DNA from: an uncultured Lactobacillus sp.
Lineage (GTDB): Bacteria; Bacillota; Bacilli; Lactobacillales; Lactobacillaceae
Direction: 5' to 3'
Assembly: GCF_947367125.1 (NCBI RefSeq)
Contig: NZ_CANBCQ010000003.1
Span: 8,502-72,501, forward strand
DNA length: 64,000 nucleotides
Shown here: piece by piece, positions 1 to 64,000 of the stretch
Layout: every line of letters starts with the position of its first letter
Position numbering within the stretch: the first letter of the stretch is position 1
Program-made: the position numbers and the translations under genes
Notes under the pieces: generated by a model
What the model was told of the DNA's origin: nothing
Database searches by the model: none
Seen by the model: the letters and a program-made list of their open reading frames with translations, nothing else

Positions 1-843
1 TTTTGATTCATTAATTGATAATAATACTGTCAATAAACGTGACCCTTTTATTCTTCTAGTAGTCAAGGTCATCCCATTTCCAAGATCGACTGTTAGTTTT
101 TCTCCTTTAGCTGGAATAACCTTCAAAGTATTGATCACATATCCTGCTACAGTATCAACATCTTCCATCTCAAGATTTGTACCAAACTGTTCATTAAAAT
201 CATCTAACGGCATTTTGCCATAGATAATATATTTATTAGGAGCTATTTGATTAAAAAGGATCTCAGTATGATCAACTTCATCGTCAATATCACCAACAAT
301 TTCTTCAATCAAATCTTCAATTGTGGCTAATCCTGTTACTCCACCGTATTCATCAGTCAAAATTGCTAGTTGCCGCTGCGTTTGCTGCATTTCCATCAGC
401 AAATCTCCCAGTTCAGCAGTTTCTGGTGCAAATAAGGGTTCAGTCATTACATCTTGATAATCTAGATTGTTGAAGCCTTTTTGTTTAGCCTTACGTAAAA
501 CTGTTCTAATATGAATAATTCCGACAATTTTATCCTTATCACGCTGATAAACCGGAATCCTCGAATATGGTTCACGGAGAATCTCATCAAGATTATCCTG
601 AAAACTTACTTCTCTATCAACCATAAAAGCGTCAGTTCGCGGAACCATTACTTCACGAGCAGTCTTACCTTGAAAGTCTAAAATACCTTCCAACATTGAA
701 AATTCAGTATCATCAATTTTATGACTTTCATGTAAATTAATGATTTCTTTTTCTAAATGATCTTTTGTCCCCTCTTTTTTCTCGCCAGATAATTTATTTT
801 TTAAGCGATCAAACAGAGTTCCCGCTCCAGGATCACTACTCAT
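1..843 (-). CDS. CBS-domain/CorC-HlyC (hemolysin-family) protein, 3' end runs off the window
   Basis: Manual translation from ATG at 843: MSSDPGAGTLFDRLKNKLSG...MLEGILDFQGKTAREVMVPRTDAF...PYSRIPVY...DEYGGVTGLATIEDLIEEIVG (CBS pair and CorC motifs); no stop before base 1, so absent from the ORF track. Confidence 0.85.
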   Translation of the reverse strand, partial: MSSDPGAGTLFDRLKNKLSGEKKEGTKDHLEKEIINLHESHKIDDTEFSMLEGILDFQGKTAREVMVPRTDAFMVDREVSFQDNLDEILREPYSRIPVYQRDKDKIVGIIHIRTVLRKAKQKGFNNLDYQDVMTEPLFAPETAELGDLLMEMQQTQRQLAILTDEYGGVTGLATIEDLIEEIVGDIDDEVDHTEILFNQIAPNKYIIYGKMPLDDFNEQFGTNLEMEDVDTVAGYVINTLKVIPAKGEKLTVDLGNGMTLTTRRIKGSRLLTVLLSINESK

Positions 844-944
844 TTTTATACTCTCTTTCTTAAAAAGTTATCTAAATATAGCTATTATAGCATAGAGCCT
901 GCAGCAATTATGTTAAAATAGCACATAAGACTAGGAGGTTCGCC

Positions 945-1406
945 ATGAAAAAAAGTCATGTCTTACTCGTTTTTACATTTCTTTTGCTGATTCCTTATAT
1001 TTGTAGCTTAACGATCATCGGAATCGGTTATAACGCATTAGTTCTGCACTCAGCTGAAATCTTCCGTACTCTAATCGGCTCACTGGTTGGGGCAATTATC
1101 ATGTTTGCTGTTAAGGCAACAATCCAGCGACCCGTCGATTTATTAGCTGTTCAAACCAACGACGGCTTATTAAAACAACTATTACGCTTTTTTAGTATTA
1201 GACGGCGTTACTGGTTCTTAGCTGCTAACATTATTTTAGATTTCATACTTTGTTTTGCTGCAACATATTTAGTTCGTGCAGTACTAACACTAGATCAAAT
1301 TGTTGGTAGTTCGATCGGCTTCGTTTTATTAATCATGTTCGTCTCAACCTGCCTTGGCGCTTATGTTGAATACGACAACTTATCAATCGATCCTGAACAA
1401 CACTAA
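945..1406 (+). CDS. Hypothetical integral membrane protein
   Basis: 153-aa ORF, AGGAGG RBS, four hydrophobic segments. Confidence 0.7.
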   Translation: MKKSHVLLVFTFLLLIPYICSLTIIGIGYNALVLHSAEIFRTLIGSLVGAIIMFAVKATIQRPVDLLAVQTNDGLLKQLLRFFSIRRRYWFLAANIILDFILCFAATYLVRAVLTLDQIVGSSIGFVLLIMFVSTCLGAYVEYDNLSIDPEQH

Positions 1407-1889
1407 TTATTCACTGGCTTTCAAGTACATTACTTGAGTCAGTTTTTTTGTATCCAGATCAAGATCCCAGGTAATATATGGCGTATCACTATCGCCTAAA
1501 TTTTCATGTACTTCAATCCCACTAGCAACCACCTTTTTAGTAAAATTAGGGACCGTACTAGTTAATGGTAAGTTGAAAAAGACCAAGGTTTGATTTTCCT
1601 CTGCTTCCTCAGCTACTTCAGCTGCTGGCAATTCAAACTTCATCAAGCCTGTTGGCACTTCATCCTCAGCTATATCAGCCAAAACGCCATACCAGTACAT
1701 AAAACTATCTTCACCTGACACTACTAAGACAGAACGCTTATTTTCTAAATCATGATCAGCTAAAAATTTTTGAAAAGTCTCATCGTTTTCCATTTGTTGA
1801 TTAGCCTCGATGAAACTTTTTTGCGCATTCATTAAACCTGCTGGAAATGGACGTCCGACAAATAATTTTTGTTTAATATTCTTTTTCAT
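1407..1889 (-). CDS. Conserved hypothetical acidic protein (possibly GyrI-like effector-binding fold)
   Basis: 160-aa ORF with GGAG RBS directly downstream of recX; fold assignment is a weak impression. Confidence 0.6.
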   Translation of the reverse strand: MKKNIKQKLFVGRPFPAGLMNAQKSFIEANQQMENDETFQKFLADHDLENKRSVLVVSGEDSFMYWYGVLADIAEDEVPTGLMKFELPAAEVAEEAEENQTLVFFNLPLTSTVPNFTKKVVASGIEVHENLGDSDTPYITWDLDLDTKKLTQVMYLKASE

Positions 1890-1897
1890 TTTTTCTC

Positions 1898-2719
1898 CTA
1901 ATATTCTGCCAATTCATCTAAAACAATGATTTCACCATTCAAAAAAGCATCAATCTCTCCTGACGAGAAACCATGGCTAAACAAATACTTTTTCATTTTA
2001 AACTTGCGCTCAGTTTCAGCTAAATTTCTAAACCGCTTATAGGCCTTAATCCCCTGCTTTTTTAAAGCCTCTGTTTGTGTAGCTTCATCTTCTTCGAGAT
2101 CCATTGTATCAATCATCGCGCCAATAAGATCACTGCTAAAACCGTGAGTCAGTAACTTGATCCGCATTTTACGTTCAAGTTCACGCTGGGAGATTTTTCC
2201 TACTTGATGACCCACGGATTTAATCACCCGTTGACCAACTTCAATCCAATCTTCTTCGGCGACTTCATCTAATTCAACTTGACTAATTTCAGGATTAACA
2301 CCTTTTTGAGTTAATTTGCGCAACAAGCTTTGCGGTCCATCAGAGCCAACTCGCAAATTATTTTTGATAAATAATTTAGCATATTGCTGATCATCAAGAT
2401 AACCTAACTCATTTAACTGATTAACAGCATTATTAGCCGCCTCATCAGAAATCTCATGTTTTTTCAGGTACTGCAACACTTCAAAAATAGTTCGAGGTTC
2501 ATAACTCAAAAAATGAGCCGCTAAATCACTAGCTTTAGCATCTGCATCAAACTGTTTGATTTTTTCTACTTGTTCGTCATTTAGTTCCTTGCCTTTTAGC
2601 AACACAAATTCTGCCACTGTTTTTTCACTAGCCGAAAAAGCATATTTTTCATCTATAAAAATATTATAGCGACCTAGCCGCCGTTGTGCACTTACTTTGG
2701 TTATAATCAACTGCTTCAC
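1898..2719 (-). CDS. recX: Recombination regulator RecX
   Basis: ITKVSAQRRLGRYNIFID, LSYEPRTIFEV, YLDDQQYA, YLFSHGFS: RecX of Firmicutes. Confidence 0.92.
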   Translation of the reverse strand: MKQLIITKVSAQRRLGRYNIFIDEKYAFSASEKTVAEFVLLKGKELNDEQVEKIKQFDADAKASDLAAHFLSYEPRTIFEVLQYLKKHEISDEAANNAVNQLNELGYLDDQQYAKLFIKNNLRVGSDGPQSLLRKLTQKGVNPEISQVELDEVAEEDWIEVGQRVIKSVGHQVGKISQRELERKMRIKLLTHGFSSDLIGAMIDTMDLEEDEATQTEALKKQGIKAYKRFRNLAETERKFKMKKYLFSHGFSSGEIDAFLNGEIIVLDELAEY

Positions 2720-2832
2720 CTCACATATTTTTCTACATCCATGCTAGCAAATTTTGCTAGAGCTTGCTAAGAACTTTTTTTAGGTAGTACAATAATTAAA
2801 TGTAATTTAGTTTTTAGTAGAAAGAATTAACA

Positions 2833-4221
2833 ATGAACAGAAAATCTTCTCAAAATAAACAAAAGCGTGAAAAAGACGTTATTATTACAATCAAGCGACT
2901 CGGAATTAATGGTGAAGGAATCGGCTATTATAAGAAAAAGATCATCTTCATTCCTGGCGCTTTACCAGACGAAGTAGTTGTAGCTAAAATTATTAAATCA
3001 TATCCTCACTATCTCCAAGGAGAATTAGTTAGAATCAAGGAAAAAAGCCCCGACCGTGTAGCCTTCCCTGAAGGTGTTGATCCAGAAATTGGTGGTTTGG
3101 AATTAGCACATTTATCCTATGATAAGCAGCTAGAATTCAAGAAAAATAATATGCTTGAATCTTTACGCAAATACCATCCACGTAACTACAACAAATATAA
3201 GGTTAAAAACACAAGCGCTGCTCCTAATCCATGGCATTATCGCAATAAGGCTCAATATCAGATTGAACAAGACCATGGCAAACTTAAATTAGGTCTTTTT
3301 GCACCAAATTCACACCGCTTAATTGATTTGCCAAAAATGCCAACTCAAAGTGAAGATACTCAAAAAACTGAACGTGAAATCAAAGCTCTCATTGAAAAAT
3401 TGCACGTTCCCGTTGCCAACTACCGGCGCCACTTACCTGGTGTAAAAACTGTAGTAGTTCGTCAATCAGAAGCTACTAAGGAAATTCAAGTAACATTAAT
3501 TACTATTGGTCATAAGATTAAGAACCTAATTCCGCTGACCAAAGAAATTATGAAACTTGACTATGTTGTTTCCGTTTACCAAAACGAAACCGAATGGCAA
3601 AATCCACAAGTTTGGGGTAATAAAACTGAAAAACTTTTGGGCAAGAGCCAAATTACCGAAGAAATCTTAGGCAAAAAGTTTGCCCTATCTCCTCGTGCTT
3701 TCTTCCAATTGAACCCAGTTCAAACTGTCAATTTATACTCTGAAGCATTAAAATACTTAGACTTAACCCCTGATCAAATCTTAATTGATGCCTACAGTGG
3801 TGTTGGTACTTTAGGAATTTTAGCAGCTGATCGGGTCAAGCAAGTTGTCGGCATTGAAACTATTCCTGAAGCGGTAAAAGATGCTCAACATAATGTTGAG
3901 CTCAATCACATCAAGAATGCTGACTATATCCAAGGCAGTGTTGAAAAAGTTTTGCCAGAATTACAAAATAGTGGCGTATCAATTGATGCTTTAATTGTCG
4001 ATCCACCAAGAACCGGTTTAGCTAAAAGTTTGATTAAGACCCTTCTACGTGTTAAACCTGAGACCTTTGTTTACATCTCATGTAACCCTTCAACTTTAGC
4101 ACAAGATTTAGTTTTACTTAGTGAAGCTTACGATATTCGCGTGATTCAAAATGTCGATATGTTGCCACAAACTCCACGTTGTGAAGCAATTGCTAAATTA
4201 GTTCTTAGAAAAGATCGATAA
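2833..4221 (+). CDS. rlmD: 23S rRNA (uracil-C5)-methyltransferase RlmD/RumA
   Basis: TRAM N-terminus, AFFQLN, DAYSGVG, IVDPPRTG, YISCNPSTLA, DMLPQTPRCE. Confidence 0.92.
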   Translation: MNRKSSQNKQKREKDVIITIKRLGINGEGIGYYKKKIIFIPGALPDEVVVAKIIKSYPHYLQGELVRIKEKSPDRVAFPEGVDPEIGGLELAHLSYDKQLEFKKNNMLESLRKYHPRNYNKYKVKNTSAAPNPWHYRNKAQYQIEQDHGKLKLGLFAPNSHRLIDLPKMPTQSEDTQKTEREIKALIEKLHVPVANYRRHLPGVKTVVVRQSEATKEIQVTLITIGHKIKNLIPLTKEIMKLDYVVSVYQNETEWQNPQVWGNKTEKLLGKSQITEEILGKKFALSPRAFFQLNPVQTVNLYSEALKYLDLTPDQILIDAYSGVGTLGILAADRVKQVVGIETIPEAVKDAQHNVELNHIKNADYIQGSVEKVLPELQNSGVSIDALIVDPPRTGLAKSLIKTLLRVKPETFVYISCNPSTLAQDLVLLSEAYDIRVIQNVDMLPQTPRCEAIAKLVLRKDR

Positions 4222-4224
4222 AAT

Positions 4225-4257
4225 AATAGCCTAGTCGTTTGACTAGGTTATTTTTTT
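4225..4257 (+). terminator. Intrinsic terminator of rlmD
   Basis: AATAGCCTAGTC-GTTT-GACTAGGTTATT followed by a T run. Confidence 0.8.
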
Positions 4258-4261
4258 ACAT

Positions 4262-4405
4262 AAAAAAGCGACTATCAGACAAATCCTGTCTTTTGATAGC
4301 CGCAATTTCAAGTGGATGAGGTAGCTCATCAATTGATAGTCACGATCTTTAGTTGTTTGGTATGTATAAACCAATGGCATTATCGCAACCAACATTAACA
4401 TTCAC
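4262..4405 (-). other. Structured non-coding element; probable decayed Fst/par-like type I toxin-antitoxin locus
   Basis: Minus strand: GTGAATGTTAATGTTG...CCATTGG..., small hairpin GATGAG-CTAC-CTCATC, then terminator GCGGCTATCA...TGATAGTCGC-TTTTTT; no intact toxin ORF. Confidence 0.35.
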
Positions 4406-4657
4406 TTGTTCGGGTCTTTACATAAAACGTAACTTTTAATGAATTGGAGTTTTTGCGAACAGCCAATGATGATTAATCAAATTATTTTTAATTAAAATAT
4501 TTATGGCTGACACCTCTACACATAGAGAATCTTTCAAGTTTCCAATAATAATACAATTCTGGAGATAAAAACTTACTTATATTTTATAGTTGTTAACTTT
4601 AATTTCTACCTCTTCCACACTATTCATTATATCCGCTGATGAAACCGTTTACAAGAA

Positions 4658-5578
4658 TTAACTCACATATTTGGCTAAAAAACTTTTTACTTGCTGGCGA
4701 TATTGTCCTGGATACATTGGATAAGACAATGCATGACCAGCAAGCGGAGCCAGCCAGATTTTTTTTGGTGCCGTAGTAGCCGTATAATTTTCCCAGACCA
4801 TTTTAGTCGGTACAAAATGATCCTTGCCTCCATGAATAAACAAAAATGGTCGTGTATTTTTCTTTAATTGTGCAACGGCAGAAGCATTTTTAAGATAAAA
4901 ACCATTCTTAACTTTATTAATTCCGCTAACAATATCAATTATCGGAAAACGCGGAAAAGCCTTCATATGAAAAAGATTTTGGGCCTGATATTCAATTTCT
5001 TCCTTTACAGTCGAATAGCCGCAATCTTCAATAAAGGCCTTTACTTGTGGCGGAAGAAGCAAACCACTAACCATCATCGCGGTTGCGCCGCCCATACTTT
5101 GACCCATAATGACAATTTTGCTGTCTTCTCCATTCTGCTCAATTATCTGATAAATCCAGCGTAAAATATCGTCTTTTTCTACCCAACCATAGCCGATATA
5201 CTTGCCTTCACTGCGGCCTTGCGCGCGAGCATCTGGGAGTAAAACATTATAGCCAAAATCATAAAACATTTTGGCAAAACCGGCCATACTATCACCATCA
5301 CTCATGAAGCCGTGCAAGAGAATCACGGTCTTTTTAGCCTGATGATCAAGATATTGAGCAAACAGGATCAACCCATTATTACTTTGTAAAGTTAATTTTT
5401 TCTTGGGAAAATCCTTAAACCAAACTTTATCACGGTAAAGTGGATCCTTACCAGATAATTTTTTAGAATCAAGCTTTTTGTTAAATGGCGTCATGGCCAT
5501 CTTAAAAAAGTATTCTCCTGCTGCCAGCATCCCTGCTCCAGCAATTAAAGCTGAAGACAATAAAAGTTTCTTTTTCAT
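4658..5578 (-). CDS. Alpha/beta hydrolase with N-terminal anchor
   Basis: HGFMS, GQSMGG nucleophile elbow, FIHGGKDHFVP, catalytic H in AGHA; start MKKKLLL (5578) preferred over 5617. Confidence 0.85.
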   Translation of the reverse strand: MKKKLLLSSALIAGAGMLAAGEYFFKMAMTPFNKKLDSKKLSGKDPLYRDKVWFKDFPKKKLTLQSNNGLILFAQYLDHQAKKTVILLHGFMSDGDSMAGFAKMFYDFGYNVLLPDARAQGRSEGKYIGYGWVEKDDILRWIYQIIEQNGEDSKIVIMGQSMGGATAMMVSGLLLPPQVKAFIEDCGYSTVKEEIEYQAQNLFHMKAFPRFPIIDIVSGINKVKNGFYLKNASAVAQLKKNTRPFLFIHGGKDHFVPTKMVWENYTATTAPKKIWLAPLAGHALSYPMYPGQYRQQVKSFLAKYVS

Positions 5579-5671
5579 GATTTCAACACTTTCAAATACA
5601 ACTATCTTATTTTTCATTTTATAATTAAAGTAACAAAAATTTATTCAATTTTAACTTAATTATACTGAAAA

Positions 5672-5956
5672 ATGCGTTTAACAGACTTACTTCAATTAAT
5701 TGATGACCTAAATTTAAATACTTCTTTTTACTTAAAACATGATGATCAACTACTCATGTGGAGCAAATTAACCATCACTGACGGCAAATGCCTTCTTTAT
5801 CCCGGTCAAAAAGCAATGACTAAACAAAAACTAATTAAATTAGTCGGCCGGATGCGTGGACGGGGCATCCCTTTATTAATGGTAATCGACCAACAAGAAT
5901 ACCCCATTTTTGGTTTACAAATTCATGAAGATACAAATCAAGTTATTTTGATATGA
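5672..5956 (+). CDS. Small conserved hypothetical protein
   Basis: 94-aa ORF filling the gap between divergent/convergent neighbours. Confidence 0.6.
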   Translation: MRLTDLLQLIDDLNLNTSFYLKHDDQLLMWSKLTITDGKCLLYPGQKAMTKQKLIKLVGRMRGRGIPLLMVIDQQEYPIFGLQIHEDTNQVILI

Positions 5957-5983
5957 AAAAAAGAGCATTTCAGCTCTTTTTTA

Positions 5984-7147
5984 TTATTTTTGACGATATT
6001 GGCGAATATGCTTCTTAGTCCCTGCAAAATACCAGGTTCCTGCTTCATCATCACTAGTTAATTCTCGACCATCTTCAGGATCAAGCAAAGCAGTATTGAA
6101 GACATCCTCATATTGTGTAACAGTTAATTTCTTGCGACGATCCAACATTGCCTGGTCAGCTGCAGGATCAATTTGCTTTTCATAACCAGCAACCAATTTA
6201 CCACTATAAAATTCAGCCATTGCACCTGAACCATATGAAAATAGACCAACCAAGGAATCTGCAGGTAAATCAGCATTTTCAAGTAAACTAAGTAAACTCA
6301 TATAAAGTGAAGCAGTGTAGATATTACCTACTCGACTTGATAATTGCTTAGAAGCCGCAAAACTGCGTTCTAGTTTAATCATTGTTGCTTGATCTTGCCC
6401 TTCAATCGCAAGATTATTAGCCTTTAAGCCCATCTTGGTAAATGGTAAGTGATAAGTAATTGCATCAAAGTCGCTGGTCTTTAAGCCCTTTTGCTTCTTA
6501 TAGTCAGTAAAAGTCTTCTTAAAGAAGTCTAAATAAACTTGGGTGGAGTACTTACCATCTACCAAAGCTAGACGAGAATCATTTGGTCGCCAAAAGTCAT
6601 TAATATCCTCGCTATAAGCTGCATGTCCATCATTCAAAGCTAAAATGCTTGGCTCTGCCTTAATCAGCATAGCTACACTACCAGCACCTTGCGTAACTTC
6701 ACCAGCTGTATTTACCCCGTAACGAGCAATATCACTCCCAATCACAATTGCAGTTTGGTCAGGATGTACTCGAACAAAGTCACGCGCCATCATCAAGGCT
6801 GCAGTTAATCCAAAACAAGCTTCCTTAACTTCAAAGGTTCTAACCTCTGGCTTTAACTGCAAGGCCGTTTTTACAAATAAAGAAGCTGATTTTGATTGAT
6901 CAATACTGCTCTCAGTTCCGAAAATCAATAATCCGACCTTATCTTTGTCAATCTTATCAATGAACTTTAAGGTTGCATTGATTCCCATTGAGACTGCATC
7001 TTGCGTAATATCCGCAATACTCATTTCTCTTTGGCCAATTCCAACTAAAAATTTATTAGGGTCTTGCTTACGCGCATTAGCCAAATCGACCATATCAACA
7101 TACTTATTTGGCGTAAAAAGCCCGATTTTATCGATACCTACTTGCAT
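5984..7147 (-). CDS. mvaS: Hydroxymethylglutaryl-CoA synthase
   Basis: GIDKIG, GTESSIDQSK, EVKEACFG catalytic Cys, DFWRP, HLPFTKMG, GNIYTASLY. Confidence 0.96.
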   Translation of the reverse strand: MQVGIDKIGLFTPNKYVDMVDLANARKQDPNKFLVGIGQREMSIADITQDAVSMGINATLKFIDKIDKDKVGLLIFGTESSIDQSKSASLFVKTALQLKPEVRTFEVKEACFGLTAALMMARDFVRVHPDQTAIVIGSDIARYGVNTAGEVTQGAGSVAMLIKAEPSILALNDGHAAYSEDINDFWRPNDSRLALVDGKYSTQVYLDFFKKTFTDYKKQKGLKTSDFDAITYHLPFTKMGLKANNLAIEGQDQATMIKLERSFAASKQLSSRVGNIYTASLYMSLLSLLENADLPADSLVGLFSYGSGAMAEFYSGKLVAGYEKQIDPAADQAMLDRRKKLTVTQYEDVFNTALLDPEDGRELTSDDEAGTWYFAGTKKHIRQYRQK

Positions 7148-8358
7148 TAGTTTTCCTCTCTTATTTTTTTTAACAGTTCTTTAGCATGACTTTCAGAATA
7201 ATTCTTTTCATTGATCATTGCCTTTAAAAGCTGCTTCTGTTCTTTTTCATCATTAGTCAAAGCAGCCGCAATATTTCGTGCCTGCAATTTCATATGACCA
7301 GCTTGAATACCAACTGTTGAAATCGCTAGTAAAGCCGCTAAATTATTGGCTAAAGCCACACTAACAATAATCTCTGCTAAAGTCTTACTAGTAATTTTTT
7401 GACCCAGAATTGCAAAACTCTGTTGCACATCACGGCGTGCTTTAATTGAACCACCAACAACCCCGATAGCCATTGGCAAGGTCAATTCTCCTAGTAAATA
7501 GCCGTCACTCATCGTCCATTTTGATAGGCTGCGATATTGTCCATCTTGACTAGCTAATACTGCAGTTGCCGCTTCAATTGCGCGATAGTCATTCCCAGTT
7601 GCTAATAAAGCCGCATCAGCACCATTCATGATTCCTTTATTATTAGTCACTGCACGGTAAGGATCATCAATGCCGATTTGTCCTAACAAAGCGATTCGCT
7701 GGGCAATCTGAATTCCACCAATTGTCTTTGGATCAATTTTTACTTTTGCCGTAGTTAATTGACTTGGATAATTGGACAAAATAGCAAACAATTTTTGCTC
7801 AATTCCAGCATAATTCTCTAACTTGGCAGCTAAGAATTCTAGAATTGAGTTGGTTTTATTGGCTCCCATTGCTTCAGCTGGATCAACTAAGACCTTTAAA
7901 TAAAGCAGATTTTCCTTCTGCACAGCAGTAATTTCTTTGGTACCACCACCATGACGCACTAAACTATCAAATTTTTGATTAGCTAACTTAATTAATTCAG
8001 GAAATTTTTGTTCTAACTGCTGCAATGAAAAAGAATTATTTACCTGTAAAACAATTTGACCATAAATTCCTTGCCGCTTGCTTTGAGCAATCACACCGCC
8101 ATTTTTAGCAAAAATATTGGCTCCATGATTGGCGGCCGCAACCACAGAAGGTTCTTCCACTGCCATTGGTACTAAATATTTTTGCCCATTAACTTCTAAG
8201 TTCTGAACTATCCCTAAAGGCAGACGTAATTGTCCGATAACATTTTCACTTAATTCATCTAATCTTTTTAAAACTGCGTCATCAATTTGTTCTAAGGCAA
8301 TCCCTTCATCTTGTAATAGCTTGCGCCTAGCTTCTGGTTTTAATTGATAAAATTTCAT
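7147..8358 (-). CDS. mvaA: Class II HMG-CoA reductase
   Basis: SENVIG, PMAVEEPSVVAAAN, EAMGAN, NNKGIMNG, GNDYRAIEA, GIQAGHMKLQAR. Confidence 0.95.
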   Translation of the reverse strand: MKFYQLKPEARRKLLQDEGIALEQIDDAVLKRLDELSENVIGQLRLPLGIVQNLEVNGQKYLVPMAVEEPSVVAAANHGANIFAKNGGVIAQSKRQGIYGQIVLQVNNSFSLQQLEQKFPELIKLANQKFDSLVRHGGGTKEITAVQKENLLYLKVLVDPAEAMGANKTNSILEFLAAKLENYAGIEQKLFAILSNYPSQLTTAKVKIDPKTIGGIQIAQRIALLGQIGIDDPYRAVTNNKGIMNGADAALLATGNDYRAIEAATAVLASQDGQYRSLSKWTMSDGYLLGELTLPMAIGVVGGSIKARRDVQQSFAILGQKITSKTLAEIIVSVALANNLAALLAISTVGIQAGHMKLQARNIAAALTNDEKEQKQLLKAMINEKNYSESHAKELLKKIREEN

Positions 8359-9518
8359 TCCACATTCTCGATTTCATAAGCAATTGCTTGCCCACCACCA
8401 ATACACAAGGTAACTAAGGCACGCTTGCCTGCTCTATGCTTTAGACCACTAATTGCACTAGCTACTAACCGTGTACCGGTTGCTCCCAAAGGATGGCCTA
8501 AGGCAATTGCTCCACCCATGATATTAAGTATATCATCTGGAATTTGTAAATCACGCGCTACTGCAACACTTTGAGCAGCAAAAGCTTCATTTAGTTCCAC
8601 AATATCATAATCAGCAAAAGTACGATCAGTCTTTTTTAGCAATTTTTTAACTGCATAATAAGGCGTATAACCCATTAACGCTGGATCAAAGCCAGCTTCC
8701 GCAAATGCACCTAGCTTAGCAATTGGCGTTAAATTTAATTCTGCCACTTTTTCTTTAGTAGCTAAAATCAGCATACTTGCTCCATCTGTCAAAGGAGATG
8801 ATGTTCCAGCAGTTACTTGACCATCTGCTTTAAAAACTGGCTTCAACTTGCTTAGTGCTTCTAAAGATGTATCTGGTCGAATTGGCTCATCATGATCTAA
8901 ACTTTGACCATCAAGCTCCACATCAAGAATTTCTCGATCAAAGAAGCCATCCTCAACTGCTGCAGCTGCCTTTTGATGAGAATGTAAAGCAAATGCATCC
9001 ATTTCTTGGCGGCTAACATCGTATTTCTCAGCAACATTTTCAGCAGTAATCCCCATGTGCTCACCAGAAAAAGCATCCATTAATCCATCATTAAGCATTG
9101 TACTTACCAAATGATCAGCTGGATTATCTTTATTCTCTTTACTTACAAAGTAAGGGGCATTAGTCATACTTTCACTGCCACCTACAGCAACTAGGTCATA
9201 ATCGCCCATTTCCATTTGTCCTTGAGCTAGCCGCAAAGCCTTAAGGCTAGAGCCACAAACCTCATTAACTGTAACAGCATTTGAATCTTCATTCATCCCT
9301 GAAGATAAGGCAACTTGGCGAGCCATATTTTCACCTAAGCCAGTCGCCATCACATTTCCCATAAAAAGCGCTTGAACATCACCCGGCTTAATATTTCCCG
9401 CCTTCATCGTTCCTTTTAAGGCCATTATTCCCAAATCAATTGCCGAAACATCCTTAAAAAAACCACGGTACTTGCCAAAAGGTGTTCTCTTGGCTGCAAC
9501 AATATAAATGTCCTTCAT
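8355..9518 (-). CDS. atoB: Acetyl-CoA C-acetyltransferase (thiolase)
   Basis: RTPFGK, NEVCGS, ELNEAFAAQ, GGAIALGHPLGATG, LCIGGG; start MKDIYIV at 9518 follows GGAGAG RBS. Confidence 0.93.
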   Translation of the reverse strand: MKDIYIVAAKRTPFGKYRGFFKDVSAIDLGIMALKGTMKAGNIKPGDVQALFMGNVMATGLGENMARQVALSSGMNEDSNAVTVNEVCGSSLKALRLAQGQMEMGDYDLVAVGGSESMTNAPYFVSKENKDNPADHLVSTMLNDGLMDAFSGEHMGITAENVAEKYDVSRQEMDAFALHSHQKAAAAVEDGFFDREILDVELDGQSLDHDEPIRPDTSLEALSKLKPVFKADGQVTAGTSSPLTDGASMLILATKEKVAELNLTPIAKLGAFAEAGFDPALMGYTPYYAVKKLLKKTDRTFADYDIVELNEAFAAQSVAVARDLQIPDDILNIMGGAIALGHPLGATGTRLVASAISGLKHRAGKRALVTLCIGGGQAIAYEIENVE

Positions 9519-9634
9519 ATTTTTTCTCTCCATAAATGTGTATTTTTTAACAAGTATGATCATAGCAAAAAAATATTAAGAAAAACATAAAAAGGACTAC
9601 GCTATCGCGTAGTCCTTTCCAGCATGAATAAGAA

Positions 9635-10537
9635 TTATTTATTGTTCTTCTTCTCTTCTGCTTCAAATTTTTTGCCCAATTGCATAATATAAGCACGCAA
9701 TTCTTCTTTGATTTCAGGGTGCTTTAAGCCATATTCAATTGAAGTCTCAAGATAGCCTTCCTTGTTACCAACGTCATGACGTTCACCCTTAAAGACATGA
9801 GCAAAGACACGTTGGGTCTTATTCATCGTATCAATTGCATCAGTTAATTGAATTTCACCGCCACGACCTGGCTTTTGGTTAGCCAAAATATCAAAAATCT
9901 CTGGTGTTAACAAGTAACGACCGATAATTGCATAATCACTAGGTGCCTTATCAATATCCGGCTTTTCCACAAATGATTTAACATTGATTAAACCAGGCAT
10001 AATTTCATTTTCTGGTTCAATAACACCATATTTTGAAACTTCTTCATGTGGCACCGGCATAACTGCAATCGTTGAAGCATGCGTCTTGTTATAGCGATCG
10101 ATTAATTGCTTAGTCAATGGAACTTTGTCATCCATCAAGTCATCGCCCAACATTACTACAAATGGTTCATCACCAACGAAACTGCGAGCACGGAAAATTG
10201 CATCCCCTAAACCAGCTGGGTGGGGCTGACGAGTGTAATACAAATTAACTCCCAAATCAGTAATTCCTTCAGTTAAGCGAAGCAGTTCTTTTTTGCCCTT
10301 TTCTTCCAAATCTTGTTCAAGTTCTGGATTAGAATCAAAGTGATCTTCAATTGGTCGTTTATTCTTGCCAATTACGATCAAAATATCTTCAATTCCTGAC
10401 TTCTTTGCTTCTTCAACGATAAACTGGATAGTTGGTTTATCTACAATTGGTAACATTTCCTTAGGTAAAGCCTTAGTTGCAGGTAAGAAACGAGTACCCA
10501 ATCCGGCTGCGGGAATAACAGCTTTTCTTACTTTCAT
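9635..10537 (-). CDS. galU: UTP-glucose-1-phosphate uridylyltransferase
   Basis: [31 protein letters not shown]. Confidence 0.97.
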
Positions 10538-10600
10538 ACAAACACACTTTCTTTTACTATTTACGAATAATTATAGCTAATTTTAATTCATTTAACTACT

Positions 10601-11521
10601 TTATTTTCGCCTTTTTTCCTGGATGTAGCCACCAATTCGACCAGCTGAATATTCAACTTGACCTACACGATTACGGACAATTGTTGCATTAACACCAACA
10701 CCCAATAAAAGCAGAACCGCGCCGATATTCAACCATAACATAAAGATAATAAAAGTACCTACAATTCCATAATTTTCCCAAGTAATTGGAAAATGATGCA
10801 AATAAAAGCTAAATAAAACTGAAAGTGCTAACCAGCCAATTACAGTTACGAATACGCCTGGCCAAATCACCCTTTTTTTTAGCTTAATATTAGGCAAAAC
10901 ATAATTCAAATACCATAAAATAAGCACCATCACCAAAATTATCACTGGATAGCGATAGCTAAAAATCTTGCTTATCTCATTAAGTGGTAAATGAAAAATT
11001 GGACCGAAAAAGTTAAGCAATTGTTGCCCAAAAACCAGTGTCAAACAGATCAGCGTAAAAACAAAAATCATTAAACCGGTAAAAATAAAAGTAATGGCAC
11101 GCGTCCAAATAAAATTAAGCATTGATAATTTCAATTCTACTTGGTGAACCCCATAAAGACGATTCTCGCCTAATCTAATTGCATTTACTAAGTTAGACAA
11201 GGACCAAACGGCAAAGATAATACCAAAAGAAATATACCCTGTCGAAGTCGTCTTCAATAGTGAATTAATAATCGGCATAATAAATTTAGAAACCTGGTCC
11301 GGAAAAACTAAATTTATATATTCCGCAATTGGCGCTATATCAATCTGAAATAATGGCAAAATATTTCCGATAATAATAATCATTGGAAAAATCGAAAATA
11401 GGATATAGTAGGCAATAATGATCGAACTAGCAAAAATCTCGCCTTGTGACAAAATTGTCCGCAAGGTGAGAAAAAATTGTCCTATTTTAAAACCAATTTG
11501 GTTTGCCTGACCTTTTTTCAT
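10601..11521 (-). CDS. YihY/BrkB-family membrane protein
   Basis: IAYYILFSIFP, YGIVGTFIIFMLWL, six TM segments. Confidence 0.85.
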   Translation of the reverse strand: MKKGQANQIGFKIGQFFLTLRTILSQGEIFASSIIIAYYILFSIFPMIIIIGNILPLFQIDIAPIAEYINLVFPDQVSKFIMPIINSLLKTTSTGYISFGIIFAVWSLSNLVNAIRLGENRLYGVHQVELKLSMLNFIWTRAITFIFTGLMIFVFTLICLTLVFGQQLLNFFGPIFHLPLNEISKIFSYRYPVIILVMVLILWYLNYVLPNIKLKKRVIWPGVFVTVIGWLALSVLFSFYLHHFPITWENYGIVGTFIIFMLWLNIGAVLLLLGVGVNATIVRNRVGQVEYSAGRIGGYIQEKRRK

Positions 11522-11529
11522 CCATTAGC

Positions 11530-12357
11530 CTAGTCATCCATCTCATCAAAATGAGGGATGTATTTTTCTAAACCATCATATGGACGTTGCAAGGTCAAAA
11601 TCTTAGGACCATCCTTAGTAATAGCAAAGGTGTGTTCAAATTGAGCCGCATTTGAACCATCTGGAGTAGCATAGTATACCCAGTCATCATTTGGATCATC
11701 AACAGTTCTTTGATCAATATGCCAGTCGCCACCAGCTTCAACCATTGGTTCACAAGTAATAGTCATCCCTTCACGTAAGCGAAGACCATGACCAGCCTTG
11801 CCCCAGTGAGGTACTTCTGGATCTTCGTGAATTGATGGTTGAATTCCGTGACCAATTAATTCACGCACATCACCATAATGATTTTCATCTTCAACATAAT
11901 GTTGAATAGCAGCACCAATATCACCAATTCTGTTACCTAAAACAGCTTGATCAATGCCGAGATACATTGCTTTTTTGGTAACTTCGATTAATTTTTTATC
12001 AGCTTCTGAAATTTCACCTACTGGATAAGTAGTGCATGAATCTGATTCATAACCATTTAAGTTGCAAGTTACATCAACCTTAACAATGTCGCCTTCTTTT
12101 AAAATGCGATCTTTTCTTGGTGTTTGGTGGGCAATTTCATCATTGACTGAAATACAAGTACCATACTTGTAGCCTTCAAAGCCTTGTTCTGAAAGACGGC
12201 CGCCGCGACTCTTGACAAAGTCTTGGCAGAATTCTTCAATTTCCCAAGTAGAAATTCCAGGCTTAATTACGTCACGCAAACCTTCAAACATCGTTGCAAG
12301 AAGATGTCCTGAAGCTTGCATCCCTTTAAGTTCACGAATTGATTTAATTGTAATCAA
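11530..12357 (-). CDS. map: Type I methionine aminopeptidase
   Basis: CISVNDEIAH, DVTCNLNGYESD, GHGIQ, CEPMV, AQFEHT. Confidence 0.96.
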   Translation of the reverse strand: MITIKSIRELKGMQASGHLLATMFEGLRDVIKPGISTWEIEEFCQDFVKSRGGRLSEQGFEGYKYGTCISVNDEIAHQTPRKDRILKEGDIVKVDVTCNLNGYESDSCTTYPVGEISEADKKLIEVTKKAMYLGIDQAVLGNRIGDIGAAIQHYVEDENHYGDVRELIGHGIQPSIHEDPEVPHWGKAGHGLRLREGMTITCEPMVEAGGDWHIDQRTVDDPNDDWVYYATPDGSNAAQFEHTFAITKDGPKILTLQRPYDGLEKYIPHFDEMDD

Positions 12358-12570
12358 AATCTTTCTCCTTTTTTGATAAATTTTTTATTTAATTTCAGAT
12401 ATTTCTATTATACCGTTTTAACAATTACTTTTAAAAGATTAGATCAAACTTACTATTTATTCTATTTACCAGTTAAAGAAATTTTTTAAAGTTTCCTAAA
12501 ACTAAGCGCCTTTACACTAGATTCATGTATAATAAGGTGTCGTATAATGCAGTGAAAGGTATGAAAAATC

Positions 12571-13017
12571 ATGAAAGCAAGAATTGTTTATGCCAGCATG
12601 ACTGGTAATGACGAAGATATGGCTGATATTTTAGAAGAAGATCTCCAAGACTATGGCTTTGACGTAGAAACGAGCGATGTTGGTTTTACTGATGCTAGCG
12701 ATTACTTAGATAGTGATCTTTGCATCTTTATCACCTACACTTATGGTGAAGGCACAATGACCGACGAATTAGCTGATTTTTACGGTGAACTAAAGGATTT
12801 AGACTTAACTGGCAAGCATTTTGCCGTATTGGGCTCTGGCGATAAGACTTACGGCAAACACTTTTGTGAAAATGTCTTTGACTATGAAAAAGCATTTAAA
12901 GCTTGTGGTGCAATTGAAATTACTAAACCAGTTACAATTGAAAATGCACCAGACGATGATGCGATTGATGCAATTGACCAAGCTGCAAATGAAATGGCTG
13001 ATAAGTTAAATGGCTAA
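12571..13017 (+). CDS. Flavodoxin
   Basis: YASMTGN, TYTYGEG, VLGSGDKTYGKHFC. Confidence 0.93.
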   Translation: MKARIVYASMTGNDEDMADILEEDLQDYGFDVETSDVGFTDASDYLDSDLCIFITYTYGEGTMTDELADFYGELKDLDLTGKHFAVLGSGDKTYGKHFCENVFDYEKAFKACGAIEITKPVTIENAPDDDAIDAIDQAANEMADKLNG

Positions 13018-13537
13018 TAATAAAAAAGAAGTCACGATGGCTGATCAAGCTCAAATACGACGCTTAGGTCAAAAATTAATTAAACGCCACCGTAATCTAT
13101 GGGTTTATATGATTTTCGGCTTTGTGGCTGCATTAATCAATACCTTAGTTTTTATGATTTTGCATTCATGGTGGCACAACGTAATGGTAATTTCTAACAC
13201 GATTGCCTTCATCGTTTCCAACTTAGCATCTTTTTGGTTTAATCAAAAAGCTGTTTTTATCAATAACGTTGATCATGAACACAGCACTTGGCATAAATTA
13301 GTCGTATTTTTCACTTACCGCGTGATCAGTTTAATTCCTGATACATTGATTATGTTGGTTGGTCTATCTTGGCTACATTTAAATGCCCTCTTAGTCAAAA
13401 TTATCGATCAAGTTTTAGTTGGTATCTTTAACTACCTAACTACCAGATCAGTCTTTCAAAAGCAAGAACATACCATGATTGAACGCGCTAAAATGCGTAT
13501 TCAAGAACAAAAAAATAAAAGAAGCAGTAAAAATTAA
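13010..13537 (+). CDS. GtrA-family membrane protein
   Basis: YMIFGFVAALIN, SNTIAFIVSNLASFWFNQKAVF; overlaps flavodoxin stop. Confidence 0.85.
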   Translation: MANNKKEVTMADQAQIRRLGQKLIKRHRNLWVYMIFGFVAALINTLVFMILHSWWHNVMVISNTIAFIVSNLASFWFNQKAVFINNVDHEHSTWHKLVVFFTYRVISLIPDTLIMLVGLSWLHLNALLVKIIDQVLVGIFNYLTTRSVFQKQEHTMIERAKMRIQEQKNKRSSKN

Positions 13538-13551
13538 GCTGCTTCTCTTTT

Positions 13552-14694
13552 TTATTCAAAATCTTTCGGTTTGCTCTCGCTAGCTTGATTAAAGTAGTAA
13601 TAAATATCATCCATAATTCGATCAGCTGCATGGCCATCGCCATATGGATTCTTAGCATTAGCCATCCGCTCATACTCAGCTTTATCTTCTAACAAAGCAA
13701 GCATTTCTTCGCGGACCTTATCAACTTCGGTTCCCACCAACTTCAAGGTGCCAGCTTTTACGCCTTCTGGACGTTCTGTTGTATCACGTAAAACTAAAAC
13801 CGGTTTACCTAGACTAGGTGCTTCTTCTTGAACACCACCCGAATCAGTCATAATAAAGTAAGAACGTTTAGCTAAATTATGAAAATCTACTACATCAAGT
13901 GGCTCGATCAAATGGATTCTAGGATCACCACCAAGTACTTCATTTGCTACATTCTGTACTCTAGGTGAAAGATGAACGGGATAAATAATTTCCACATCGG
14001 GATGAGAGTCAATTACTTGCCGCATTACCTTAAAGACGCGGCGCATTGGCTCGCCTTGATTTTCTCGGCGGTGCATCGTTACCAAAATCACCTTATTACC
14101 AGGAGTAATTGCATCCATTACTTCATGATGATAATCTTTTTGCACGGTTTGCTTTAAGGCATCAATTGCCGTATTACCAGTAACAAAAATAAAATCAGGC
14201 CGGTGATTTTCCTTAAGCAAGTTTGCCTTACTTAATTCAGTCGGAGCAAAATACAAATCAGCCAAATCATCAGTCATTTGCCGATTCATTTCTTCTGGAT
14301 ATGGCGAGTACTTATTCCAAGTTCGCAACCCAGCTTCTACGTGACCTAAGGTAGTCTGCTCATAAAAAGTAGCCAATGATGCCGCAAAACTAGTCGTCGT
14401 ATCACCATGAACCAAAACGATATCAGGCTGTTCTTTCTTAATTACCTTGGATAAATCAATCGTTACCTTAGAAGTAATTTCTGCCAAAGTTTGATTTTGA
14501 TGCATAATATTAAAGTCATAATCTGGCTTAATTTTAAAAATATCTAGTACTTGATCCAACATCTCACGGTGTTGTGCACTAACGACCGTCACTTCTTCAA
14601 AACGGTCGTCTTTTTTTAATTTCAAAACAAGTGGTGCCATTTTGATTGCTTCTGGACGCGTTCCAAAAACAGTCATTACCTTAATTTTCTTCAT
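13552..14694 (-). CDS. wecB: UDP-N-acetylglucosamine 2-epimerase (non-hydrolysing)
   Basis: FGTRPEAIKMAP, VHGDTTT, GHVEAGLRT, TDSGGVQEEAPSLGKP. Confidence 0.96.
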   Translation of the reverse strand: MKKIKVMTVFGTRPEAIKMAPLVLKLKKDDRFEEVTVVSAQHREMLDQVLDIFKIKPDYDFNIMHQNQTLAEITSKVTIDLSKVIKKEQPDIVLVHGDTTTSFAASLATFYEQTTLGHVEAGLRTWNKYSPYPEEMNRQMTDDLADLYFAPTELSKANLLKENHRPDFIFVTGNTAIDALKQTVQKDYHHEVMDAITPGNKVILVTMHRRENQGEPMRRVFKVMRQVIDSHPDVEIIYPVHLSPRVQNVANEVLGGDPRIHLIEPLDVVDFHNLAKRSYFIMTDSGGVQEEAPSLGKPVLVLRDTTERPEGVKAGTLKLVGTEVDKVREEMLALLEDKAEYERMANAKNPYGDGHAADRIMDDIYYYFNQASESKPKDFE

Positions 14695-14788
14695 TAAAAA
14701 ATCCTCCGCTTAACTTATTTTACTATACCTGATTTTAGACTATCTTGCACCCGCTTTCTGTGTTTTAATGGAAGTATTATATTGAAAG

Positions 14789-14989
14789 TTGGTCGATGCA
14801 TTGAACTCATCATTACTATTATTAATTACAACTGGTCTAATTATTTTGATTGGGACGTTTTGCCTTGTTTTTGGCATGGACAAAAATAGACCTGCTAAAT
14901 CGAGAAAATACTTGCTTTATACTGCACTAATCTGTGTTTTCTTAGTTTGGGGCTTAATTACTGCAATTATGCTCCATCCATTGGGATAA
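14789..14989 (+). CDS. Small two-TM hypothetical protein
   Basis: 66-aa ORF, TTG start, two hydrophobic helices, hairpin downstream. Confidence 0.4.
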   Translation: MVDALNSSLLLLITTGLIILIGTFCLVFGMDKNRPAKSRKYLLYTALICVFLVWGLITAIMLHPLG

Positions 14990-15035
14990 AAAAGAGAAGG
15001 TCATTGGCCTTCTCTTTTTTATTATTTGCATATCA

Positions 15036-15108
15036 TGACCCCGGTGAGATTCGAACTCACCTCTACGGTTTAGGAGACCATTGTTCTATCCAGATGAACT
15101 ACGGGGTC
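15036..15108 (-). tRNA. tRNA-Arg, anticodon CCT (CCA end not encoded)
   Basis: GACCCCG acceptor stem, D arm, ATGGT-CTCCTAA-ACCGT anticodon arm, GTTCGAAT T loop, closing CGGGGTC-A. Confidence 0.95.
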
Positions 15109-15157
15109 AAACCTAAGATTAACTTTACCAAAAAAAGTGGCAATAGTTAATCTTTTT

Positions 15158-16486
15158 TTAGAATTGTGGATTAAAAAATGTTTTTGATTGGTTAGTATCG
15201 GCAATTTTATCGGCTGCTTTAACAAACGGCATCCAAATCAACAAGGCGATAATCATATTTAAAATACTTAATACAATTGCCCGCCAATCATAATTGCAGG
15301 CCAAAAATGAATTAATTATTGGTGGCATAATGCTGGGAACTGCTACCTGAACAGGATTAACCAATCCCATTACGCTGACCCAATATGAAAAAGCTACATT
15401 CACTAGTGGCGCTAATACAAACGGAATCAAGTAAACGGGATTCAACACTACCGGCAAGCCAAAAAGAATAGGTTCACCAATGTTAAAAATTCCCGGTGCT
15501 AATGAAATCTTAGCAATTGTGCGGTAATCACTACGTTTAGAAAACATCAAAATTGCCACAACCAACATTAAAGTTCCGCCCGCACCACCAAACCATGCAA
15601 AAATATCAAATGAGCCTCGTACCCACACATATGGTGGAATGTGCCCGTTACTAATTGCTGTGATATTGTCATTTTGCGCTGTTAGCCAAATTGAATCAAG
15701 AATTGGTGATAGCACGCCTAAGCCATTAAGACCAAAGAACCAACAAAGCTGAATTAACAAGGTGATCACAATTACTGTGCCAAAGCCTTGGCCCCATTTT
15801 ATTAATGGCGTTTGAATTGTGGTTAATAGCCAATTGCCAAAATATTTTCCAGTTAGGCTTTGGAATAAATAATTAACCCCACTTACTCCAAAAATTGCAA
15901 TCATTGCTGGCAACAGTGAATCAAAAGCAGCCTGTTCTGCATGCGGCAGATTCGATGTTACATGCAACATAATTCTAGCTTTATAACAAGCATAATAAAT
16001 GGCAAAACCCAATGAGCCAAATAAAATAGCCGTAAATAAACCGGTGGTAGAAAACTGGCTAATATCAAATGCATTATGCAGCGTAACATTATCACCGTGG
16101 AATTTAATTTTAGCCACATTAGCAATGCTTAATGCAAAAGACGACAGTGACACAATTGCAGCAGCTAATCTATTTCCCTCAAAAGCCTTTGCCAGTTGGT
16201 ATCCTAGCGCTAATGCTAAAAAGAAAGCAAACAATGAAAATGTCCCGCGCCAAACTAAGTTGCTGATCGCAACTAATGGCTGCATCGCAAAAGCAAAGGT
16301 ATGCCAGCCCAAATGGTCACGTGCTGCTTCGACTAAGCTTTTAATTAAAACAGCTAATGAACCTGCCATTGTAATCGGCATCAAGGAGACAAATGCATCC
16401 CGCAAAGCAACTAGCCATCTTACTTGACCTAATCTACTGGCTATTGGCAAAACATAGTCCTCTAGCCACCTAACTAAACGAATCAT
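15158..16486 (-). CDS. PTS lactose/cellobiose-family EIIC permease
   Basis: ALRDAFVSLMP, GGAGGTL, PGIFNIGEPILFGLPVVLNP. Confidence 0.9.
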   Translation of the reverse strand: MIRLVRWLEDYVLPIASRLGQVRWLVALRDAFVSLMPITMAGSLAVLIKSLVEAARDHLGWHTFAFAMQPLVAISNLVWRGTFSLFAFFLALALGYQLAKAFEGNRLAAAIVSLSSFALSIANVAKIKFHGDNVTLHNAFDISQFSTTGLFTAILFGSLGFAIYYACYKARIMLHVTSNLPHAEQAAFDSLLPAMIAIFGVSGVNYLFQSLTGKYFGNWLLTTIQTPLIKWGQGFGTVIVITLLIQLCWFFGLNGLGVLSPILDSIWLTAQNDNITAISNGHIPPYVWVRGSFDIFAWFGGAGGTLMLVVAILMFSKRSDYRTIAKISLAPGIFNIGEPILFGLPVVLNPVYLIPFVLAPLVNVAFSYWVSVMGLVNPVQVAVPSIMPPIINSFLACNYDWRAIVLSILNMIIALLIWMPFVKAADKIADTNQSKTFFNPQF

Positions 16487-17718
16487 TTCTTTCCTTTCAA
16501 GTAATGTGGATGATATCCCTTGTTCTTATTACGTTTCTTTCGCTTTTTAATTTTATTCTTTTTAACAGTCTGCTTAACTGTTTTTTCTTGCGTTTGTTCT
16601 TTTTCTTTCTTAGTCTTGGGCTTTTTAGTAGTTAAATGATAACCAGCAAAATAAACGCGCTCTACCTTAAGTTGATCTGCCAATAATTTTTTCAAATCAC
16701 GCAGATCATGGTCATCACCTAAAGTTACTACATATCCTTCCGCATTCATCCGTCCAGTTCTACCGGCCCGGTGCATATAAGTGTTGGTTTCACTTGGAAT
16801 ATCAAAGTTAATGACATAAGTAACACCAGGAATATCCAAACCACGTGCCGCTAAATCAGTTGCCAAAAGCAGCTTAGTTTTACCTGTAGCCAAATCATTT
16901 AAGGCTTTTTCACGGCGCTCTTTACCAAATTCATTAGCCAATAGTTCAAATTTAGTTTTAGTGTGGCCAAAAATTCCTGCAAAACGCATCATCGTTTTAT
17001 TTGAATCAAAGAACAAAATTCCTTTAAAGTGATCTAACTTAGTCATTCGCTGCAAAAATTCAATTTTATGTTGGTTATCCACTTGTAAGAAATAGTGCTT
17101 GGTAGTTGATTCCTGCTCATTTCTCACATCAATTAATAAGAAATTCCGATTAAAAACTGTTTCGGCATCCCGCGTAATTTCAGAGTCAGTTGCCCCAAAT
17201 AGCAAAATCTGACTATCAGAACCAAGATTTTGCCCTAAAGATGATAGTAATTCCATCTTGGTAAACTCTAAAATATCATCCGCCTCATCAATAATCAATG
17301 TCTTGATCTGCCCTACTTTAATTCGACCACTTGAGAAGAAATCAAAAAAACGACCCGGTGTCGCCACAACTACCTCAGGATGCTTCTTTTTCAAATTATC
17401 TTCTTGTCTTTTGCGATTTCCCGCACCAACTAAACTCACGCCTTTTAAACCTAAAGCATGTATATAAGGATTAATTGCATGACGAATCTGAACCGCTAAT
17501 TCAGTTGTCGGTGCAATAATAACTACGCTATTGGCATCGCCTTGGTTAGCTCTTTCCAAACTGGGAATAGCATAAGCTAAAGTTTTACCAGTTCCAGTTT
17601 TGGCTAAGCCTACTAAGCTAGCGCCATTGCGAATAGCATCATAACTTTCTTTTTGAATTAAAGTCGGCTTTTCTTTATGCTCTTTAATTAAAACTTGTTT
17701 GATTTTTTCTTGATACAT
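16483..17718 (-). CDS. DEAD-box RNA helicase
   Basis: AKTGTGKT, PTTELAVQ, TPGR, DEAD, ARGLD, HRAGRTGR, basic C-tail. Confidence 0.93.
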   Translation of the reverse strand: MYQEKIKQVLIKEHKEKPTLIQKESYDAIRNGASLVGLAKTGTGKTLAYAIPSLERANQGDANSVVIIAPTTELAVQIRHAINPYIHALGLKGVSLVGAGNRKRQEDNLKKKHPEVVVATPGRFFDFFSSGRIKVGQIKTLIIDEADDILEFTKMELLSSLGQNLGSDSQILLFGATDSEITRDAETVFNRNFLLIDVRNEQESTTKHYFLQVDNQHKIEFLQRMTKLDHFKGILFFDSNKTMMRFAGIFGHTKTKFELLANEFGKERREKALNDLATGKTKLLLATDLAARGLDIPGVTYVINFDIPSETNTYMHRAGRTGRMNAEGYVVTLGDDHDLRDLKKLLADQLKVERVYFAGYHLTTKKPKTKKEKEQTQEKTVKQTVKKNKIKKRKKRNKNKGYHPHYLKGKK

Positions 17719-18420
17719 TATTGTGTTAATTGCCCATATTTTTGTTTATATTGACCAACGGTTCCGTTATACGCATACATTGTTACATGGCTGTCTAAGC
17801 CATTAACATTCTTTACGCGTCCGTTAGTAGTATAGCACCAAAAAGAATATTTTATTTGGTGCCTTATTTCCTGATGACATGAACAGCGTTTGTGAATTAA
17901 AATACCCCTGATACTTATGATCAAGTTTAACCATTACCTTTTTTCCACTTGCCTGTAGCATAGCGGCAAAACGTGCCATTGACTGCAAATACTTCGGAGA
18001 ACGAGTCGTTACTGCTGGCACAACTAAGACCGGCAAAGTCCCAGTATTTTGACCAACTTGTTTGAAAAAGTAACGGTAATGCTGCATCGGGGTTGATTCA
18101 TTGCTGTAATAAACTTCACTACCAAAAGCCAGCTTAGTCCCCAAAACCTGATCACGATAAGATAAATAATTTTCATCAAAATATGATCGTCCTTGAGTTG
18201 CTTTCAAATATATAAAGGAAACGCCATTGGATTGTAATTTATGCAAATCAACATAATCAATATCTTGATTCAGCTCAATCCCAATTGCGCTTGAATTAGC
18301 GTCTGGCGGTAAAGTTGTTTGCCGTTTAAAATTGAAAAAGCCAACCAAAAGAAATGCAATCGCCAGAATCAATAAAGTTAAAATTGCTGGCAAAGTATAT
18401 TTATGTCGAAATCTTTTCAT
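17718..18420 (-). pseudogene. Membrane-anchored GH25 (lysozyme M1-like) protein, frameshifted near 17855
   Basis: MKRFRHKYTL...FIYLKATQG... stops at 17824; the C-terminus (IKYSFWCYTTNG...KQKYGQLTQ) continues in another frame and its stop overlaps the helicase ATG (TAATG). Confidence 0.8.
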
Positions 18421-18528
18421 TGACCAAATTCCTCCCTTAATTATTTTAACCGAAAAGCCTATCAATACAAACATTTCCAGTGAATGTGCTAAAATTTAAA
18501 TAATGTAAACGAAGGGCAACAAATAAAT

Positions 18529-19836
18529 ATGAAACGACAAATCTCATTCGGCCAAGCATTGGCCACTGTCGTTGGTTCTGTCATCGGAGCCGGCGTCTTT
18601 TTCAAGATTGGCACAATTACTGCACAAACAGGCAGCACTTCAATGACCCTGTTTGTATGGATTTTAGCTGGACTCATTTCAATTGCATCCGGACTGACTG
18701 TTTCTGAAATCGCAGCTAGTTTAAAAATCAATGGTGCAATCAAGTATCTCGACTATACTTATGGCCGCGTTTGGGGCTTTCTTTTTGGTTGGGCACAAAT
18801 GATTGTCTATTTTCCTGCGCAAATTGGGGCATTAAGTTCGATTTTTGGCGTCCAATTTGTTTCTTTGTTTGGAATCAAGGCAAAATATGCTAATTTAATT
18901 GCGATTTTGCTGGTTTTATTTCTTTTAGGAATCAATCTAATCGGGACTAAATTTTCTAGCAAAATGCAATCGGTTATTACAATTTTGAAAATTATTCCGA
19001 TTGCCCTCATTATCATTTGGGGAATGTTCAATTCCGCTAAAATTCCAGCGCCTATTTTTCCGCTAACTGTAGGAGCAGGACATTCTTTTCCAAACGCAAT
19101 TAGTCAAGGCTTGTTATCTGCCCTATTTGCCTTTGAAGGATGGATTGTCGTAACTAATTTAGCAAACGAGGTTAAAAATCCGGAAAAGGATCTTTCACGA
19201 GCAATCATTGTTGGCTTGTCGTTAATCACTTTAATCTATGTGCTAATCAATTATACTTTTATGACCATTTTACCCTTAGGCCAATTGGTTAACAATAATA
19301 ATGCGGCTTTTGAGGCTTCGATCAAATTATTTGGTCAATTTGGCGGAAAACTGATAACTATCGGCATTTTAATTTCAGTTTATGGAGCAGTTAATGCCTT
19401 CATGCTAACGGGGATGCGCACGCCCTATATTTTGGCTCAAGATAATCTTTTGCCATTTTCAAATAAAATTGGCAAGGCTAATATTCATACCGGTGTCCCC
19501 GTAATCGGTGCAATCATTGTCGATGCAATTGCGATCATCATGATCCTGCTAGGGAACTTTACCGTCTTAACTGACATGTTGGTTTTCGTCATGTGGACCT
19601 TTAACACAATGTTGTCAATTGCAGTAATTATTTTGCGCAAGCGTGAACCTGAATTAAAACGACCTTTCAAAGTGCCATGGTATCCAATTATTCCACTTAT
19701 TTCGATTATTGGTGGAATCTTTATTGTGGTTTCAACAATTATTAACCAATTTATCCTTTCATCCGTCGGTATTGCCTTGACTCTGTTAGGATTACCAATT
19801 TATTATTACATGCAAAAGCAAAATAAAGACGAGTGA
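18529..19836 (+). CDS. APC-family amino acid permease (SteT/YkbA-like)
   Basis: GSVIGAGVFFK, FAFEGW, EVKNPEKDL, RKREPELKRPFKVPWYP. Confidence 0.9.
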   Translation: MKRQISFGQALATVVGSVIGAGVFFKIGTITAQTGSTSMTLFVWILAGLISIASGLTVSEIAASLKINGAIKYLDYTYGRVWGFLFGWAQMIVYFPAQIGALSSIFGVQFVSLFGIKAKYANLIAILLVLFLLGINLIGTKFSSKMQSVITILKIIPIALIIIWGMFNSAKIPAPIFPLTVGAGHSFPNAISQGLLSALFAFEGWIVVTNLANEVKNPEKDLSRAIIVGLSLITLIYVLINYTFMTILPLGQLVNNNNAAFEASIKLFGQFGGKLITIGILISVYGAVNAFMLTGMRTPYILAQDNLLPFSNKIGKANIHTGVPVIGAIIVDAIAIIMILLGNFTVLTDMLVFVMWTFNTMLSIAVIILRKREPELKRPFKVPWYPIIPLISIIGGIFIVVSTIINQFILSSVGIALTLLGLPIYYYMQKQNKDE

Positions 19837-19851
19837 CCAACACTCGTCTTT
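19825..19851. terminator. Bidirectional terminator between the permease and hpt
   Basis: AAAGACGAGTG-ACCAA-CACTCGTCTTT between convergent genes. Confidence 0.7.
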
Positions 19852-19860
19852 ATTCGTTTA

Positions 19861-20430
19861 CTATTTATTAGCATAATGTTGAATAACTTCTGGCTTTAAT
19901 ACGCCAACGTAAGGAAGGTTACGATACATATTCAAGAAGTCCAAGCCGTAACCTACTACAAATTCATTGCCAACCTTTGAACCATAATATTCTAGTTCAA
20001 CGTCAGTAGTTCTTCTTGCTTCTTTATTAAGCATCGCACAACACTTAACACTCTTTGCACCGCGTGCCATAATATGTTCTTTCATAAACTTCAAAGTTAA
20101 GCCTGTGTCAACGATATCTTCCACAATTAAAACATCGCGATCTTTCACATCAGTTACTAGGTCTGATACTACTCTAACCTTGCCAGTTGATTCAAAGCCA
20201 TCACCATAACTAGAAACATCAAGGAAATCTAATTGATGTGCAACGTCCATTTGTCTAGTTAAATCAGTCAAGAAATAAATTGCACCCTTTAAAGCGCCGA
20301 CAACTACCGGCTTTTTACCAACATAGTCTTCACTTAATTGTTTTCCTAAACGAACGCACATTTCATGAATGTCATCTTCTGTGAATAATTTGTGATCTAT
20401 AATTTGGTCAATATTGTCGCCTTTTGCCAT
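19861..20430 (-). CDS. hpt: Hypoxanthine phosphoribosyltransferase
   Basis: LKGAIYF, VSSYG, LIVEDIVDTGLT, FVVGYGLD, YRNLPY. Confidence 0.95.
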   Translation of the reverse strand: MAKGDNIDQIIDHKLFTEDDIHEMCVRLGKQLSEDYVGKKPVVVGALKGAIYFLTDLTRQMDVAHQLDFLDVSSYGDGFESTGKVRVVSDLVTDVKDRDVLIVEDIVDTGLTLKFMKEHIMARGAKSVKCCAMLNKEARRTTDVELEYYGSKVGNEFVVGYGLDFLNMYRNLPYVGVLKPEVIQHYANK

Positions 20431-20550
20431 TTAATCTACCCTTCAATTCATTTACACATTTATAATCCTAATAACCAAAATTATATCATTTTTAAGCAAA
20501 AAAAGCGTCACTTTCGGCGCTTTCTCTGCTTAATCAATCTTTCTATTTCT

Positions 20551-21894
20551 TTAATTGATCTTCTTTTTTTCTTTATCTTTAATTGGTTCAACAATAAACC
20601 AACGCATAAATCCTTGCTCGATACTGTCCAAGGTAAATTTATATCCTTCAAGCTCTACAGCTTCGCCCTTCTTTAAGTTAGGATAATGTTCCATCATATA
20701 GCCACCGATAGTAATAATATCACTATCTTGAAAAGCTTTTAAATCAGTATGGAAGAAACGTTCAAAATCGTACAAGGTAGTCTTACCTGAAACATGAACA
20801 TTTCCTTCTTTGTCTTTAATGATGTAATCATCAGAAACATCATCAATTTCATCTTTAACAGAACCGAAGAGCTCTTCATAAATATCCTTATCAGTTACGA
20901 TTCCACTAGTACCACCATATTCATCAACTACCAACACAATTGGCGTATGCTTAGAGATCATCAAATGTAAGATATCTTGGATTGGCATTGATTCAGGCAC
21001 CGTAATAATCGTTCTAATAATTCTGGTTACAGGTACATGCCCATCAACTTGGCTTTGTTGGACTATATCATAAGCATAAACGTAACCAACTACATCATCT
21101 TTATCATTGTCACGAACAACTGGAAAACGGCTGTAACCTTCTTCAAGATACTTCTTGAGTGCATATTCAATCGTATCAGTTGAATCAAGAACCGACAATC
21201 TTGTACGGTCAGTCATGATATCTTTGGCAACTTTATCGTTCAATTCGAAGGCTCTTTCCATATAAGTCAAGTCTTCTTTATCAAGTGAACCGCCATGAAC
21301 CGCGTTACGTGATAATTTTATGATTTCAGATTGTGAATAAACTTCATTTTCTTCATCTGCTGGATCAAAGCCCATCAGCTTCAAAATACCATTTGAACTA
21401 GTATTTAATAGCCAAACAAACGGATAAACTATCGTATGAAAGATATGAAGTAGAGTCACAATTCCCATCATCATTTGTACTGGCTTATCAATTGCGATAT
21501 TTTTAGGCACAACTTCAGTTAGGACAACTTCCAAATAAGTTAGCAAAACCACGCCTAAGATCGCACTTACCGACTTAATGAGTGATTCATTCATCGGTGT
21601 TAGATGAAAAAGATCTTCCAAAATGGTAGCAAACGTATCAGCTGAGAACCAGCCTAAGACTACCCCAACTAAAGTAGTCCCAACCTGAGTAGTTGACAAA
21701 TACTCATTTAGGTTATGCGTCATATGTAAAGCACGACGCAATTTCTTTTTATTTCCCTGACCCTTAGCCAACATATCTTCAAGCTGACTTGGTCTTGTTT
21801 GCACTAACGCGAATTCCGCAGCAACAAAGAATGATGCAACGACAAAAATTAATAATGTTGCAACTAAATTAGTTGCTATTTGAGCTGGACTCAA
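20551..21894 (-). CDS. CNNM/CBS/CorC hemolysin-family protein (Mg2+/Co2+ efflux-like)
   Basis: FFVAAEFALV, STTQVGTT, EVVPKNIA, YSRFPV, VDEYGGTSGIVT. Confidence 0.9.
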   Translation of the reverse strand: MSPAQIATNLVATLLIFVVASFFVAAEFALVQTRPSQLEDMLAKGQGNKKKLRRALHMTHNLNEYLSTTQVGTTLVGVVLGWFSADTFATILEDLFHLTPMNESLIKSVSAILGVVLLTYLEVVLTEVVPKNIAIDKPVQMMMGIVTLLHIFHTIVYPFVWLLNTSSNGILKLMGFDPADEENEVYSQSEIIKLSRNAVHGGSLDKEDLTYMERAFELNDKVAKDIMTDRTRLSVLDSTDTIEYALKKYLEEGYSRFPVVRDNDKDDVVGYVYAYDIVQQSQVDGHVPVTRIIRTIITVPESMPIQDILHLMISKHTPIVLVVDEYGGTSGIVTDKDIYEELFGSVKDEIDDVSDDYIIKDKEGNVHVSGKTTLYDFERFFHTDLKAFQDSDIITIGGYMMEHYPNLKKGEAVELEGYKFTLDSIEQGFMRWFIVEPIKDKEKKKIN

Positions 21895-21995
21895 AGTATT
21901 ATCACCTTTTTTACAAATATATTACTAAAGCCTATTTTACCATTTATTACTTAAAATAGTGTAGTTTTACACAAGGTATTGTAGGTTTAAGCAAT

Positions 21996-22676
21996 TTATT
22001 CAGTTACTTTGTAAATCTCAGCAAATGGAACTCGTTTTGGAATGTATTTTGGATCATTAATTTCAGCATTTTTATCAACGTATCCTAGTGCGATCGCCAT
22101 TCCTACAGCTTCATCTTCAGGAATTCTAGCATACTTTCTTACTAATTCTGGATATGAAACCATTGAGTGAGCTGGCATAACACCTAACCCACGATTAATT
22201 GCCAAAAGCATGATACTTTGTGCAAAAATTCCTAAATCAAAAACAGACCAAGCTGGTGACTTCTTAGGAACAGTTAAAAAGACAATTACAGGCGCATTAA
22301 ACATTGTCTTATTAGCGTCATTGAATAATTGCAATTTATTTCTAAAGAAAAAGCTTTGCGATGCACCCATCGTAACCATATTGCGACTAGGAAAAGTATC
22401 CCAATCTAAAGATAGCATTGAAGCAAAATCTTCGTGAGCAGCTTCTTTATTATTAACTTTATCTAATGAAGCCGCCTTAAATTCATTTAATGCATCCCCC
22501 ATCAAAACATAAGCACGCCATGGCTGAGAATTGAGCAATGAAGGTGACTGTTGTGCCTTTTTAATGATTTCAGCAATAGTTTTTTCTTGTAATTTTCGAT
22601 TTGTAAACTTACGAGTTACGTGCTCGTTTTCATAAACATCTTTAAAATTCATTTCTATTTTCAGTCCTTTATCCAA
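21996..22676 (-). CDS. Nitroreductase-family protein
   Basis: RKFTN, QSPSLLNSQPW, DLGIFAQSIMLLAINRGLG. Confidence 0.88.
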   Translation of the reverse strand: MDKGLKIEMNFKDVYENEHVTRKFTNRKLQEKTIAEIIKKAQQSPSLLNSQPWRAYVLMGDALNEFKAASLDKVNNKEAAHEDFASMLSLDWDTFPSRNMVTMGASQSFFFRNKLQLFNDANKTMFNAPVIVFLTVPKKSPAWSVFDLGIFAQSIMLLAINRGLGVMPAHSMVSYPELVRKYARIPEDEAVGMAIALGYVDKNAEINDPKYIPKRVPFAEIYKVTE

Positions 22677-22724
22677 AATAATAACATCCTATATTTAATT
22701 ATAGTTAAAAACTGCTAAAAAAGC

Positions 22725-23003
22725 TTAATTATTGTTCAACTTTTTTGCCTTTTCTTGTTTTTTCTTTTCCGCTGTCTGCTTTTTTAAATAAGCGCTCATT
22801 GCCAAGTCATTTTTGCGCATAGCAATAAATGCAGTAATGGTCAGGGTCAATCCACCAATACAAATTATAAGTAGGCCTAGTGGAAATAAAAAATCTGCAC
22901 CATTAGGAATAAATGATGCCTTAACTACCCAACAGCAAATCCCGATTAGCATCAAAATAATGCCCACAACAACAGCTTTAGTATTCGGTCGATATCTTTT
23001 CAT
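22725..23003 (-). CDS. Small two-TM hypothetical protein
   Basis: 92 aa, two hydrophobic helices and a basic tail. Confidence 0.6.
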   Translation of the reverse strand: MKRYRPNTKAVVVGIILMLIGICCWVVKASFIPNGADFLFPLGLLIICIGGLTLTITAFIAMRKNDLAMSAYLKKQTAEKKKQEKAKKLNNN

Positions 23004-23120
23004 AAATACCCTTCTTTCTTAATTAATATTCTACCAAAAAAAGCTTAGCTTCACTGCAGAAGCTAAGCTTAAAACTATTAAAATAATCACTAAATTTTAT
23101 ATGAGAGAGGGAAAAATTGA

Positions 23121-23606
23121 TTATTTAAGTTCAATAGTTTGTACTTTTTGAGCATGTTTTACGTCGCCTTTTTCAATTGGCGTGACTGACTTGATCAGGT
23201 CCATGTTGGTATAAACAACAATACAACTGTCATCGTAACCCTTATCTAGAATCATTTGGAAATCCATTGTGGCTAAGGGTTGGCCTTTTTCAACTTTATC
23301 GCCTTGCTTAACATCTACTGTAAACGGAGCACCTTTTAATTCCACAGTATCAAGACCTAAGTGAATCAAAACCTCTAAGCCTTGTTCAGTCTTAATGCCA
23401 ATAGCATGTTTAGTTGGAAAAAGTGTAGAAATAGTGCCATCAATTGGAGCATAAATATGATTATCTTTAGGCTTAATAGCATAGCCATCACCTAACATCT
23501 TAGTTGAAAAGACATCATCTTTTACATCAGTAATTGGCATAATATCACCATCAACAACAGCATCTACTTCAATTCCCTTATTCTTTTTCTTAAAGAAATT
23601 AAACAT
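23121..23606 (-). CDS. PTS glucose-family EIIA
   Basis: DDVFSTKMLGDG, FPTKHAIG, LIHLGLDTVELKG. Confidence 0.93.
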   Translation of the reverse strand: MFNFFKKKNKGIEVDAVVDGDIMPITDVKDDVFSTKMLGDGYAIKPKDNHIYAPIDGTISTLFPTKHAIGIKTEQGLEVLIHLGLDTVELKGAPFTVDVKQGDKVEKGQPLATMDFQMILDKGYDDSCIVVYTNMDLIKSVTPIEKGDVKHAQKVQTIELK

Positions 23607-23626
23607 AATTAATAACCTCTGGATTT

Positions 23627-24124
23627 CTAAAATTCAAGTAACAATATCAACATAAAGCTTCCGAGTAATAATACTGCTGCAGTAAGTGAAATTGCAACAA
23701 CTACTCGACTCACACTATCTTGAGTCTTCTTTAAAGACTTTGCTCGATAAAAGCCTAAGATAGCTAGTACGACACACAGCAAGTTGCCAACCAAAAGCTG
23801 ACTGATCATCTGACTAACCATCAAGAAGCGATAAGTCTGACGATTAACTAAAAATTGTTTACGATTTAACAACATGTAGTAGCCTAGTATGAAGTCAACG
23901 ATAGCAACAATTGTACTAATCGCAATCATTGGTTGCTTCATAATCATCATTCTAATCGATTGACCAGAAGCACCACTTCGCAGTGCAATCATTGCCCAAA
24001 ACAATAGTGGTGCAATGAAAAGTACGTATGAATACCAAGTTAAGATTTTTTTGGTATCTAGGTGCATGTTTTCGGTTATTCGATCGATAAAGTCGCCTAC
24101 TTTTCGTTTACTAACTGCCCACAT
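23627..24124 (-). CDS. Hypothetical membrane protein in the PTS cluster
   Basis: 165 aa, four TM segments, overlaps the RpiR gene end. Confidence 0.65.
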   Translation of the reverse strand: MWAVSKRKVGDFIDRITENMHLDTKKILTWYSYVLFIAPLLFWAMIALRSGASGQSIRMMIMKQPMIAISTIVAIVDFILGYYMLLNRKQFLVNRQTYRFLMVSQMISQLLVGNLLCVVLAILGFYRAKSLKKTQDSVSRVVVAISLTAAVLLLGSFMLILLLEF

Positions 24125-24920
24125 TGATTTCTACATCCTCTCCTTGGCTCTGTTGCCAAGCTACATATTCACTAATTACCAAATCAATTAAGAAATACGC
24201 TGGGGTAAAGGCAACCTTGCCACTCTTAAAGTCAGCATCATCAGTAAAAGCAATTGTTGGAAAATAAATATTATGCTGCACTAACGAAGCTAATTTATTT
24301 TGCTTTAAGTTAGTGAATGAAACATATTTAAATTTATCATTCACTAATTCAAGCTTAGTGATTTCTTCATTGATTGTCTTATTATCGCCTGTAAAGGAAA
24401 TAATGAACAAAACATCACCTTTTTTAGCAAAACGACCTGCTGCTTTTAACTCATCCAATGCCGATGGTAACACAGTTGCATGCTTACCAACAACAAATAA
24501 CTCATGAGCTAAATATTGAGCGATCAACTCTTGTTGCCAACCAGTAGAATAAATGTAAATTGTACCTGCATTATTCAGATCACGATATAAATTATTAAAA
24601 TCATGTTGCTTGAAATACTTTAATACATCTAAATTCACTTTACTGAGTTCCCGCGCAAAATTATTTTCAATTTTGATCGGTTTTTGTTTTGATTCAGCCA
24701 ATTCAACCAAATCAAATTTAAGTTCACTGTAGCCACTTAACCCTAATTTTTTGCACAATCGAAAAATTGCTGATTCGGATACATAAAGTTTTTTAGCTAA
24801 TTTAGCCAAACTTAACTTGCTACAGTCTTTCGGATTATTTAGAACATATTGAATTATCTGCTTTTCAGAATCATTCAACTTATAACGATTGTCATAGACC
24901 ATTGATCTCAAATTTGCCAT
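24111..24920 (-). CDS. RpiR/GlvR-family transcriptional regulator (HTH + SIS)
   Basis: LNDSEKQI, SLAKLAKKLYVSESAIFRLCKKLGLSGYSELK, SFTG. Confidence 0.9.
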   Translation of the reverse strand: MANLRSMVYDNRYKLNDSEKQIIQYVLNNPKDCSKLSLAKLAKKLYVSESAIFRLCKKLGLSGYSELKFDLVELAESKQKPIKIENNFARELSKVNLDVLKYFKQHDFNNLYRDLNNAGTIYIYSTGWQQELIAQYLAHELFVVGKHATVLPSALDELKAAGRFAKKGDVLFIISFTGDNKTINEEITKLELVNDKFKYVSFTNLKQNKLASLVQHNIYFPTIAFTDDADFKSGKVAFTPAYFLIDLVISEYVAWQQSQGEDVEINVGS

Positions 24921-24980
24921 ATACCTGTGTCCTTATCACATTATAATTTATATATTAATAATAACACAAGCGCTTTCAAA

Positions 24981-26861
24981 TTATAGCAATTGTTTCATTT
25001 GATCAACAACTTGATCGGCATCCAATCCGATAACGATGTCAATTTCATTGTTATCTTTATGTTGTACTTCATAAGAATCTGCAATCTTCTTGAATTCTGA
25101 ATCTGGAGCAACCTTTTTTGGATCAACGACATGGGTTCTTACTCTAGTTGAGCAAGCAATCACATCTTGGATATTAGCATCGCCACCAAGCAAGTCAACG
25201 ATAGCAGTAGCTTTTTCAATATAAGGATTATCTGGTTCATTTGAAACTTTAGCTTCAGTTCCTTGTTCCTTCATCAACGTATTCATTTCATCAAGAACTT
25301 GAGGAACATCCAAACCAACGATAACTTGGATTGCTTTACCATGGTGAACAACATTAACGGCCTTGTTTGCCTTAAATGCTGCGTCTGAAGCCACCTTATT
25401 TGGATCAGCAACAGATACACGCAATCTAGTAGCACATGATGACAATTCAGTAATGTTTGAAGCACCGCCCAATAATTCTAGGTAAGCAGTAGCTCTTGCA
25501 ATGTAAGGGTCGTTAGCATCCTTACCAGCAGCTTCTGCAGCCTTCTTAGCCTTGTATTCTTTCTTAGAAAGAAGGTGAACATCTTGATCATCTGCTTCAC
25601 GACCTGGAGTAATGTAATTAAACTTCTCGATCATGATCTTGAAGACAAAGTAAGTAATGATACCGAAGATAATACCAACGATAAATTCCATTACGTAAAC
25701 TTTCCAGTGGTTTTGCCAAAGTGGAATCCAGTTCATTGATGCAATACCGATCGCACCATCTGACATGAAGCCTCTCAAACCGAAAAGCCACATAACTGTG
25801 TTCATCGTAGCTGACATTACTGAGTAAACTACCCAAAGAACCGGAGCAGCAAACAAATAAGTAAAGTCGATAGGTTCAGTAACACCTGCAAAAACTGAAG
25901 TCAATGCAGCTGGGATAAGCAAAGCAGAAGTTTGCTTTTTCTTATTCTTCTTAGCAGTTGCGTAAAAGGCAAGACAGATAAATGGTACTAAGAAGATCTT
26001 TTCATTACCGTAAAGTTGGAATCCTTCAACAGAAGCGATTTGTGAAAGTGGCTTAGTACTTGCAGCGTATTCGCTTAAGTGCTTCAACCAGTATGGTTGC
26101 AAACCACCAGCAACAACAGCTGGACCAAATTGGAATGGAATATATACCAAGTGGTGCAAACCAGTAGGAATCAAGACACGGTTCAAGAATTGGTAAATCC
26201 AAATACCGATGAATCCTGAATCAACGATGAAGTGTTGCATACCGATGATTCCCATTTGGACCTTTGGCCAGCCCCAACAAGTAATGACTGCTAATGGAAT
26301 CATTGCAAAGAATGAAAGGAAGTATACATAAGTTGAACCTTGGAATGTACCAAGCCATTCAGGCAACTTTTTATCAAAGTACTTATTGTGAATCCAAACT
26401 ACGATAAGAGCAATAACCAATGCACCTAAGATACTAGTATCAAGAGTCTTAATACCAGCAATGTTAGTCAAACCATGGTTAGTAGCGTTGGCTACGATTT
26501 GAATCTTATCAAAGTTAGGAATGCCAAAAGCAGCACCCCAGTGGTTAAGAATTGCACCGACAAAGTAGTTGAAAGTCAAGTAACTAATTACGGCTTCCAT
26601 CGCTGCTCTACCTCTAGCCTTATTAGCCAAACCGATAGGCAAACCTACTGTGAACAAAATACCTTCTTGGTTGAAGACCGTCCAACCACCGGCTGAGATA
26701 GTATCCCACACAGAGTTCCAAGTAGTGCCTGGATTAGCTATTGAGCCAAATAATGTTGGGTTATTGAACAAGCTCCCTAGAGCTACAACAATACCCGCAA
26801 ATGAGAACAGCATAACTGGGACAAACATTGCGGCCCCAAATCGCTGTATTTTCTGCATCAT
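24981..26861 (-). CDS. PTS alpha-glucoside-type (GlvC-like) EIICB with two EIIB domains
   Basis: IQRFGAAMFVPV, LIPTGLHH, GVTEP; EIIB motifs LLGG..NI...SCATRLR and LLGG..NI...ACSTRVR. Confidence 0.9.
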   Translation of the reverse strand: MMQKIQRFGAAMFVPVMLFSFAGIVVALGSLFNNPTLFGSIANPGTTWNSVWDTISAGGWTVFNQEGILFTVGLPIGLANKARGRAAMEAVISYLTFNYFVGAILNHWGAAFGIPNFDKIQIVANATNHGLTNIAGIKTLDTSILGALVIALIVVWIHNKYFDKKLPEWLGTFQGSTYVYFLSFFAMIPLAVITCWGWPKVQMGIIGMQHFIVDSGFIGIWIYQFLNRVLIPTGLHHLVYIPFQFGPAVVAGGLQPYWLKHLSEYAASTKPLSQIASVEGFQLYGNEKIFLVPFICLAFYATAKKNKKKQTSALLIPAALTSVFAGVTEPIDFTYLFAAPVLWVVYSVMSATMNTVMWLFGLRGFMSDGAIGIASMNWIPLWQNHWKVYVMEFIVGIIFGIITYFVFKIMIEKFNYITPGREADDQDVHLLSKKEYKAKKAAEAAGKDANDPYIARATAYLELLGGASNITELSSCATRLRVSVADPNKVASDAAFKANKAVNVVHHGKAIQVIVGLDVPQVLDEMNTLMKEQGTEAKVSNEPDNPYIEKATAIVDLLGGDANIQDVIACSTRVRTHVVDPKKVAPDSEFKKIADSYEVQHKDNNEIDIVIGLDADQVVDQMKQLL

Positions 26862-27115
26862 AATCGTTTACCTCTGAAGAAAAAAATTAAATCAATAACT
26901 TATTCTTACGTCACACCTACATCTATATCTTTTATTTCATCAGATCCAGTCAATTATAAGGTGTTTATCCAATTGACTTTTCTATTCGTGACTTGCACAA
27001 ACATTTACTCCTCAAAAATGTTTTAAGATAGAACATTCAGCTGATATCAAGTTCTGAATTTATCTCTATCCTAGTAGCTAGCTTACATTTTATTTATATC
27101 ATAGTTTCAAGCTTA

Positions 27116-27129
27116 TGTAAGCGTTTTTA
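27116..27129. promoter_or_regulatory. Putative cre (CcpA) site upstream of the PTS operon
   Basis: TGTAAGCGTTTTTA versus consensus TGWAANCGNTNWCA. Confidence 0.5.
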
Positions 27130-27470
27130 AAAATGATGACTTATCATTTCATAAAGTTAAGAGAATATTTCATTTCATGAAATTTATTTCAGGCGGTTAA
27201 TACTGTATATACCAATTTATATATCCTTTATCGGTCCTTTTACGGTCTATGTTCAACAAAATGCTTTACATGCGAAAATAGTTTGTCAAGAAATTTACTA
27301 TCGATTTTCACTATTTATATACATAAAATCAACTGCAATATATTTCATTTCGTGAAACGAAACAATTATGTCACCTGTTGATATTTCAATTATGACCAGT
27401 TCATCTTACTAAACTGAACCTAGATCCGGTATAATCAATGATAATATTTAATATATAAGGAGGAATTTTT

Positions 27471-28277
27471 ATGGCAATCAAATTCATAGCGCTTGATACT
27501 GACGGTACTTTACTTAATTCAAAAGGCCAGATCTTGACTAGTACAAAAAAAGCTGTCAAAGCAGCTTTAGATCAAGGAATAAAAGTTGCATTATGTTCAG
27601 GACGCCCGATTGCAGGATTAAAGCATTTTATGAACGAATTGGGAATTATAGGATCTGATCAATACGCGATTACCCTTAACGGAGCAATTACTAGAACGGC
27701 TGACGGCAAGACCATGACCGAGGATCTTGTTTCTAATCTGCTTTATCGTAAGATGTATGAGTTTGGCAAAAAGCATCACATTCCGTTCAACGTCGTCTCT
27801 CCTGATTCTAAAATTATTACAGGTGACCACGATGTAGATTTAATGGTCTACACCCAGGCTTATGAAAATTCTGCAACATTATATATTCGTGAGCCAGATG
27901 AACTTCCTGCTGATTTTGAAGTGGCTAAGGGATGCTTCGCCACTAAAGCTGAACTGCTAGACCAATGGGAAGATAAAATTAGACAAGAATTTGGGCAAGA
28001 GCTGTATATTGTTCGTGCTGATGATTGTTTCTTAGAACTACTTCACCCTAATATTAATAAAGGAAACGGATTAAAGGGATTAACTGAAAAACTTGGCATT
28101 ACTCCAGAAGAGGTCATGGCAATTGGAGACGAAAGAAATGATATTACCATGTTTAACTTTGCTGGGACAGCTGTTTGCATGGGAAATGGCTCTGAAGAAG
28201 CAAAAAAACATGCTGATTATGTTACCACTTCTAATGATGAAGATGGCATCAGCAATGCTTTTGAAAAATTTTTATAA
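27471..28277 (+). CDS. Cof-type HAD hydrolase
   Basis: ALDTDGTLL, LCSGRP, NKGNG, AIGDERNDITM. Confidence 0.92.
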   Translation: MAIKFIALDTDGTLLNSKGQILTSTKKAVKAALDQGIKVALCSGRPIAGLKHFMNELGIIGSDQYAITLNGAITRTADGKTMTEDLVSNLLYRKMYEFGKKHHIPFNVVSPDSKIITGDHDVDLMVYTQAYENSATLYIREPDELPADFEVAKGCFATKAELLDQWEDKIRQEFGQELYIVRADDCFLELLHPNINKGNGLKGLTEKLGITPEEVMAIGDERNDITMFNFAGTAVCMGNGSEEAKKHADYVTTSNDEDGISNAFEKFL

Positions 28278-28332
28278 ACAACCTAAAACAAGTATCTGAG
28301 AAATGATTAATCTTTCCTAGATACTTGTTTTA

Positions 28333-29181
28333 TTATTTATTCAAATATTCCCGCAAAGATGGCAAAACTTTCTCCGCTTCAACTCGTCCGACCTCATACA
28401 CCCGTTGTATTTCTTTTTTATCAGTTTCCAAAGTGCCAATTTCAAGCGAAAACGGTGGACGAATAACAAACGCCTTGCCAGCTTTTTCATCCTTCTCCAT
28501 TTGGTCAAGTACTGCGTTATAATCTTCAGCTCTTGTGGATAACTTCTCTAGTACTGCTGGATATTCACGCAAAAACACTTTCTCTAGTGGATAAAGTTTA
28601 CTCTGCTTCTTGCGGTAAGCTTTTGGCTGTGTCGTAATGACTACTTTTTTAGCACAATTTTTCTGCTTCAAAAAATCATACGGAATCGAATCAGATACAC
28701 CACCATCAAAATAGTAATGTCCACGAATTGCCACTGGATGAGCAAAAAATGGAATCGACGATGACGCTCTGATCCATTCTAAATCGGCATAACCTGCATC
28801 ATGCAATTGATGATAAACTGGCTCACCTGTTGCCGCATCGGTTGTCACACACCAGAATTCCATCGGATTGTTCATAAATTTTTCTTTATCAAAAACATCC
28901 AACTTATCAGGCAAAATATGGTAACAAAAGTTAGCAGCATACAAATTGCCAGAGCGCCGCCATGACTTCCAACTGGCATAATATGGTTTCCCTGCAAACC
29001 GCATGTTGTAGCGCAATACTCTTCCCTTTTGCTCCGACTTCAAGTTTACACCAAAGGCAGCACCGGCTGAAACGCCAATTGCTAAATCAAAAGTTACACC
29101 ATTTTCTAAAAAGACATCAAGTACGCCCGCTGTAAACAATCCACGCATCGCACCGCCTTCAAGTACCAAGCCACTTTTCAT
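28333..29181 (-). CDS. Patatin-like phospholipase
   Basis: LEGGAMRG, GVSAG, DGG; start MKSGLV at 29181. Confidence 0.9.
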   Translation of the reverse strand: MKSGLVLEGGAMRGLFTAGVLDVFLENGVTFDLAIGVSAGAAFGVNLKSEQKGRVLRYNMRFAGKPYYASWKSWRRSGNLYAANFCYHILPDKLDVFDKEKFMNNPMEFWCVTTDAATGEPVYHQLHDAGYADLEWIRASSSIPFFAHPVAIRGHYYFDGGVSDSIPYDFLKQKNCAKKVVITTQPKAYRKKQSKLYPLEKVFLREYPAVLEKLSTRAEDYNAVLDQMEKDEKAGKAFVIRPPFSLEIGTLETDKKEIQRVYEVGRVEAEKVLPSLREYLNK

Positions 29182-29245
29182 ATTTTCCTCCATCAAAAAA
29201 AGACCTATGCTTTTCACATAGGTCTAATTTATTCTTATTTTTTGA

Positions 29246-31648
29246 TTACTTCAAGCCAGACCATTGCCATTCGGTTACCTCTGGCATATCTTTACCATTA
29301 TCGCGAATGTATTGGTGGTGCTTTTCAAGCAAATCATCCATATGACTAATGAAGTCCGCATTCTTGCCCTTTAGCTTATCGATGCTTTCTACAGCATCCT
29401 TAGCCAAATCGAAGCGGTCAAGATGGTTCAAGACCCGCATATCAAATGGAGTAGTAATATCACCATTTTCTTCGTAGCAGTGAATATGAACATTGTAGCG
29501 CTTGCGAGCGAACCAAATTGATTCCATCATGCTCTTGTAGCCGTGCCATGCAAAGATTACTGGCACATTCTTAGGGAAGAGACGGTCGAATTCTTCAGTT
29601 GACAAGCCATTCTTGTTGTCCTTTGGATCCATTAGCTTCATGACATCAACTACATTAATGTAGCGAATCTTGAGGTCTGGGAATTGCTTATGCAAAATAT
29701 CGATCGCTGCCAAAGTTTCAATCGTTGGTTCAGTTTCAGTTGAGGCAAAGACAATATCTGGCTTAGCGCCCTTGTCAGTTGAAGCCCAATCAATGTAGCT
29801 TAAGCCCTTGTCGACCAGCTTTTGAGCTTCTTCAATTGAGAACCATTGTGGACGAGGCTGCTTAGAAGTTACCAAAACATTGATGCATTCTCTATCTTTC
29901 AAAGCCTTGTCGCCAACTGCCAAAAGCGTATTAGTGTCTGATGGCAAGTACTCATGAACAAGGTCTGGACGATTCTTTTCGTATAAGTGAGTCAAGATGC
30001 CTGGATCTTGGTGAGTGTAACCATTGTGGTCTTGTTGGAAGACAGTTGAGGTTGCGACAAAGTTAAGTGATGGGTAGTCATGACGCCAGTATTGTTCCTT
30101 AGCTTTTCTTAACCACTTCATGTGTTGGGTAAGCATTGAATCAACTACACGACCAAAGGCTTCGTAAGTTGCGAAGAAGCCATGACGACCAGTCAAAACA
30201 TAGCCTTCAAGGAAGCCTTCATCTTGGTGTTCTGATAATTGCGAGTCAATTACGCGGCCGCTTGGAGCCAAGTTTTCATCATTTGGCTCATGCACTTCTG
30301 GTTCCCATTGACGCTTTTGATCATCAAGCAATTGGAACAAACGGTTTGACTTGGATTCATCTGGACCAAAACCGCGGAAAGTAGTTGGGTTGAGCTTAGC
30401 TACTTCATCCAAGTACTTAGCCCATTCAACCATGTCTTGAGCTTCAACTGAACCCGGCTTGTCAAACTTCAAAGCAAACTTGCGGTAGTCTGGCAAGTTA
30501 AGGCGCTTAGGATCAAGACCACCGTTAGTAATTGGGTTCATCGCCATTCTGTGGTCGCCCTTAGCCGTGTTTTCAGTTACGATTTCCTTAGGTGAGCCAT
30601 CTTCATTGAACAATTCTTCTGGCTTGTAGCTTTCAAGCCAATCAGTAAGCATATCAGCGTGTTCCATATCGCCTTGAGCTACTGGGATTGGGATTTGGTG
30701 AGCCCGGAATGAGTTTTCAATTGGGTTGCCATCAAGATCCTTCTTAGGACCAGTCCAGCCCTTAGGGCATTGGAAGATAATCATTGGCCAGTGTGGCAAA
30801 GTAGCGTCATTGTTTTCACGGGCATGCTTTTGAATAGCCTTAATTTCTTCAATGACTTCATCCATAGTCTTAGCCATTTCTTCGTGAACCTGCATTGGGT
30901 CCTTCTCACCGTCAAAACGGCCACCCTTAAAGACTGAAACAAAGTGTGGATCCCAACCCATGCCACGGAAGTATTCAGTCAATTCTTCATCACTCATACG
31001 GGAAACAATGGTTGGGTTAGAAATCTTGAAACCATTAATTTGCAAGATTGGCAAAACTGCACCATCTTTGATTGGGTTAATGAACTTGTCGCTAAACCAT
31101 GAAGCAGCTAATGGACCAGTTTCAGCTTCACCATCACCAATTTCAACAGCGGCAATCACATCTGGATTGTCCAAAACAGCACCAGTACCGTGTGAAAGCG
31201 AATAGCCTAATTCCCCACCTTCATGAATTGAACCGGGGGTTTCAGGAGCAGCATGAGATGCCACACCGCCTGGAAAACTAAAACGTTTAAAGAGCTTAGC
31301 CATGCCATTTTCATCTTGGGTAATCTCTGGGTAACGCTCAGTATATGAACCATCAAGGTAAGAGTTAGAAACCATTACCTGACCACCGTGACCTGAACCT
31401 TCAATATAGAACATGTTCAAATCATACTTCTTCAATACTCTATTCAAGTGAGCATAGATAAAGTTTTGTGGTGCAATGGTGCCCCAGTGACCAATTGGCT
31501 TTGGCTTAACATCTTCTGCCACCAATGGAGTTTTAAGAAGAGGATTCTTCATTAAAAACAATTGGCCAACAGATAAGTAGTTGGCTGCGCGCCAATATGC
31601 ATCAACGCTCTTAAGGTAATCCTTTGAATCGTAATTAACTGCCATCAT
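29246..31648 (-). CDS. xfp: Xylulose-5-phosphate/fructose-6-phosphate phosphoketolase
   Basis: [44 protein letters not shown]. Confidence 0.97.
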
Positions 31649-31705
31649 TATTCTCCTTTAAGCAATTAAGTTTGCTCTTTTATTTGTTCTTTTGTTTACA
31701 CCTAT

Positions 31706-31733
31706 ATGATACCAAATTATTTTAAAAGTTCAA
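31706..31733 (-). promoter_or_regulatory. Putative sigma-A promoter of xfp
   Basis: TTGAAC-16 nt-TATCAT with TG extension. Confidence 0.5.
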
Positions 31734-31943
31734 CATATTTAATAATTGGGTCCTACCAATTATGGATAAGTATTTATCTTAATCATTGCATCCCTTCATT
31801 GCTGCTATATCAGCATTTTGTAGCTTTTGCATCAGTATTTCACTCATTAAATACCGAAAAATACTGATAAATAAATGCAAAACGCTGATAAAATAAATAC
31901 ATAATTATTTATTCATGTTAGATTACTGAATGGAGAGCATGAG

Positions 31944-32708
31944 ATGACCCAAGAAGAAAGATTAACGCAAATCAAACAGTTACTAAAAGAAAAGCACCAG
32001 CTTTCAACTCGGCAGATCGCTAATCACTTTCATGTATCTTTTGATACAGCCCGGCGAGATGTGATTTATCTGACAGAAACCGGTCAAGCAATTCGTGTTC
32101 ATGGCGGTTTGATGGAAATCAATCGCAATAGCATTCCTGACTTTTTAGCTAGAAACCAGGTTCAATCGCCGATCAAAATGAAAATGGCCCGGATGGCAAA
32201 AAGATTTGTTCATCCTGGTCATTGCGATTTTATCGGATCATCAACTACCTTGAAGCGACTTTGTCCGCTGCTTAATGGCATGGATATGCAAATTGTAACT
32301 AACTCAATCGACAACGCATTAAACTTATTAACCACAGAAATTCCATCAGTTAGATTATTGGGTGGCACTATTAATAAACAGCAACGCTTCATCTCCTCTG
32401 AAGCCGCACTTGAAACGCTACGCAAGATTCATTTTAATACCGCATTTATTGGGGCCGGCTGTGTTAGAAAAGATGGGGTTTACACCCCAAGTATGGCAGA
32501 TTCTAAGGTAGTTGAAACTGCTGCTAGTCGTGCTAATCAAGTTGTGTTAGTTGCCGAAAAGTTTAAATTTGCCAACCTATCTTCCTCCCCGTACATGTCT
32601 GTTTCTCTCAATCAGATCGATGTCCTAATTACGGACACCCCATTACCTCAAGAATTAAAGCAATACTTTAATCCTAAAACGCAAATTATATCTGTACTAA
32701 AGGAGTGA
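31944..32708 (+). CDS. DeoR/GlpR-family transcriptional regulator
   Basis: ERLTQI, VSFDTARRD, IRVHGG, VTNSID, LLGG, VAEKFKF. Confidence 0.92.
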   Translation: MTQEERLTQIKQLLKEKHQLSTRQIANHFHVSFDTARRDVIYLTETGQAIRVHGGLMEINRNSIPDFLARNQVQSPIKMKMARMAKRFVHPGHCDFIGSSTTLKRLCPLLNGMDMQIVTNSIDNALNLLTTEIPSVRLLGGTINKQQRFISSEAALETLRKIHFNTAFIGAGCVRKDGVYTPSMADSKVVETAASRANQVVLVAEKFKFANLSSSPYMSVSLNQIDVLITDTPLPQELKQYFNPKTQIISVLKE

Positions 32709-32713
32709 TAGTT

Positions 32714-33073
32714 ATGTTCAGTCTCTTTACCCCAAAGAAGCAAAACGAAAGTCGCGAAGTATATCATGATTTGAAGCAATTCTATAATAGTTTTTTTAGC
32801 GATATCTACAATGAAATGAACATCGGTCGTTACCGGCAAATTCGTGATGTGATTGGACTTGTTCTTAATAAGTTTGACAGTAACGACCATCCTCTTGAAT
32901 ATACTAGTAAATTAGTCATGTACATTCAGGCTAGAATTGCGATGAATCACCTTCACTTAACCCGCGAGCAGCAAGACTTAATGAAAAAACTAAGTGATGC
33001 TACTAAATATGTAAATCTTTCTTATGTTTATTTAAGCCCCATCACTTCAGCAGAACAATTTATTAATGTTTAA
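32714..33073 (+). CDS. Enterocin A-type (class IIa) bacteriocin immunity-family protein, orphan
   Basis: Four-helix pattern YRQIRDVIGLVLNKF...HPLEYTSKLVMYIQ...LTREQQDLMKKL; AGGAG RBS. Confidence 0.7.
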   Translation: MFSLFTPKKQNESREVYHDLKQFYNSFFSDIYNEMNIGRYRQIRDVIGLVLNKFDSNDHPLEYTSKLVMYIQARIAMNHLHLTREQQDLMKKLSDATKYVNLSYVYLSPITSAEQFINV

Positions 33074-33195
33074 GGAAATTTGTATTGCTCTAGATGAAAA
33101 AATTAATCTGAAAAGGCCGAGCAGATGATTTACTCGGCCTTTTTGTGTCATAATTATATAAAAGAAAGATATAGATTTTTACGAGGACATTTTTA

Positions 33196-34023
33196 ATGAA
33201 TAAATTACCCTTCAAAGTTGTTGCCGTTGACATGGACGGCACCTTTATGCGTGATAATCAGACTTTTGATCACAAACGCTTTAATCGCATCTTAACCCAG
33301 CTACACCAAAACGGTGTCCACTTCATCGTTTCCAGTGGTCGACCTTACACTCGTTTGCGCAAAGACTTCGCTGGCTTTCTAGATCGGATTGATATGATTG
33401 CTGACAATGGCTCACTTTTACTCCAAGATGATAAAATTATCAGCACTCATCTGCTTACTCCTCAAATCACACTTAAACTAATTAATTTTATTGAGGAACA
33501 TTATCCTAATAGTTCAGTCATCGTTACGGGAATTAATAATTCTTATACCACCATTGATGCTTCGCCTAATTTTAAGCAAACGATGAATTTTTATTATCCT
33601 GATCGAGTTGAAGTGACCGATCTAGCAAAGGCGATTAACCCACATGATCAAATAACTAAAATCACTTTGAGTTACCAGCATGACTTTTCTGCTGAATTTG
33701 AAGAAAGATTTAACCAAACTCATGCAGAAAAAATTCACTGTACCTCTAGCGGATTTGGGTTACTAGATATTGTCCCATATAGTGTTAACAAGGGGGCCGC
33801 ATTAAAATACTTCTTACGCTACTTCAATATTCAACCAGAAGAACTGCTTGCTTTTGGTGATGGGATGAATGATACTGAAATGTTAAAATTAGCCGGTTAT
33901 AGTTATGCAATGGCTAACGCGGAAGATCAAGTTAAGCAAATTGCTAAGTATGAAGCGCCAAGCAACAATGATGATGGTGTTTTAGAAGTGCTTGATTCAT
34001 ATTTAGCCAAGATAAAGAAATAA
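33196..34023 (+). CDS. Cof-type HAD hydrolase
   Basis: AVDMDGTF, SSGRP, NKGAA, FGDGMNDTEM. Confidence 0.92.
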   Translation: MNKLPFKVVAVDMDGTFMRDNQTFDHKRFNRILTQLHQNGVHFIVSSGRPYTRLRKDFAGFLDRIDMIADNGSLLLQDDKIISTHLLTPQITLKLINFIEEHYPNSSVIVTGINNSYTTIDASPNFKQTMNFYYPDRVEVTDLAKAINPHDQITKITLSYQHDFSAEFEERFNQTHAEKIHCTSSGFGLLDIVPYSVNKGAALKYFLRYFNIQPEELLAFGDGMNDTEMLKLAGYSYAMANAEDQVKQIAKYEAPSNNDDGVLEVLDSYLAKIKK

Positions 34024-34120
34024 TATTATAGATAAAACAAAAGTAAGCGAGTTACCTAAAAACTCGCCTACTTTTTTCTACCCTAAGTCAAGTATTATCA
34101 GTAACTTAAGTAGAAAAGTT

Positions 34121-34846
34121 TTATTTACCTAAATTAACAAAACTATTGAAATTCATATAGTGATAATGCACACGCATGTTCGATAATTCAAACGGTGTCC
34201 CATCATCTAAAAAGAAAATTCCTTCCATCACACCTACTGGTCCGTTAGGTTTAAGATGCATTTCTTCCTGATCCTCTTCATTTGATGGCTCAACCGTAAT
34301 GTTTAAAAATGCCTTGGTTACTGTTTTACTTTGCTCATCCTCTAAATAATTAAAGAGTGATTTTTGCAAAGTTTCTGGCTTAAGTTCCGGCATAATCTTG
34401 ATTGGCAAATAGCCCGTTTCAATCAAAAATGGCTGTTCATCAAGTAGCCGCAAACGCTTGAACTCATACACAAAATCATTTTCACTTAAAAATAAGTCTT
34501 CCGCAATTTCCTTAGTAGCTTTAATCACATGAAAATCAAGCAACTTAATTCTTTGTGTTTTGCCAGGCACCTTAAAGGAATCAGTAATCCCTAAATTAGA
34601 CCCATCATAGCGAAACATTGCTTGATTACGCAAATACAACGGATTAATGAAAGTACCGCTGCCTCTTTTTTTAAAAACTATTCCTTGTTGCGCCAACAAC
34701 TCTAAGGCCCGCTTCATCGAGGAACGACTTACTTGATAATGCTCTGCCAGACTGCGTTCATCAGGCAGTCGCATCCCCTCATATTGATTATTCAAAATAT
34801 TCTGCTTAATGTCATGCATGACTGTCCGATAAACATAATCTGCCAT
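34121..34846 (-). CDS. GntR-family regulator with UTRA domain
   Basis: LPDERSLAEHYQVSRSSMKRAL, KRGSGTF. Confidence 0.92.
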   Translation of the reverse strand: MADYVYRTVMHDIKQNILNNQYEGMRLPDERSLAEHYQVSRSSMKRALELLAQQGIVFKKRGSGTFINPLYLRNQAMFRYDGSNLGITDSFKVPGKTQRIKLLDFHVIKATKEIAEDLFLSENDFVYEFKRLRLLDEQPFLIETGYLPIKIMPELKPETLQKSLFNYLEDEQSKTVTKAFLNITVEPSNEEDQEEMHLKPNGPVGVMEGIFFLDDGTPFELSNMRVHYHYMNFNSFVNLGK

Positions 34847-35772
34847 TATTCTCGCCCTTGTTCTGCCCTTTTAATACTATCAATAAACCAAGCCGCAAAC
34901 TTGTCCAAATCAACGTCAGTGGCAATTTCCGCATTTGCATCTGCTTGATTCATAAAATCAATTACACTAGCACCATAAGTAAATTGACCGCGCAATTCAA
35001 TTTCGACATTAGCTTTTTTCATCGTAAACATCTCTGGATGAAGCAAAATGCCGACTGCCGTTGGATCATAAATCTTGATCCGTGGATCGCCATCTGGTTC
35101 ACGAATATTTGAAAATAGCGAATATAGCATATTACCAACTGCGCCACATTCTTTAACTCTTTTCATTTGATCAGGCAATAAATGTGCCTTATTACCTATT
35201 TCAAGTGGAGCTACTTTAATTGGCAAACCGCTATGAAAGACAACTTGGGCAGCTTCCGGATCACCCGCAATATTATATTCTGCAAGCGGACTATGGTTAC
35301 CGCGACCAATATTGCCACCCATTATCACAATTTGTTCAATATTTTGCTTTACTTCTGGATATTGCTTAAACAGTAAAGCAAAATCTGTCAGTGGCCCAAT
35401 GCCCATTAAAGTTACTTTGGCTGGACTATTTTTTATTTCTTCAGCCATCACCGTTGCAGCTAAACCAGGCTTGATCAAACTACGATCTGCCTTTTCAAAA
35501 TCAAAACCGGCGATTCCCGTCTTGCCGTGAACTGAAGCAGCAGAGATCATTGGTGCAACTAAAGGCTGGTTTGCCCCTACTACTACTGGAACTTTAGTAT
35601 GTAAAAACTTTTCCAAATTCAAAGTGTTTTGCAAAGTATATTCAAGTGCTACATTACCCCAAGTTGGTACAATCATTCGTACATCTAATTCTTGAGCAAA
35701 TAGACTGATTGTCATTGCTGCAATATCATCAATACCAGGATCAGTACTAATAATTAAAGGTTTCTTGTTCAT
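34846..35772 (-). CDS. rihC: Non-specific ribonucleoside hydrolase
   Basis: STDPGIDD, GNV, VHGKTGI, IGPLT, AEYNIAGDPEAA, YDP. Confidence 0.85.
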   Translation of the reverse strand: MNKKPLIISTDPGIDDIAAMTISLFAQELDVRMIVPTWGNVALEYTLQNTLNLEKFLHTKVPVVVGANQPLVAPMISAASVHGKTGIAGFDFEKADRSLIKPGLAATVMAEEIKNSPAKVTLMGIGPLTDFALLFKQYPEVKQNIEQIVIMGGNIGRGNHSPLAEYNIAGDPEAAQVVFHSGLPIKVAPLEIGNKAHLLPDQMKRVKECGAVGNMLYSLFSNIREPDGDPRIKIYDPTAVGILLHPEMFTMKKANVEIELRGQFTYGASVIDFMNQADANAEIATDVDLDKFAAWFIDSIKRAEQGRE

Positions 35773-35888
35773 AAATCTACCTCATTCTAAGCGTGTTAAT
35801 TACCTTAATGATACAAAAACCGAACCAATAATTAAAGTGGTTCGGTTTATTACAGAAAAATACAATAATTTTTAAATGCTACTAATCT

Positions 35889-37898
35889 CTATTCTTCGTC
35901 CTTAGGTTTAATTCGTTTAATATGATCATATTTCCGATCGCCTAATACTAACGGAACACGCTCTACTACCGTGTCAGCATACTCTAAACCAAACCAAGAG
36001 GCTGGATTAGAAGATAAATTCTGTAGCCATACTCGTGCTTCTACCATAAATTTCTCATAGGTAGTTAGCTTAGTTAACGGACTAATTACGTCATTTACGA
36101 TAACAAAAGAAAAATCACCTACGTCTCTACCTGGAGTAGTCGTAAATCTTTGCGGCTGTGCTTCGATTGTACCATCCGCAATTAAATCATGCACAATTTG
36201 TCTCAAATAAATATTGACGCTAGTTTGCTTCCTAAAGCCTAGATACAATTGAACATTAATTACATTTTTAGTTCCATAAGTATTAACTGCATATTCTGCA
36301 GTATATGGTTCATTAGTTACGTTAACTGTCACAAACCAATAGGCTTTAGCTCGCTTAGGTCTTTTATCCAAAATCGAATAAAGCATTTCACGCTTAATGA
36401 ATTTATTATATTTTACTTTAGCCATATATACTAAATTCGTTGCATAAACCGGATAATCTTCGCAATGACTTAATTCCGTCAACATATTGGTATATTCGTC
36501 TAAACGTACATAGGCATTCTTTTCTTCTCGCTTATCACGAATTTTATTACCATAGAACCAAATATACATAATTGCTAGAATAAAGCCAGCAATCAAGACA
36601 GTAACATAACCACCATGTAAGAACTTAGTCAAACTAGAGAATAAGAACATCCCTTCAATAAAGGCAAATATTACTAAGAAAAGCCAACGTAGCAGTAACG
36701 AAGTTCTCTTTTTGCCTAAATATTCGAACAATAAAATCGTAGTCATCAGCATAGTTACCGTGATCGCTAATCCATATGCAGCTTCCATATGATGAGAGGT
36801 TCTAAATAAGAAGACGATCACTACTGTGATGATACAAATCATTTTATTAATGGAAGGAATATAGATTTGTCCTTTTTCATTAGAAGGATAAATAATATTC
36901 ATTCTTGGTAAAAACTTTAAACTACTTGCCTCAGCAACTAAAGTAAAAGAACCTGTAATTAACGCTTGTGAAGCAATAATAGCTGCAATAGTAGCTAAAG
37001 CAATTGCAAATAAACGCCAGCTGCTAGGTACTGCTTCAAAAAATGGATTGAAATCACCATTACCCGCATGATAATTAGCATTGTGTAAAATCCAGACGCC
37101 TTGCCCTAAGTAGTTTAAAATTAAGCAAACAAACACATAAGGCCAAGAGCCCATAATATTACTTTTCCCGACATGTCCGACATCTGAATAAAGAGCTTCA
37201 GCACCAGTAGTTGCCAAGAAAATTGAACCTAAAATCAAAATGCCAACTTTATTAGCAGGACTAAATAAAATACGCAAAGCATGAATTGGATTGATTGCAT
37301 CAAGCAGACTCCAATCATGGCTTAAGTTTATAAGTCCAATAAGCCCTAAAAAAGTAAACCAAATGAGCATGATTGGACCAAATGCTTTACCAATCACACT
37401 CGTTCCCATTCTTTGAATTGAAAATAGTAAAACCAGGATAACAATAGTAATCAAGATAACCATATCTTGCGACGAAACTGGAATTACATCACCAAAGCGC
37501 ATATTTTTCAATCCTTCAATTGAAGTTGTAACAGTCACAGCTGGAGTCAATGTCCCATCAGCTAGCAACGCTGCTCCACCAATTAAAGCTGGGATAACTA
37601 GCCATTTGGCTCTCTTTCTAACCAATGCATAAAGAGAGAAGATCCCTCCTTCACCATGATTAGTCGCCTTCAAGGCAATTATCACATATTTGACCGTTGT
37701 CAATAATGTAACAGTCCAAAAAATCAACGAAATGGAGCCAACAATTAGTTCACGGTTAACATTACTAATCCCCCCATTTTCAGTCACAATCGACTTCATA
37801 ACATACAAAGGACTAGTTCCAATATCACCATAGACAATGCCGATGGCAATTAATAGACCAGCAAAAGTCATCTTTTGCTTACCCGATATTTTATTCAT
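35889..37898 (-). CDS. kup: KUP/HAK/KT potassium transporter
   Basis: GIVYGDIGTSPLY, GEGGIFSLY, TGAEALYSDVGH, IIASQA, AAYG. Confidence 0.96.
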   Translation of the reverse strand: MNKISGKQKMTFAGLLIAIGIVYGDIGTSPLYVMKSIVTENGGISNVNRELIVGSISLIFWTVTLLTTVKYVIIALKATNHGEGGIFSLYALVRKRAKWLVIPALIGGAALLADGTLTPAVTVTTSIEGLKNMRFGDVIPVSSQDMVILITIVILVLLFSIQRMGTSVIGKAFGPIMLIWFTFLGLIGLINLSHDWSLLDAINPIHALRILFSPANKVGILILGSIFLATTGAEALYSDVGHVGKSNIMGSWPYVFVCLILNYLGQGVWILHNANYHAGNGDFNPFFEAVPSSWRLFAIALATIAAIIASQALITGSFTLVAEASSLKFLPRMNIIYPSNEKGQIYIPSINKMICIITVVIVFLFRTSHHMEAAYGLAITVTMLMTTILLFEYLGKKRTSLLLRWLFLVIFAFIEGMFLFSSLTKFLHGGYVTVLIAGFILAIMYIWFYGNKIRDKREEKNAYVRLDEYTNMLTELSHCEDYPVYATNLVYMAKVKYNKFIKREMLYSILDKRPKRAKAYWFVTVNVTNEPYTAEYAVNTYGTKNVINVQLYLGFRKQTSVNIYLRQIVHDLIADGTIEAQPQRFTTTPGRDVGDFSFVIVNDVISPLTKLTTYEKFMVEARVWLQNLSSNPASWFGLEYADTVVERVPLVLGDRKYDHIKRIKPKDEE

Positions 37899-38025
37899 AA
37901 GTTTTTATCCTCTATCTCACTTAAAAATTTAAATTTTAACTAGTATAGATAAAGACTAGATTTTTTGCAATAAAAATATATTTTTTTGTGCAAATAAAAA
38001 AGGAGATCATCTCCTTTTTTGTCAC

Positions 38026-38718
38026 TTAGTTTACTTTTTCTTCAATTGTTCCATCGCTATGGGCGATAATTACCTCATCACACATATCTAAGAACAACCC
38101 ATGTTCAACCACGCCAACCGTATGATCAAGATAGTCAGCTAAACCATGTGGAGCTGGCACTGGATCAGCAGCTAGATCAATAATGTAATTGCCGTAATGT
38201 GTCACATAACGTTGATCGCCATTCATGCGCCATTGTGGCTTCAACCCTTCTTGTTCAAAACGCTTAAAGTTTTGTTCACATGAAATTGGCAAAACTTCAA
38301 CTGGCAAAGGGAAGCCACTTAAGCGATGTACAAGTTTGGATTCATCAACAATCCAGATAATCTTTTTAGAATTGATCGCAACATTTTTCTCTAAAGTTAA
38401 GGCGCCGCCACCACCTTTGATTCCGTCTAAATTATCGGCAACACGATCGGCACCATCAACGGTTAAATCAGCTTGATCAATCTCAGCTAATTCACTTACT
38501 TTAAAGCCTAAGCTTTCAAGTTGCTTCTTGCTCCGGTTACTAGTAGTGACGATTGCTTTTAACTGCAATCCTTCTTCATTCTTACGTTTACCTAGAGCAG
38601 CAATAAAGAAAGCAACGGTTGATCCAGTCCCTACACCTAAAACCATGCCAGACTTAACCATCGCAGCGGCTTTTTCAGCGGCTTCTTTTTTTAAATGGTC
38701 TTGTTCTTTTTTATCCAT
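38026..38718 (-). CDS. rpiA: Ribose-5-phosphate isomerase A
   Basis: GVGTGSTV, DGAD, IKGGGGALTLEK, GVVEHGLF. Confidence 0.96.
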   Translation of the reverse strand: MDKKEQDHLKKEAAEKAAAMVKSGMVLGVGTGSTVAFFIAALGKRKNEEGLQLKAIVTTSNRSKKQLESLGFKVSELAEIDQADLTVDGADRVADNLDGIKGGGGALTLEKNVAINSKKIIWIVDESKLVHRLSGFPLPVEVLPISCEQNFKRFEQEGLKPQWRMNGDQRYVTHYGNYIIDLAADPVPAPHGLADYLDHTVGVVEHGLFLDMCDEVIIAHSDGTIEEKVN

Positions 38719-38720
38719 AG

Positions 38721-39641
38721 TTATTCCTCCATTGCTTGTTTAACTTCCTGTTCAGTCGGAATTGAAGGTTGAGCTCCTAAGCGTTGCACGGCAATTGATG
38801 ATGCACGGCTAGCAATTTGAGCAGCTTCTTTAAAGTTAGACAAATCATCATTTAAATTACTTGCTAAATAACCAATAAAAGTATCACCAGCACCAGTAGT
38901 ATCAGCTGCTTCTACTTTATAAGCTGGAACTAGTTCTTCAACATCGGGAGTTGAAATATATGCACCCTTATCACCATATGTAATGACCACATTCTTAATA
39001 CCAAGCAAGTGCAACTTTTCTGCATTCGTAGCCAAACTTGATTTATCTTTAATCGGGATGCCGGTAAGCTTTGCACTTTCAGTTTCATTTGGCGTAATAA
39101 TATCAGTATATTGCAAAAGTTCCTTGGGAATTTTGTCAATTGCAGGAGCAGGATTTAAGATCGTAACCTTCTTAGCCTTTTTAGCAATCTTAAAGGCTTC
39201 TAGGGTCACTTCGAGCGGCGTTTCAAATTGTGCAATAACGCAATCCCAACTTTGAATCAAATCACTTGCAGCCCGAATGTCCTCAATTGTTAATTCATAA
39301 TTAGCACCATGGTCAATAATGATGTCATTTTGCCCAGCTTCATTCAAAGTAATATAAGCATGACCAGTCTTAGCTCCCATCGTGGTTTGAACATAGGTTG
39401 TATCTACACCATAGCTCTTTAATTGGTGGGTAATGAAATTACCTTCACTATCTTCACCAACCCGATTAATAAAGTAAGTTTCTGCCCCACTTTTAGCTGC
39501 AGCAATTGCCTGATTGGCGCCCTTGCCACCACCAGAAGTAGTGATTTCAAGTGCATTAATTGTTTCACCAGGTTGGGGAAAATCTTTGACATGTAATGTC
39601 GTATCAACATTACTTGAACCAATAACTACAATTTTCTTCAT
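38721..39641 (-). CDS. rbsK: Ribokinase
   Basis: GSSNVD, GGKGANQA, TPNETE, DTTGAGDTF. Confidence 0.95.
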   Translation of the reverse strand: MKKIVVIGSSNVDTTLHVKDFPQPGETINALEITTSGGGKGANQAIAAAKSGAETYFINRVGEDSEGNFITHQLKSYGVDTTYVQTTMGAKTGHAYITLNEAGQNDIIIDHGANYELTIEDIRAASDLIQSWDCVIAQFETPLEVTLEAFKIAKKAKKVTILNPAPAIDKIPKELLQYTDIITPNETESAKLTGIPIKDKSSLATNAEKLHLLGIKNVVITYGDKGAYISTPDVEELVPAYKVEAADTTGAGDTFIGYLASNLNDDLSNFKEAAQIASRASSIAVQRLGAQPSIPTEQEVKQAMEE

Positions 39642-39730
39642 TTTTGCATCCCTCTTCTAAAACCGAAATTATTCACTATAATTATATCAAAAAAACGTAT
39701 TCAAAATATTGAACACGCTTTTTTGAAACT

Positions 39731-40534
39731 CTAATGTAAAATACCGCCGTTAACGAAACCTTTCAATCGCTCTGCTTCCCATTTCAAAGTATCAGCATCA
39801 TCAACCTGTGAAATTTTATAGCCAACAAAATATGGCGAAGCATAGAAACGAGGAATAATTTTGCAGCAGGTCCCCTGCCCCTTATTAATCGGGTAAAAGA
39901 ATAAGTTGTAAGAATCCACCCCGTGTGACAAAACTGAGCGGACATATTGGGTTCCTTTTTGAATCAAATCAGCCCAAGTATCGAGATTAGTATTGTCATG
40001 CGTTAAGATATTAACTTCTTGATAACCTTGAACGGGACGAGCCGACAAGTTCATTTCTACTGAACCAGAACGACCAACTTCAAAACCCTTAAAATTATCA
40101 GCCCCAATATCCTGATAGCCATCTTTATGATAGAGACCAACAATCTGCATATGCGGGTGAGTCAAAGAACCATCGGATTTCGGACCAAAGTTTTTGTACC
40201 AAAGCACACTCTTATAACGACCTGACTTATTCATCTTTTGAAAGCATTTAAGTCCGAACTTCATTAATTTTTGGTTATCTTCGCGCGTATAAGTCGAAAT
40301 ATCACCTTGGTGGTCACTTGATTCAATTAAAATCGTCTGATCAGTATCCTGCAAAGTCGGATACTTGTTTTTCAGCCAAATCTTATCGCCATCCTTTTCA
40401 TAAATATTAACTAAATGTTGCACATCGCAGAAGGGACAACCAGCACCTTGGTTCCCTTGGCGATTACCATAATCATAGTCGTATGGCTTACGCTTACCGA
40501 TTGAATATTCATATACCAAAGGATTTCTATCCAT
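39731..40534 (-). CDS. DUF4931-like (GalT/HIT-fold) protein
   Basis: CPFC, NKYP, KNFGPKSDGSLTHPHMQIVG. Confidence 0.75.
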   Translation of the reverse strand: MDRNPLVYEYSIGKRKPYDYDYGNRQGNQGAGCPFCDVQHLVNIYEKDGDKIWLKNKYPTLQDTDQTILIESSDHQGDISTYTREDNQKLMKFGLKCFQKMNKSGRYKSVLWYKNFGPKSDGSLTHPHMQIVGLYHKDGYQDIGADNFKGFEVGRSGSVEMNLSARPVQGYQEVNILTHDNTNLDTWADLIQKGTQYVRSVLSHGVDSYNLFFYPINKGQGTCCKIIPRFYASPYFVGYKISQVDDADTLKWEAERLKGFVNGGILH

Positions 40535-40673
40535 ATTTTTTCTCCCGTTAACTCAAAATATCATACAGTTACTCACATTTTAACAATTTTGCTAGTTAAT
40601 TGTGAACATTTTTGTTCATAAAACTATCAATAGTACGTCTATCTATGATAAACTACCTTTGTAAATAAAATGC

Positions 40674-42002
40674 ATGATATACATAAGAGGGAGAATCATG
40701 AAATTCTACAAAAAATTAGCACTTACTGGTGCTGCAGCCCTTGCTTTAATCGGCTTGAGCGCATGTTCAAATAATAATTCTAGTTCATCTTCTTCATCTA
40801 AGAAGATTCCAACTAAGATTAACAAGAAAACCACTGTTACCTTCTGGTACTCACTAACTGGTAACGCCCAAAGCAGCTTACAAAAGTTGACTAAAGATTT
40901 TGAGAAAAAGAATCCTAACATTATCATTAAATTGCAAAGCCAAGGTGGTAACTATTCTGATTTACAATCTAAGCTTGTTTCAGGACTTCAATCACCAAAA
41001 GACTTGCCAACAATTACCCAAGCTTATCCAGGCTGGCTTTATAATGCTGCTAAGAATAATATGCTGGTTAACTTAACCCCATATGTTAAGAATTCTGAAA
41101 TTGGCTGGGGTTCATATGCTAAGAGTGGCATTAAGCAGGCCCTTTGGGATGGTGCCAACATTAACGGCAAGCAGTATGGTGTCCCATTTAACAAATCAGT
41201 TGAAGTTCTTTTCTACAATAAAACTTTGCTTGATAAATATGGCGTTAAGGTTCCAACTAATATGAGTGAGCTTGCTTCAGTATCTGCTAAGATCTACCGT
41301 GAAAGTCACCACAAGGTACGCGGTGTCAGCTTTGATGCACTTAACAACTACTACATGATGCAAATGAAGGAAACTTACGGTAAAGACTTCAACAAGAACT
41401 TGAACTTTGCTGCTAAGGATTCAGTCAAGGCTATTAACTACTATGCAGACGGTGTTAAGGCTGGCTACTTCATGCAAGCTGGTACTGAAAAATACATGTC
41501 TACCCCATTCAACAATGGCCGCGTAGCTATGTTCATCGGTTCAACTGCCAATGAAGCTTACCTTAAGCAAGGACTTAAGAAGGGCTACACTTACGGCGTA
41601 GCTGCTCGTCCAAGTACAATGAATGTCCAACAAGGTACTGATATCTACATGTTCAAAAAAGCAACCGCAATGCAAAAATCAGCTGCCTTTAAGTACCTTA
41701 AGTTCTTAACTTCTAAGTCATCACAACTTTACTGGGCTAAGCAAACTGGTTATATGCCAGTTAACACAGCAGCTATCAATGATACGACTTATCAAGCTGC
41801 TAAGAACAGCAAGATCCCAGCAATTATTGCTAAGACTTCTAAGAATCTCTACTTCTTGCCAGTAACCAAGAATGCTACTGCCGCTTATGACCAAGTTAAT
41901 GCAAATATGCAAACTATTTTGGCTAAGGCATCTAAGAAGCAATCATGGACTAGTGATATCAAGACTGGTAAAAATAAGCTTGATGCTGCTTGGAAGCAAT
42001 AA
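40674..42002 (+). CDS. Family-1 extracellular solute-binding lipoprotein (UgpB-like), no adjacent permease
   Basis: Lipobox LSAC, Ser linker, LPTITQAYP, GVPFNKS, TGYMP. Confidence 0.88.
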   Translation: MIYIRGRIMKFYKKLALTGAAALALIGLSACSNNNSSSSSSSKKIPTKINKKTTVTFWYSLTGNAQSSLQKLTKDFEKKNPNIIIKLQSQGGNYSDLQSKLVSGLQSPKDLPTITQAYPGWLYNAAKNNMLVNLTPYVKNSEIGWGSYAKSGIKQALWDGANINGKQYGVPFNKSVEVLFYNKTLLDKYGVKVPTNMSELASVSAKIYRESHHKVRGVSFDALNNYYMMQMKETYGKDFNKNLNFAAKDSVKAINYYADGVKAGYFMQAGTEKYMSTPFNNGRVAMFIGSTANEAYLKQGLKKGYTYGVAARPSTMNVQQGTDIYMFKKATAMQKSAAFKYLKFLTSKSSQLYWAKQTGYMPVNTAAINDTTYQAAKNSKIPAIIAKTSKNLYFLPVTKNATAAYDQVNANMQTILAKASKKQSWTSDIKTGKNKLDAAWKQ

Positions 42003-42020
42003 TTTAAAATTTTATGCCAA

Positions 42021-42055
42021 CCAAAAAGAAGTTCGATTGCGAACTTCTTTTTTGG
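42021..42055. terminator. Bidirectional terminator
   Basis: CCAAAAAGAAGTTCG-ATTG-CGAACTTCTTTTTTGG between convergent genes. Confidence 0.75.
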
Positions 42056-42056
42056 T

Positions 42057-43391
42057 TTAATCATTTACTAGAAATGGATATTGAATTTGATCATTATCGG
42101 TTACATTCAACTTATAACGGGCCCGATACAAAGCTTTTTCCACAGCTAATTGCCCAGCTGTAGTTGCCATTGCAATTGAATATGATTTATGTGGCGAATT
42201 AATCAAAATCTGACTAATTGAGTGTTTAATATATGATTGAATCAAGATAACATAATTTGATTCCTTACATGCCCGCAAAACATTTGAAGCTTGCTTCATT
42301 TCAATGATTCTAGCTACCCCATTATGAGCTTCAATTACTTTTGCTAAATTAGAAGTTAAGCTCTTATCACCGACAACGACAGTAACTCTCTTTTTATCAA
42401 GATCAAAATCAATGCGTGAAGTATACTCTTCACTTTGCTTTTCAGTTGACTGCTTTTCCTTTTTCTCCAGCTGATGCAATAACGATTTATGTTTGCCCTT
42501 TGTTTTATGCTTTACTGGACTTTTAGTCTTATTTACTGTCTCTTTTTCAGGGATGGTAACTTCTTCTTCAGCGTAACGCCATCTAATTCTGATAAAAGAT
42601 GGATCACTTGCCCGCCAAACAACACTAATCAGATCATTTTCATGCAAATTAAAGTGGCTAATAGTATTTAAATCAAGATATAAAATTGCTTTTTCTGGAT
42701 TTACTTGCCCCAAACTCTTGCCATTAGAATCTTTCTTAATATAGAGACCAAAAGAATCCTTATGAATTACAGCTGGACCAAATTCGATGATTTCTTCACC
42801 TGGAGCAAAGGGTTCAGGATGATGTTCGACCTTAATAATTGGCCGATTGCCACTATCATTTAAATGATCTAGCAAGGTAACTGTATCGCCATTTTCTAGC
42901 TTTTCAATTCGTGTTAAATGCTCATTGAAATATTGCACAGAATGACCATTTTCATCCACTGCCTCAGACCCTAATAATTTACGCCTAATTTGATATTGTT
43001 TTTCTTCAGGCTCAGCCACTGGAATTATCTTTTTGACCATTGGCTTAGGAAGTGGCGTTACGGCTGCATATTTATTTTTATTCTTTAACACTGTTGGGCT
43101 TAATGCCTTAGCTGCAGTTTCTTTAGCCTTTTCTTTTGCTGGGACCTTTTCTTCATGCTCATTTTCTACATTATCAACTGATTTTTCATCATTTTTAGAA
43201 TTAGTAGCTATTTCATTCTTTTCAGCTTTTAACTCCCGCTTCTCTTCACCATGTGGCGGATTTCCTAAAACGGCTTGATTATATATTTTACTAATAATTT
43301 TCAAAGCAATCATCGACTGATTCAATGATTGGAGATCATCACCTGTAGCCTGCATTAATTCAATAATATCTTTTCTGTAATCAATCTTCAT
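42057..43391 (-). CDS. Hypothetical protein with a C-terminal DUF2325-like alpha/beta domain
   Basis: 444 aa; C-terminal RVTVVVG...YVILIQSYIKHSISQ pattern resembles DUF2325 (recognition by eye). Confidence 0.55.
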   Translation of the reverse strand: MKIDYRKDIIELMQATGDDLQSLNQSMIALKIISKIYNQAVLGNPPHGEEKRELKAEKNEIATNSKNDEKSVDNVENEHEEKVPAKEKAKETAAKALSPTVLKNKNKYAAVTPLPKPMVKKIIPVAEPEEKQYQIRRKLLGSEAVDENGHSVQYFNEHLTRIEKLENGDTVTLLDHLNDSGNRPIIKVEHHPEPFAPGEEIIEFGPAVIHKDSFGLYIKKDSNGKSLGQVNPEKAILYLDLNTISHFNLHENDLISVVWRASDPSFIRIRWRYAEEEVTIPEKETVNKTKSPVKHKTKGKHKSLLHQLEKKEKQSTEKQSEEYTSRIDFDLDKKRVTVVVGDKSLTSNLAKVIEAHNGVARIIEMKQASNVLRACKESNYVILIQSYIKHSISQILINSPHKSYSIAMATTAGQLAVEKALYRARYKLNVTDNDQIQYPFLVND

Positions 43392-43560
43392 ATATTTTCC
43401 TTCTTATCTTTAAATATGACCATTATACAAAAAAATTTAATGTTAATCTAATTCTTTATTGACACTTATATTATTTTTCTTTCAAAGCATTTATCAATTA
43501 ATTTCCACTCAAAAAAAGCAGATCGTCCATTTAGTGGCATGAACGATTTGCTTTTTTATT

Positions 43561-44481
43561 TTATCTATCTTTATTTTTTCGCATTTCGCCTTCAAAAAGA
43601 GCTGCTAATTTGGCTAAACTCTTATGATCAGGATAACGCTGAACTAACTGTTCAATTTTAGTAGTGGCTAATTTTTTTACTTCTTCAGCTGAACCCATTT
43701 TTTCCAAAAAATCTGCGAGATCTCCTGAACGGGCCAACAGTTTGCGTTCGCTTCTGCTTTCTGCCAAAAATGCTTGGTCAATCTTACGTAACTTTAGACT
43801 ACCATCAGCATTAAAATGATATCCACCCCACATATGCTGCTTAATCGGTTGCATCGGTTCACTATCAACGTAACATAATTTTCCTACCATGTGATGCGTC
43901 TCTGTAATCCCTAACGTAACTGGATCATAAATATCAACATAATTAAAAATTTTTTCTCGCATTTTAGCTACCCGGCGCCGTTCAATTGGCGTCAGCAATA
44001 GCCAAATATTGGTTCCCTCATACAAATAAGCAGCTGCAATTGCTTCTGGATGATGGCAATTAGCCAAGGCAAACTGAGCATTAATTGATCCCAAGGAATG
44101 ACCATAAAGATAAATTGGCCTGCCTTTAAACTGATTAATCGTCTGATTCAATAAGTGAGCCGCCGATTTTAATTGACTAGGAATTGCCCGCTTTTGCGCA
44201 AGCAGTGCCTTCAAAATTGGTAAATTAGTTCTAATCCATTCATCACGCCAAGTTTGTGGCGTACCTTTTTTAAAACCATATGAGCCCTTAAATAAAATGG
44301 TGATTTCATTCGGGTTCGAAATAACAAAAGCACGCATCCCATCCTCGGCATAAACACTGCGACAAACAGTACCAAGATGATACTGACCTATTTTAACACT
44401 ATCACCTAGTTGCAATTCTTCATAGGACTTTTTAGTTAATTCAACTCGTTCACGATCGGTTAACTGTGCATTTACACTCAT
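43561..44481 (-). CDS. Lipase-like alpha/beta hydrolase (DUF2974/class 3-like)
   Basis: ILFKGS, YGHSLG nucleophile, YVDIYDPV, QHMW. Confidence 0.75.
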   Translation of the reverse strand: MSVNAQLTDRERVELTKKSYEELQLGDSVKIGQYHLGTVCRSVYAEDGMRAFVISNPNEITILFKGSYGFKKGTPQTWRDEWIRTNLPILKALLAQKRAIPSQLKSAAHLLNQTINQFKGRPIYLYGHSLGSINAQFALANCHHPEAIAAAYLYEGTNIWLLLTPIERRRVAKMREKIFNYVDIYDPVTLGITETHHMVGKLCYVDSEPMQPIKQHMWGGYHFNADGSLKLRKIDQAFLAESRSERKLLARSGDLADFLEKMGSAEEVKKLATTKIEQLVQRYPDHKSLAKLAALFEGEMRKNKDR

Positions 44482-44560
44482 AATTTTCCTTAAATAAAAA
44501 ACTAACTCTTACTACTATAGTAGCATTAGTTAGTTTTTTGAGATAATTTAAACAATTTAG

Positions 44561-45214
44561 CTAATCAAATTTTTTCTGTAAATAGTTAGCAATTGTTGAT
44601 AAGCAGAAACATACAATAAAGTACATAATCGCAATAATTACATACATTGGAATCAGATAAGTTGTATTCTGACTGTAAATAATCTGTGCATGGTATAACA
44701 ATTCTGGCAAAACAATAATTGTTGCTAATGACGTATCCTTAACTAATGACACGAATTGTGACAACAAGGCCGGAATCATATTATGCAAAGCTTGTGGCAA
44801 AATCACATGATACATCGCTTGACCATAGGTCATCCCGTTTGAGCGAGCACCTTCCATTTGACCTGGATCAACTGACCCAATCCCTGAACGAACAATTTCT
44901 GCGAGCATTGCTCCTTCAAAGATCACCAAAGCTGCAATCGACGCCGTAGTTGGATTAGTTACGATCCCTAGCTGTGGCAAACCAAAATAAGTAAAGAAGA
45001 TAATCAACAATAATGGCAAATTACGGATAATATCGATCACAAAGCCAACAATCGCTGAAACATATTTAATCTTCATATAGCGAACCAATCCTAAGATCAA
45101 GCCAACTATAAAGCTAAGTGCAATTGAAATTAACGATACATAGATCGTTACCCAAAGTCCTTGTAATAAGAAGCGGATATCAACCCATGAATATGCATGA
45201 ATAAAAGTTTCCAT
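44561..45214 (-). CDS. glnP: Polar amino acid ABC permease
   Basis: RNLPLL, EIVRSGI...GQMEGARSNG, VKDTSLA. Confidence 0.85.
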   Translation of the reverse strand: METFIHAYSWVDIRFLLQGLWVTIYVSLISIALSFIVGLILGLVRYMKIKYVSAIVGFVIDIIRNLPLLLIIFFTYFGLPQLGIVTNPTTASIAALVIFEGAMLAEIVRSGIGSVDPGQMEGARSNGMTYGQAMYHVILPQALHNMIPALLSQFVSLVKDTSLATIIVLPELLYHAQIIYSQNTTYLIPMYVIIAIMYFIVCFCLSTIANYLQKKFD

Positions 45215-45231
45215 TTTCTATCCCCTTCCTA

Positions 45232-45873
45232 TTAATTAGCTAATTTCTTTTCCAAGTGTCGCATGTAGTAACTTAGCGGCAAAGTTAAGATCAAATAAAA
45301 TAGCCCGACAATGATATAAGTATCAATTGTTTGGAAAGTTGAAAATGCAATCAATTGCGCTTGATACATTAAGTCAAAACCAGCAACGAAGGCTAAAACT
45401 GAAGAGTTCTTTACCAAGTTGATAAACTGATTACCTAATGGTGGGATCACAATCTTCATTGCTTGTGGCAAAATAACATACCGCATTGCTTGTGTATAAG
45501 TCATCCCATTCGAACGGGCACCTTCCATTTGACCACTACCGATAGAATTTATCCCGGCCCGAACCGTTTCAGCAATAAAAGCTGAAGTATACAAGGTCAA
45601 ACCAATTGTTCCGGCTTGAAAGCCTGATAATTTAACAATATATCTTGGCACAATAAGATAGAAGATCATTACAATAACCAGTAATGGAATATTTCTAAAA
45701 ACTGCTATATAAATTTTAGCAATTATCTGACCAAATTTTGGCGGTGCCACTTCTAGTAAAGCAAAGAACACTCCCAAAATTAAACTGAAGATTAAAGCAA
45801 TAATACTACACAAAATAGTATTCCAAAAACCTGTTAAAAAACTTCCCCAGTTGTTAGTAATAATTTGCCACAT
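45232..45873 (-). CDS. glnM: Polar amino acid ABC permease
   Basis: RNIPLL, ETVRAGI...GQMEGARSNG, VKNSSV. Confidence 0.82.
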   Translation of the reverse strand: MWQIITNNWGSFLTGFWNTILCSIIALIFSLILGVFFALLEVAPPKFGQIIAKIYIAVFRNIPLLVIVMIFYLIVPRYIVKLSGFQAGTIGLTLYTSAFIAETVRAGINSIGSGQMEGARSNGMTYTQAMRYVILPQAMKIVIPPLGNQFINLVKNSSVLAFVAGFDLMYQAQLIAFSTFQTIDTYIIVGLFYLILTLPLSYYMRHLEKKLAN

Positions 45874-46691
45874 TATTTCAAAACTCCTTTCAGACTAAAG
45901 CCAGGAATTCCAGCAAACCATTTTTTAATTAAACGGTCATATGTACCATTTTTTTCAAGTTCATTTAAAGCTTGATCAATGTGATCTGCCATTTGCTTTT
46001 GTCCCTTGTTAACCGCAATACCGTAAGGTGCGTTACTATAAACGCCCCCAACTAGCTTATAACCAGGATTTTCTTGGGCAATACCGGCTAACAAACCATT
46101 ATCCGTCGTTAAGGCTGCACCTTGACCGGCTTTTAAAGCAGACATCGCTTGACCATAGTCATCATATTGCAAAACCCGTGCCTTAGGTGCATATTTATGG
46201 ACATCATCAACGGCCGTAGTTCCTTTAACTGCTAAAACAGTTTTGCCTTCCAAGTCCTTAACATTCTTAATCTTGCTATTATCAGGCACTAGTAAAGATG
46301 AACCTGCTGGGAAATATGGTTTAGAAAAAGTTACTTGCTTAGCCCGCTCTGGCGTAATAGTCATTGTAGCCAAAACTGCATCCACATTACCATTCTTTAG
46401 TAATGGAATTCTGGTATTAGCAGTAGTAGTTACGAAATCCGTTTTGGCATCTTTGCCTAACATTTGCTTAGTCAAAGCCTTAGCTAAATCAATTTCAAAG
46501 CCTTCAATATGACCCGTTTTTACATTAGTTAAACCAAATAATCTAGTATCTGCTCTAACGCCCCAAACAATTGTCTTACTTTCTTTTACCTTTTGATAAA
46601 CGTTGCTGCTAGCGTGCTTACCGCAAGCAGTTAAAGCCAGCATCAAGACTAGCAACAAAGGGATGAAAATAAATCTTTTTATCTTCTTCAT
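45873..46691 (-). CDS. glnH: Polar amino acid ABC substrate-binding lipoprotein
   Basis: Lipobox LTAC, GFEIDLA, MTITPER, FSKPY, PYGIAV. Confidence 0.85.
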   Translation of the reverse strand: MKKIKRFIFIPLLLVLMLALTACGKHASSNVYQKVKESKTIVWGVRADTRLFGLTNVKTGHIEGFEIDLAKALTKQMLGKDAKTDFVTTTANTRIPLLKNGNVDAVLATMTITPERAKQVTFSKPYFPAGSSLLVPDNSKIKNVKDLEGKTVLAVKGTTAVDDVHKYAPKARVLQYDDYGQAMSALKAGQGAALTTDNGLLAGIAQENPGYKLVGGVYSNAPYGIAVNKGQKQMADHIDQALNELEKNGTYDRLIKKWFAGIPGFSLKGVLK

Positions 46692-46702
46692 TGTGCGTCA
46701 CC

Positions 46703-47443
46703 TTAATCTTTAGAAATAACCTTGCTTAAGAATTGACGCGCACGTTCAGTATCTGGATGAGCAAAGAATTCTTCTGGCTTGCGATCTTCTAAAATATGGC
46801 CCTTATCAAAGAAAATTAACCGGTTGCTTACCTTCTTGGCAAACCCCATTTCATGAGTAACTACAACCATAGTAATTCCTTGTTCAGCAACGTATCCCAT
46901 AACTTCCAAAACATCTTCAATCATTTCTGGGTCAAGAGCACTAGTTGGTTCATCAAATAAAATTACCTTAGGGCGCATGGCTAGTGAACGAGCAATCGCT
47001 ACTCTTTGTTTTTGCCCACCTGATAATTGACGTGGATAAGAGTCAATTTTATCTGCCATGCCCACTTTTTCAAGGTATTGCATTGCTACCTTACGATTTT
47101 CATCATCAGGACGCTTAAGCACAATTTTAGGTGCAAGCATTACATTCTCTAGTACAGTGTGGTTATTGTAGAGATTAAAGTGTTGGAACACCATACCAAC
47201 ATTTTTTCGAATCTTATTAATATCGGTCTTTTTATCAGCTAAGTCGTGCCCAGTTACAATTAATTGACCACTATTAATTGGCTCCAAGCCATTCATGGTT
47301 CTAATTAAAGTACTCTTACCTGAACCAGATGGACCAATAATTGAAACCACTTGGCCTTCATCAATCTTTAAGTTAATATCTTTCAATGCATGGAGCTTTC
47401 CATAGTACTTATCAACATGCTTAAATTCAATAATTGCTGTCAT
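46703..47443 (-). CDS. glnQ: Polar amino acid ABC ATPase
   Basis: [38 protein letters not shown]. Confidence 0.9.
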
Positions 47444-47660
47444 GGTTTCTACCTTTCTTTCATTTACACAATATATTTATTCTACCTTTTTTCGGAATAA
47501 AACTAAACTGTTTTCATGAGCAAAAATAGGATATTCATATAACAATCTATTATTTTCATTCGTATTTTTTGCAATCTTTAACAAATTTTATCCCTAAAAA
47601 AGCGGTTTCCATACCTACTTACGAATCTATCTAATATTTACTCAATTTCACTTTCAGGAT

Positions 47661-47930
47661 AAAGAAAAAGCCCATCATCCCCTCTAGTTTGGGACGAAAG
47701 GCTTTTTTCCGCGGTACCACCCACATTGTCTAAATATAGACCAACTCATGAAGCACCAACATGCTTCACCGGCGTGGTAACGTACCGGAGACGTCTCGAC
47801 CTACTATAAGAATTGTTAGTTCGGTGAGCTGCTAAAAGTGTTTTTCAATAGTTCAGGGTCTGCTGGCTTTTCACTAACACCAACTCACTGCTAAGAATAA
47901 ACTACCTACTTGTCTTTTTCATAGCCTTTT
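47661..47930 (-). promoter_or_regulatory. T-box riboswitch, predicted specifier AAC (Asn), upstream of glnQ
   Basis: AGTA/GAA loop-E flanking GGTAGTT/AACTATT; specifier loop GAAAAACA; T-box GGGTGGTACCGCGG (47709-47722); terminator GCCTTTCGTCCC...GGGGATGATGGGC-TTTTT. Confidence 0.9.
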
Positions 47931-48087
47931 AATTTATTTATATGTATTTAACATTATTTTTCAAGAAAATGCAAGGGAAAATAATTTCAATCGCAAATGT
48001 ATCCGTTTTTAATCAAAATAAATGCTGTTAATATTCGGAAAATAGCTTAGAATATTAGTGATACCTAGAAAATTAAAGGAGTTTGAT

Positions 48088-48720
48088 ATGGGAAAGCTTG
48101 AAAAACCCGTTATTATTGGAATTGCTGGTGGTTCTGGTAGTGGGAAAACAACAATCGCACACGAAATTGCCGATAACATCGATGATCAAGATCGAATTAT
48201 GATCATGACGCAGGATTCTTACTACAAAGACAATACTGGCGTATCAATGGAAGAAAGAATGAAGATCAACTACGATCATCCTGATGCTTTCGATATGCCA
48301 CTACTTGAGGCACAATTAAATCAATTGATGCACAGAAAGCCAATTGAAATGCCAACTTATGACTTCACTGCTCATACCCGTAGTGATGAAACTATTCACG
48401 TCGAACCAGCTGATATCATTATTCTAGAAGGAATTTTGGTACTCTTTAACGAAGATATCCGCAATTTAATGGACATCAAGGTTTACGTTGATACTGATGA
48501 TGATATCCGTTTTATTCGTCGACTTGAACGTGATATGAAAGAACGCGGCCGCTCACTTGATTCAGTTATTAATCAATACTTGGGCACGGTTAAGCCAATG
48601 TACAATCAATTTATTGAACCAACTAAGCGTTACGCCGACATCATCGTTCCTGAAGGCGGCGAAAACGATGTGGCTATCGATATGTTAACTACTAAGTTGC
48701 AATCAGTTTTAAGTGAATAA
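48088..48720 (+). CDS. udk: Uridine kinase
   Basis: [42 protein letters not shown]; ATG start at 48088 after AAGGAG. Confidence 0.95.
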
Positions 48721-48792
48721 TTATCAAGATATAACAAACAGGCGAGCTAGGAATTAATACCTAACTTGCCTGTTTTAATGTACTAAATTATT

Positions 48793-50174
48793 TTAGTTTT
48801 TCTTATTATCATCCTGTGCATTAGTTGCATCCAAAATACGGTTATATTTCTTAGCAAAGAATACCAAAAGCAAAACACTGGCAATAACATAAATAACCGC
48901 TGCAATATAGTAAGCATTAGCATAACCATCTTGCGTATTAAACAAGTAAAATTCAGTGAAGAGACCATCAATAACTCCCACGATGGCATAGGCAATTTGA
49001 ACTACACCAGTAAAGGCTGGACGCAAGTCCTTGTCGACAATAACCATCTAAACTTCTTGTTGAACCGGCATCGTGGCATTGGCTAAACCTGTTCTCAAGA
49101 AAAGCAGAATTCCGACAATGACGGATAAGAAGGCTCCGCTACCTAACCGGCGACCATTAGCTAACAAAAGCATAACTGGTACACAAGTTAAAGTACCTGC
49201 AGCAACTGATACGATTACACCGAGTTTCTTTTCCAAAAATGGAGCAAAGAAGTAACCAATTAGCATCGCTGCTTGAACAAAAGTGTTGATGGTAGAAGTA
49301 ACGTCACGTGGAATGTGCAAATAACTATTCAAATAAATTGGCACATAAACGGCAACTAAACGAGCACCAAGTTGGATACCAGCAATATAAACAATCCACA
49401 TCAATGTCTTCTTGCTCAAAAGCTTCTTATACATGGCCACCTTTTCAGCTCTACTAGGTTCTTTATCATCTACAGTAGAACGACATCGTGAATAAATAGG
49501 GCTAAGATAAAGGCTAACATCGTTACAGCAGCTGTAATATAAAGTAAAATTCTGTATGAATTTGTATAGTCAGCTAAAGTTTGACCGGTTAACATTTCAG
49601 AATTACCTGATAGAACTGAAGCTTCGTGATAAGGAATCCCTCTAATTAAGCCAAAGAACCAAACAACAGCCTTCCCACCTAAGAAAGTACAAATTGTCTG
49701 CGTAATCAAGTTAACAATCATAACGGTTGAGAACATCTTAGTTCTAATCTTCCCTGGAACATATGAAGTCCACATCAGTGGATACATCAAATCATAAACC
49801 CCAATTGCTGTCCAAGAAATAGTATAAGCGATCATGATGATAATTTGATTGGTCGTGATACAGGTTAAGGCCATGAAAATTGCCGTCATTGGTGGCAAGA
49901 TCAGCAAAATCTTTCGATAGCCCCATTTATGAACCGTCGCAATCATGACTGACATCAAAATTGCTGTCGCCGCATTAAAAATGTTTAAACCTGAAATCAA
50001 GTGTGGCGCTACAATCTTGTAGTAAGACAAGGCTGCATCATTCGTGATCCCAGTTACTGCACCTAAAATACCATAAATCCATAAGTAGACAATGACATTG
50101 TGTTTATAACGTGGATTCCAATTTTTAATCGCCTCAGCCTCAGCTTCCTTTTCCGCATTGCTTCGTCGAGCCAT
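48793..50174 (-). pseudogene. MFS transporter pseudogene in three pieces
   Basis: Frameshift near 49485 (frame RSTVDDKEPSRAEKVAMYKK bridges the pieces) and in-frame TAG at 49048-49050 (QQEV*MVIVDK). Confidence 0.85.
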
Positions 50175-50195
50175 ATAAGTCCCCTTCCCCTTTTA

Positions 50196-50209
50196 TGAAA
50201 ACGCATACA
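50196..50209. promoter_or_regulatory. Putative cre site just upstream of the MFS pseudogene
   Basis: TGAAAACGCATACA, one mismatch to TGWAANCGNTNWCA. Confidence 0.5.
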
Positions 50210-50284
50210 AATATCTAATTTGATCTTAGCACCTATATAGTATTAATAAAGTGTGTGTATACGAAAAGGTATTGATTATATGAC

Positions 50285-50863
50285 TTAGGCAAGCCTTGGC
50301 TTTAATGCTTTATCAAATAGATTAGTAATCAATTTTACTAGTACACCATCAAATACTAATGATGAAATCATGCTGACAATAAACATCAAAATTTGGACAT
50401 TAATTTGATAGTGACTCCAACCAAATAAGAAGTAGCTGGGAATAAAGCCACCCAAATTAGCAAAAAAGGCACCGGTCAAGACACTTTTCCAAGAGAATCT
50501 TTCATAACGTTCCTTTTTAGGGAAAAAGCCAATTTCATTCATTGCTCCCTGAATTAATCCTTCAAAAATTGTCAAAGCTCCCCATTGTCCGCCGATCGCC
50601 ATTTCTACAGTCGCAGCCAATAATTCACCGATTGTTCCTGCACCCTTAGTCGGTACAAAATACATTGCTAGTGGTGCCGCCATGTACCATAATCCTGTAA
50701 AAATATTATCCACTACTGGTGCATAACCCGTGGGCAAAAAACTCAATTTCACCAAGTTATACACATTATTAAAACCATAAGTGTAAATCACGCCCATGAT
50801 TATTCCAATTAAAGCCACTAAAATAATTGACTTTACATTCCATTTTGACGATCTAGTAAACAT
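50285..50863 (-). CDS. ECF transporter S component, YkoE-like (thiamine/HMP)
   Basis: KWNVKSIILVALIGIIMGVIY, GLWYMAAPLA, GELLAATVEMAIGGQWG, QGAMNE; ATG 50863 after AAGGAG; TPP riboswitch upstream. Confidence 0.85.
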   Translation of the reverse strand: MFTRSSKWNVKSIILVALIGIIMGVIYTYGFNNVYNLVKLSFLPTGYAPVVDNIFTGLWYMAAPLAMYFVPTKGAGTIGELLAATVEMAIGGQWGALTIFEGLIQGAMNEIGFFPKKERYERFSWKSVLTGAFFANLGGFIPSYFLFGWSHYQINVQILMFIVSMISSLVFDGVLVKLITNLFDKALKPRLA

Positions 50864-50930
50864 AAAAATGCTCCTTACTAACATACTGTCAGTAGGAGCA
50901 CACAAATAAAAGTTTTAATTCTCTTTTTAG

Positions 50931-51003
50931 CACTTTCCCTTGCGCAAGTATTATCTTGTTCAGGTTCAAAGGGTATTATCTCAGCATTCCGCACCCCTAG
51001 TGA
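50931..51003 (-). promoter_or_regulatory. TPP riboswitch aptamer
   Basis: ACTAGGGGTGC...GCTGAGAT..TACCCTTTGAACCTGA.CAAGATAATACTTGCGCAAGGGAAAGTG; downstream hairpin (50865-50900) sequesters the RBS and ends in T5. Confidence 0.95.
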
Positions 51004-51046
51004 CATCTTATTCAATTAACAAACTCAGTATAGCATATGTAAAAAC

Positions 51047-52816
51047 TTAATCAAATGCCATTTGATCGGTATAGAGTTTGTAATAGAAGCCTTTTTCTTT
51101 GAGTAAAGCCTCATGGCTTCCCTCTTCAATTACGTTTCCATCCTTAAGTACCACGATCTTGTTAGAATTCAAAATTGTCTTCAGCCGGTGCGCAATTACA
51201 AAGCTAGTTCTGCCTGCAATTACAGCATCCATCGCCTTTTGAATTTTTTCTTCCGTCACTGTATCAACGTTAGAAGTTGCTTCATCGAGAATTAGGAATG
51301 GTGGATTAGTTAAAATTGTCCGCGCAATTGACATTAATTGCTTTTGACCAGTTGAAAAGATTGAGCTGCTATCTGAAACTTGAGTCTCATAGCCTTCAGG
51401 TAAAGTTTCAATGAAGTCATGAATGTTTGCCTGCTTAGCTGCAGAAATCACCTCATCCATTGAAGCATCTGGTTTACCATAGCGGATGTTGTCGGCTACA
51501 GTCCCAGTAAATAAAACTGAGTCTTGCAAAACAATCCCCACATTATTACGCAACGAGGTTAATTGAATATCACGTACATCAGTCCCATCAAAAGTTACCT
51601 TGCCTGAGTCAACGTCATAGAAACGATTGAGTAAGTTCATAATGGTCGTCTTACCAGATCCTGTTGGTCCGACTAAGGCCACTGATTGCCCCTTATCAAC
51701 TGAGATATCCACGCCATGCAAAATCTCTTTGTCTTTGGTATAACCAAAATGAACTTTTTCTAATTTAACGCCCTGGTCTAAACCGTTAATAATCTTGCCA
51801 TCTGGCACGTCATTTTCATCTTTTTGCTCTTCAACTGTTGCTAATCTTCTAGCCCCAGTTAAAGCCAATTGAATCATTGAATAAATTGAAGTAATTTGAG
51901 TCAAAGGTTGGAAATAAACTTGCGAATATTCCACAAAAGTTACGATCAAGCCTAAGCCAATTGCTTGTGAAACTTGACCCGAAATAATCATCCAAGAGCC
52001 CATCGCAATTACAATTGCCAAGTTAAGCAAGTTCAAACCATTCATTAGTGGGAATAAAATCCCTGAGTAAAATTGTCCTTTAAATAAAGCAGTTCTTACT
52101 TTGTTGTTGTAAACCTTGAAGCCATCAACTGATTCTTGACGCAAGCCATTAGTAATAATTACCTTTTCACCATTAATCTGTTCATTGATATAACCGTTCA
52201 AGTCGCCAATTTCATCTTGCTGTTTATCAATATAAATGCGTGCTTTTTTCATCAAAAAGACACTAACTATCAAAATAAATGGTGTCGTAGCAATAGTTGT
52301 CCAGGCCAAAGTTCGATTAATCGTAAACATCACAATGATTGTCCCGATGAACATAATTCCCTGGGAAATAATTTCAAAAATGGCATTGTTCATAGCATTA
52401 AAAATGTTATCTAAGTCAGAGGTAAATAATGACAATAATTTACCATCTTGGTGCGTATCAAAGTAGCGAACCAACATTCTTTGAAATTTAGCAAATAAAT
52501 TCTCACGCATATCGTTAGTCGAGTCCGCATTAAACTTGGACATCACCATCCAAGCAATAAAAATCGCTACTTGACTTAATAGATAGAATAAAAACATTGA
52601 CCAGAGCGCTTGATAGAAAGTATCTAATGACGCTGTACCCTTTTTAAGGTCAGCTAAATAAGTCGTCAAAGCCGTAACTGAGCGTCCTAAGTAAGTTGGC
52701 GCCATTACCTGCGCACCACTTGAAATTAGCGATAAAACGACTACAATCGTGATCCCTTTCCAATACGGCTTTAAGTATTTAGCAAAATAACGCAATGCTT
52801 TCTTGGTATTACTCAT
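51047..52816 (-). CDS. Heterodimeric multidrug-type ABC exporter, subunit B
   Basis: TMD plus GPTGSGKTT, FSTGQKQL, LILDEATSNVD, IAHRL. Confidence 0.92.
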   Translation of the reverse strand: MSNTKKALRYFAKYLKPYWKGITIVVVLSLISSGAQVMAPTYLGRSVTALTTYLADLKKGTASLDTFYQALWSMFLFYLLSQVAIFIAWMVMSKFNADSTNDMRENLFAKFQRMLVRYFDTHQDGKLLSLFTSDLDNIFNAMNNAIFEIISQGIMFIGTIIVMFTINRTLAWTTIATTPFILIVSVFLMKKARIYIDKQQDEIGDLNGYINEQINGEKVIITNGLRQESVDGFKVYNNKVRTALFKGQFYSGILFPLMNGLNLLNLAIVIAMGSWMIISGQVSQAIGLGLIVTFVEYSQVYFQPLTQITSIYSMIQLALTGARRLATVEEQKDENDVPDGKIINGLDQGVKLEKVHFGYTKDKEILHGVDISVDKGQSVALVGPTGSGKTTIMNLLNRFYDVDSGKVTFDGTDVRDIQLTSLRNNVGIVLQDSVLFTGTVADNIRYGKPDASMDEVISAAKQANIHDFIETLPEGYETQVSDSSSIFSTGQKQLMSIARTILTNPPFLILDEATSNVDTVTEEKIQKAMDAVIAGRTSFVIAHRLKTILNSNKIVVLKDGNVIEEGSHEALLKEKGFYYKLYTDQMAFD

Positions 52817-54550
52817 CTATTCATTTCCTCCTTTCTTACCCTTTTGTGTCTTAAAAATTTCTTGGTAAACAGGTGAACTCTTAAGTAACTCCTCATGTGT
52901 ACCTTGAGCAACTAATTTACCATCATCTAAGACTAAAATGGTGTCTGCATTAACCACAGAAACAATTTTTTCAGCGATAATAAAAGTCGTAGTATCTGGC
53001 AACTCATGCTCTAAGGCTTCTTGTACTTTCTTTTCACTTTCTGCATCAAGTGCTGAAGTTGAATCATCTAAAATCAAAATTGGTGCCTTAGCAATCAAGC
53101 CTCGGGCGATTGATAGCCGCTGCTTTTGTCCACCAGAGAAGTTAGCTGAACGTTCTTCTACTTCATGATCAAAAGCGTCGTTATAACGTTCAATAAATTC
53201 TGAAGCTTGGGCCATGTTAGCAGCACGCTGCAATTCATGTAATTTAGCTTGAGCATTACCCTGACGCAAGTTAGATGCGATCGTTCCTGAGAAGAGAACT
53301 GCTCTTTGCAACACAAACGAAACGGTCTTGCGTAATGCCGCTTCAGTCACATCTTTAATATTGTGACCGCCAATTTTTATTTCACCCTTAGTTGGATCAT
53401 ATAAACGAGCAATTAATTGGGCCAAAGTAGACTTACCTGCACCGGTTGCGCCAACGATTCCGACCATTTGTCCTGGCTTAACTTTGAAAGAAATATTCTT
53501 TAAAGTTGGCTCATCCCCGTCAGGATAAGTAAAGGAAACATGGTCAAATTCCACGCTACCGCCAATAGGTGCAACTGAACCACTTTCAACAAACTTAACA
53601 TCTGGTTCAGTTTCTAACACTTCACGAATCCGCCCAAGTGAAATATTTGCTCTTGAGAATTGCATCAAAGTCATCCCGGCAATCATAATTGTAAATAATA
53701 GCGTTAAAACATAGTTTACAAAAGGACTAACAACTGCAATATCACTTGGATGAGCAGCAATATTGATCCCAATTAAGTAAACAATCAAAGCAATCACGGT
53801 ATATGCGATCATTTGAAAAGCTGGCATGATTGCGGAAAACCAGTAACCAATCACAATATTGTAGTCATTTAATTGATCTGAAGTTTGATCAAACTTTTTA
53901 ATTTCTTGTGGACCTTGATTAAATGACTTAACTACCCGCACACCTTGCAAAGTTTCTTGGGCTTGATTGGAAATTCGATCCATCATGGTCTGGAACTTAG
54001 CAAATAAACTGTTCATTCGTTTTAAGACATAAGCACCAAAGCCCATAATAAGAGCTACCATTACTACTGGAGCCCACCAAAAACGCGGAATAATGACAAT
54101 ACAAAAGATAAATGAACCCACAATCAAAATTGGCAAGCGCAGCATTTGCATGAAAAGCTGCATCATCATGTTCATTACTTGGTTCATATCGTTGATTAAC
54201 CGCGTAGTTAAAGAACCAGCAGAAAATTCCTTAATATTACCAAAAGAAAAAGTTTGAATTTTGGCATAAGTATCTTCACGTAAATCACTGACCACGCCTT
54301 GTGCAATCTTGGCGGCAAAATAAACATTAAAAATACCAGAAATAATTGCAATTACACCCAAGACTACTAACCAAATCCCATCAGACAAAACGGCGTCTTT
54401 TTGATCAGCCATCAATGCCTTTTGAATATTTTCTAATAATTTTGGTTGATATAATCCTGAAAAAGCTGAAACTAAAATGGCAATAATTGCCCATATAACA
54501 TCTTTTTTATAATGCTTTAAATATGGTGTAATGATCTTAAAGTTTTTCAT
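52817..54550 (-). CDS. Heterodimeric multidrug-type ABC exporter, subunit A
   Basis: TMD plus GATGAGKST, FSGGQKQR, degenerate LDDSTSALD and IAEK; start MKNFK at 54550. Confidence 0.92.
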   Translation of the reverse strand: MKNFKIITPYLKHYKKDVIWAIIAILVSAFSGLYQPKLLENIQKALMADQKDAVLSDGIWLVVLGVIAIISGIFNVYFAAKIAQGVVSDLREDTYAKIQTFSFGNIKEFSAGSLTTRLINDMNQVMNMMMQLFMQMLRLPILIVGSFIFCIVIIPRFWWAPVVMVALIMGFGAYVLKRMNSLFAKFQTMMDRISNQAQETLQGVRVVKSFNQGPQEIKKFDQTSDQLNDYNIVIGYWFSAIMPAFQMIAYTVIALIVYLIGINIAAHPSDIAVVSPFVNYVLTLLFTIMIAGMTLMQFSRANISLGRIREVLETEPDVKFVESGSVAPIGGSVEFDHVSFTYPDGDEPTLKNISFKVKPGQMVGIVGATGAGKSTLAQLIARLYDPTKGEIKIGGHNIKDVTEAALRKTVSFVLQRAVLFSGTIASNLRQGNAQAKLHELQRAANMAQASEFIERYNDAFDHEVEERSANFSGGQKQRLSIARGLIAKAPILILDDSTSALDAESEKKVQEALEHELPDTTTFIIAEKIVSVVNADTILVLDDGKLVAQGTHEELLKSSPVYQEIFKTQKGKKGGNE

Positions 54551-54989
54551 CTTTTCTCCTTTCTTCATTTAAAAGCTGCCAGAAAGTGTCGCCCCACTCT
54601 TCTGCAAGCTTGATTAACAACTTCATTTTCTCACTCCCCAACACTTGAGCTGTTTTTTCTTCCAATTCAAATAAGGAATGCAATTTATCACGCGCATATT
54701 TTTGTCCTGTTTGTGTAAGTTGGCAAAAACGAGCCCGTTTATCACTAGGATCAACAGTCATGGTCAGATAACCATTTTCGCGCAAAATTTTAATTCCTTT
54801 ATTAATCGACTGCTTAGGCAAATCACTTAAATTAACTAATTCTTTTTGGGTTAACTTTTCACGAATTAATAATTCATACATGATCACTACCAAATAATCC
54901 GATAATTCATGATCTTGTGACCACTGGTCATAGGCACGACTGCCATGAATAATCGTTAAATTTAATTTTTCTGTATCACTAATTTCCAT
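54537..54989 (-). CDS. MarR-family regulator
   Basis: LTQKELVNLSDLPKQSINKGIKILRENGY, DPSDKRARFCQLTQTG; start MEISD at 54989 after GGCGAAG. Confidence 0.88.
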   Translation of the reverse strand: MEISDTEKLNLTIIHGSRAYDQWSQDHELSDYLVVIMYELLIREKLTQKELVNLSDLPKQSINKGIKILRENGYLTMTVDPSDKRARFCQLTQTGQKYARDKLHSLFELEEKTAQVLGSEKMKLLIKLAEEWGDTFWQLLNEERRKDEKL

Positions 54990-55006
54990 CACTTCGCCAC
55001 CATATT

Positions 55007-55057
55007 TAGTCTGCACATGTACTAAAGTATATTAGTCTGCATATGGACTATTGTCAA
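55007..55057 (-). promoter_or_regulatory. marR-ABC promoter with two palindromic operators
   Basis: TTGACA (55052-55057)-17 nt-TAATAT; palindromes TAGTC-N8-GACTA (55033-55050) and TAGTC-N8-TACTA (55007-55024). Confidence 0.7.
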
Positions 55058-55165
55058 ACTTTTTTCAAAATAAAGCTATAATAAAAGAAGAACGACAATT
55101 TTTTGCATCTAAGGTTCAAATTGGTATAATGAAAAAATCAACAAATAAAACAAAGCGGGGATCAT

Positions 55166-55984
55166 ATGCACAAAAAATCTTTATTAACAATTTTAATAGT
55201 GGTCTTATTTACTTTTAGCTTGACTGGCTGTAAACAAAACAAAAAGCAAAATGTTTATCAGACAGTTAAAACCAGCAAAACGATTAATTGGGGTGTTAAA
55301 GCCGATACGCCACTTTTTGGCTCGATGAGTATTAAAACTGGTAAAATTAACGGTTTTGAAATTGATTTAGCAAATGCTTTAACTCATGAGATGCTTGGTA
55401 AAAACGCCAAAGCCAACTTCGTCACCACAACCGCCAACACTAAAATTCAACTTCTAAAAAATAAAAATATTGATGCAGTAATCGCAGCCATGACTATTAC
55501 GCCTGAACGTAAAAAACAGGTTGAATTTAGCAAGCCCTACTTTCCTGCAGGTCAATCAATTATGGTAGCTGACAAGAGCTCGATTAAGAATATCAAAGAC
55601 CTCAATAATAAAAAAGTATTGGTCGTCAAAGGGACAACTGCAGCCGATGCGATCCATAAATTTGCCCCGAAAGCGCAAATCCTACAATTTGATGACTACG
55701 GACAAGCTTTTGCGGCTCTTAAGGCTGGACAAGGTGACGCATTTGTAACGGATAACGGGATTTTAGCCGGAATTTTACGCGATAGCTCTGGTTACAAATT
55801 AGTTGGTGGCAACTTCACCAACCAGCCTTACGGTATTGCTGTTAACAAGGGACAAACTCAAATGTGTGACCACATCAATCAAGCTTTGACTAAACTAGAA
55901 AAAGATGGCACATACAATCGACTAGTTAAAAAATGGTTTGGCAACATCCCTGGCATGAACATCAAAGAAATTGAAAAACACTAA
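55166..55984 (+). CDS. Stand-alone polar amino acid ABC substrate-binding lipoprotein, paralog of 45873-46691
   Basis: Lipobox LTGC, GFEIDLA, MTITPER, FSKPYFPAG, PYGIAVNKGQ. Confidence 0.88.
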   Translation: MHKKSLLTILIVVLFTFSLTGCKQNKKQNVYQTVKTSKTINWGVKADTPLFGSMSIKTGKINGFEIDLANALTHEMLGKNAKANFVTTTANTKIQLLKNKNIDAVIAAMTITPERKKQVEFSKPYFPAGQSIMVADKSSIKNIKDLNNKKVLVVKGTTAADAIHKFAPKAQILQFDDYGQAFAALKAGQGDAFVTDNGILAGILRDSSGYKLVGGNFTNQPYGIAVNKGQTQMCDHINQALTKLEKDGTYNRLVKKWFGNIPGMNIKEIEKH

Positions 55985-55993
55985 AGTAAAAAC

Positions 55994-56408
55994 GTGTCTG
56001 GGAAAAAATTAACACCTAGATACCAAAAGACGATCAATCTAACTCTTAATTTGAGTTGGTTGACCGTCTTTTTTTGTTTATTTTTGGCTTTTTCTTTTAG
56101 GTATTGCCAGTTAGGATTATAACGAACCTGCCGCTGGCTATAATATTTGAAGTTGAATCTAACGCCATTTTGATCAAGGTGGTAATCGCCTTTTTCATCA
56201 TAGAACCAGTTAACTAATTTAGTCGGATCGTTGCGATACTTTCTAGTCTTTTCCTTTTCATACCTCGTATAAGGAATATAGTACTGCTTGTCTGAATATT
56301 CTTCTTCCAACATCGAATAGTTATATTCGCTGCCATAACCAGCATCGGCAAGTTTTCTTCTAACATCAGTTCAATCTTTCTGCCTGAGAACACTCTACGA
56401 GAATATGC
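55994..56408 (-). mobile_element. Internally deleted IS1182-like remnant (right end plus transposase fragments)
   Basis: Fragments AYSRRVFSGRKIELMLEENLP, YIPYT.YEKE..RKY.NDPTKL.NW, RYNPNWQYLKEKAK; terminal sequence GTGTCTGGGAAAAAA at 55994. Confidence 0.8.
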
Positions 56409-56722
56409 ATCGTACACTCACCATTATTCAAAGATAAAGATGGCACCTGGCAAATACCCTGCAATTTCCTTATAGACCTTCCAGATCTCAGCGTGATTGA
56501 CTACAAAATAATTAGTACTGCCATATAAAGGCGATGTCTATTCGGTTCTAGCCGCTACCTTGGATTTCGTTAAACAAATGCGCTAGGACAACGCTTTTAT
56601 CGGTTCCTGCATCCCCATAAACTGTAAAAATTGCAGGATAACCTTGATTAATATGCCGCTTGGTAAAAGTAAGAATTTGTTTAACTAGTTTTTCTTTCTA
56701 AGTGTGTTTGATGATGAGCCAT
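56409..56722 (-). pseudogene. 5' remnant of a DUF2075-like P-loop NTPase gene
   Basis: AGGAGG-ATG at 56722; shifted frames give KEKLVKQILTFTKRHINQGYPAIFTVYGDAGTDKSVVLAHLFNEIQ and SPLYGSTNYFVVNHAEIWKVYKEIAG, with stops; cut by the IS remnant. Confidence 0.65.
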
Positions 56723-56733
56723 CTTAACTCCTC

Positions 56734-57654
56734 CTAACGCAATTGCTTCAGACTCTCACTAATTTGTTTGATCTCCTTTAGTCCTGTGGTGCAACATCCC
56801 CCGATTAAGCGTGCACCATCTTGGTACCATTTCTTAGTTAATTCACTAAAATCATAGCTTTGATTAAATTCTCGCCATTTCTTAATAGTTGGATCGTAGC
56901 ATGCACCTTGGTTGGGATATACCACTAGTGGCTTAGCTGTATATTTACTAATCTCTTGCAGGGCTGGACTTACTAGATCAGGTGCAACGCAATTAATCCC
57001 GATTGCGAAAACTTGTGGGTATTCCTTCACCTTGTTAACTGCTTCCTTGATTGCGGTACCGTCACTGATATGCTTTGCATCCCTTAAAGTAAAACTAACG
57101 TAGACTGGGTAGTCTGGTTCATTATTATTTAACCAATTCAAAACAGCCACTAGTTCACTCAATTTAGGTTGTGTTTCCAACGCAATCAAATCCGGCTTTT
57201 CAGCTAAAATCAAGCGAAGTCTTGGTAAATGAAATTTCAAGTATTCTTGCTCGGTCAAGTTATAATCACCACGATATTCATTGACATCTGCTAAGTAGGC
57301 ATCATAAGAACCAACGGTTCCAGCGACATAATTATGCTTGCCTGACTTTTGTTCAAAATCATCACGAGCCTTTTTAGCAATCTTAACTGCACTACGAATA
57401 AATTGCTGCGCCTGCTTTTGACTATAGCCTGCCTTAATAAAGGCCTGTACGTTAGCTTGATAAGTGTCAGTAATTACTAATTCGGCACCCGCCTCAAAAT
57501 AATTCCAGTGTGCCTGATAAACCTTGTCTAGTTCATCAGTCAACGCAGTTGCTGTCCATAATTTATTGTTGGTCTGTACACCCTGCCGCTCCAATTCATC
57601 TGACATTGCGCCATCCAACACGATTCCATCCTTAGCCTTAGTAATTAAATTCAT
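56734..57654 (-). CDS. mmuM: Homocysteine S-methyltransferase
   Basis: VLDGAMSDELE, TDTYQA, ALETQP, GINC, VVYPNQG, IGGCC; true start MNLITK at 57654. Confidence 0.93.
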   Translation of the reverse strand: MNLITKAKDGIVLDGAMSDELERQGVQTNNKLWTATALTDELDKVYQAHWNYFEAGAELVITDTYQANVQAFIKAGYSQKQAQQFIRSAVKIAKKARDDFEQKSGKHNYVAGTVGSYDAYLADVNEYRGDYNLTEQEYLKFHLPRLRLILAEKPDLIALETQPKLSELVAVLNWLNNNEPDYPVYVSFTLRDAKHISDGTAIKEAVNKVKEYPQVFAIGINCVAPDLVSPALQEISKYTAKPLVVYPNQGACYDPTIKKWREFNQSYDFSELTKKWYQDGARLIGGCCTTGLKEIKQISESLKQLR

Positions 57655-57683
57655 ACTATCCACTTCTTTCTCATTTTTTAATA

Positions 57684-57920
57684 AAAACAAAAAGCACTCA
57701 TCCCCAAAAGGACGAGTGCTTCGTGTTACCACCTTTAATTTATCCATTACTTACGCAATGAACCTTACTAACTACCAACATAGTTTGTGACAGCTAACGG
57801 TTCACAACGCCGTTGTCAGCTACTATTCACTGACACTGATATCCAAGCCCATATTCATTATCTGCGATTGCTTATCCCTCACCAACCGATAATTCTCTGT
57901 AGCAATCACTTCATGCTTTT
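57684..57920 (-). promoter_or_regulatory. Met T-box (specifier ATG at 57850-57852) with apparently incomplete Stem I
   Basis: T-box AAATTAAAGGTGGTAACACG; terminator AAGCACTCGTCC-TTTTG-GGGATGAGTGCTTTTT; apical AGAG/GGTTGGTGAG motifs; GAATATGG specifier loop. Confidence 0.85.
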
Positions 57921-57924
57921 AATC

Positions 57925-60183
57925 TTATCTATTTACCTTTTTCTTTTTACCTAAAAATGCTAGACCAACTGAACTAATTAGAGCTGCTAGACCTAAACCA
58001 AATGCTGCTAAGCCATTTTGTTTTTCACCGGTTTGAGGTAATGACTTCTTTTGACCAATAGTTTCAGCGTTAACTACTGTCTTATTAGTTACATTTGAAA
58101 CAACTGATTTAGTAGAAGCAAGAGTGGTTGGCTCTGCTACCTTAGTATGATTTTCTATTTTTTCTGGCTTCTGTGCTTTTGGTGCAACAGTCTTCTCACG
58201 CTTAGTAGTCTTATGTTCCTTAGTTGGAACAGCTTGACCCTTTGGAACTACGGTTTGTTTATTATCATCATTAGTAGTTGGAGCAGTTGGGGTGTCTGTC
58301 GAATGAACCGGTGCATTTTGCGGTTCACTTGGTTGAGCTGGAGTGGTTGGAGTAGTTGGATTGTCTGGAACAACCGGATTCGTTGGAGTGGTTGGGGTTG
58401 TTGGAGTTTCAGGTTCATCTACCTTTGTAGTAACAGTAACTGTAAATGTCTTTGTAATCAACATGTCAGGTTGATTTGAGTCGTTCAACTTGTAAGCAAC
58501 AGTAACTAAATATTTTCCTGCTGGTGTATTAGCATTAATTCCTTGTACAATATTTCCTTGCGCGTCTTTAATACTTACCAACTTTGCATTTTCTGGAGCT
58601 ACTGGCACGTTTTCGAAGATGGCACCAGTATTATTAGCCTTTGGAAACTCAACATTATGCAATCCAGTAATGCCTTGAACATAATTCCAGTTAGCTGCTT
58701 CACTTGAACCTGCTTGGAACGTTTGATCCTTAGTAGAAATAATCTTATGTACTTCAACATAGAAATAAGGTTTGTTTGAATCTGGTATTGCGTTACCCTT
58801 GCCATCTGCTTCATGAATTATCAGACCTGGAGTAGCACTATATGAATAATAATTTATTAAAGTATTTAAATCATTGGCATTAGGATCTATTGAAAAACCA
58901 TACTGCTTCACGACTTCTTGAAGTGGGCTACCCTCTAAGTCAAATGTTTCATCTGAATAAAATGTATCTGGATAAGCAAGTTCAACATCATCTTGTTGAT
59001 TTGGATTAATCTTTAAAATATTGCCTACCTTAGGTACAAGGTCTGATAAGGCTGGATCATCTACAATGTTATAAGAACCGTTTGAATTACGAGTGGTCAA
59101 ATGAATGGTATCATTTTGAACTTCATCCTTAGTCCAAACAGGATGACTATCATGTACATATACATAGACACTATTAGCATTAAGAGCATTAGTAGTAATT
59201 TGATTACTAAGATCAGTTCTTGTTCCCTTTAAATCAATAACTAAAGGTACATTTAATCTTGCTGTAGTATCGGCTGGAATTTCTCCCGCAAAAGCAATTT
59301 GTTTAACGTTAATAATCCAATCTTTACCAAATTTATTAATGGTGTCTTGGTATGAATTCCAAGTTTGATCTGATCCTAAATAGTAAACTGGTAACGCATC
59401 GTCATTAATTACTTGACCGCTTTTATTATCAATGAATACTACATTGGATTGCTTGTCAGGATCAACAACTAAAGTATGTTTTTCGCCGCTCCATGCATTA
59501 ATAAAGAAATGTACACCGTTATCATTGTTAGTAGAATTCTTATCGCCAATATATTGTGCTTGATCGCTTATATTCTTTAATGATAAATGAGCTTCAATAT
59601 CTTCAGCATTTTTGGCATTGATTGTAGCGTGATTATCTTTACCTGCTTCTGCGGAAGATACTTGTTGAATTTGACCATTCTTATTATCTTTAGCAGAAAC
59701 TGAATAATTATAAGCAATAGAACCGTTGCTAGGAACACCAGTAATAGTACTATTCTTTCCACCAGCTCCATTGATTTTATCAGGTTGTGAAGTGTTTCCT
59801 TTGGCAGGAACAATAGCCTGATTTGCTACATCAGTTGAAGTTTTAGTTTTATTTTCTTCAGTAATTACATCTTTCTTAGGTACTGCATTAGTAGTAATAT
59901 GACCTGTATCTTTAGTTTGCTCGGAATCAGTAGCCTTAATATCTACCTTAGTTTGTTTAGCATTACTACTTTGAGCATCTACCTTAGTATCTGGTAATTG
60001 GACCTGTTCATCTGCTTTATCGGTTTGTACTTTTTGCTCTACAACAGGAGCCTTAGTAGAAGTATCTGCAGCATGAACTTCCGTTTGATTAGTGCCAAAG
60101 AAGACTAATCCAATTAATACTGAAGCTACCCCAATAGTCAATTTTCTAATTGAAAAACGTTGTTTTAAATCCCTATCTTTCAT
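57925..60183 (-). CDS. YSIRK signal / LPXTG sortase-anchored surface protein (putative adhesin)
   Basis: RFSIRKLTIGVASVLIG, Pro/Thr-rich stalk (TPTTPTTPTNP), LPQTG plus hydrophobic helix plus KKKKVNR. Confidence 0.92.
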   Translation of the reverse strand: MKDRDLKQRFSIRKLTIGVASVLIGLVFFGTNQTEVHAADTSTKAPVVEQKVQTDKADEQVQLPDTKVDAQSSNAKQTKVDIKATDSEQTKDTGHITTNAVPKKDVITEENKTKTSTDVANQAIVPAKGNTSQPDKINGAGGKNSTITGVPSNGSIAYNYSVSAKDNKNGQIQQVSSAEAGKDNHATINAKNAEDIEAHLSLKNISDQAQYIGDKNSTNNDNGVHFFINAWSGEKHTLVVDPDKQSNVVFIDNKSGQVINDDALPVYYLGSDQTWNSYQDTINKFGKDWIINVKQIAFAGEIPADTTARLNVPLVIDLKGTRTDLSNQITTNALNANSVYVYVHDSHPVWTKDEVQNDTIHLTTRNSNGSYNIVDDPALSDLVPKVGNILKINPNQQDDVELAYPDTFYSDETFDLEGSPLQEVVKQYGFSIDPNANDLNTLINYYSYSATPGLIIHEADGKGNAIPDSNKPYFYVEVHKIISTKDQTFQAGSSEAANWNYVQGITGLHNVEFPKANNTGAIFENVPVAPENAKLVSIKDAQGNIVQGINANTPAGKYLVTVAYKLNDSNQPDMLITKTFTVTVTTKVDEPETPTTPTTPTNPVVPDNPTTPTTPAQPSEPQNAPVHSTDTPTAPTTNDDNKQTVVPKGQAVPTKEHKTTKREKTVAPKAQKPEKIENHTKVAEPTTLASTKSVVSNVTNKTVVNAETIGQKKSLPQTGEKQNGLAAFGLGLAALISSVGLAFLGKKKKVNR

Positions 60184-60366
60184 TTTTCTGATCCTCTTTT
60201 AAATACTTTAGTTCTCTATTCACTAATTATCATAACACTTGTTATTATAGTTGCAAGAATTTACGTTTGTAATGTGTTTAGCGCTTTTAGGTTATTGAGA
60301 GTATTTGTTATTTATATCAAAAAACAAAAAGCACCTCTATTAAGGTACTTTTTGTTTTCATAATTA

Positions 60367-60538
60367 GTCAACTACCCTAGACTGAAGTCTAGGGCTTAGT
60401 GGCTTGTTAGCTTGCGCCAACCAGAACACCAACTTGCTTAGATACGGACTTGACTTACCAGCAATAATCTTTTGACTATTGCCGATAGAGGTCGTCTGAT
60501 TACCAAAGCCTTTTAAGTCCGCGAGTTGCCAACGGACT
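60367..60538 (-). mobile_element. Isolated right end of an IS200/IS605-family (TnpB, IS1341-like) element, putative omega/reRNA scaffold
   Basis: Terminal AAGCCCTAGAC-TTCA-GTCTAGGGTAGTTGAC hairpin; open frame WQLADLKGFGNQTTSIG...SSPYLSKLVFWLAQANKP resembles lactobacillus TnpB C-termini (by recall). Confidence 0.75.
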
Positions 60539-60917
60539 GTGCCTGGGAAAAACTGATTCCTAAGACATAAAAAAAGAATGATGATTTTCTAATGGATTTC
60601 ATCATTCTTTTTCTATACTTTAATTGCCTTCCTTGATATTATTGAATCACCACAAAACAAAAATAAAAGAAAGCAATCTTATGTATCAAAATTATATTAC
60701 AGCTCAAATGGCTTTAACACTCAGTTTAGACTTTACTATTCCTAATAACCATTTAGCCAAAACTAAGAGCGGACGCCAGCGGCGGGTTCGATATAATCCT
60801 AACTGGCAATATCTAAAAGAAAAAGCCAAAAATAAACAAAAAAAGACGGTCAAAAAACTCAAATTAAGAGTTAGATTGATCGTCTTTTGGCATCTAGGTG
60901 TTAGTTTTTCCAGACAC
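60539..60917 (+). mobile_element. 379-bp non-autonomous IS1182-like derivative (MITE-like) with both ends
   Basis: Left GTGCCTGGGAAAAACT and right AGTTTTTCCAGACAC inverted termini; fused frame MYQNYITAQMALTLSLDFTIPNNHLAK|TKSGRQRRVRYNPNWQYLKEKAK|NKQKKTV. Confidence 0.8.
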
Positions 60918-60924
60918 GTTTTGA

Positions 60925-61593
60925 TTATTTAGTAATGAAATCAAGTAGAGTAAACATTACATCTTTATTTTCTGCTGGCACGCCATGAGCCATAATCTCT
61001 GCTGGGGTTTGATGCAAATCATTATTTTCTAAAGCATAAGCCCCATCATTGATAGCAATTTCACGCACATTATCTATTTGTGGTTCAAAATGGAATTGCA
61101 AGCCAATTACATTGTCACCTAATAAAAAGCCCTGATTTTTAACTAAATCACTTGAAAATAACAATTTAGCTTCTGCCGGTATTTCGCTCATTTGTTCATG
61201 CCAATGAAGTGCGGTTAACTTAGCCGGAATATTCTTAATAGTTTGCTCTTGTAAATAAACTGGTGCCCAACCAACTTCTTTAGCTGGTGCATCAAGCACC
61301 TGATAGCCCAAAGTCTTAGCAATTTGTTGGCTGCCAAAACAAATTCCTAAAATCGGCTTGTGTTGATCCAACATCTGTTTAATTAAAACTCGTTCCTTTT
61401 TTATCCAAGCAAGATCATCATTTGGGCTATTAGGACTACCCAAAATTACTAATAAATCTGTTTCATCAACGCTAGGCAAAATGCCAAAATCTCCCGGATG
61501 ATAAACAAACATCTCATTATTTTTAGCATGACACCAAGCTTGAATCGAACCCGGTCCTTCATTAGGTGCATGTTGCAATACATTAACGCGCAT
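60925..61593 (-). CDS. Class I glutamine amidotransferase-like protein (GMP synthase GAT-like)
   Basis: VLQHAPNEGPG, LGICFGSQ catalytic Cys, GLQFHFE; start MRVNV at 61593. Confidence 0.88.
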   Translation of the reverse strand: MRVNVLQHAPNEGPGSIQAWCHAKNNEMFVYHPGDFGILPSVDETDLLVILGSPNSPNDDLAWIKKERVLIKQMLDQHKPILGICFGSQQIAKTLGYQVLDAPAKEVGWAPVYLQEQTIKNIPAKLTALHWHEQMSEIPAEAKLLFSSDLVKNQGFLLGDNVIGLQFHFEPQIDNVREIAINDGAYALENNDLHQTPAEIMAHGVPAENKDVMFTLLDFITK

Positions 61594-61752
61594 AAAATCC
61601 CCTTTTTTACTCAACAATATTTTGTTCCAATTCTATGCTTCAGTTAAAGCAAAAACAAGGAAACCTAAATATTTATTTAAGTCATTCTTTAGAAACTATA
61701 TGTCACCTTATATGATACAATTATACATATTTTTATATTCTGGAGGATTTTT

Positions 61753-63084
61753 ATGGACAATCACCTTAAACGCAGTATTGGCTTGGGGGCTGCCCTTTCA
61801 ATTATCGTTGGTACAATTATCGGCTCAGGAATCTTCTTTAAACAAGCTTCTGTTCTAGACAGTGCTGGTTCATCCCTAATGGCTTTGTTAGCCTGGATTT
61901 TAGCCGGAATTATTACTTTAACCGCTGGTTTAACTATTGCTGAAATCGGGTCGCAAATGCCTTATACTGGTGGGCTTTATGTTTACATTGAAAAAATATA
62001 CGGTCGCGTTTTAGGCTTTATCGTTGGCTGGATGCAAGCAATTGTCTACGGCCCAGCCATGATCGCTGCAGTAACTGGATTTTTAAGCATTATGGTGACC
62101 AATCTTTTCGGAATTGGCGCAGAGTGGCGTATTCCGATTGGTTTAATCACAATTATTGCCATCGGTGGCTTAAACTTTTTAGAAAATAAAGTTGGCGCTG
62201 CTTTTGCCATGATTACCACCATTGCTAAAATGATTCCAATTTTTGCGATTATCTTTTGCGGCATCTGCTGGGGCGAGCAAAATGCTATCGCACAAACCGT
62301 AACTGAAGTTAACCGTTCAACTGGTGGTTTTGGCGTAGCTGTTTTAGCCGCACTGTTTGCCTATGATGGCTGGATCTTCATCGCTAATCTAGGTGGTGAA
62401 ATGAAAAATCCGCAAAAACTATTACCTAAAGCAATTATTATCGGCATCACTATTGTGTTAGTAATTTATGCCTTAATCACTATCGGTATTTTCAGCTTTA
62501 TTCCTGCTGATAAAATTCACGAATTGGGACAAAATTCAACTACTTACTTGGCTGACGCTATCTTGGGTCCAATCGGCGGCAAAGTTTTATCTGTCGGCAT
62601 TATCATTTCAATGTTAGGTACGCTTAACGGAGAAATGTTAACCTTCCCACGGATTATTTATGCCATGGCTAAGCGTGGCGATTTGCCATTTTCAAGATAT
62701 TTATCATATGTAACGCCTAAGGGTAAAGCTCCCGTGGTAGCAACTATGCTTTTAATCACTTTAACTGGAATCATGATGGTCTTTTTCGATCCTGATTACT
62801 TATCAAACCTTTGCGTTTTCACTATTTATAGTTTCTATGTGCTAGCATTCTTTGGTTTATTTATTTTAAGACGTAAAAATAAAAAAACGTGTCCATTCAG
62901 CGTACCCTTTTATCCAATTATTCCATTAATCGCTATTTCAGGTGGACTCTTTGTTTTAATCAGCCAATTTATAAATGATCCTATTGGAGTTTTGCTCTTT
63001 AGCGGAATTACGGCTATTGGTTGGCCAATCTTTTTCTTAGTTAAAAAGATGAGCAAGGTTCAAACGACAATTATCGAAGACTAA
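61753..63084 (+). CDS. APC-family amino acid permease (SteT-like), copy 1 of a tandem pair
   Basis: GTIIGSGIFFK, AEIGSQMPYTGG, LFAYDGW, GEMKNPQK. Confidence 0.92.
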   Translation: MDNHLKRSIGLGAALSIIVGTIIGSGIFFKQASVLDSAGSSLMALLAWILAGIITLTAGLTIAEIGSQMPYTGGLYVYIEKIYGRVLGFIVGWMQAIVYGPAMIAAVTGFLSIMVTNLFGIGAEWRIPIGLITIIAIGGLNFLENKVGAAFAMITTIAKMIPIFAIIFCGICWGEQNAIAQTVTEVNRSTGGFGVAVLAALFAYDGWIFIANLGGEMKNPQKLLPKAIIIGITIVLVIYALITIGIFSFIPADKIHELGQNSTTYLADAILGPIGGKVLSVGIIISMLGTLNGEMLTFPRIIYAMAKRGDLPFSRYLSYVTPKGKAPVVATMLLITLTGIMMVFFDPDYLSNLCVFTIYSFYVLAFFGLFILRRKNKKTCPFSVPFYPIIPLIAISGGLFVLISQFINDPIGVLLFSGITAIGWPIFFLVKKMSKVQTTIIED

Positions 63085-63100
63085 AAATTTTAAATTTTGC

Positions 63101-63129
63101 TTGTTCATTCTACTTAATTATGATATTCT
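63101..63129 (+). promoter_or_regulatory. Putative sigma-A promoter of the leader/permease copy 2
   Basis: TTGTTC-17 nt-TATTCT with TG extension. Confidence 0.55.
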
Positions 63130-63156
63130 AATTAAAATTAATTAGGAGATTTAATT

Positions 63157-63210
63157 ATGATTTATCTATACACCACTTTAGCATTTTCATCCAACTCAAG
63201 TTCCAACTGA
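63157..63210 (+). CDS. Serine-rich leader peptide MIYLYTTLAFSSNSSSN (17 aa)
   Basis: AGGAG RBS at 63144-63148, ATG 63157, five Ser codons among the last seven sense codons, TGA 63208-63210, embedded in attenuator helices. Confidence 0.8.
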   Translation: MIYLYTTLAFSSNSSSN

Positions 63211-63241
63211 ACTTGAGTGGCTTTGGTGTACATAAATCTAG

Positions 63242-63290
63242 GCCGGATTCACTCAATCATTTTTGATGATGAAGTGGACTCGGCTTTTTT
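63242..63290 (+). terminator. Attenuator terminator upstream of permease copy 2
   Basis: GCCGGATTCACT (63242-63253) pairs with AGTGGACTCGGC (63273-63284), then T6. Confidence 0.85.
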
Positions 63291-63308
63291 GCGTAAAGGA
63301 GAAAAACA

Positions 63309-64000
63309 ATGGATAACAAACTCAAACGCAATATTGGTTTTGGCTCAGCCCTTTCAATCGTAATTGGGACCATTATTGGTTCGGGCATCTTTTTCAAGCA
63401 AGCTTCGGTCTTAGACAGCGCCGGTTCTACCACAATGGCGCTCTTAGCCTGGATTTTTGGTGGCTTAATTACTTTAGCGGCTGGTCTAACTATCGCCGAA
63501 ATCGGTGCCCAGATGCCTTATACTGGTGGACTTTATGTTTATATTGAAAATCTTTACGGCCGCATTTTAGGTTTTATGGCTGGCTGGATGCAAATTATTG
63601 TCTACGGACCTGCAATTATTGCTGCAGTGGCCGGTTTCATGAGTATCATGATGACTAATTTTTTTGAACTAAATAGTGCATGGCGCATTCCGCTTGCCTT
63701 AATCACAGTCTTAGTAATTGGAATCATGAACTTCTTTGAAAATAAAGTCGGTGCAGCCTTTTCAGTCATTACCACAATTGCCAAGATGATCCCCATTGCA
63801 GCAATTATTATTTGCGGCATTTGCTGGGGACAACAAGATGCCTTGGGGCAAACTGTAACGGAACTTACTCATCATACTGGTAATTTTGGCGTAGCTGTTT
63901 TAGCAACTTTATTTGGTTACGACGGTTGGATTTTAATCGCTAACTTAGGTGGCGAAATGAAAAATCCTCAAAAATTATTGCCTAAAGCTATCGTTGCAGG
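63309..64000 (+). CDS. APC-family amino acid permease (SteT-like), copy 2, runs off the window end
   Basis: AAAGGAG RBS; MDNKLKRNIGFGSALSIVIGTIIGSGIFFKQASVLDSAGS...LFGYDGWILIANLGGEMKNPQKLLPKAIVA; open to base 64000. Confidence 0.92.
   Translation, partial: MDNKLKRNIGFGSALSIVIGTIIGSGIFFKQASVLDSAGSTTMALLAWIFGGLITLAAGLTIAEIGAQMPYTGGLYVYIENLYGRILGFMAGWMQIIVYGPAIIAAVAGFMSIMMTNFFELNSAWRIPLALITVLVIGIMNFFENKVGAAFSVITTIAKMIPIAAIIICGICWGQQDALGQTVTELTHHTGNFGVAVLATLFGYDGWILIANLGGEMKNPQKLLPKAIVA

Follow-up and report, generated by a model that had tools for sequence, protein, structure and literature searches.

Amino-acid leader peptides are rare in Firmicutes, where T-boxes dominate. Bacillus subtilis has been reported to couple transcription and translation poorly, and such poor coupling could hamper a ribosome-coupled switch in Firmicutes. 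The leu/phe leader of Lactococcus (Rfam RF01743) also precedes transporter genes. We know of no serine leader-peptide attenuator. In Staphylococcus aureus the ilv-leu operon has a Leu-rich attenuator peptide (PMC5794164), and in bacilli a His leader is located before hisS-paralogue/hisZ genes (PMC2965389). Among transporters, BasC is an alanine-serine-cysteine exchanger of Carnobacterium (PMC6472337, PMC6445583), while SteT, a B. subtilis member of the LAT family, is a Ser/Thr exchanger; upstream of its B. cereus-group orthologue lies a Thr T-box (PMC2494555).

The leader described here was found on the forward strand of a 64,000-nt stretch of DNA from an uncultured Lactobacillus sp. (the window), in the 224-nt spacer that separates a tandem pair of permease genes (61753-63084 and from 63309 on) and houses it whole. 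It is in good likelihood a ribosome-mediated transcription attenuator that senses serine (as charged tRNA-Ser) and controls a serine-type permease of the LAT family; we infer the stalling, the switch, the serine response and the transport substrate from comparative data. The promoter (63101-63129) consists of a -35 element TTGTTC (63101-63106), a 17-nt spacer and a -10 element TATTCT (63124-63129). To these elements, already proposed in an earlier note on this DNA, can be added a TG at 63121-63122 upstream of TATTCT, giving an extended -10. Leaders of Lactobacillus and Limosilactobacillus share the conserved block ATGATATTCTAAT and a TTGC-type -35 upstream of the leader ORF (uORF). The Shine-Dalgarno sequence AGGAG (63144-63148) lies 8 nt before the ATG (63157) of the uORF (63157-63210), which has 17 codons, ends in TGA (63208-63210) and encodes MIYLYTTLAFSSNSSSN. 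The putative regulatory Ser codons are found at 63187-63192 (TCA TCC) and 63196-63204 (TCA AGT TCC), five in all in the order TCA, TCC, TCA, AGT, TCC; broken up by Asn, this uORF is among the weaker versions.

The minimum-energy fold of the leader contains a protector hairpin, an outer helix and a terminator, with an energy of -50 kcal/mol and a z-score of -4.99 (0 of 200 shuffles fold as well). The same three elements make up the full-length fold that served as the ribosome-free state in the folds described below (-48.2 kcal/mol). The protector, helix 1:2, pairs 63194-63203 with 63209-63218, and the stop codon falls within its loop and the first bases of its 3' arm. It is enclosed by the outer helix (63159-63175 with 63224-63238). 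The intrinsic terminator (3:4) comprises a stem at 63240-63286 and a six-T run at 63285-63290. In a constrained fold the antiterminator (2:3) was formed by 63213-63220 with 63249-63256, plus 63222-63227 with 63242-63247. The promoter, AGGAG, 17-codon uORF, helices, terminator and permease ATG are all present where the earlier note had placed them. Its antiterminator can form as well, but the proposed length of 7 bp does not hold, as the pairing potential extends over about 14 bp (63213-63227 with 63242-63256).

The leader region did not resemble any described RNA family. Rfam at its gathering scores gave no family for the leader, a scan against all 4227 families of Rfam 15 returned only noise matches (E >= 0.7, with a threshold of up to E = 10), and the Thr_leader, His_leader, Leu_leader, Trp_leader and leu/phe leader models had no match to the leader at E up to 10. 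The T-box model RF00230 did not match anywhere in 61500-63500 at E up to 10; the same model detects the two T-boxes that the earlier note had recognised elsewhere in the window, at 47687-47931 (105 bits) and 57705-57932 (74 bits, which is below the Rfam gathering score). A search of the open full-text literature yielded no description of a serine leader peptide. The suggestion that the element is new is borne out by both checks, with no Rfam family and no such description found in the open full-text literature.

The proposed mechanism is as follows. Transcription would start at about 63136. The last seven sense codons of the uORF, which include five Ser codons, overlap the 5' arm of helix 1:2. 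When serine is plentiful, the ribosome would reach the TGA at 63208 and cover strand 2 (63213-63220); strand 3 would then pair with strand 4, forming the terminator (63240-63290), and the polymerase would stop before the permease gene. When serine is scarce, the ribosome would stall on the Ser codons, holding helix 1:2 open and leaving strand 2 free to pair with strand 3 (63242-63256) once the latter has been made. No terminator would form, the permease would be transcribed and more serine would be brought in. In a leader that is not translated, helix 1:2 and the outer helix would sequester strand 2, the outer helix locking its 3' half, and termination would be expected.

The ribosome was imitated by making a block of sequence unavailable during the folding of each leader. 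With the ribosome on a Ser codon in the middle of the run, strand 2 of the window leader pairs with the 5' arm of the terminator (-17.4 kcal/mol), whereas a ribosome at the stop codon covers the eight upper antiterminator pairs and leaves only -6.0 kcal/mol. The same was seen in 40 of 43 homologues, where 6-23 nt of the terminator are paired in the stalled state versus 0-11 nt at the stop codon; in the remaining 3 of 43 the automatic detection missed the terminator, and neither state has a pairing score. Whichever reading frame a leader uses, its stop codon lies within the loop, within the 3' arm or at the GAG-UGA with which strand 2 begins. In ribosome-free truncated transcripts folded at equilibrium, the 5' arm of the terminator also pairs upstream in many homologues, and these folds do not tell the untranslated from the stalled state; the argument for default termination is therefore a kinetic one.

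A BLAST-type DNA search of 61 relatives found the leader in nine genomes, all belonging to the same genus (a further match, in L010, was spurious). These leaders were used to build a first covariance model, from which the uORF start and the ribosome-binding site were deliberately excluded. The genus is Lactobacillus in the strict sense (including L. helveticus DSM 20075, L. ultunensis and L. agrestimuris), and the model found one copy each in 28 of 99 genomes. Three further Lactobacillus leaders were recovered with a broader second model and direct inspection. Carriers in this genus have one leader per genome. Protein searches located the orthologous permease in the same genomes as the leader, and since the two sets coincide across the 99 genomes, the leader lies 5' of 31 of 31 Lactobacillus orthologues. 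Limosilactobacillus is the second genus with many covariance-model matches; there the leader also precedes most of the orthologues sampled, and L. gastricus possesses the orthologous permease without a leader. Altogether the scaffold was detected in 39 genomes from 7 genera among the 401 Lactobacillaceae genomes scanned. The covariance-model search of other families of the order gave no credible leader. Matches in G178, G135 (at 54334), G562 and G582 are bare terminators with no uORF, and no occurrence is therefore claimed outside Lactobacillaceae. Weak reverse-strand matches in the G026 group were discarded, being caused by the palindromic terminator.

Conservation of the uORF was assessed in 38 distinct homologous versions. 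All 38 have a Shine-Dalgarno core and a start codon (GTG in one of them), separated by 7-11 nt in 37 cases and by 14 nt in one. The uORF is 17-24 codons long and contains 4-9 Ser codons in every homologue, with both TCN and AGY codons in use. The start codon and the conserved CUCA of the hairpin lie 38, 41, 44 or 47 nt apart; these values are all equal modulo 3, so insertions and deletions always comprised whole codons and kept the start in frame. In the two alternative frames stops are usual, and every uORF has a stop in at least one of them. The N-terminal halves of the peptides vary freely and the Ser run, located 0-7 codons before the stop, is the sole conserved feature. Aligned codons also switch between TCN and AGY (for example, AAC in the window, AGC in G033 and TCC in G003), which suggests that the amino acid, and not the RNA sequence, is under selection. 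The Ser run partly overlaps helix 1:2 and RNA structure therefore constrains those bases as well. From this comparison, the uORF is evidently selected as a coding sequence.

Codon choice in the leaders departs from that of the genome. TCC is the rarest Ser codon of the window's genome (5.1% in 855 long ORFs) but the commonest Ser codon of Lactobacillus leaders (32%). The genome contains one tRNA-Ser gene each for the anticodons GGA, UGA, CGA and GCU. The comparison of regions upstream of the orthologues that the earlier note had called for revealed a conserved Ser-rich uORF and compensatory pairs in the helices. It did not favour the idea that Asn or Thr could be sensed together with Ser. Both AAC (Asn) codons of the window are Ser codons (AGC or TCC) in relatives, and Thr codons are few in Ser-type leaders (median 1), with a separate sister form carrying Thr. 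In a few leaders Thr and Ser codons occur together (e.g. MTTSSDST in G500).

Covariation was counted in a model-derived alignment of 42 distinct sequences. In the terminator-state structure 90.7% of cells are paired and both sides changed in 22 of 29 pairs, values which 0 of 500 shuffles reach, although the numbers lean toward this structure because the alignment was fitted to it. By helix, paired cells and pairs with changes on both sides amount to 94% and 5 of 9 for helix 1:2, 84% and 4 of 5 modelled pairs for the outer helix, and 93% and 12 of 13 for the terminator. Independent compensatory changes were also visible by eye: in the G026 group CUCAU/AUGAG stands in place of CUCAA/UUGAG, and in G006 the arm has become CUCAAUCUC/GAGAUUGAG.

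The antiterminator behaves differently. Its pairing potential is present in 81% of cells of the 42 sequences versus 28-51% in slid controls, but covariation in the same sequences did not exceed that of column shuffles, because both strands are highly conserved. Conservation of strand 2 is expected, since this strand must pair with three partners. In a single lineage (G036 and G073) strand 2 changed from GAGUGA to GAGUAG and strand 3 from UCACUC to CUACUC, with strand 4 matching; as the terminator does not involve strand 2, the change supports the 2:3 pairing. Sequence conservation, mainly, together with this one compensatory lineage suggests that the antiterminator is conserved.

The regulated permease gene (63298-64000) begins with GGAG at 63298-63301 and an ATG at 63309, and runs past the end of the window; the protein has 439 aa. 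It is an APC transporter (Pfam AA_permease_2, E 3.5e-56) and among solved structures its nearest relative is BasC (6f2g, E 5e-91, residues 13-432). TIGR00911 is its best NCBIfam model, with a score below the cut-off. By these similarities it is assigned to the LAT family and is related to BasC and SteT. A serine-type substrate is plausible because the family has Ser-transporting members, namely these two. That a shortage should induce the importer is plausible as a coherent regulatory logic. The tandem paralogue upstream (61753-63084; 443 aa) is 73% identical to the regulated permease, is without a leader of its own and occurs in just three genomes, that of the window and those of two close relatives (G000, G033, G068). 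Lactococcus SerP1 and SerP2, which are AAT-family proteins, were considered as homologues of the tandem permeases and dropped, as the window's proteins belong to the LAT family.

The broader model also picked up leaders of a second class, which occur in Limosilactobacillus and in five further Lactobacillaceae genera. The uORFs of this sister class are rich in Thr (5-8 per peptide; for example, MQIYNKSIIHHLTSTSTTTTITVVE and LTSTSTTTT) and they always precede a ThrP/YifK-like carrier, an AAT-family permease. Among NCBIfam models, that of the threonine/serine carrier ThrP matches this permease best (E 3.6e-166, below the cut-off of the model), and the second is presumably the E. coli YifK model. 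YifK has been characterised as a permease for Thr and Ser (PMC10070963). The sister-type permease is only 23% identical to that of the window. The two classes of leaders share a homologous scaffold over the full length of the model and the same architecture, whereas the sister element has Thr codons and an AAT-family gene where the window leader has Ser codons and a LAT permease. Ser exceeds Thr in 38 of 39 distinct peptides before the LAT permease and Thr exceeds Ser in 21 of 21 distinct peptides before the ThrP-like gene, a split that was given no probability because the peptides are not independent events. The division of codons resembles a natural codon-swap experiment.

Several other explanations of the element were weighed. 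It is scarcely credible that the hairpin is a constitutive terminator of the upstream paralogue (61753-63084) and the short ORF a product of chance, the alternative raised by the earlier note itself. The comparative data largely refute it: the paralogue is confined to 3 genomes, elsewhere the leader follows unrelated genes and has its own conserved promoter, and the uORF, Shine-Dalgarno, frame and Ser run are kept in 38 of 38 distinct versions. What speaks for it is that the stretch from the upstream stop codon (63084) to the leader has no other terminator, and therefore the attenuator terminator probably also ends upstream transcripts in the window's genome. A switch that binds a ligand, tRNA or protein, with the conserved GAGUGAUUUUGGU as the binding site, the "Ser codons" as structural elements (e.g. 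an anti-Shine-Dalgarno CCUCC) and an incidental uORF, is highly unlikely. Strand 2 is indeed unusually conserved, but its three pairing partners suffice to explain this. In predicted folds the CCUCC of many leaders is able to pair with the Shine-Dalgarno of the uORF; yet the window, G033 and G036 are without CCUCC and kept Ser by means of AGC, AGT and TCA, which disfavours a purely structural or anti-Shine-Dalgarno role. Moreover, no Rfam family matched at E = 10, the T-box signature is absent, the frame is kept across four different lengths, and codon identity (Ser versus Thr) follows the type of transporter.

Two further alternatives accept the ribosome as the sensor. The attenuator might depend on the ribosome but not be specific for serine, responding to a general slowdown of translation (stringent conditions, ribosome-targeting antibiotics) or to Ser and Thr jointly. 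Leader peptides of Firmicutes that sense general ribosome stalling exist (ermC type; PMC2965389), and so do mixed Thr/Ser leaders such as that of G500. This reading is nevertheless unlikely, given that the Ser run is the sole conserved feature of the peptide, the rarest Ser codon is enriched in the leaders, the controlled gene encodes an amino-acid permease from a family with Ser transporters and the Thr-rich sister form serves a Thr/Ser carrier. An arrest of the ribosome by the nascent poly-Ser peptide in response to free serine or a small molecule, in the manner of TnaC with tryptophan, would agree with a run of identical residues conserved near the C-terminus and a stop codon soon after. 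The length, the flanks and the spacing between Ser run and stop codon (0-7 codons) vary widely, however, in a way that a fit to the exit tunnel would not tolerate, and the logic would be inverted, with excess serine inducing an importer; such an arrest peptide is extremely improbable.

The trp/his-type attenuation with serine as the sensed amino acid, as put forward in the earlier note, is supported by the conserved uORF with its frame and Ser run, by covariation, by the ribosome-position folds and by the permease family. It is quite possible, if a little short of probable, that Lactobacillaceae possess an undescribed family of reprogrammable attenuators, in which one scaffold became a serine sensor (before SteT/BasC-like genes) and a threonine sensor (before ThrP/YifK-like genes), often in the same genome, replacing T-boxes for importers of auxotrophs and having a built-in pause. 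If so, the ribosome would have to be close behind RNA polymerase, which implies a built-in synchronising pause. Helix 1:2 followed by UGAUUUUGG would be the candidate pause, in a phylum thought to be poorly coupled; by-eye inspection 3' of helix 1:2 gave no clear match to the NusG-type TTNTTT pause motif.

The window leader would be the first serine-specific leader-peptide attenuator, and its sister form would be a threonine attenuator that governs uptake, not synthesis. For two widespread and poorly annotated permease families of lactobacilli, the leaders would allow the substrate to be predicted from sequence, as Ser in the LAT type and as Thr/Ser in the ThrP type. Ser and Thr codons exchanged in nature on one scaffold would correspond to the specificity swap that is usually made by mutagenesis. 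The element may also serve to test cleanly whether ribosome-coupled attenuation is workable in Firmicutes, and may provide a compact natural amino-acid-responsive switch (~155 nt) for the toolbox of food and probiotic strains.

Compared with the enterobacterial attenuators (trpL, hisL, thrL, leuL, pheL, ilvL), the window leader has the same layout: a short leader ORF, predicted to be translated, in which regulatory codons are clustered, four strands for 1:2, 3:4 and putative 2:3 helices with the stop codon adjoining strand 2, and an intrinsic terminator before the structural gene, with starvation predicted to result in read-through here as well. It differs from them in that it would sense serine, would control a single permease instead of a biosynthetic operon and belongs to a Firmicute, and it has no similarity to them in sequence or by Rfam model. 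The window leader is most likely a serine variant of a textbook attenuation mechanism, outside Rfam and the searched literature. With the S. aureus Leu, bacilli His and Lactococcus leu/phe leaders it would share ribosome-mediated, amino-acid-specific attenuation in Firmicutes, whereas the amino acids differ and the sequences are unrelated. The closest parallel in terms of the controlled gene is the Thr T-box of the B. cereus-group SteT (YkbA), where a shortage likewise relieves a terminator before a permease of the same transporter family (PMC2494555). There the sensor is an RNA-tRNA interaction, while in the window leader it is proposed to be the ribosome on Ser codons. Within the SteT/BasC-like gene family, the sensing system would have switched between T-box and leader peptide.

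In genome G081, a copy of the serine-type leader (L035, contig C33:89848-89965) has a GTG start codon, carries only four Ser codons and has a weak terminator, and there is no permease gene downstream of it. This leader looks like a decaying relic after gene loss. In three other genomes the leader-controlled permease contains an in-frame stop or is truncated (G033:C10:32400-33716, G102:C4:6382-7683 and G016, contig C4). At least G033 among these is a metagenome-assembled genome, and the broken copies could be pseudogenes or assembly errors. The permease orthologue of Limosilactobacillus gastricus is 75% identical, and upstream of it (loci L066:1380-1490 and L067) there is only a plain hairpin with a ribosome-binding site and no Ser uORF. 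In this species the attenuator appears to have been lost or never gained.

In predicted folds of Limosilactobacillus leaders (for example L046 from G501 and L043 from G466), the GGAGG that belongs to the uORF is base-paired to CUUCCUCC in the Ser codons. Such pairing might modulate initiation of the leader peptide. The window's leader is without it.

The window contains other RNA elements, all on the minus strand: a TPP riboswitch (50918-51008, 63 bits), a T-box at full score (47687-47931, 105 bits) and a second T-box leader (57705-57932), whose 74.4 bits (E 2.9e-14) fall below the Rfam gathering score of 93. The second T-box lies just 3' of a large minus-strand ORF (57925-60183). Its 752-aa product has an N-terminus that resembles a signal peptide, contains a spacer rich in Pro and Thr, and carries the sorting motif LPQTG at the C-terminus; it is probably a surface protein anchored to the cell wall.

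Leaders with Thr-rich uORFs (TSTSTTTT type) form a sister class of the Ser-leader scaffold. Limosilactobacillus and five further genera of the Lactobacillaceae have copies (L075:1501-1668 in G181, L074, L076, L049, L089 and L091-L110), frequently alongside a Ser-type leader in one genome, and in every case the gene 3' of the Thr-type leader encodes a ThrP/YifK-like permease of the AAT family.
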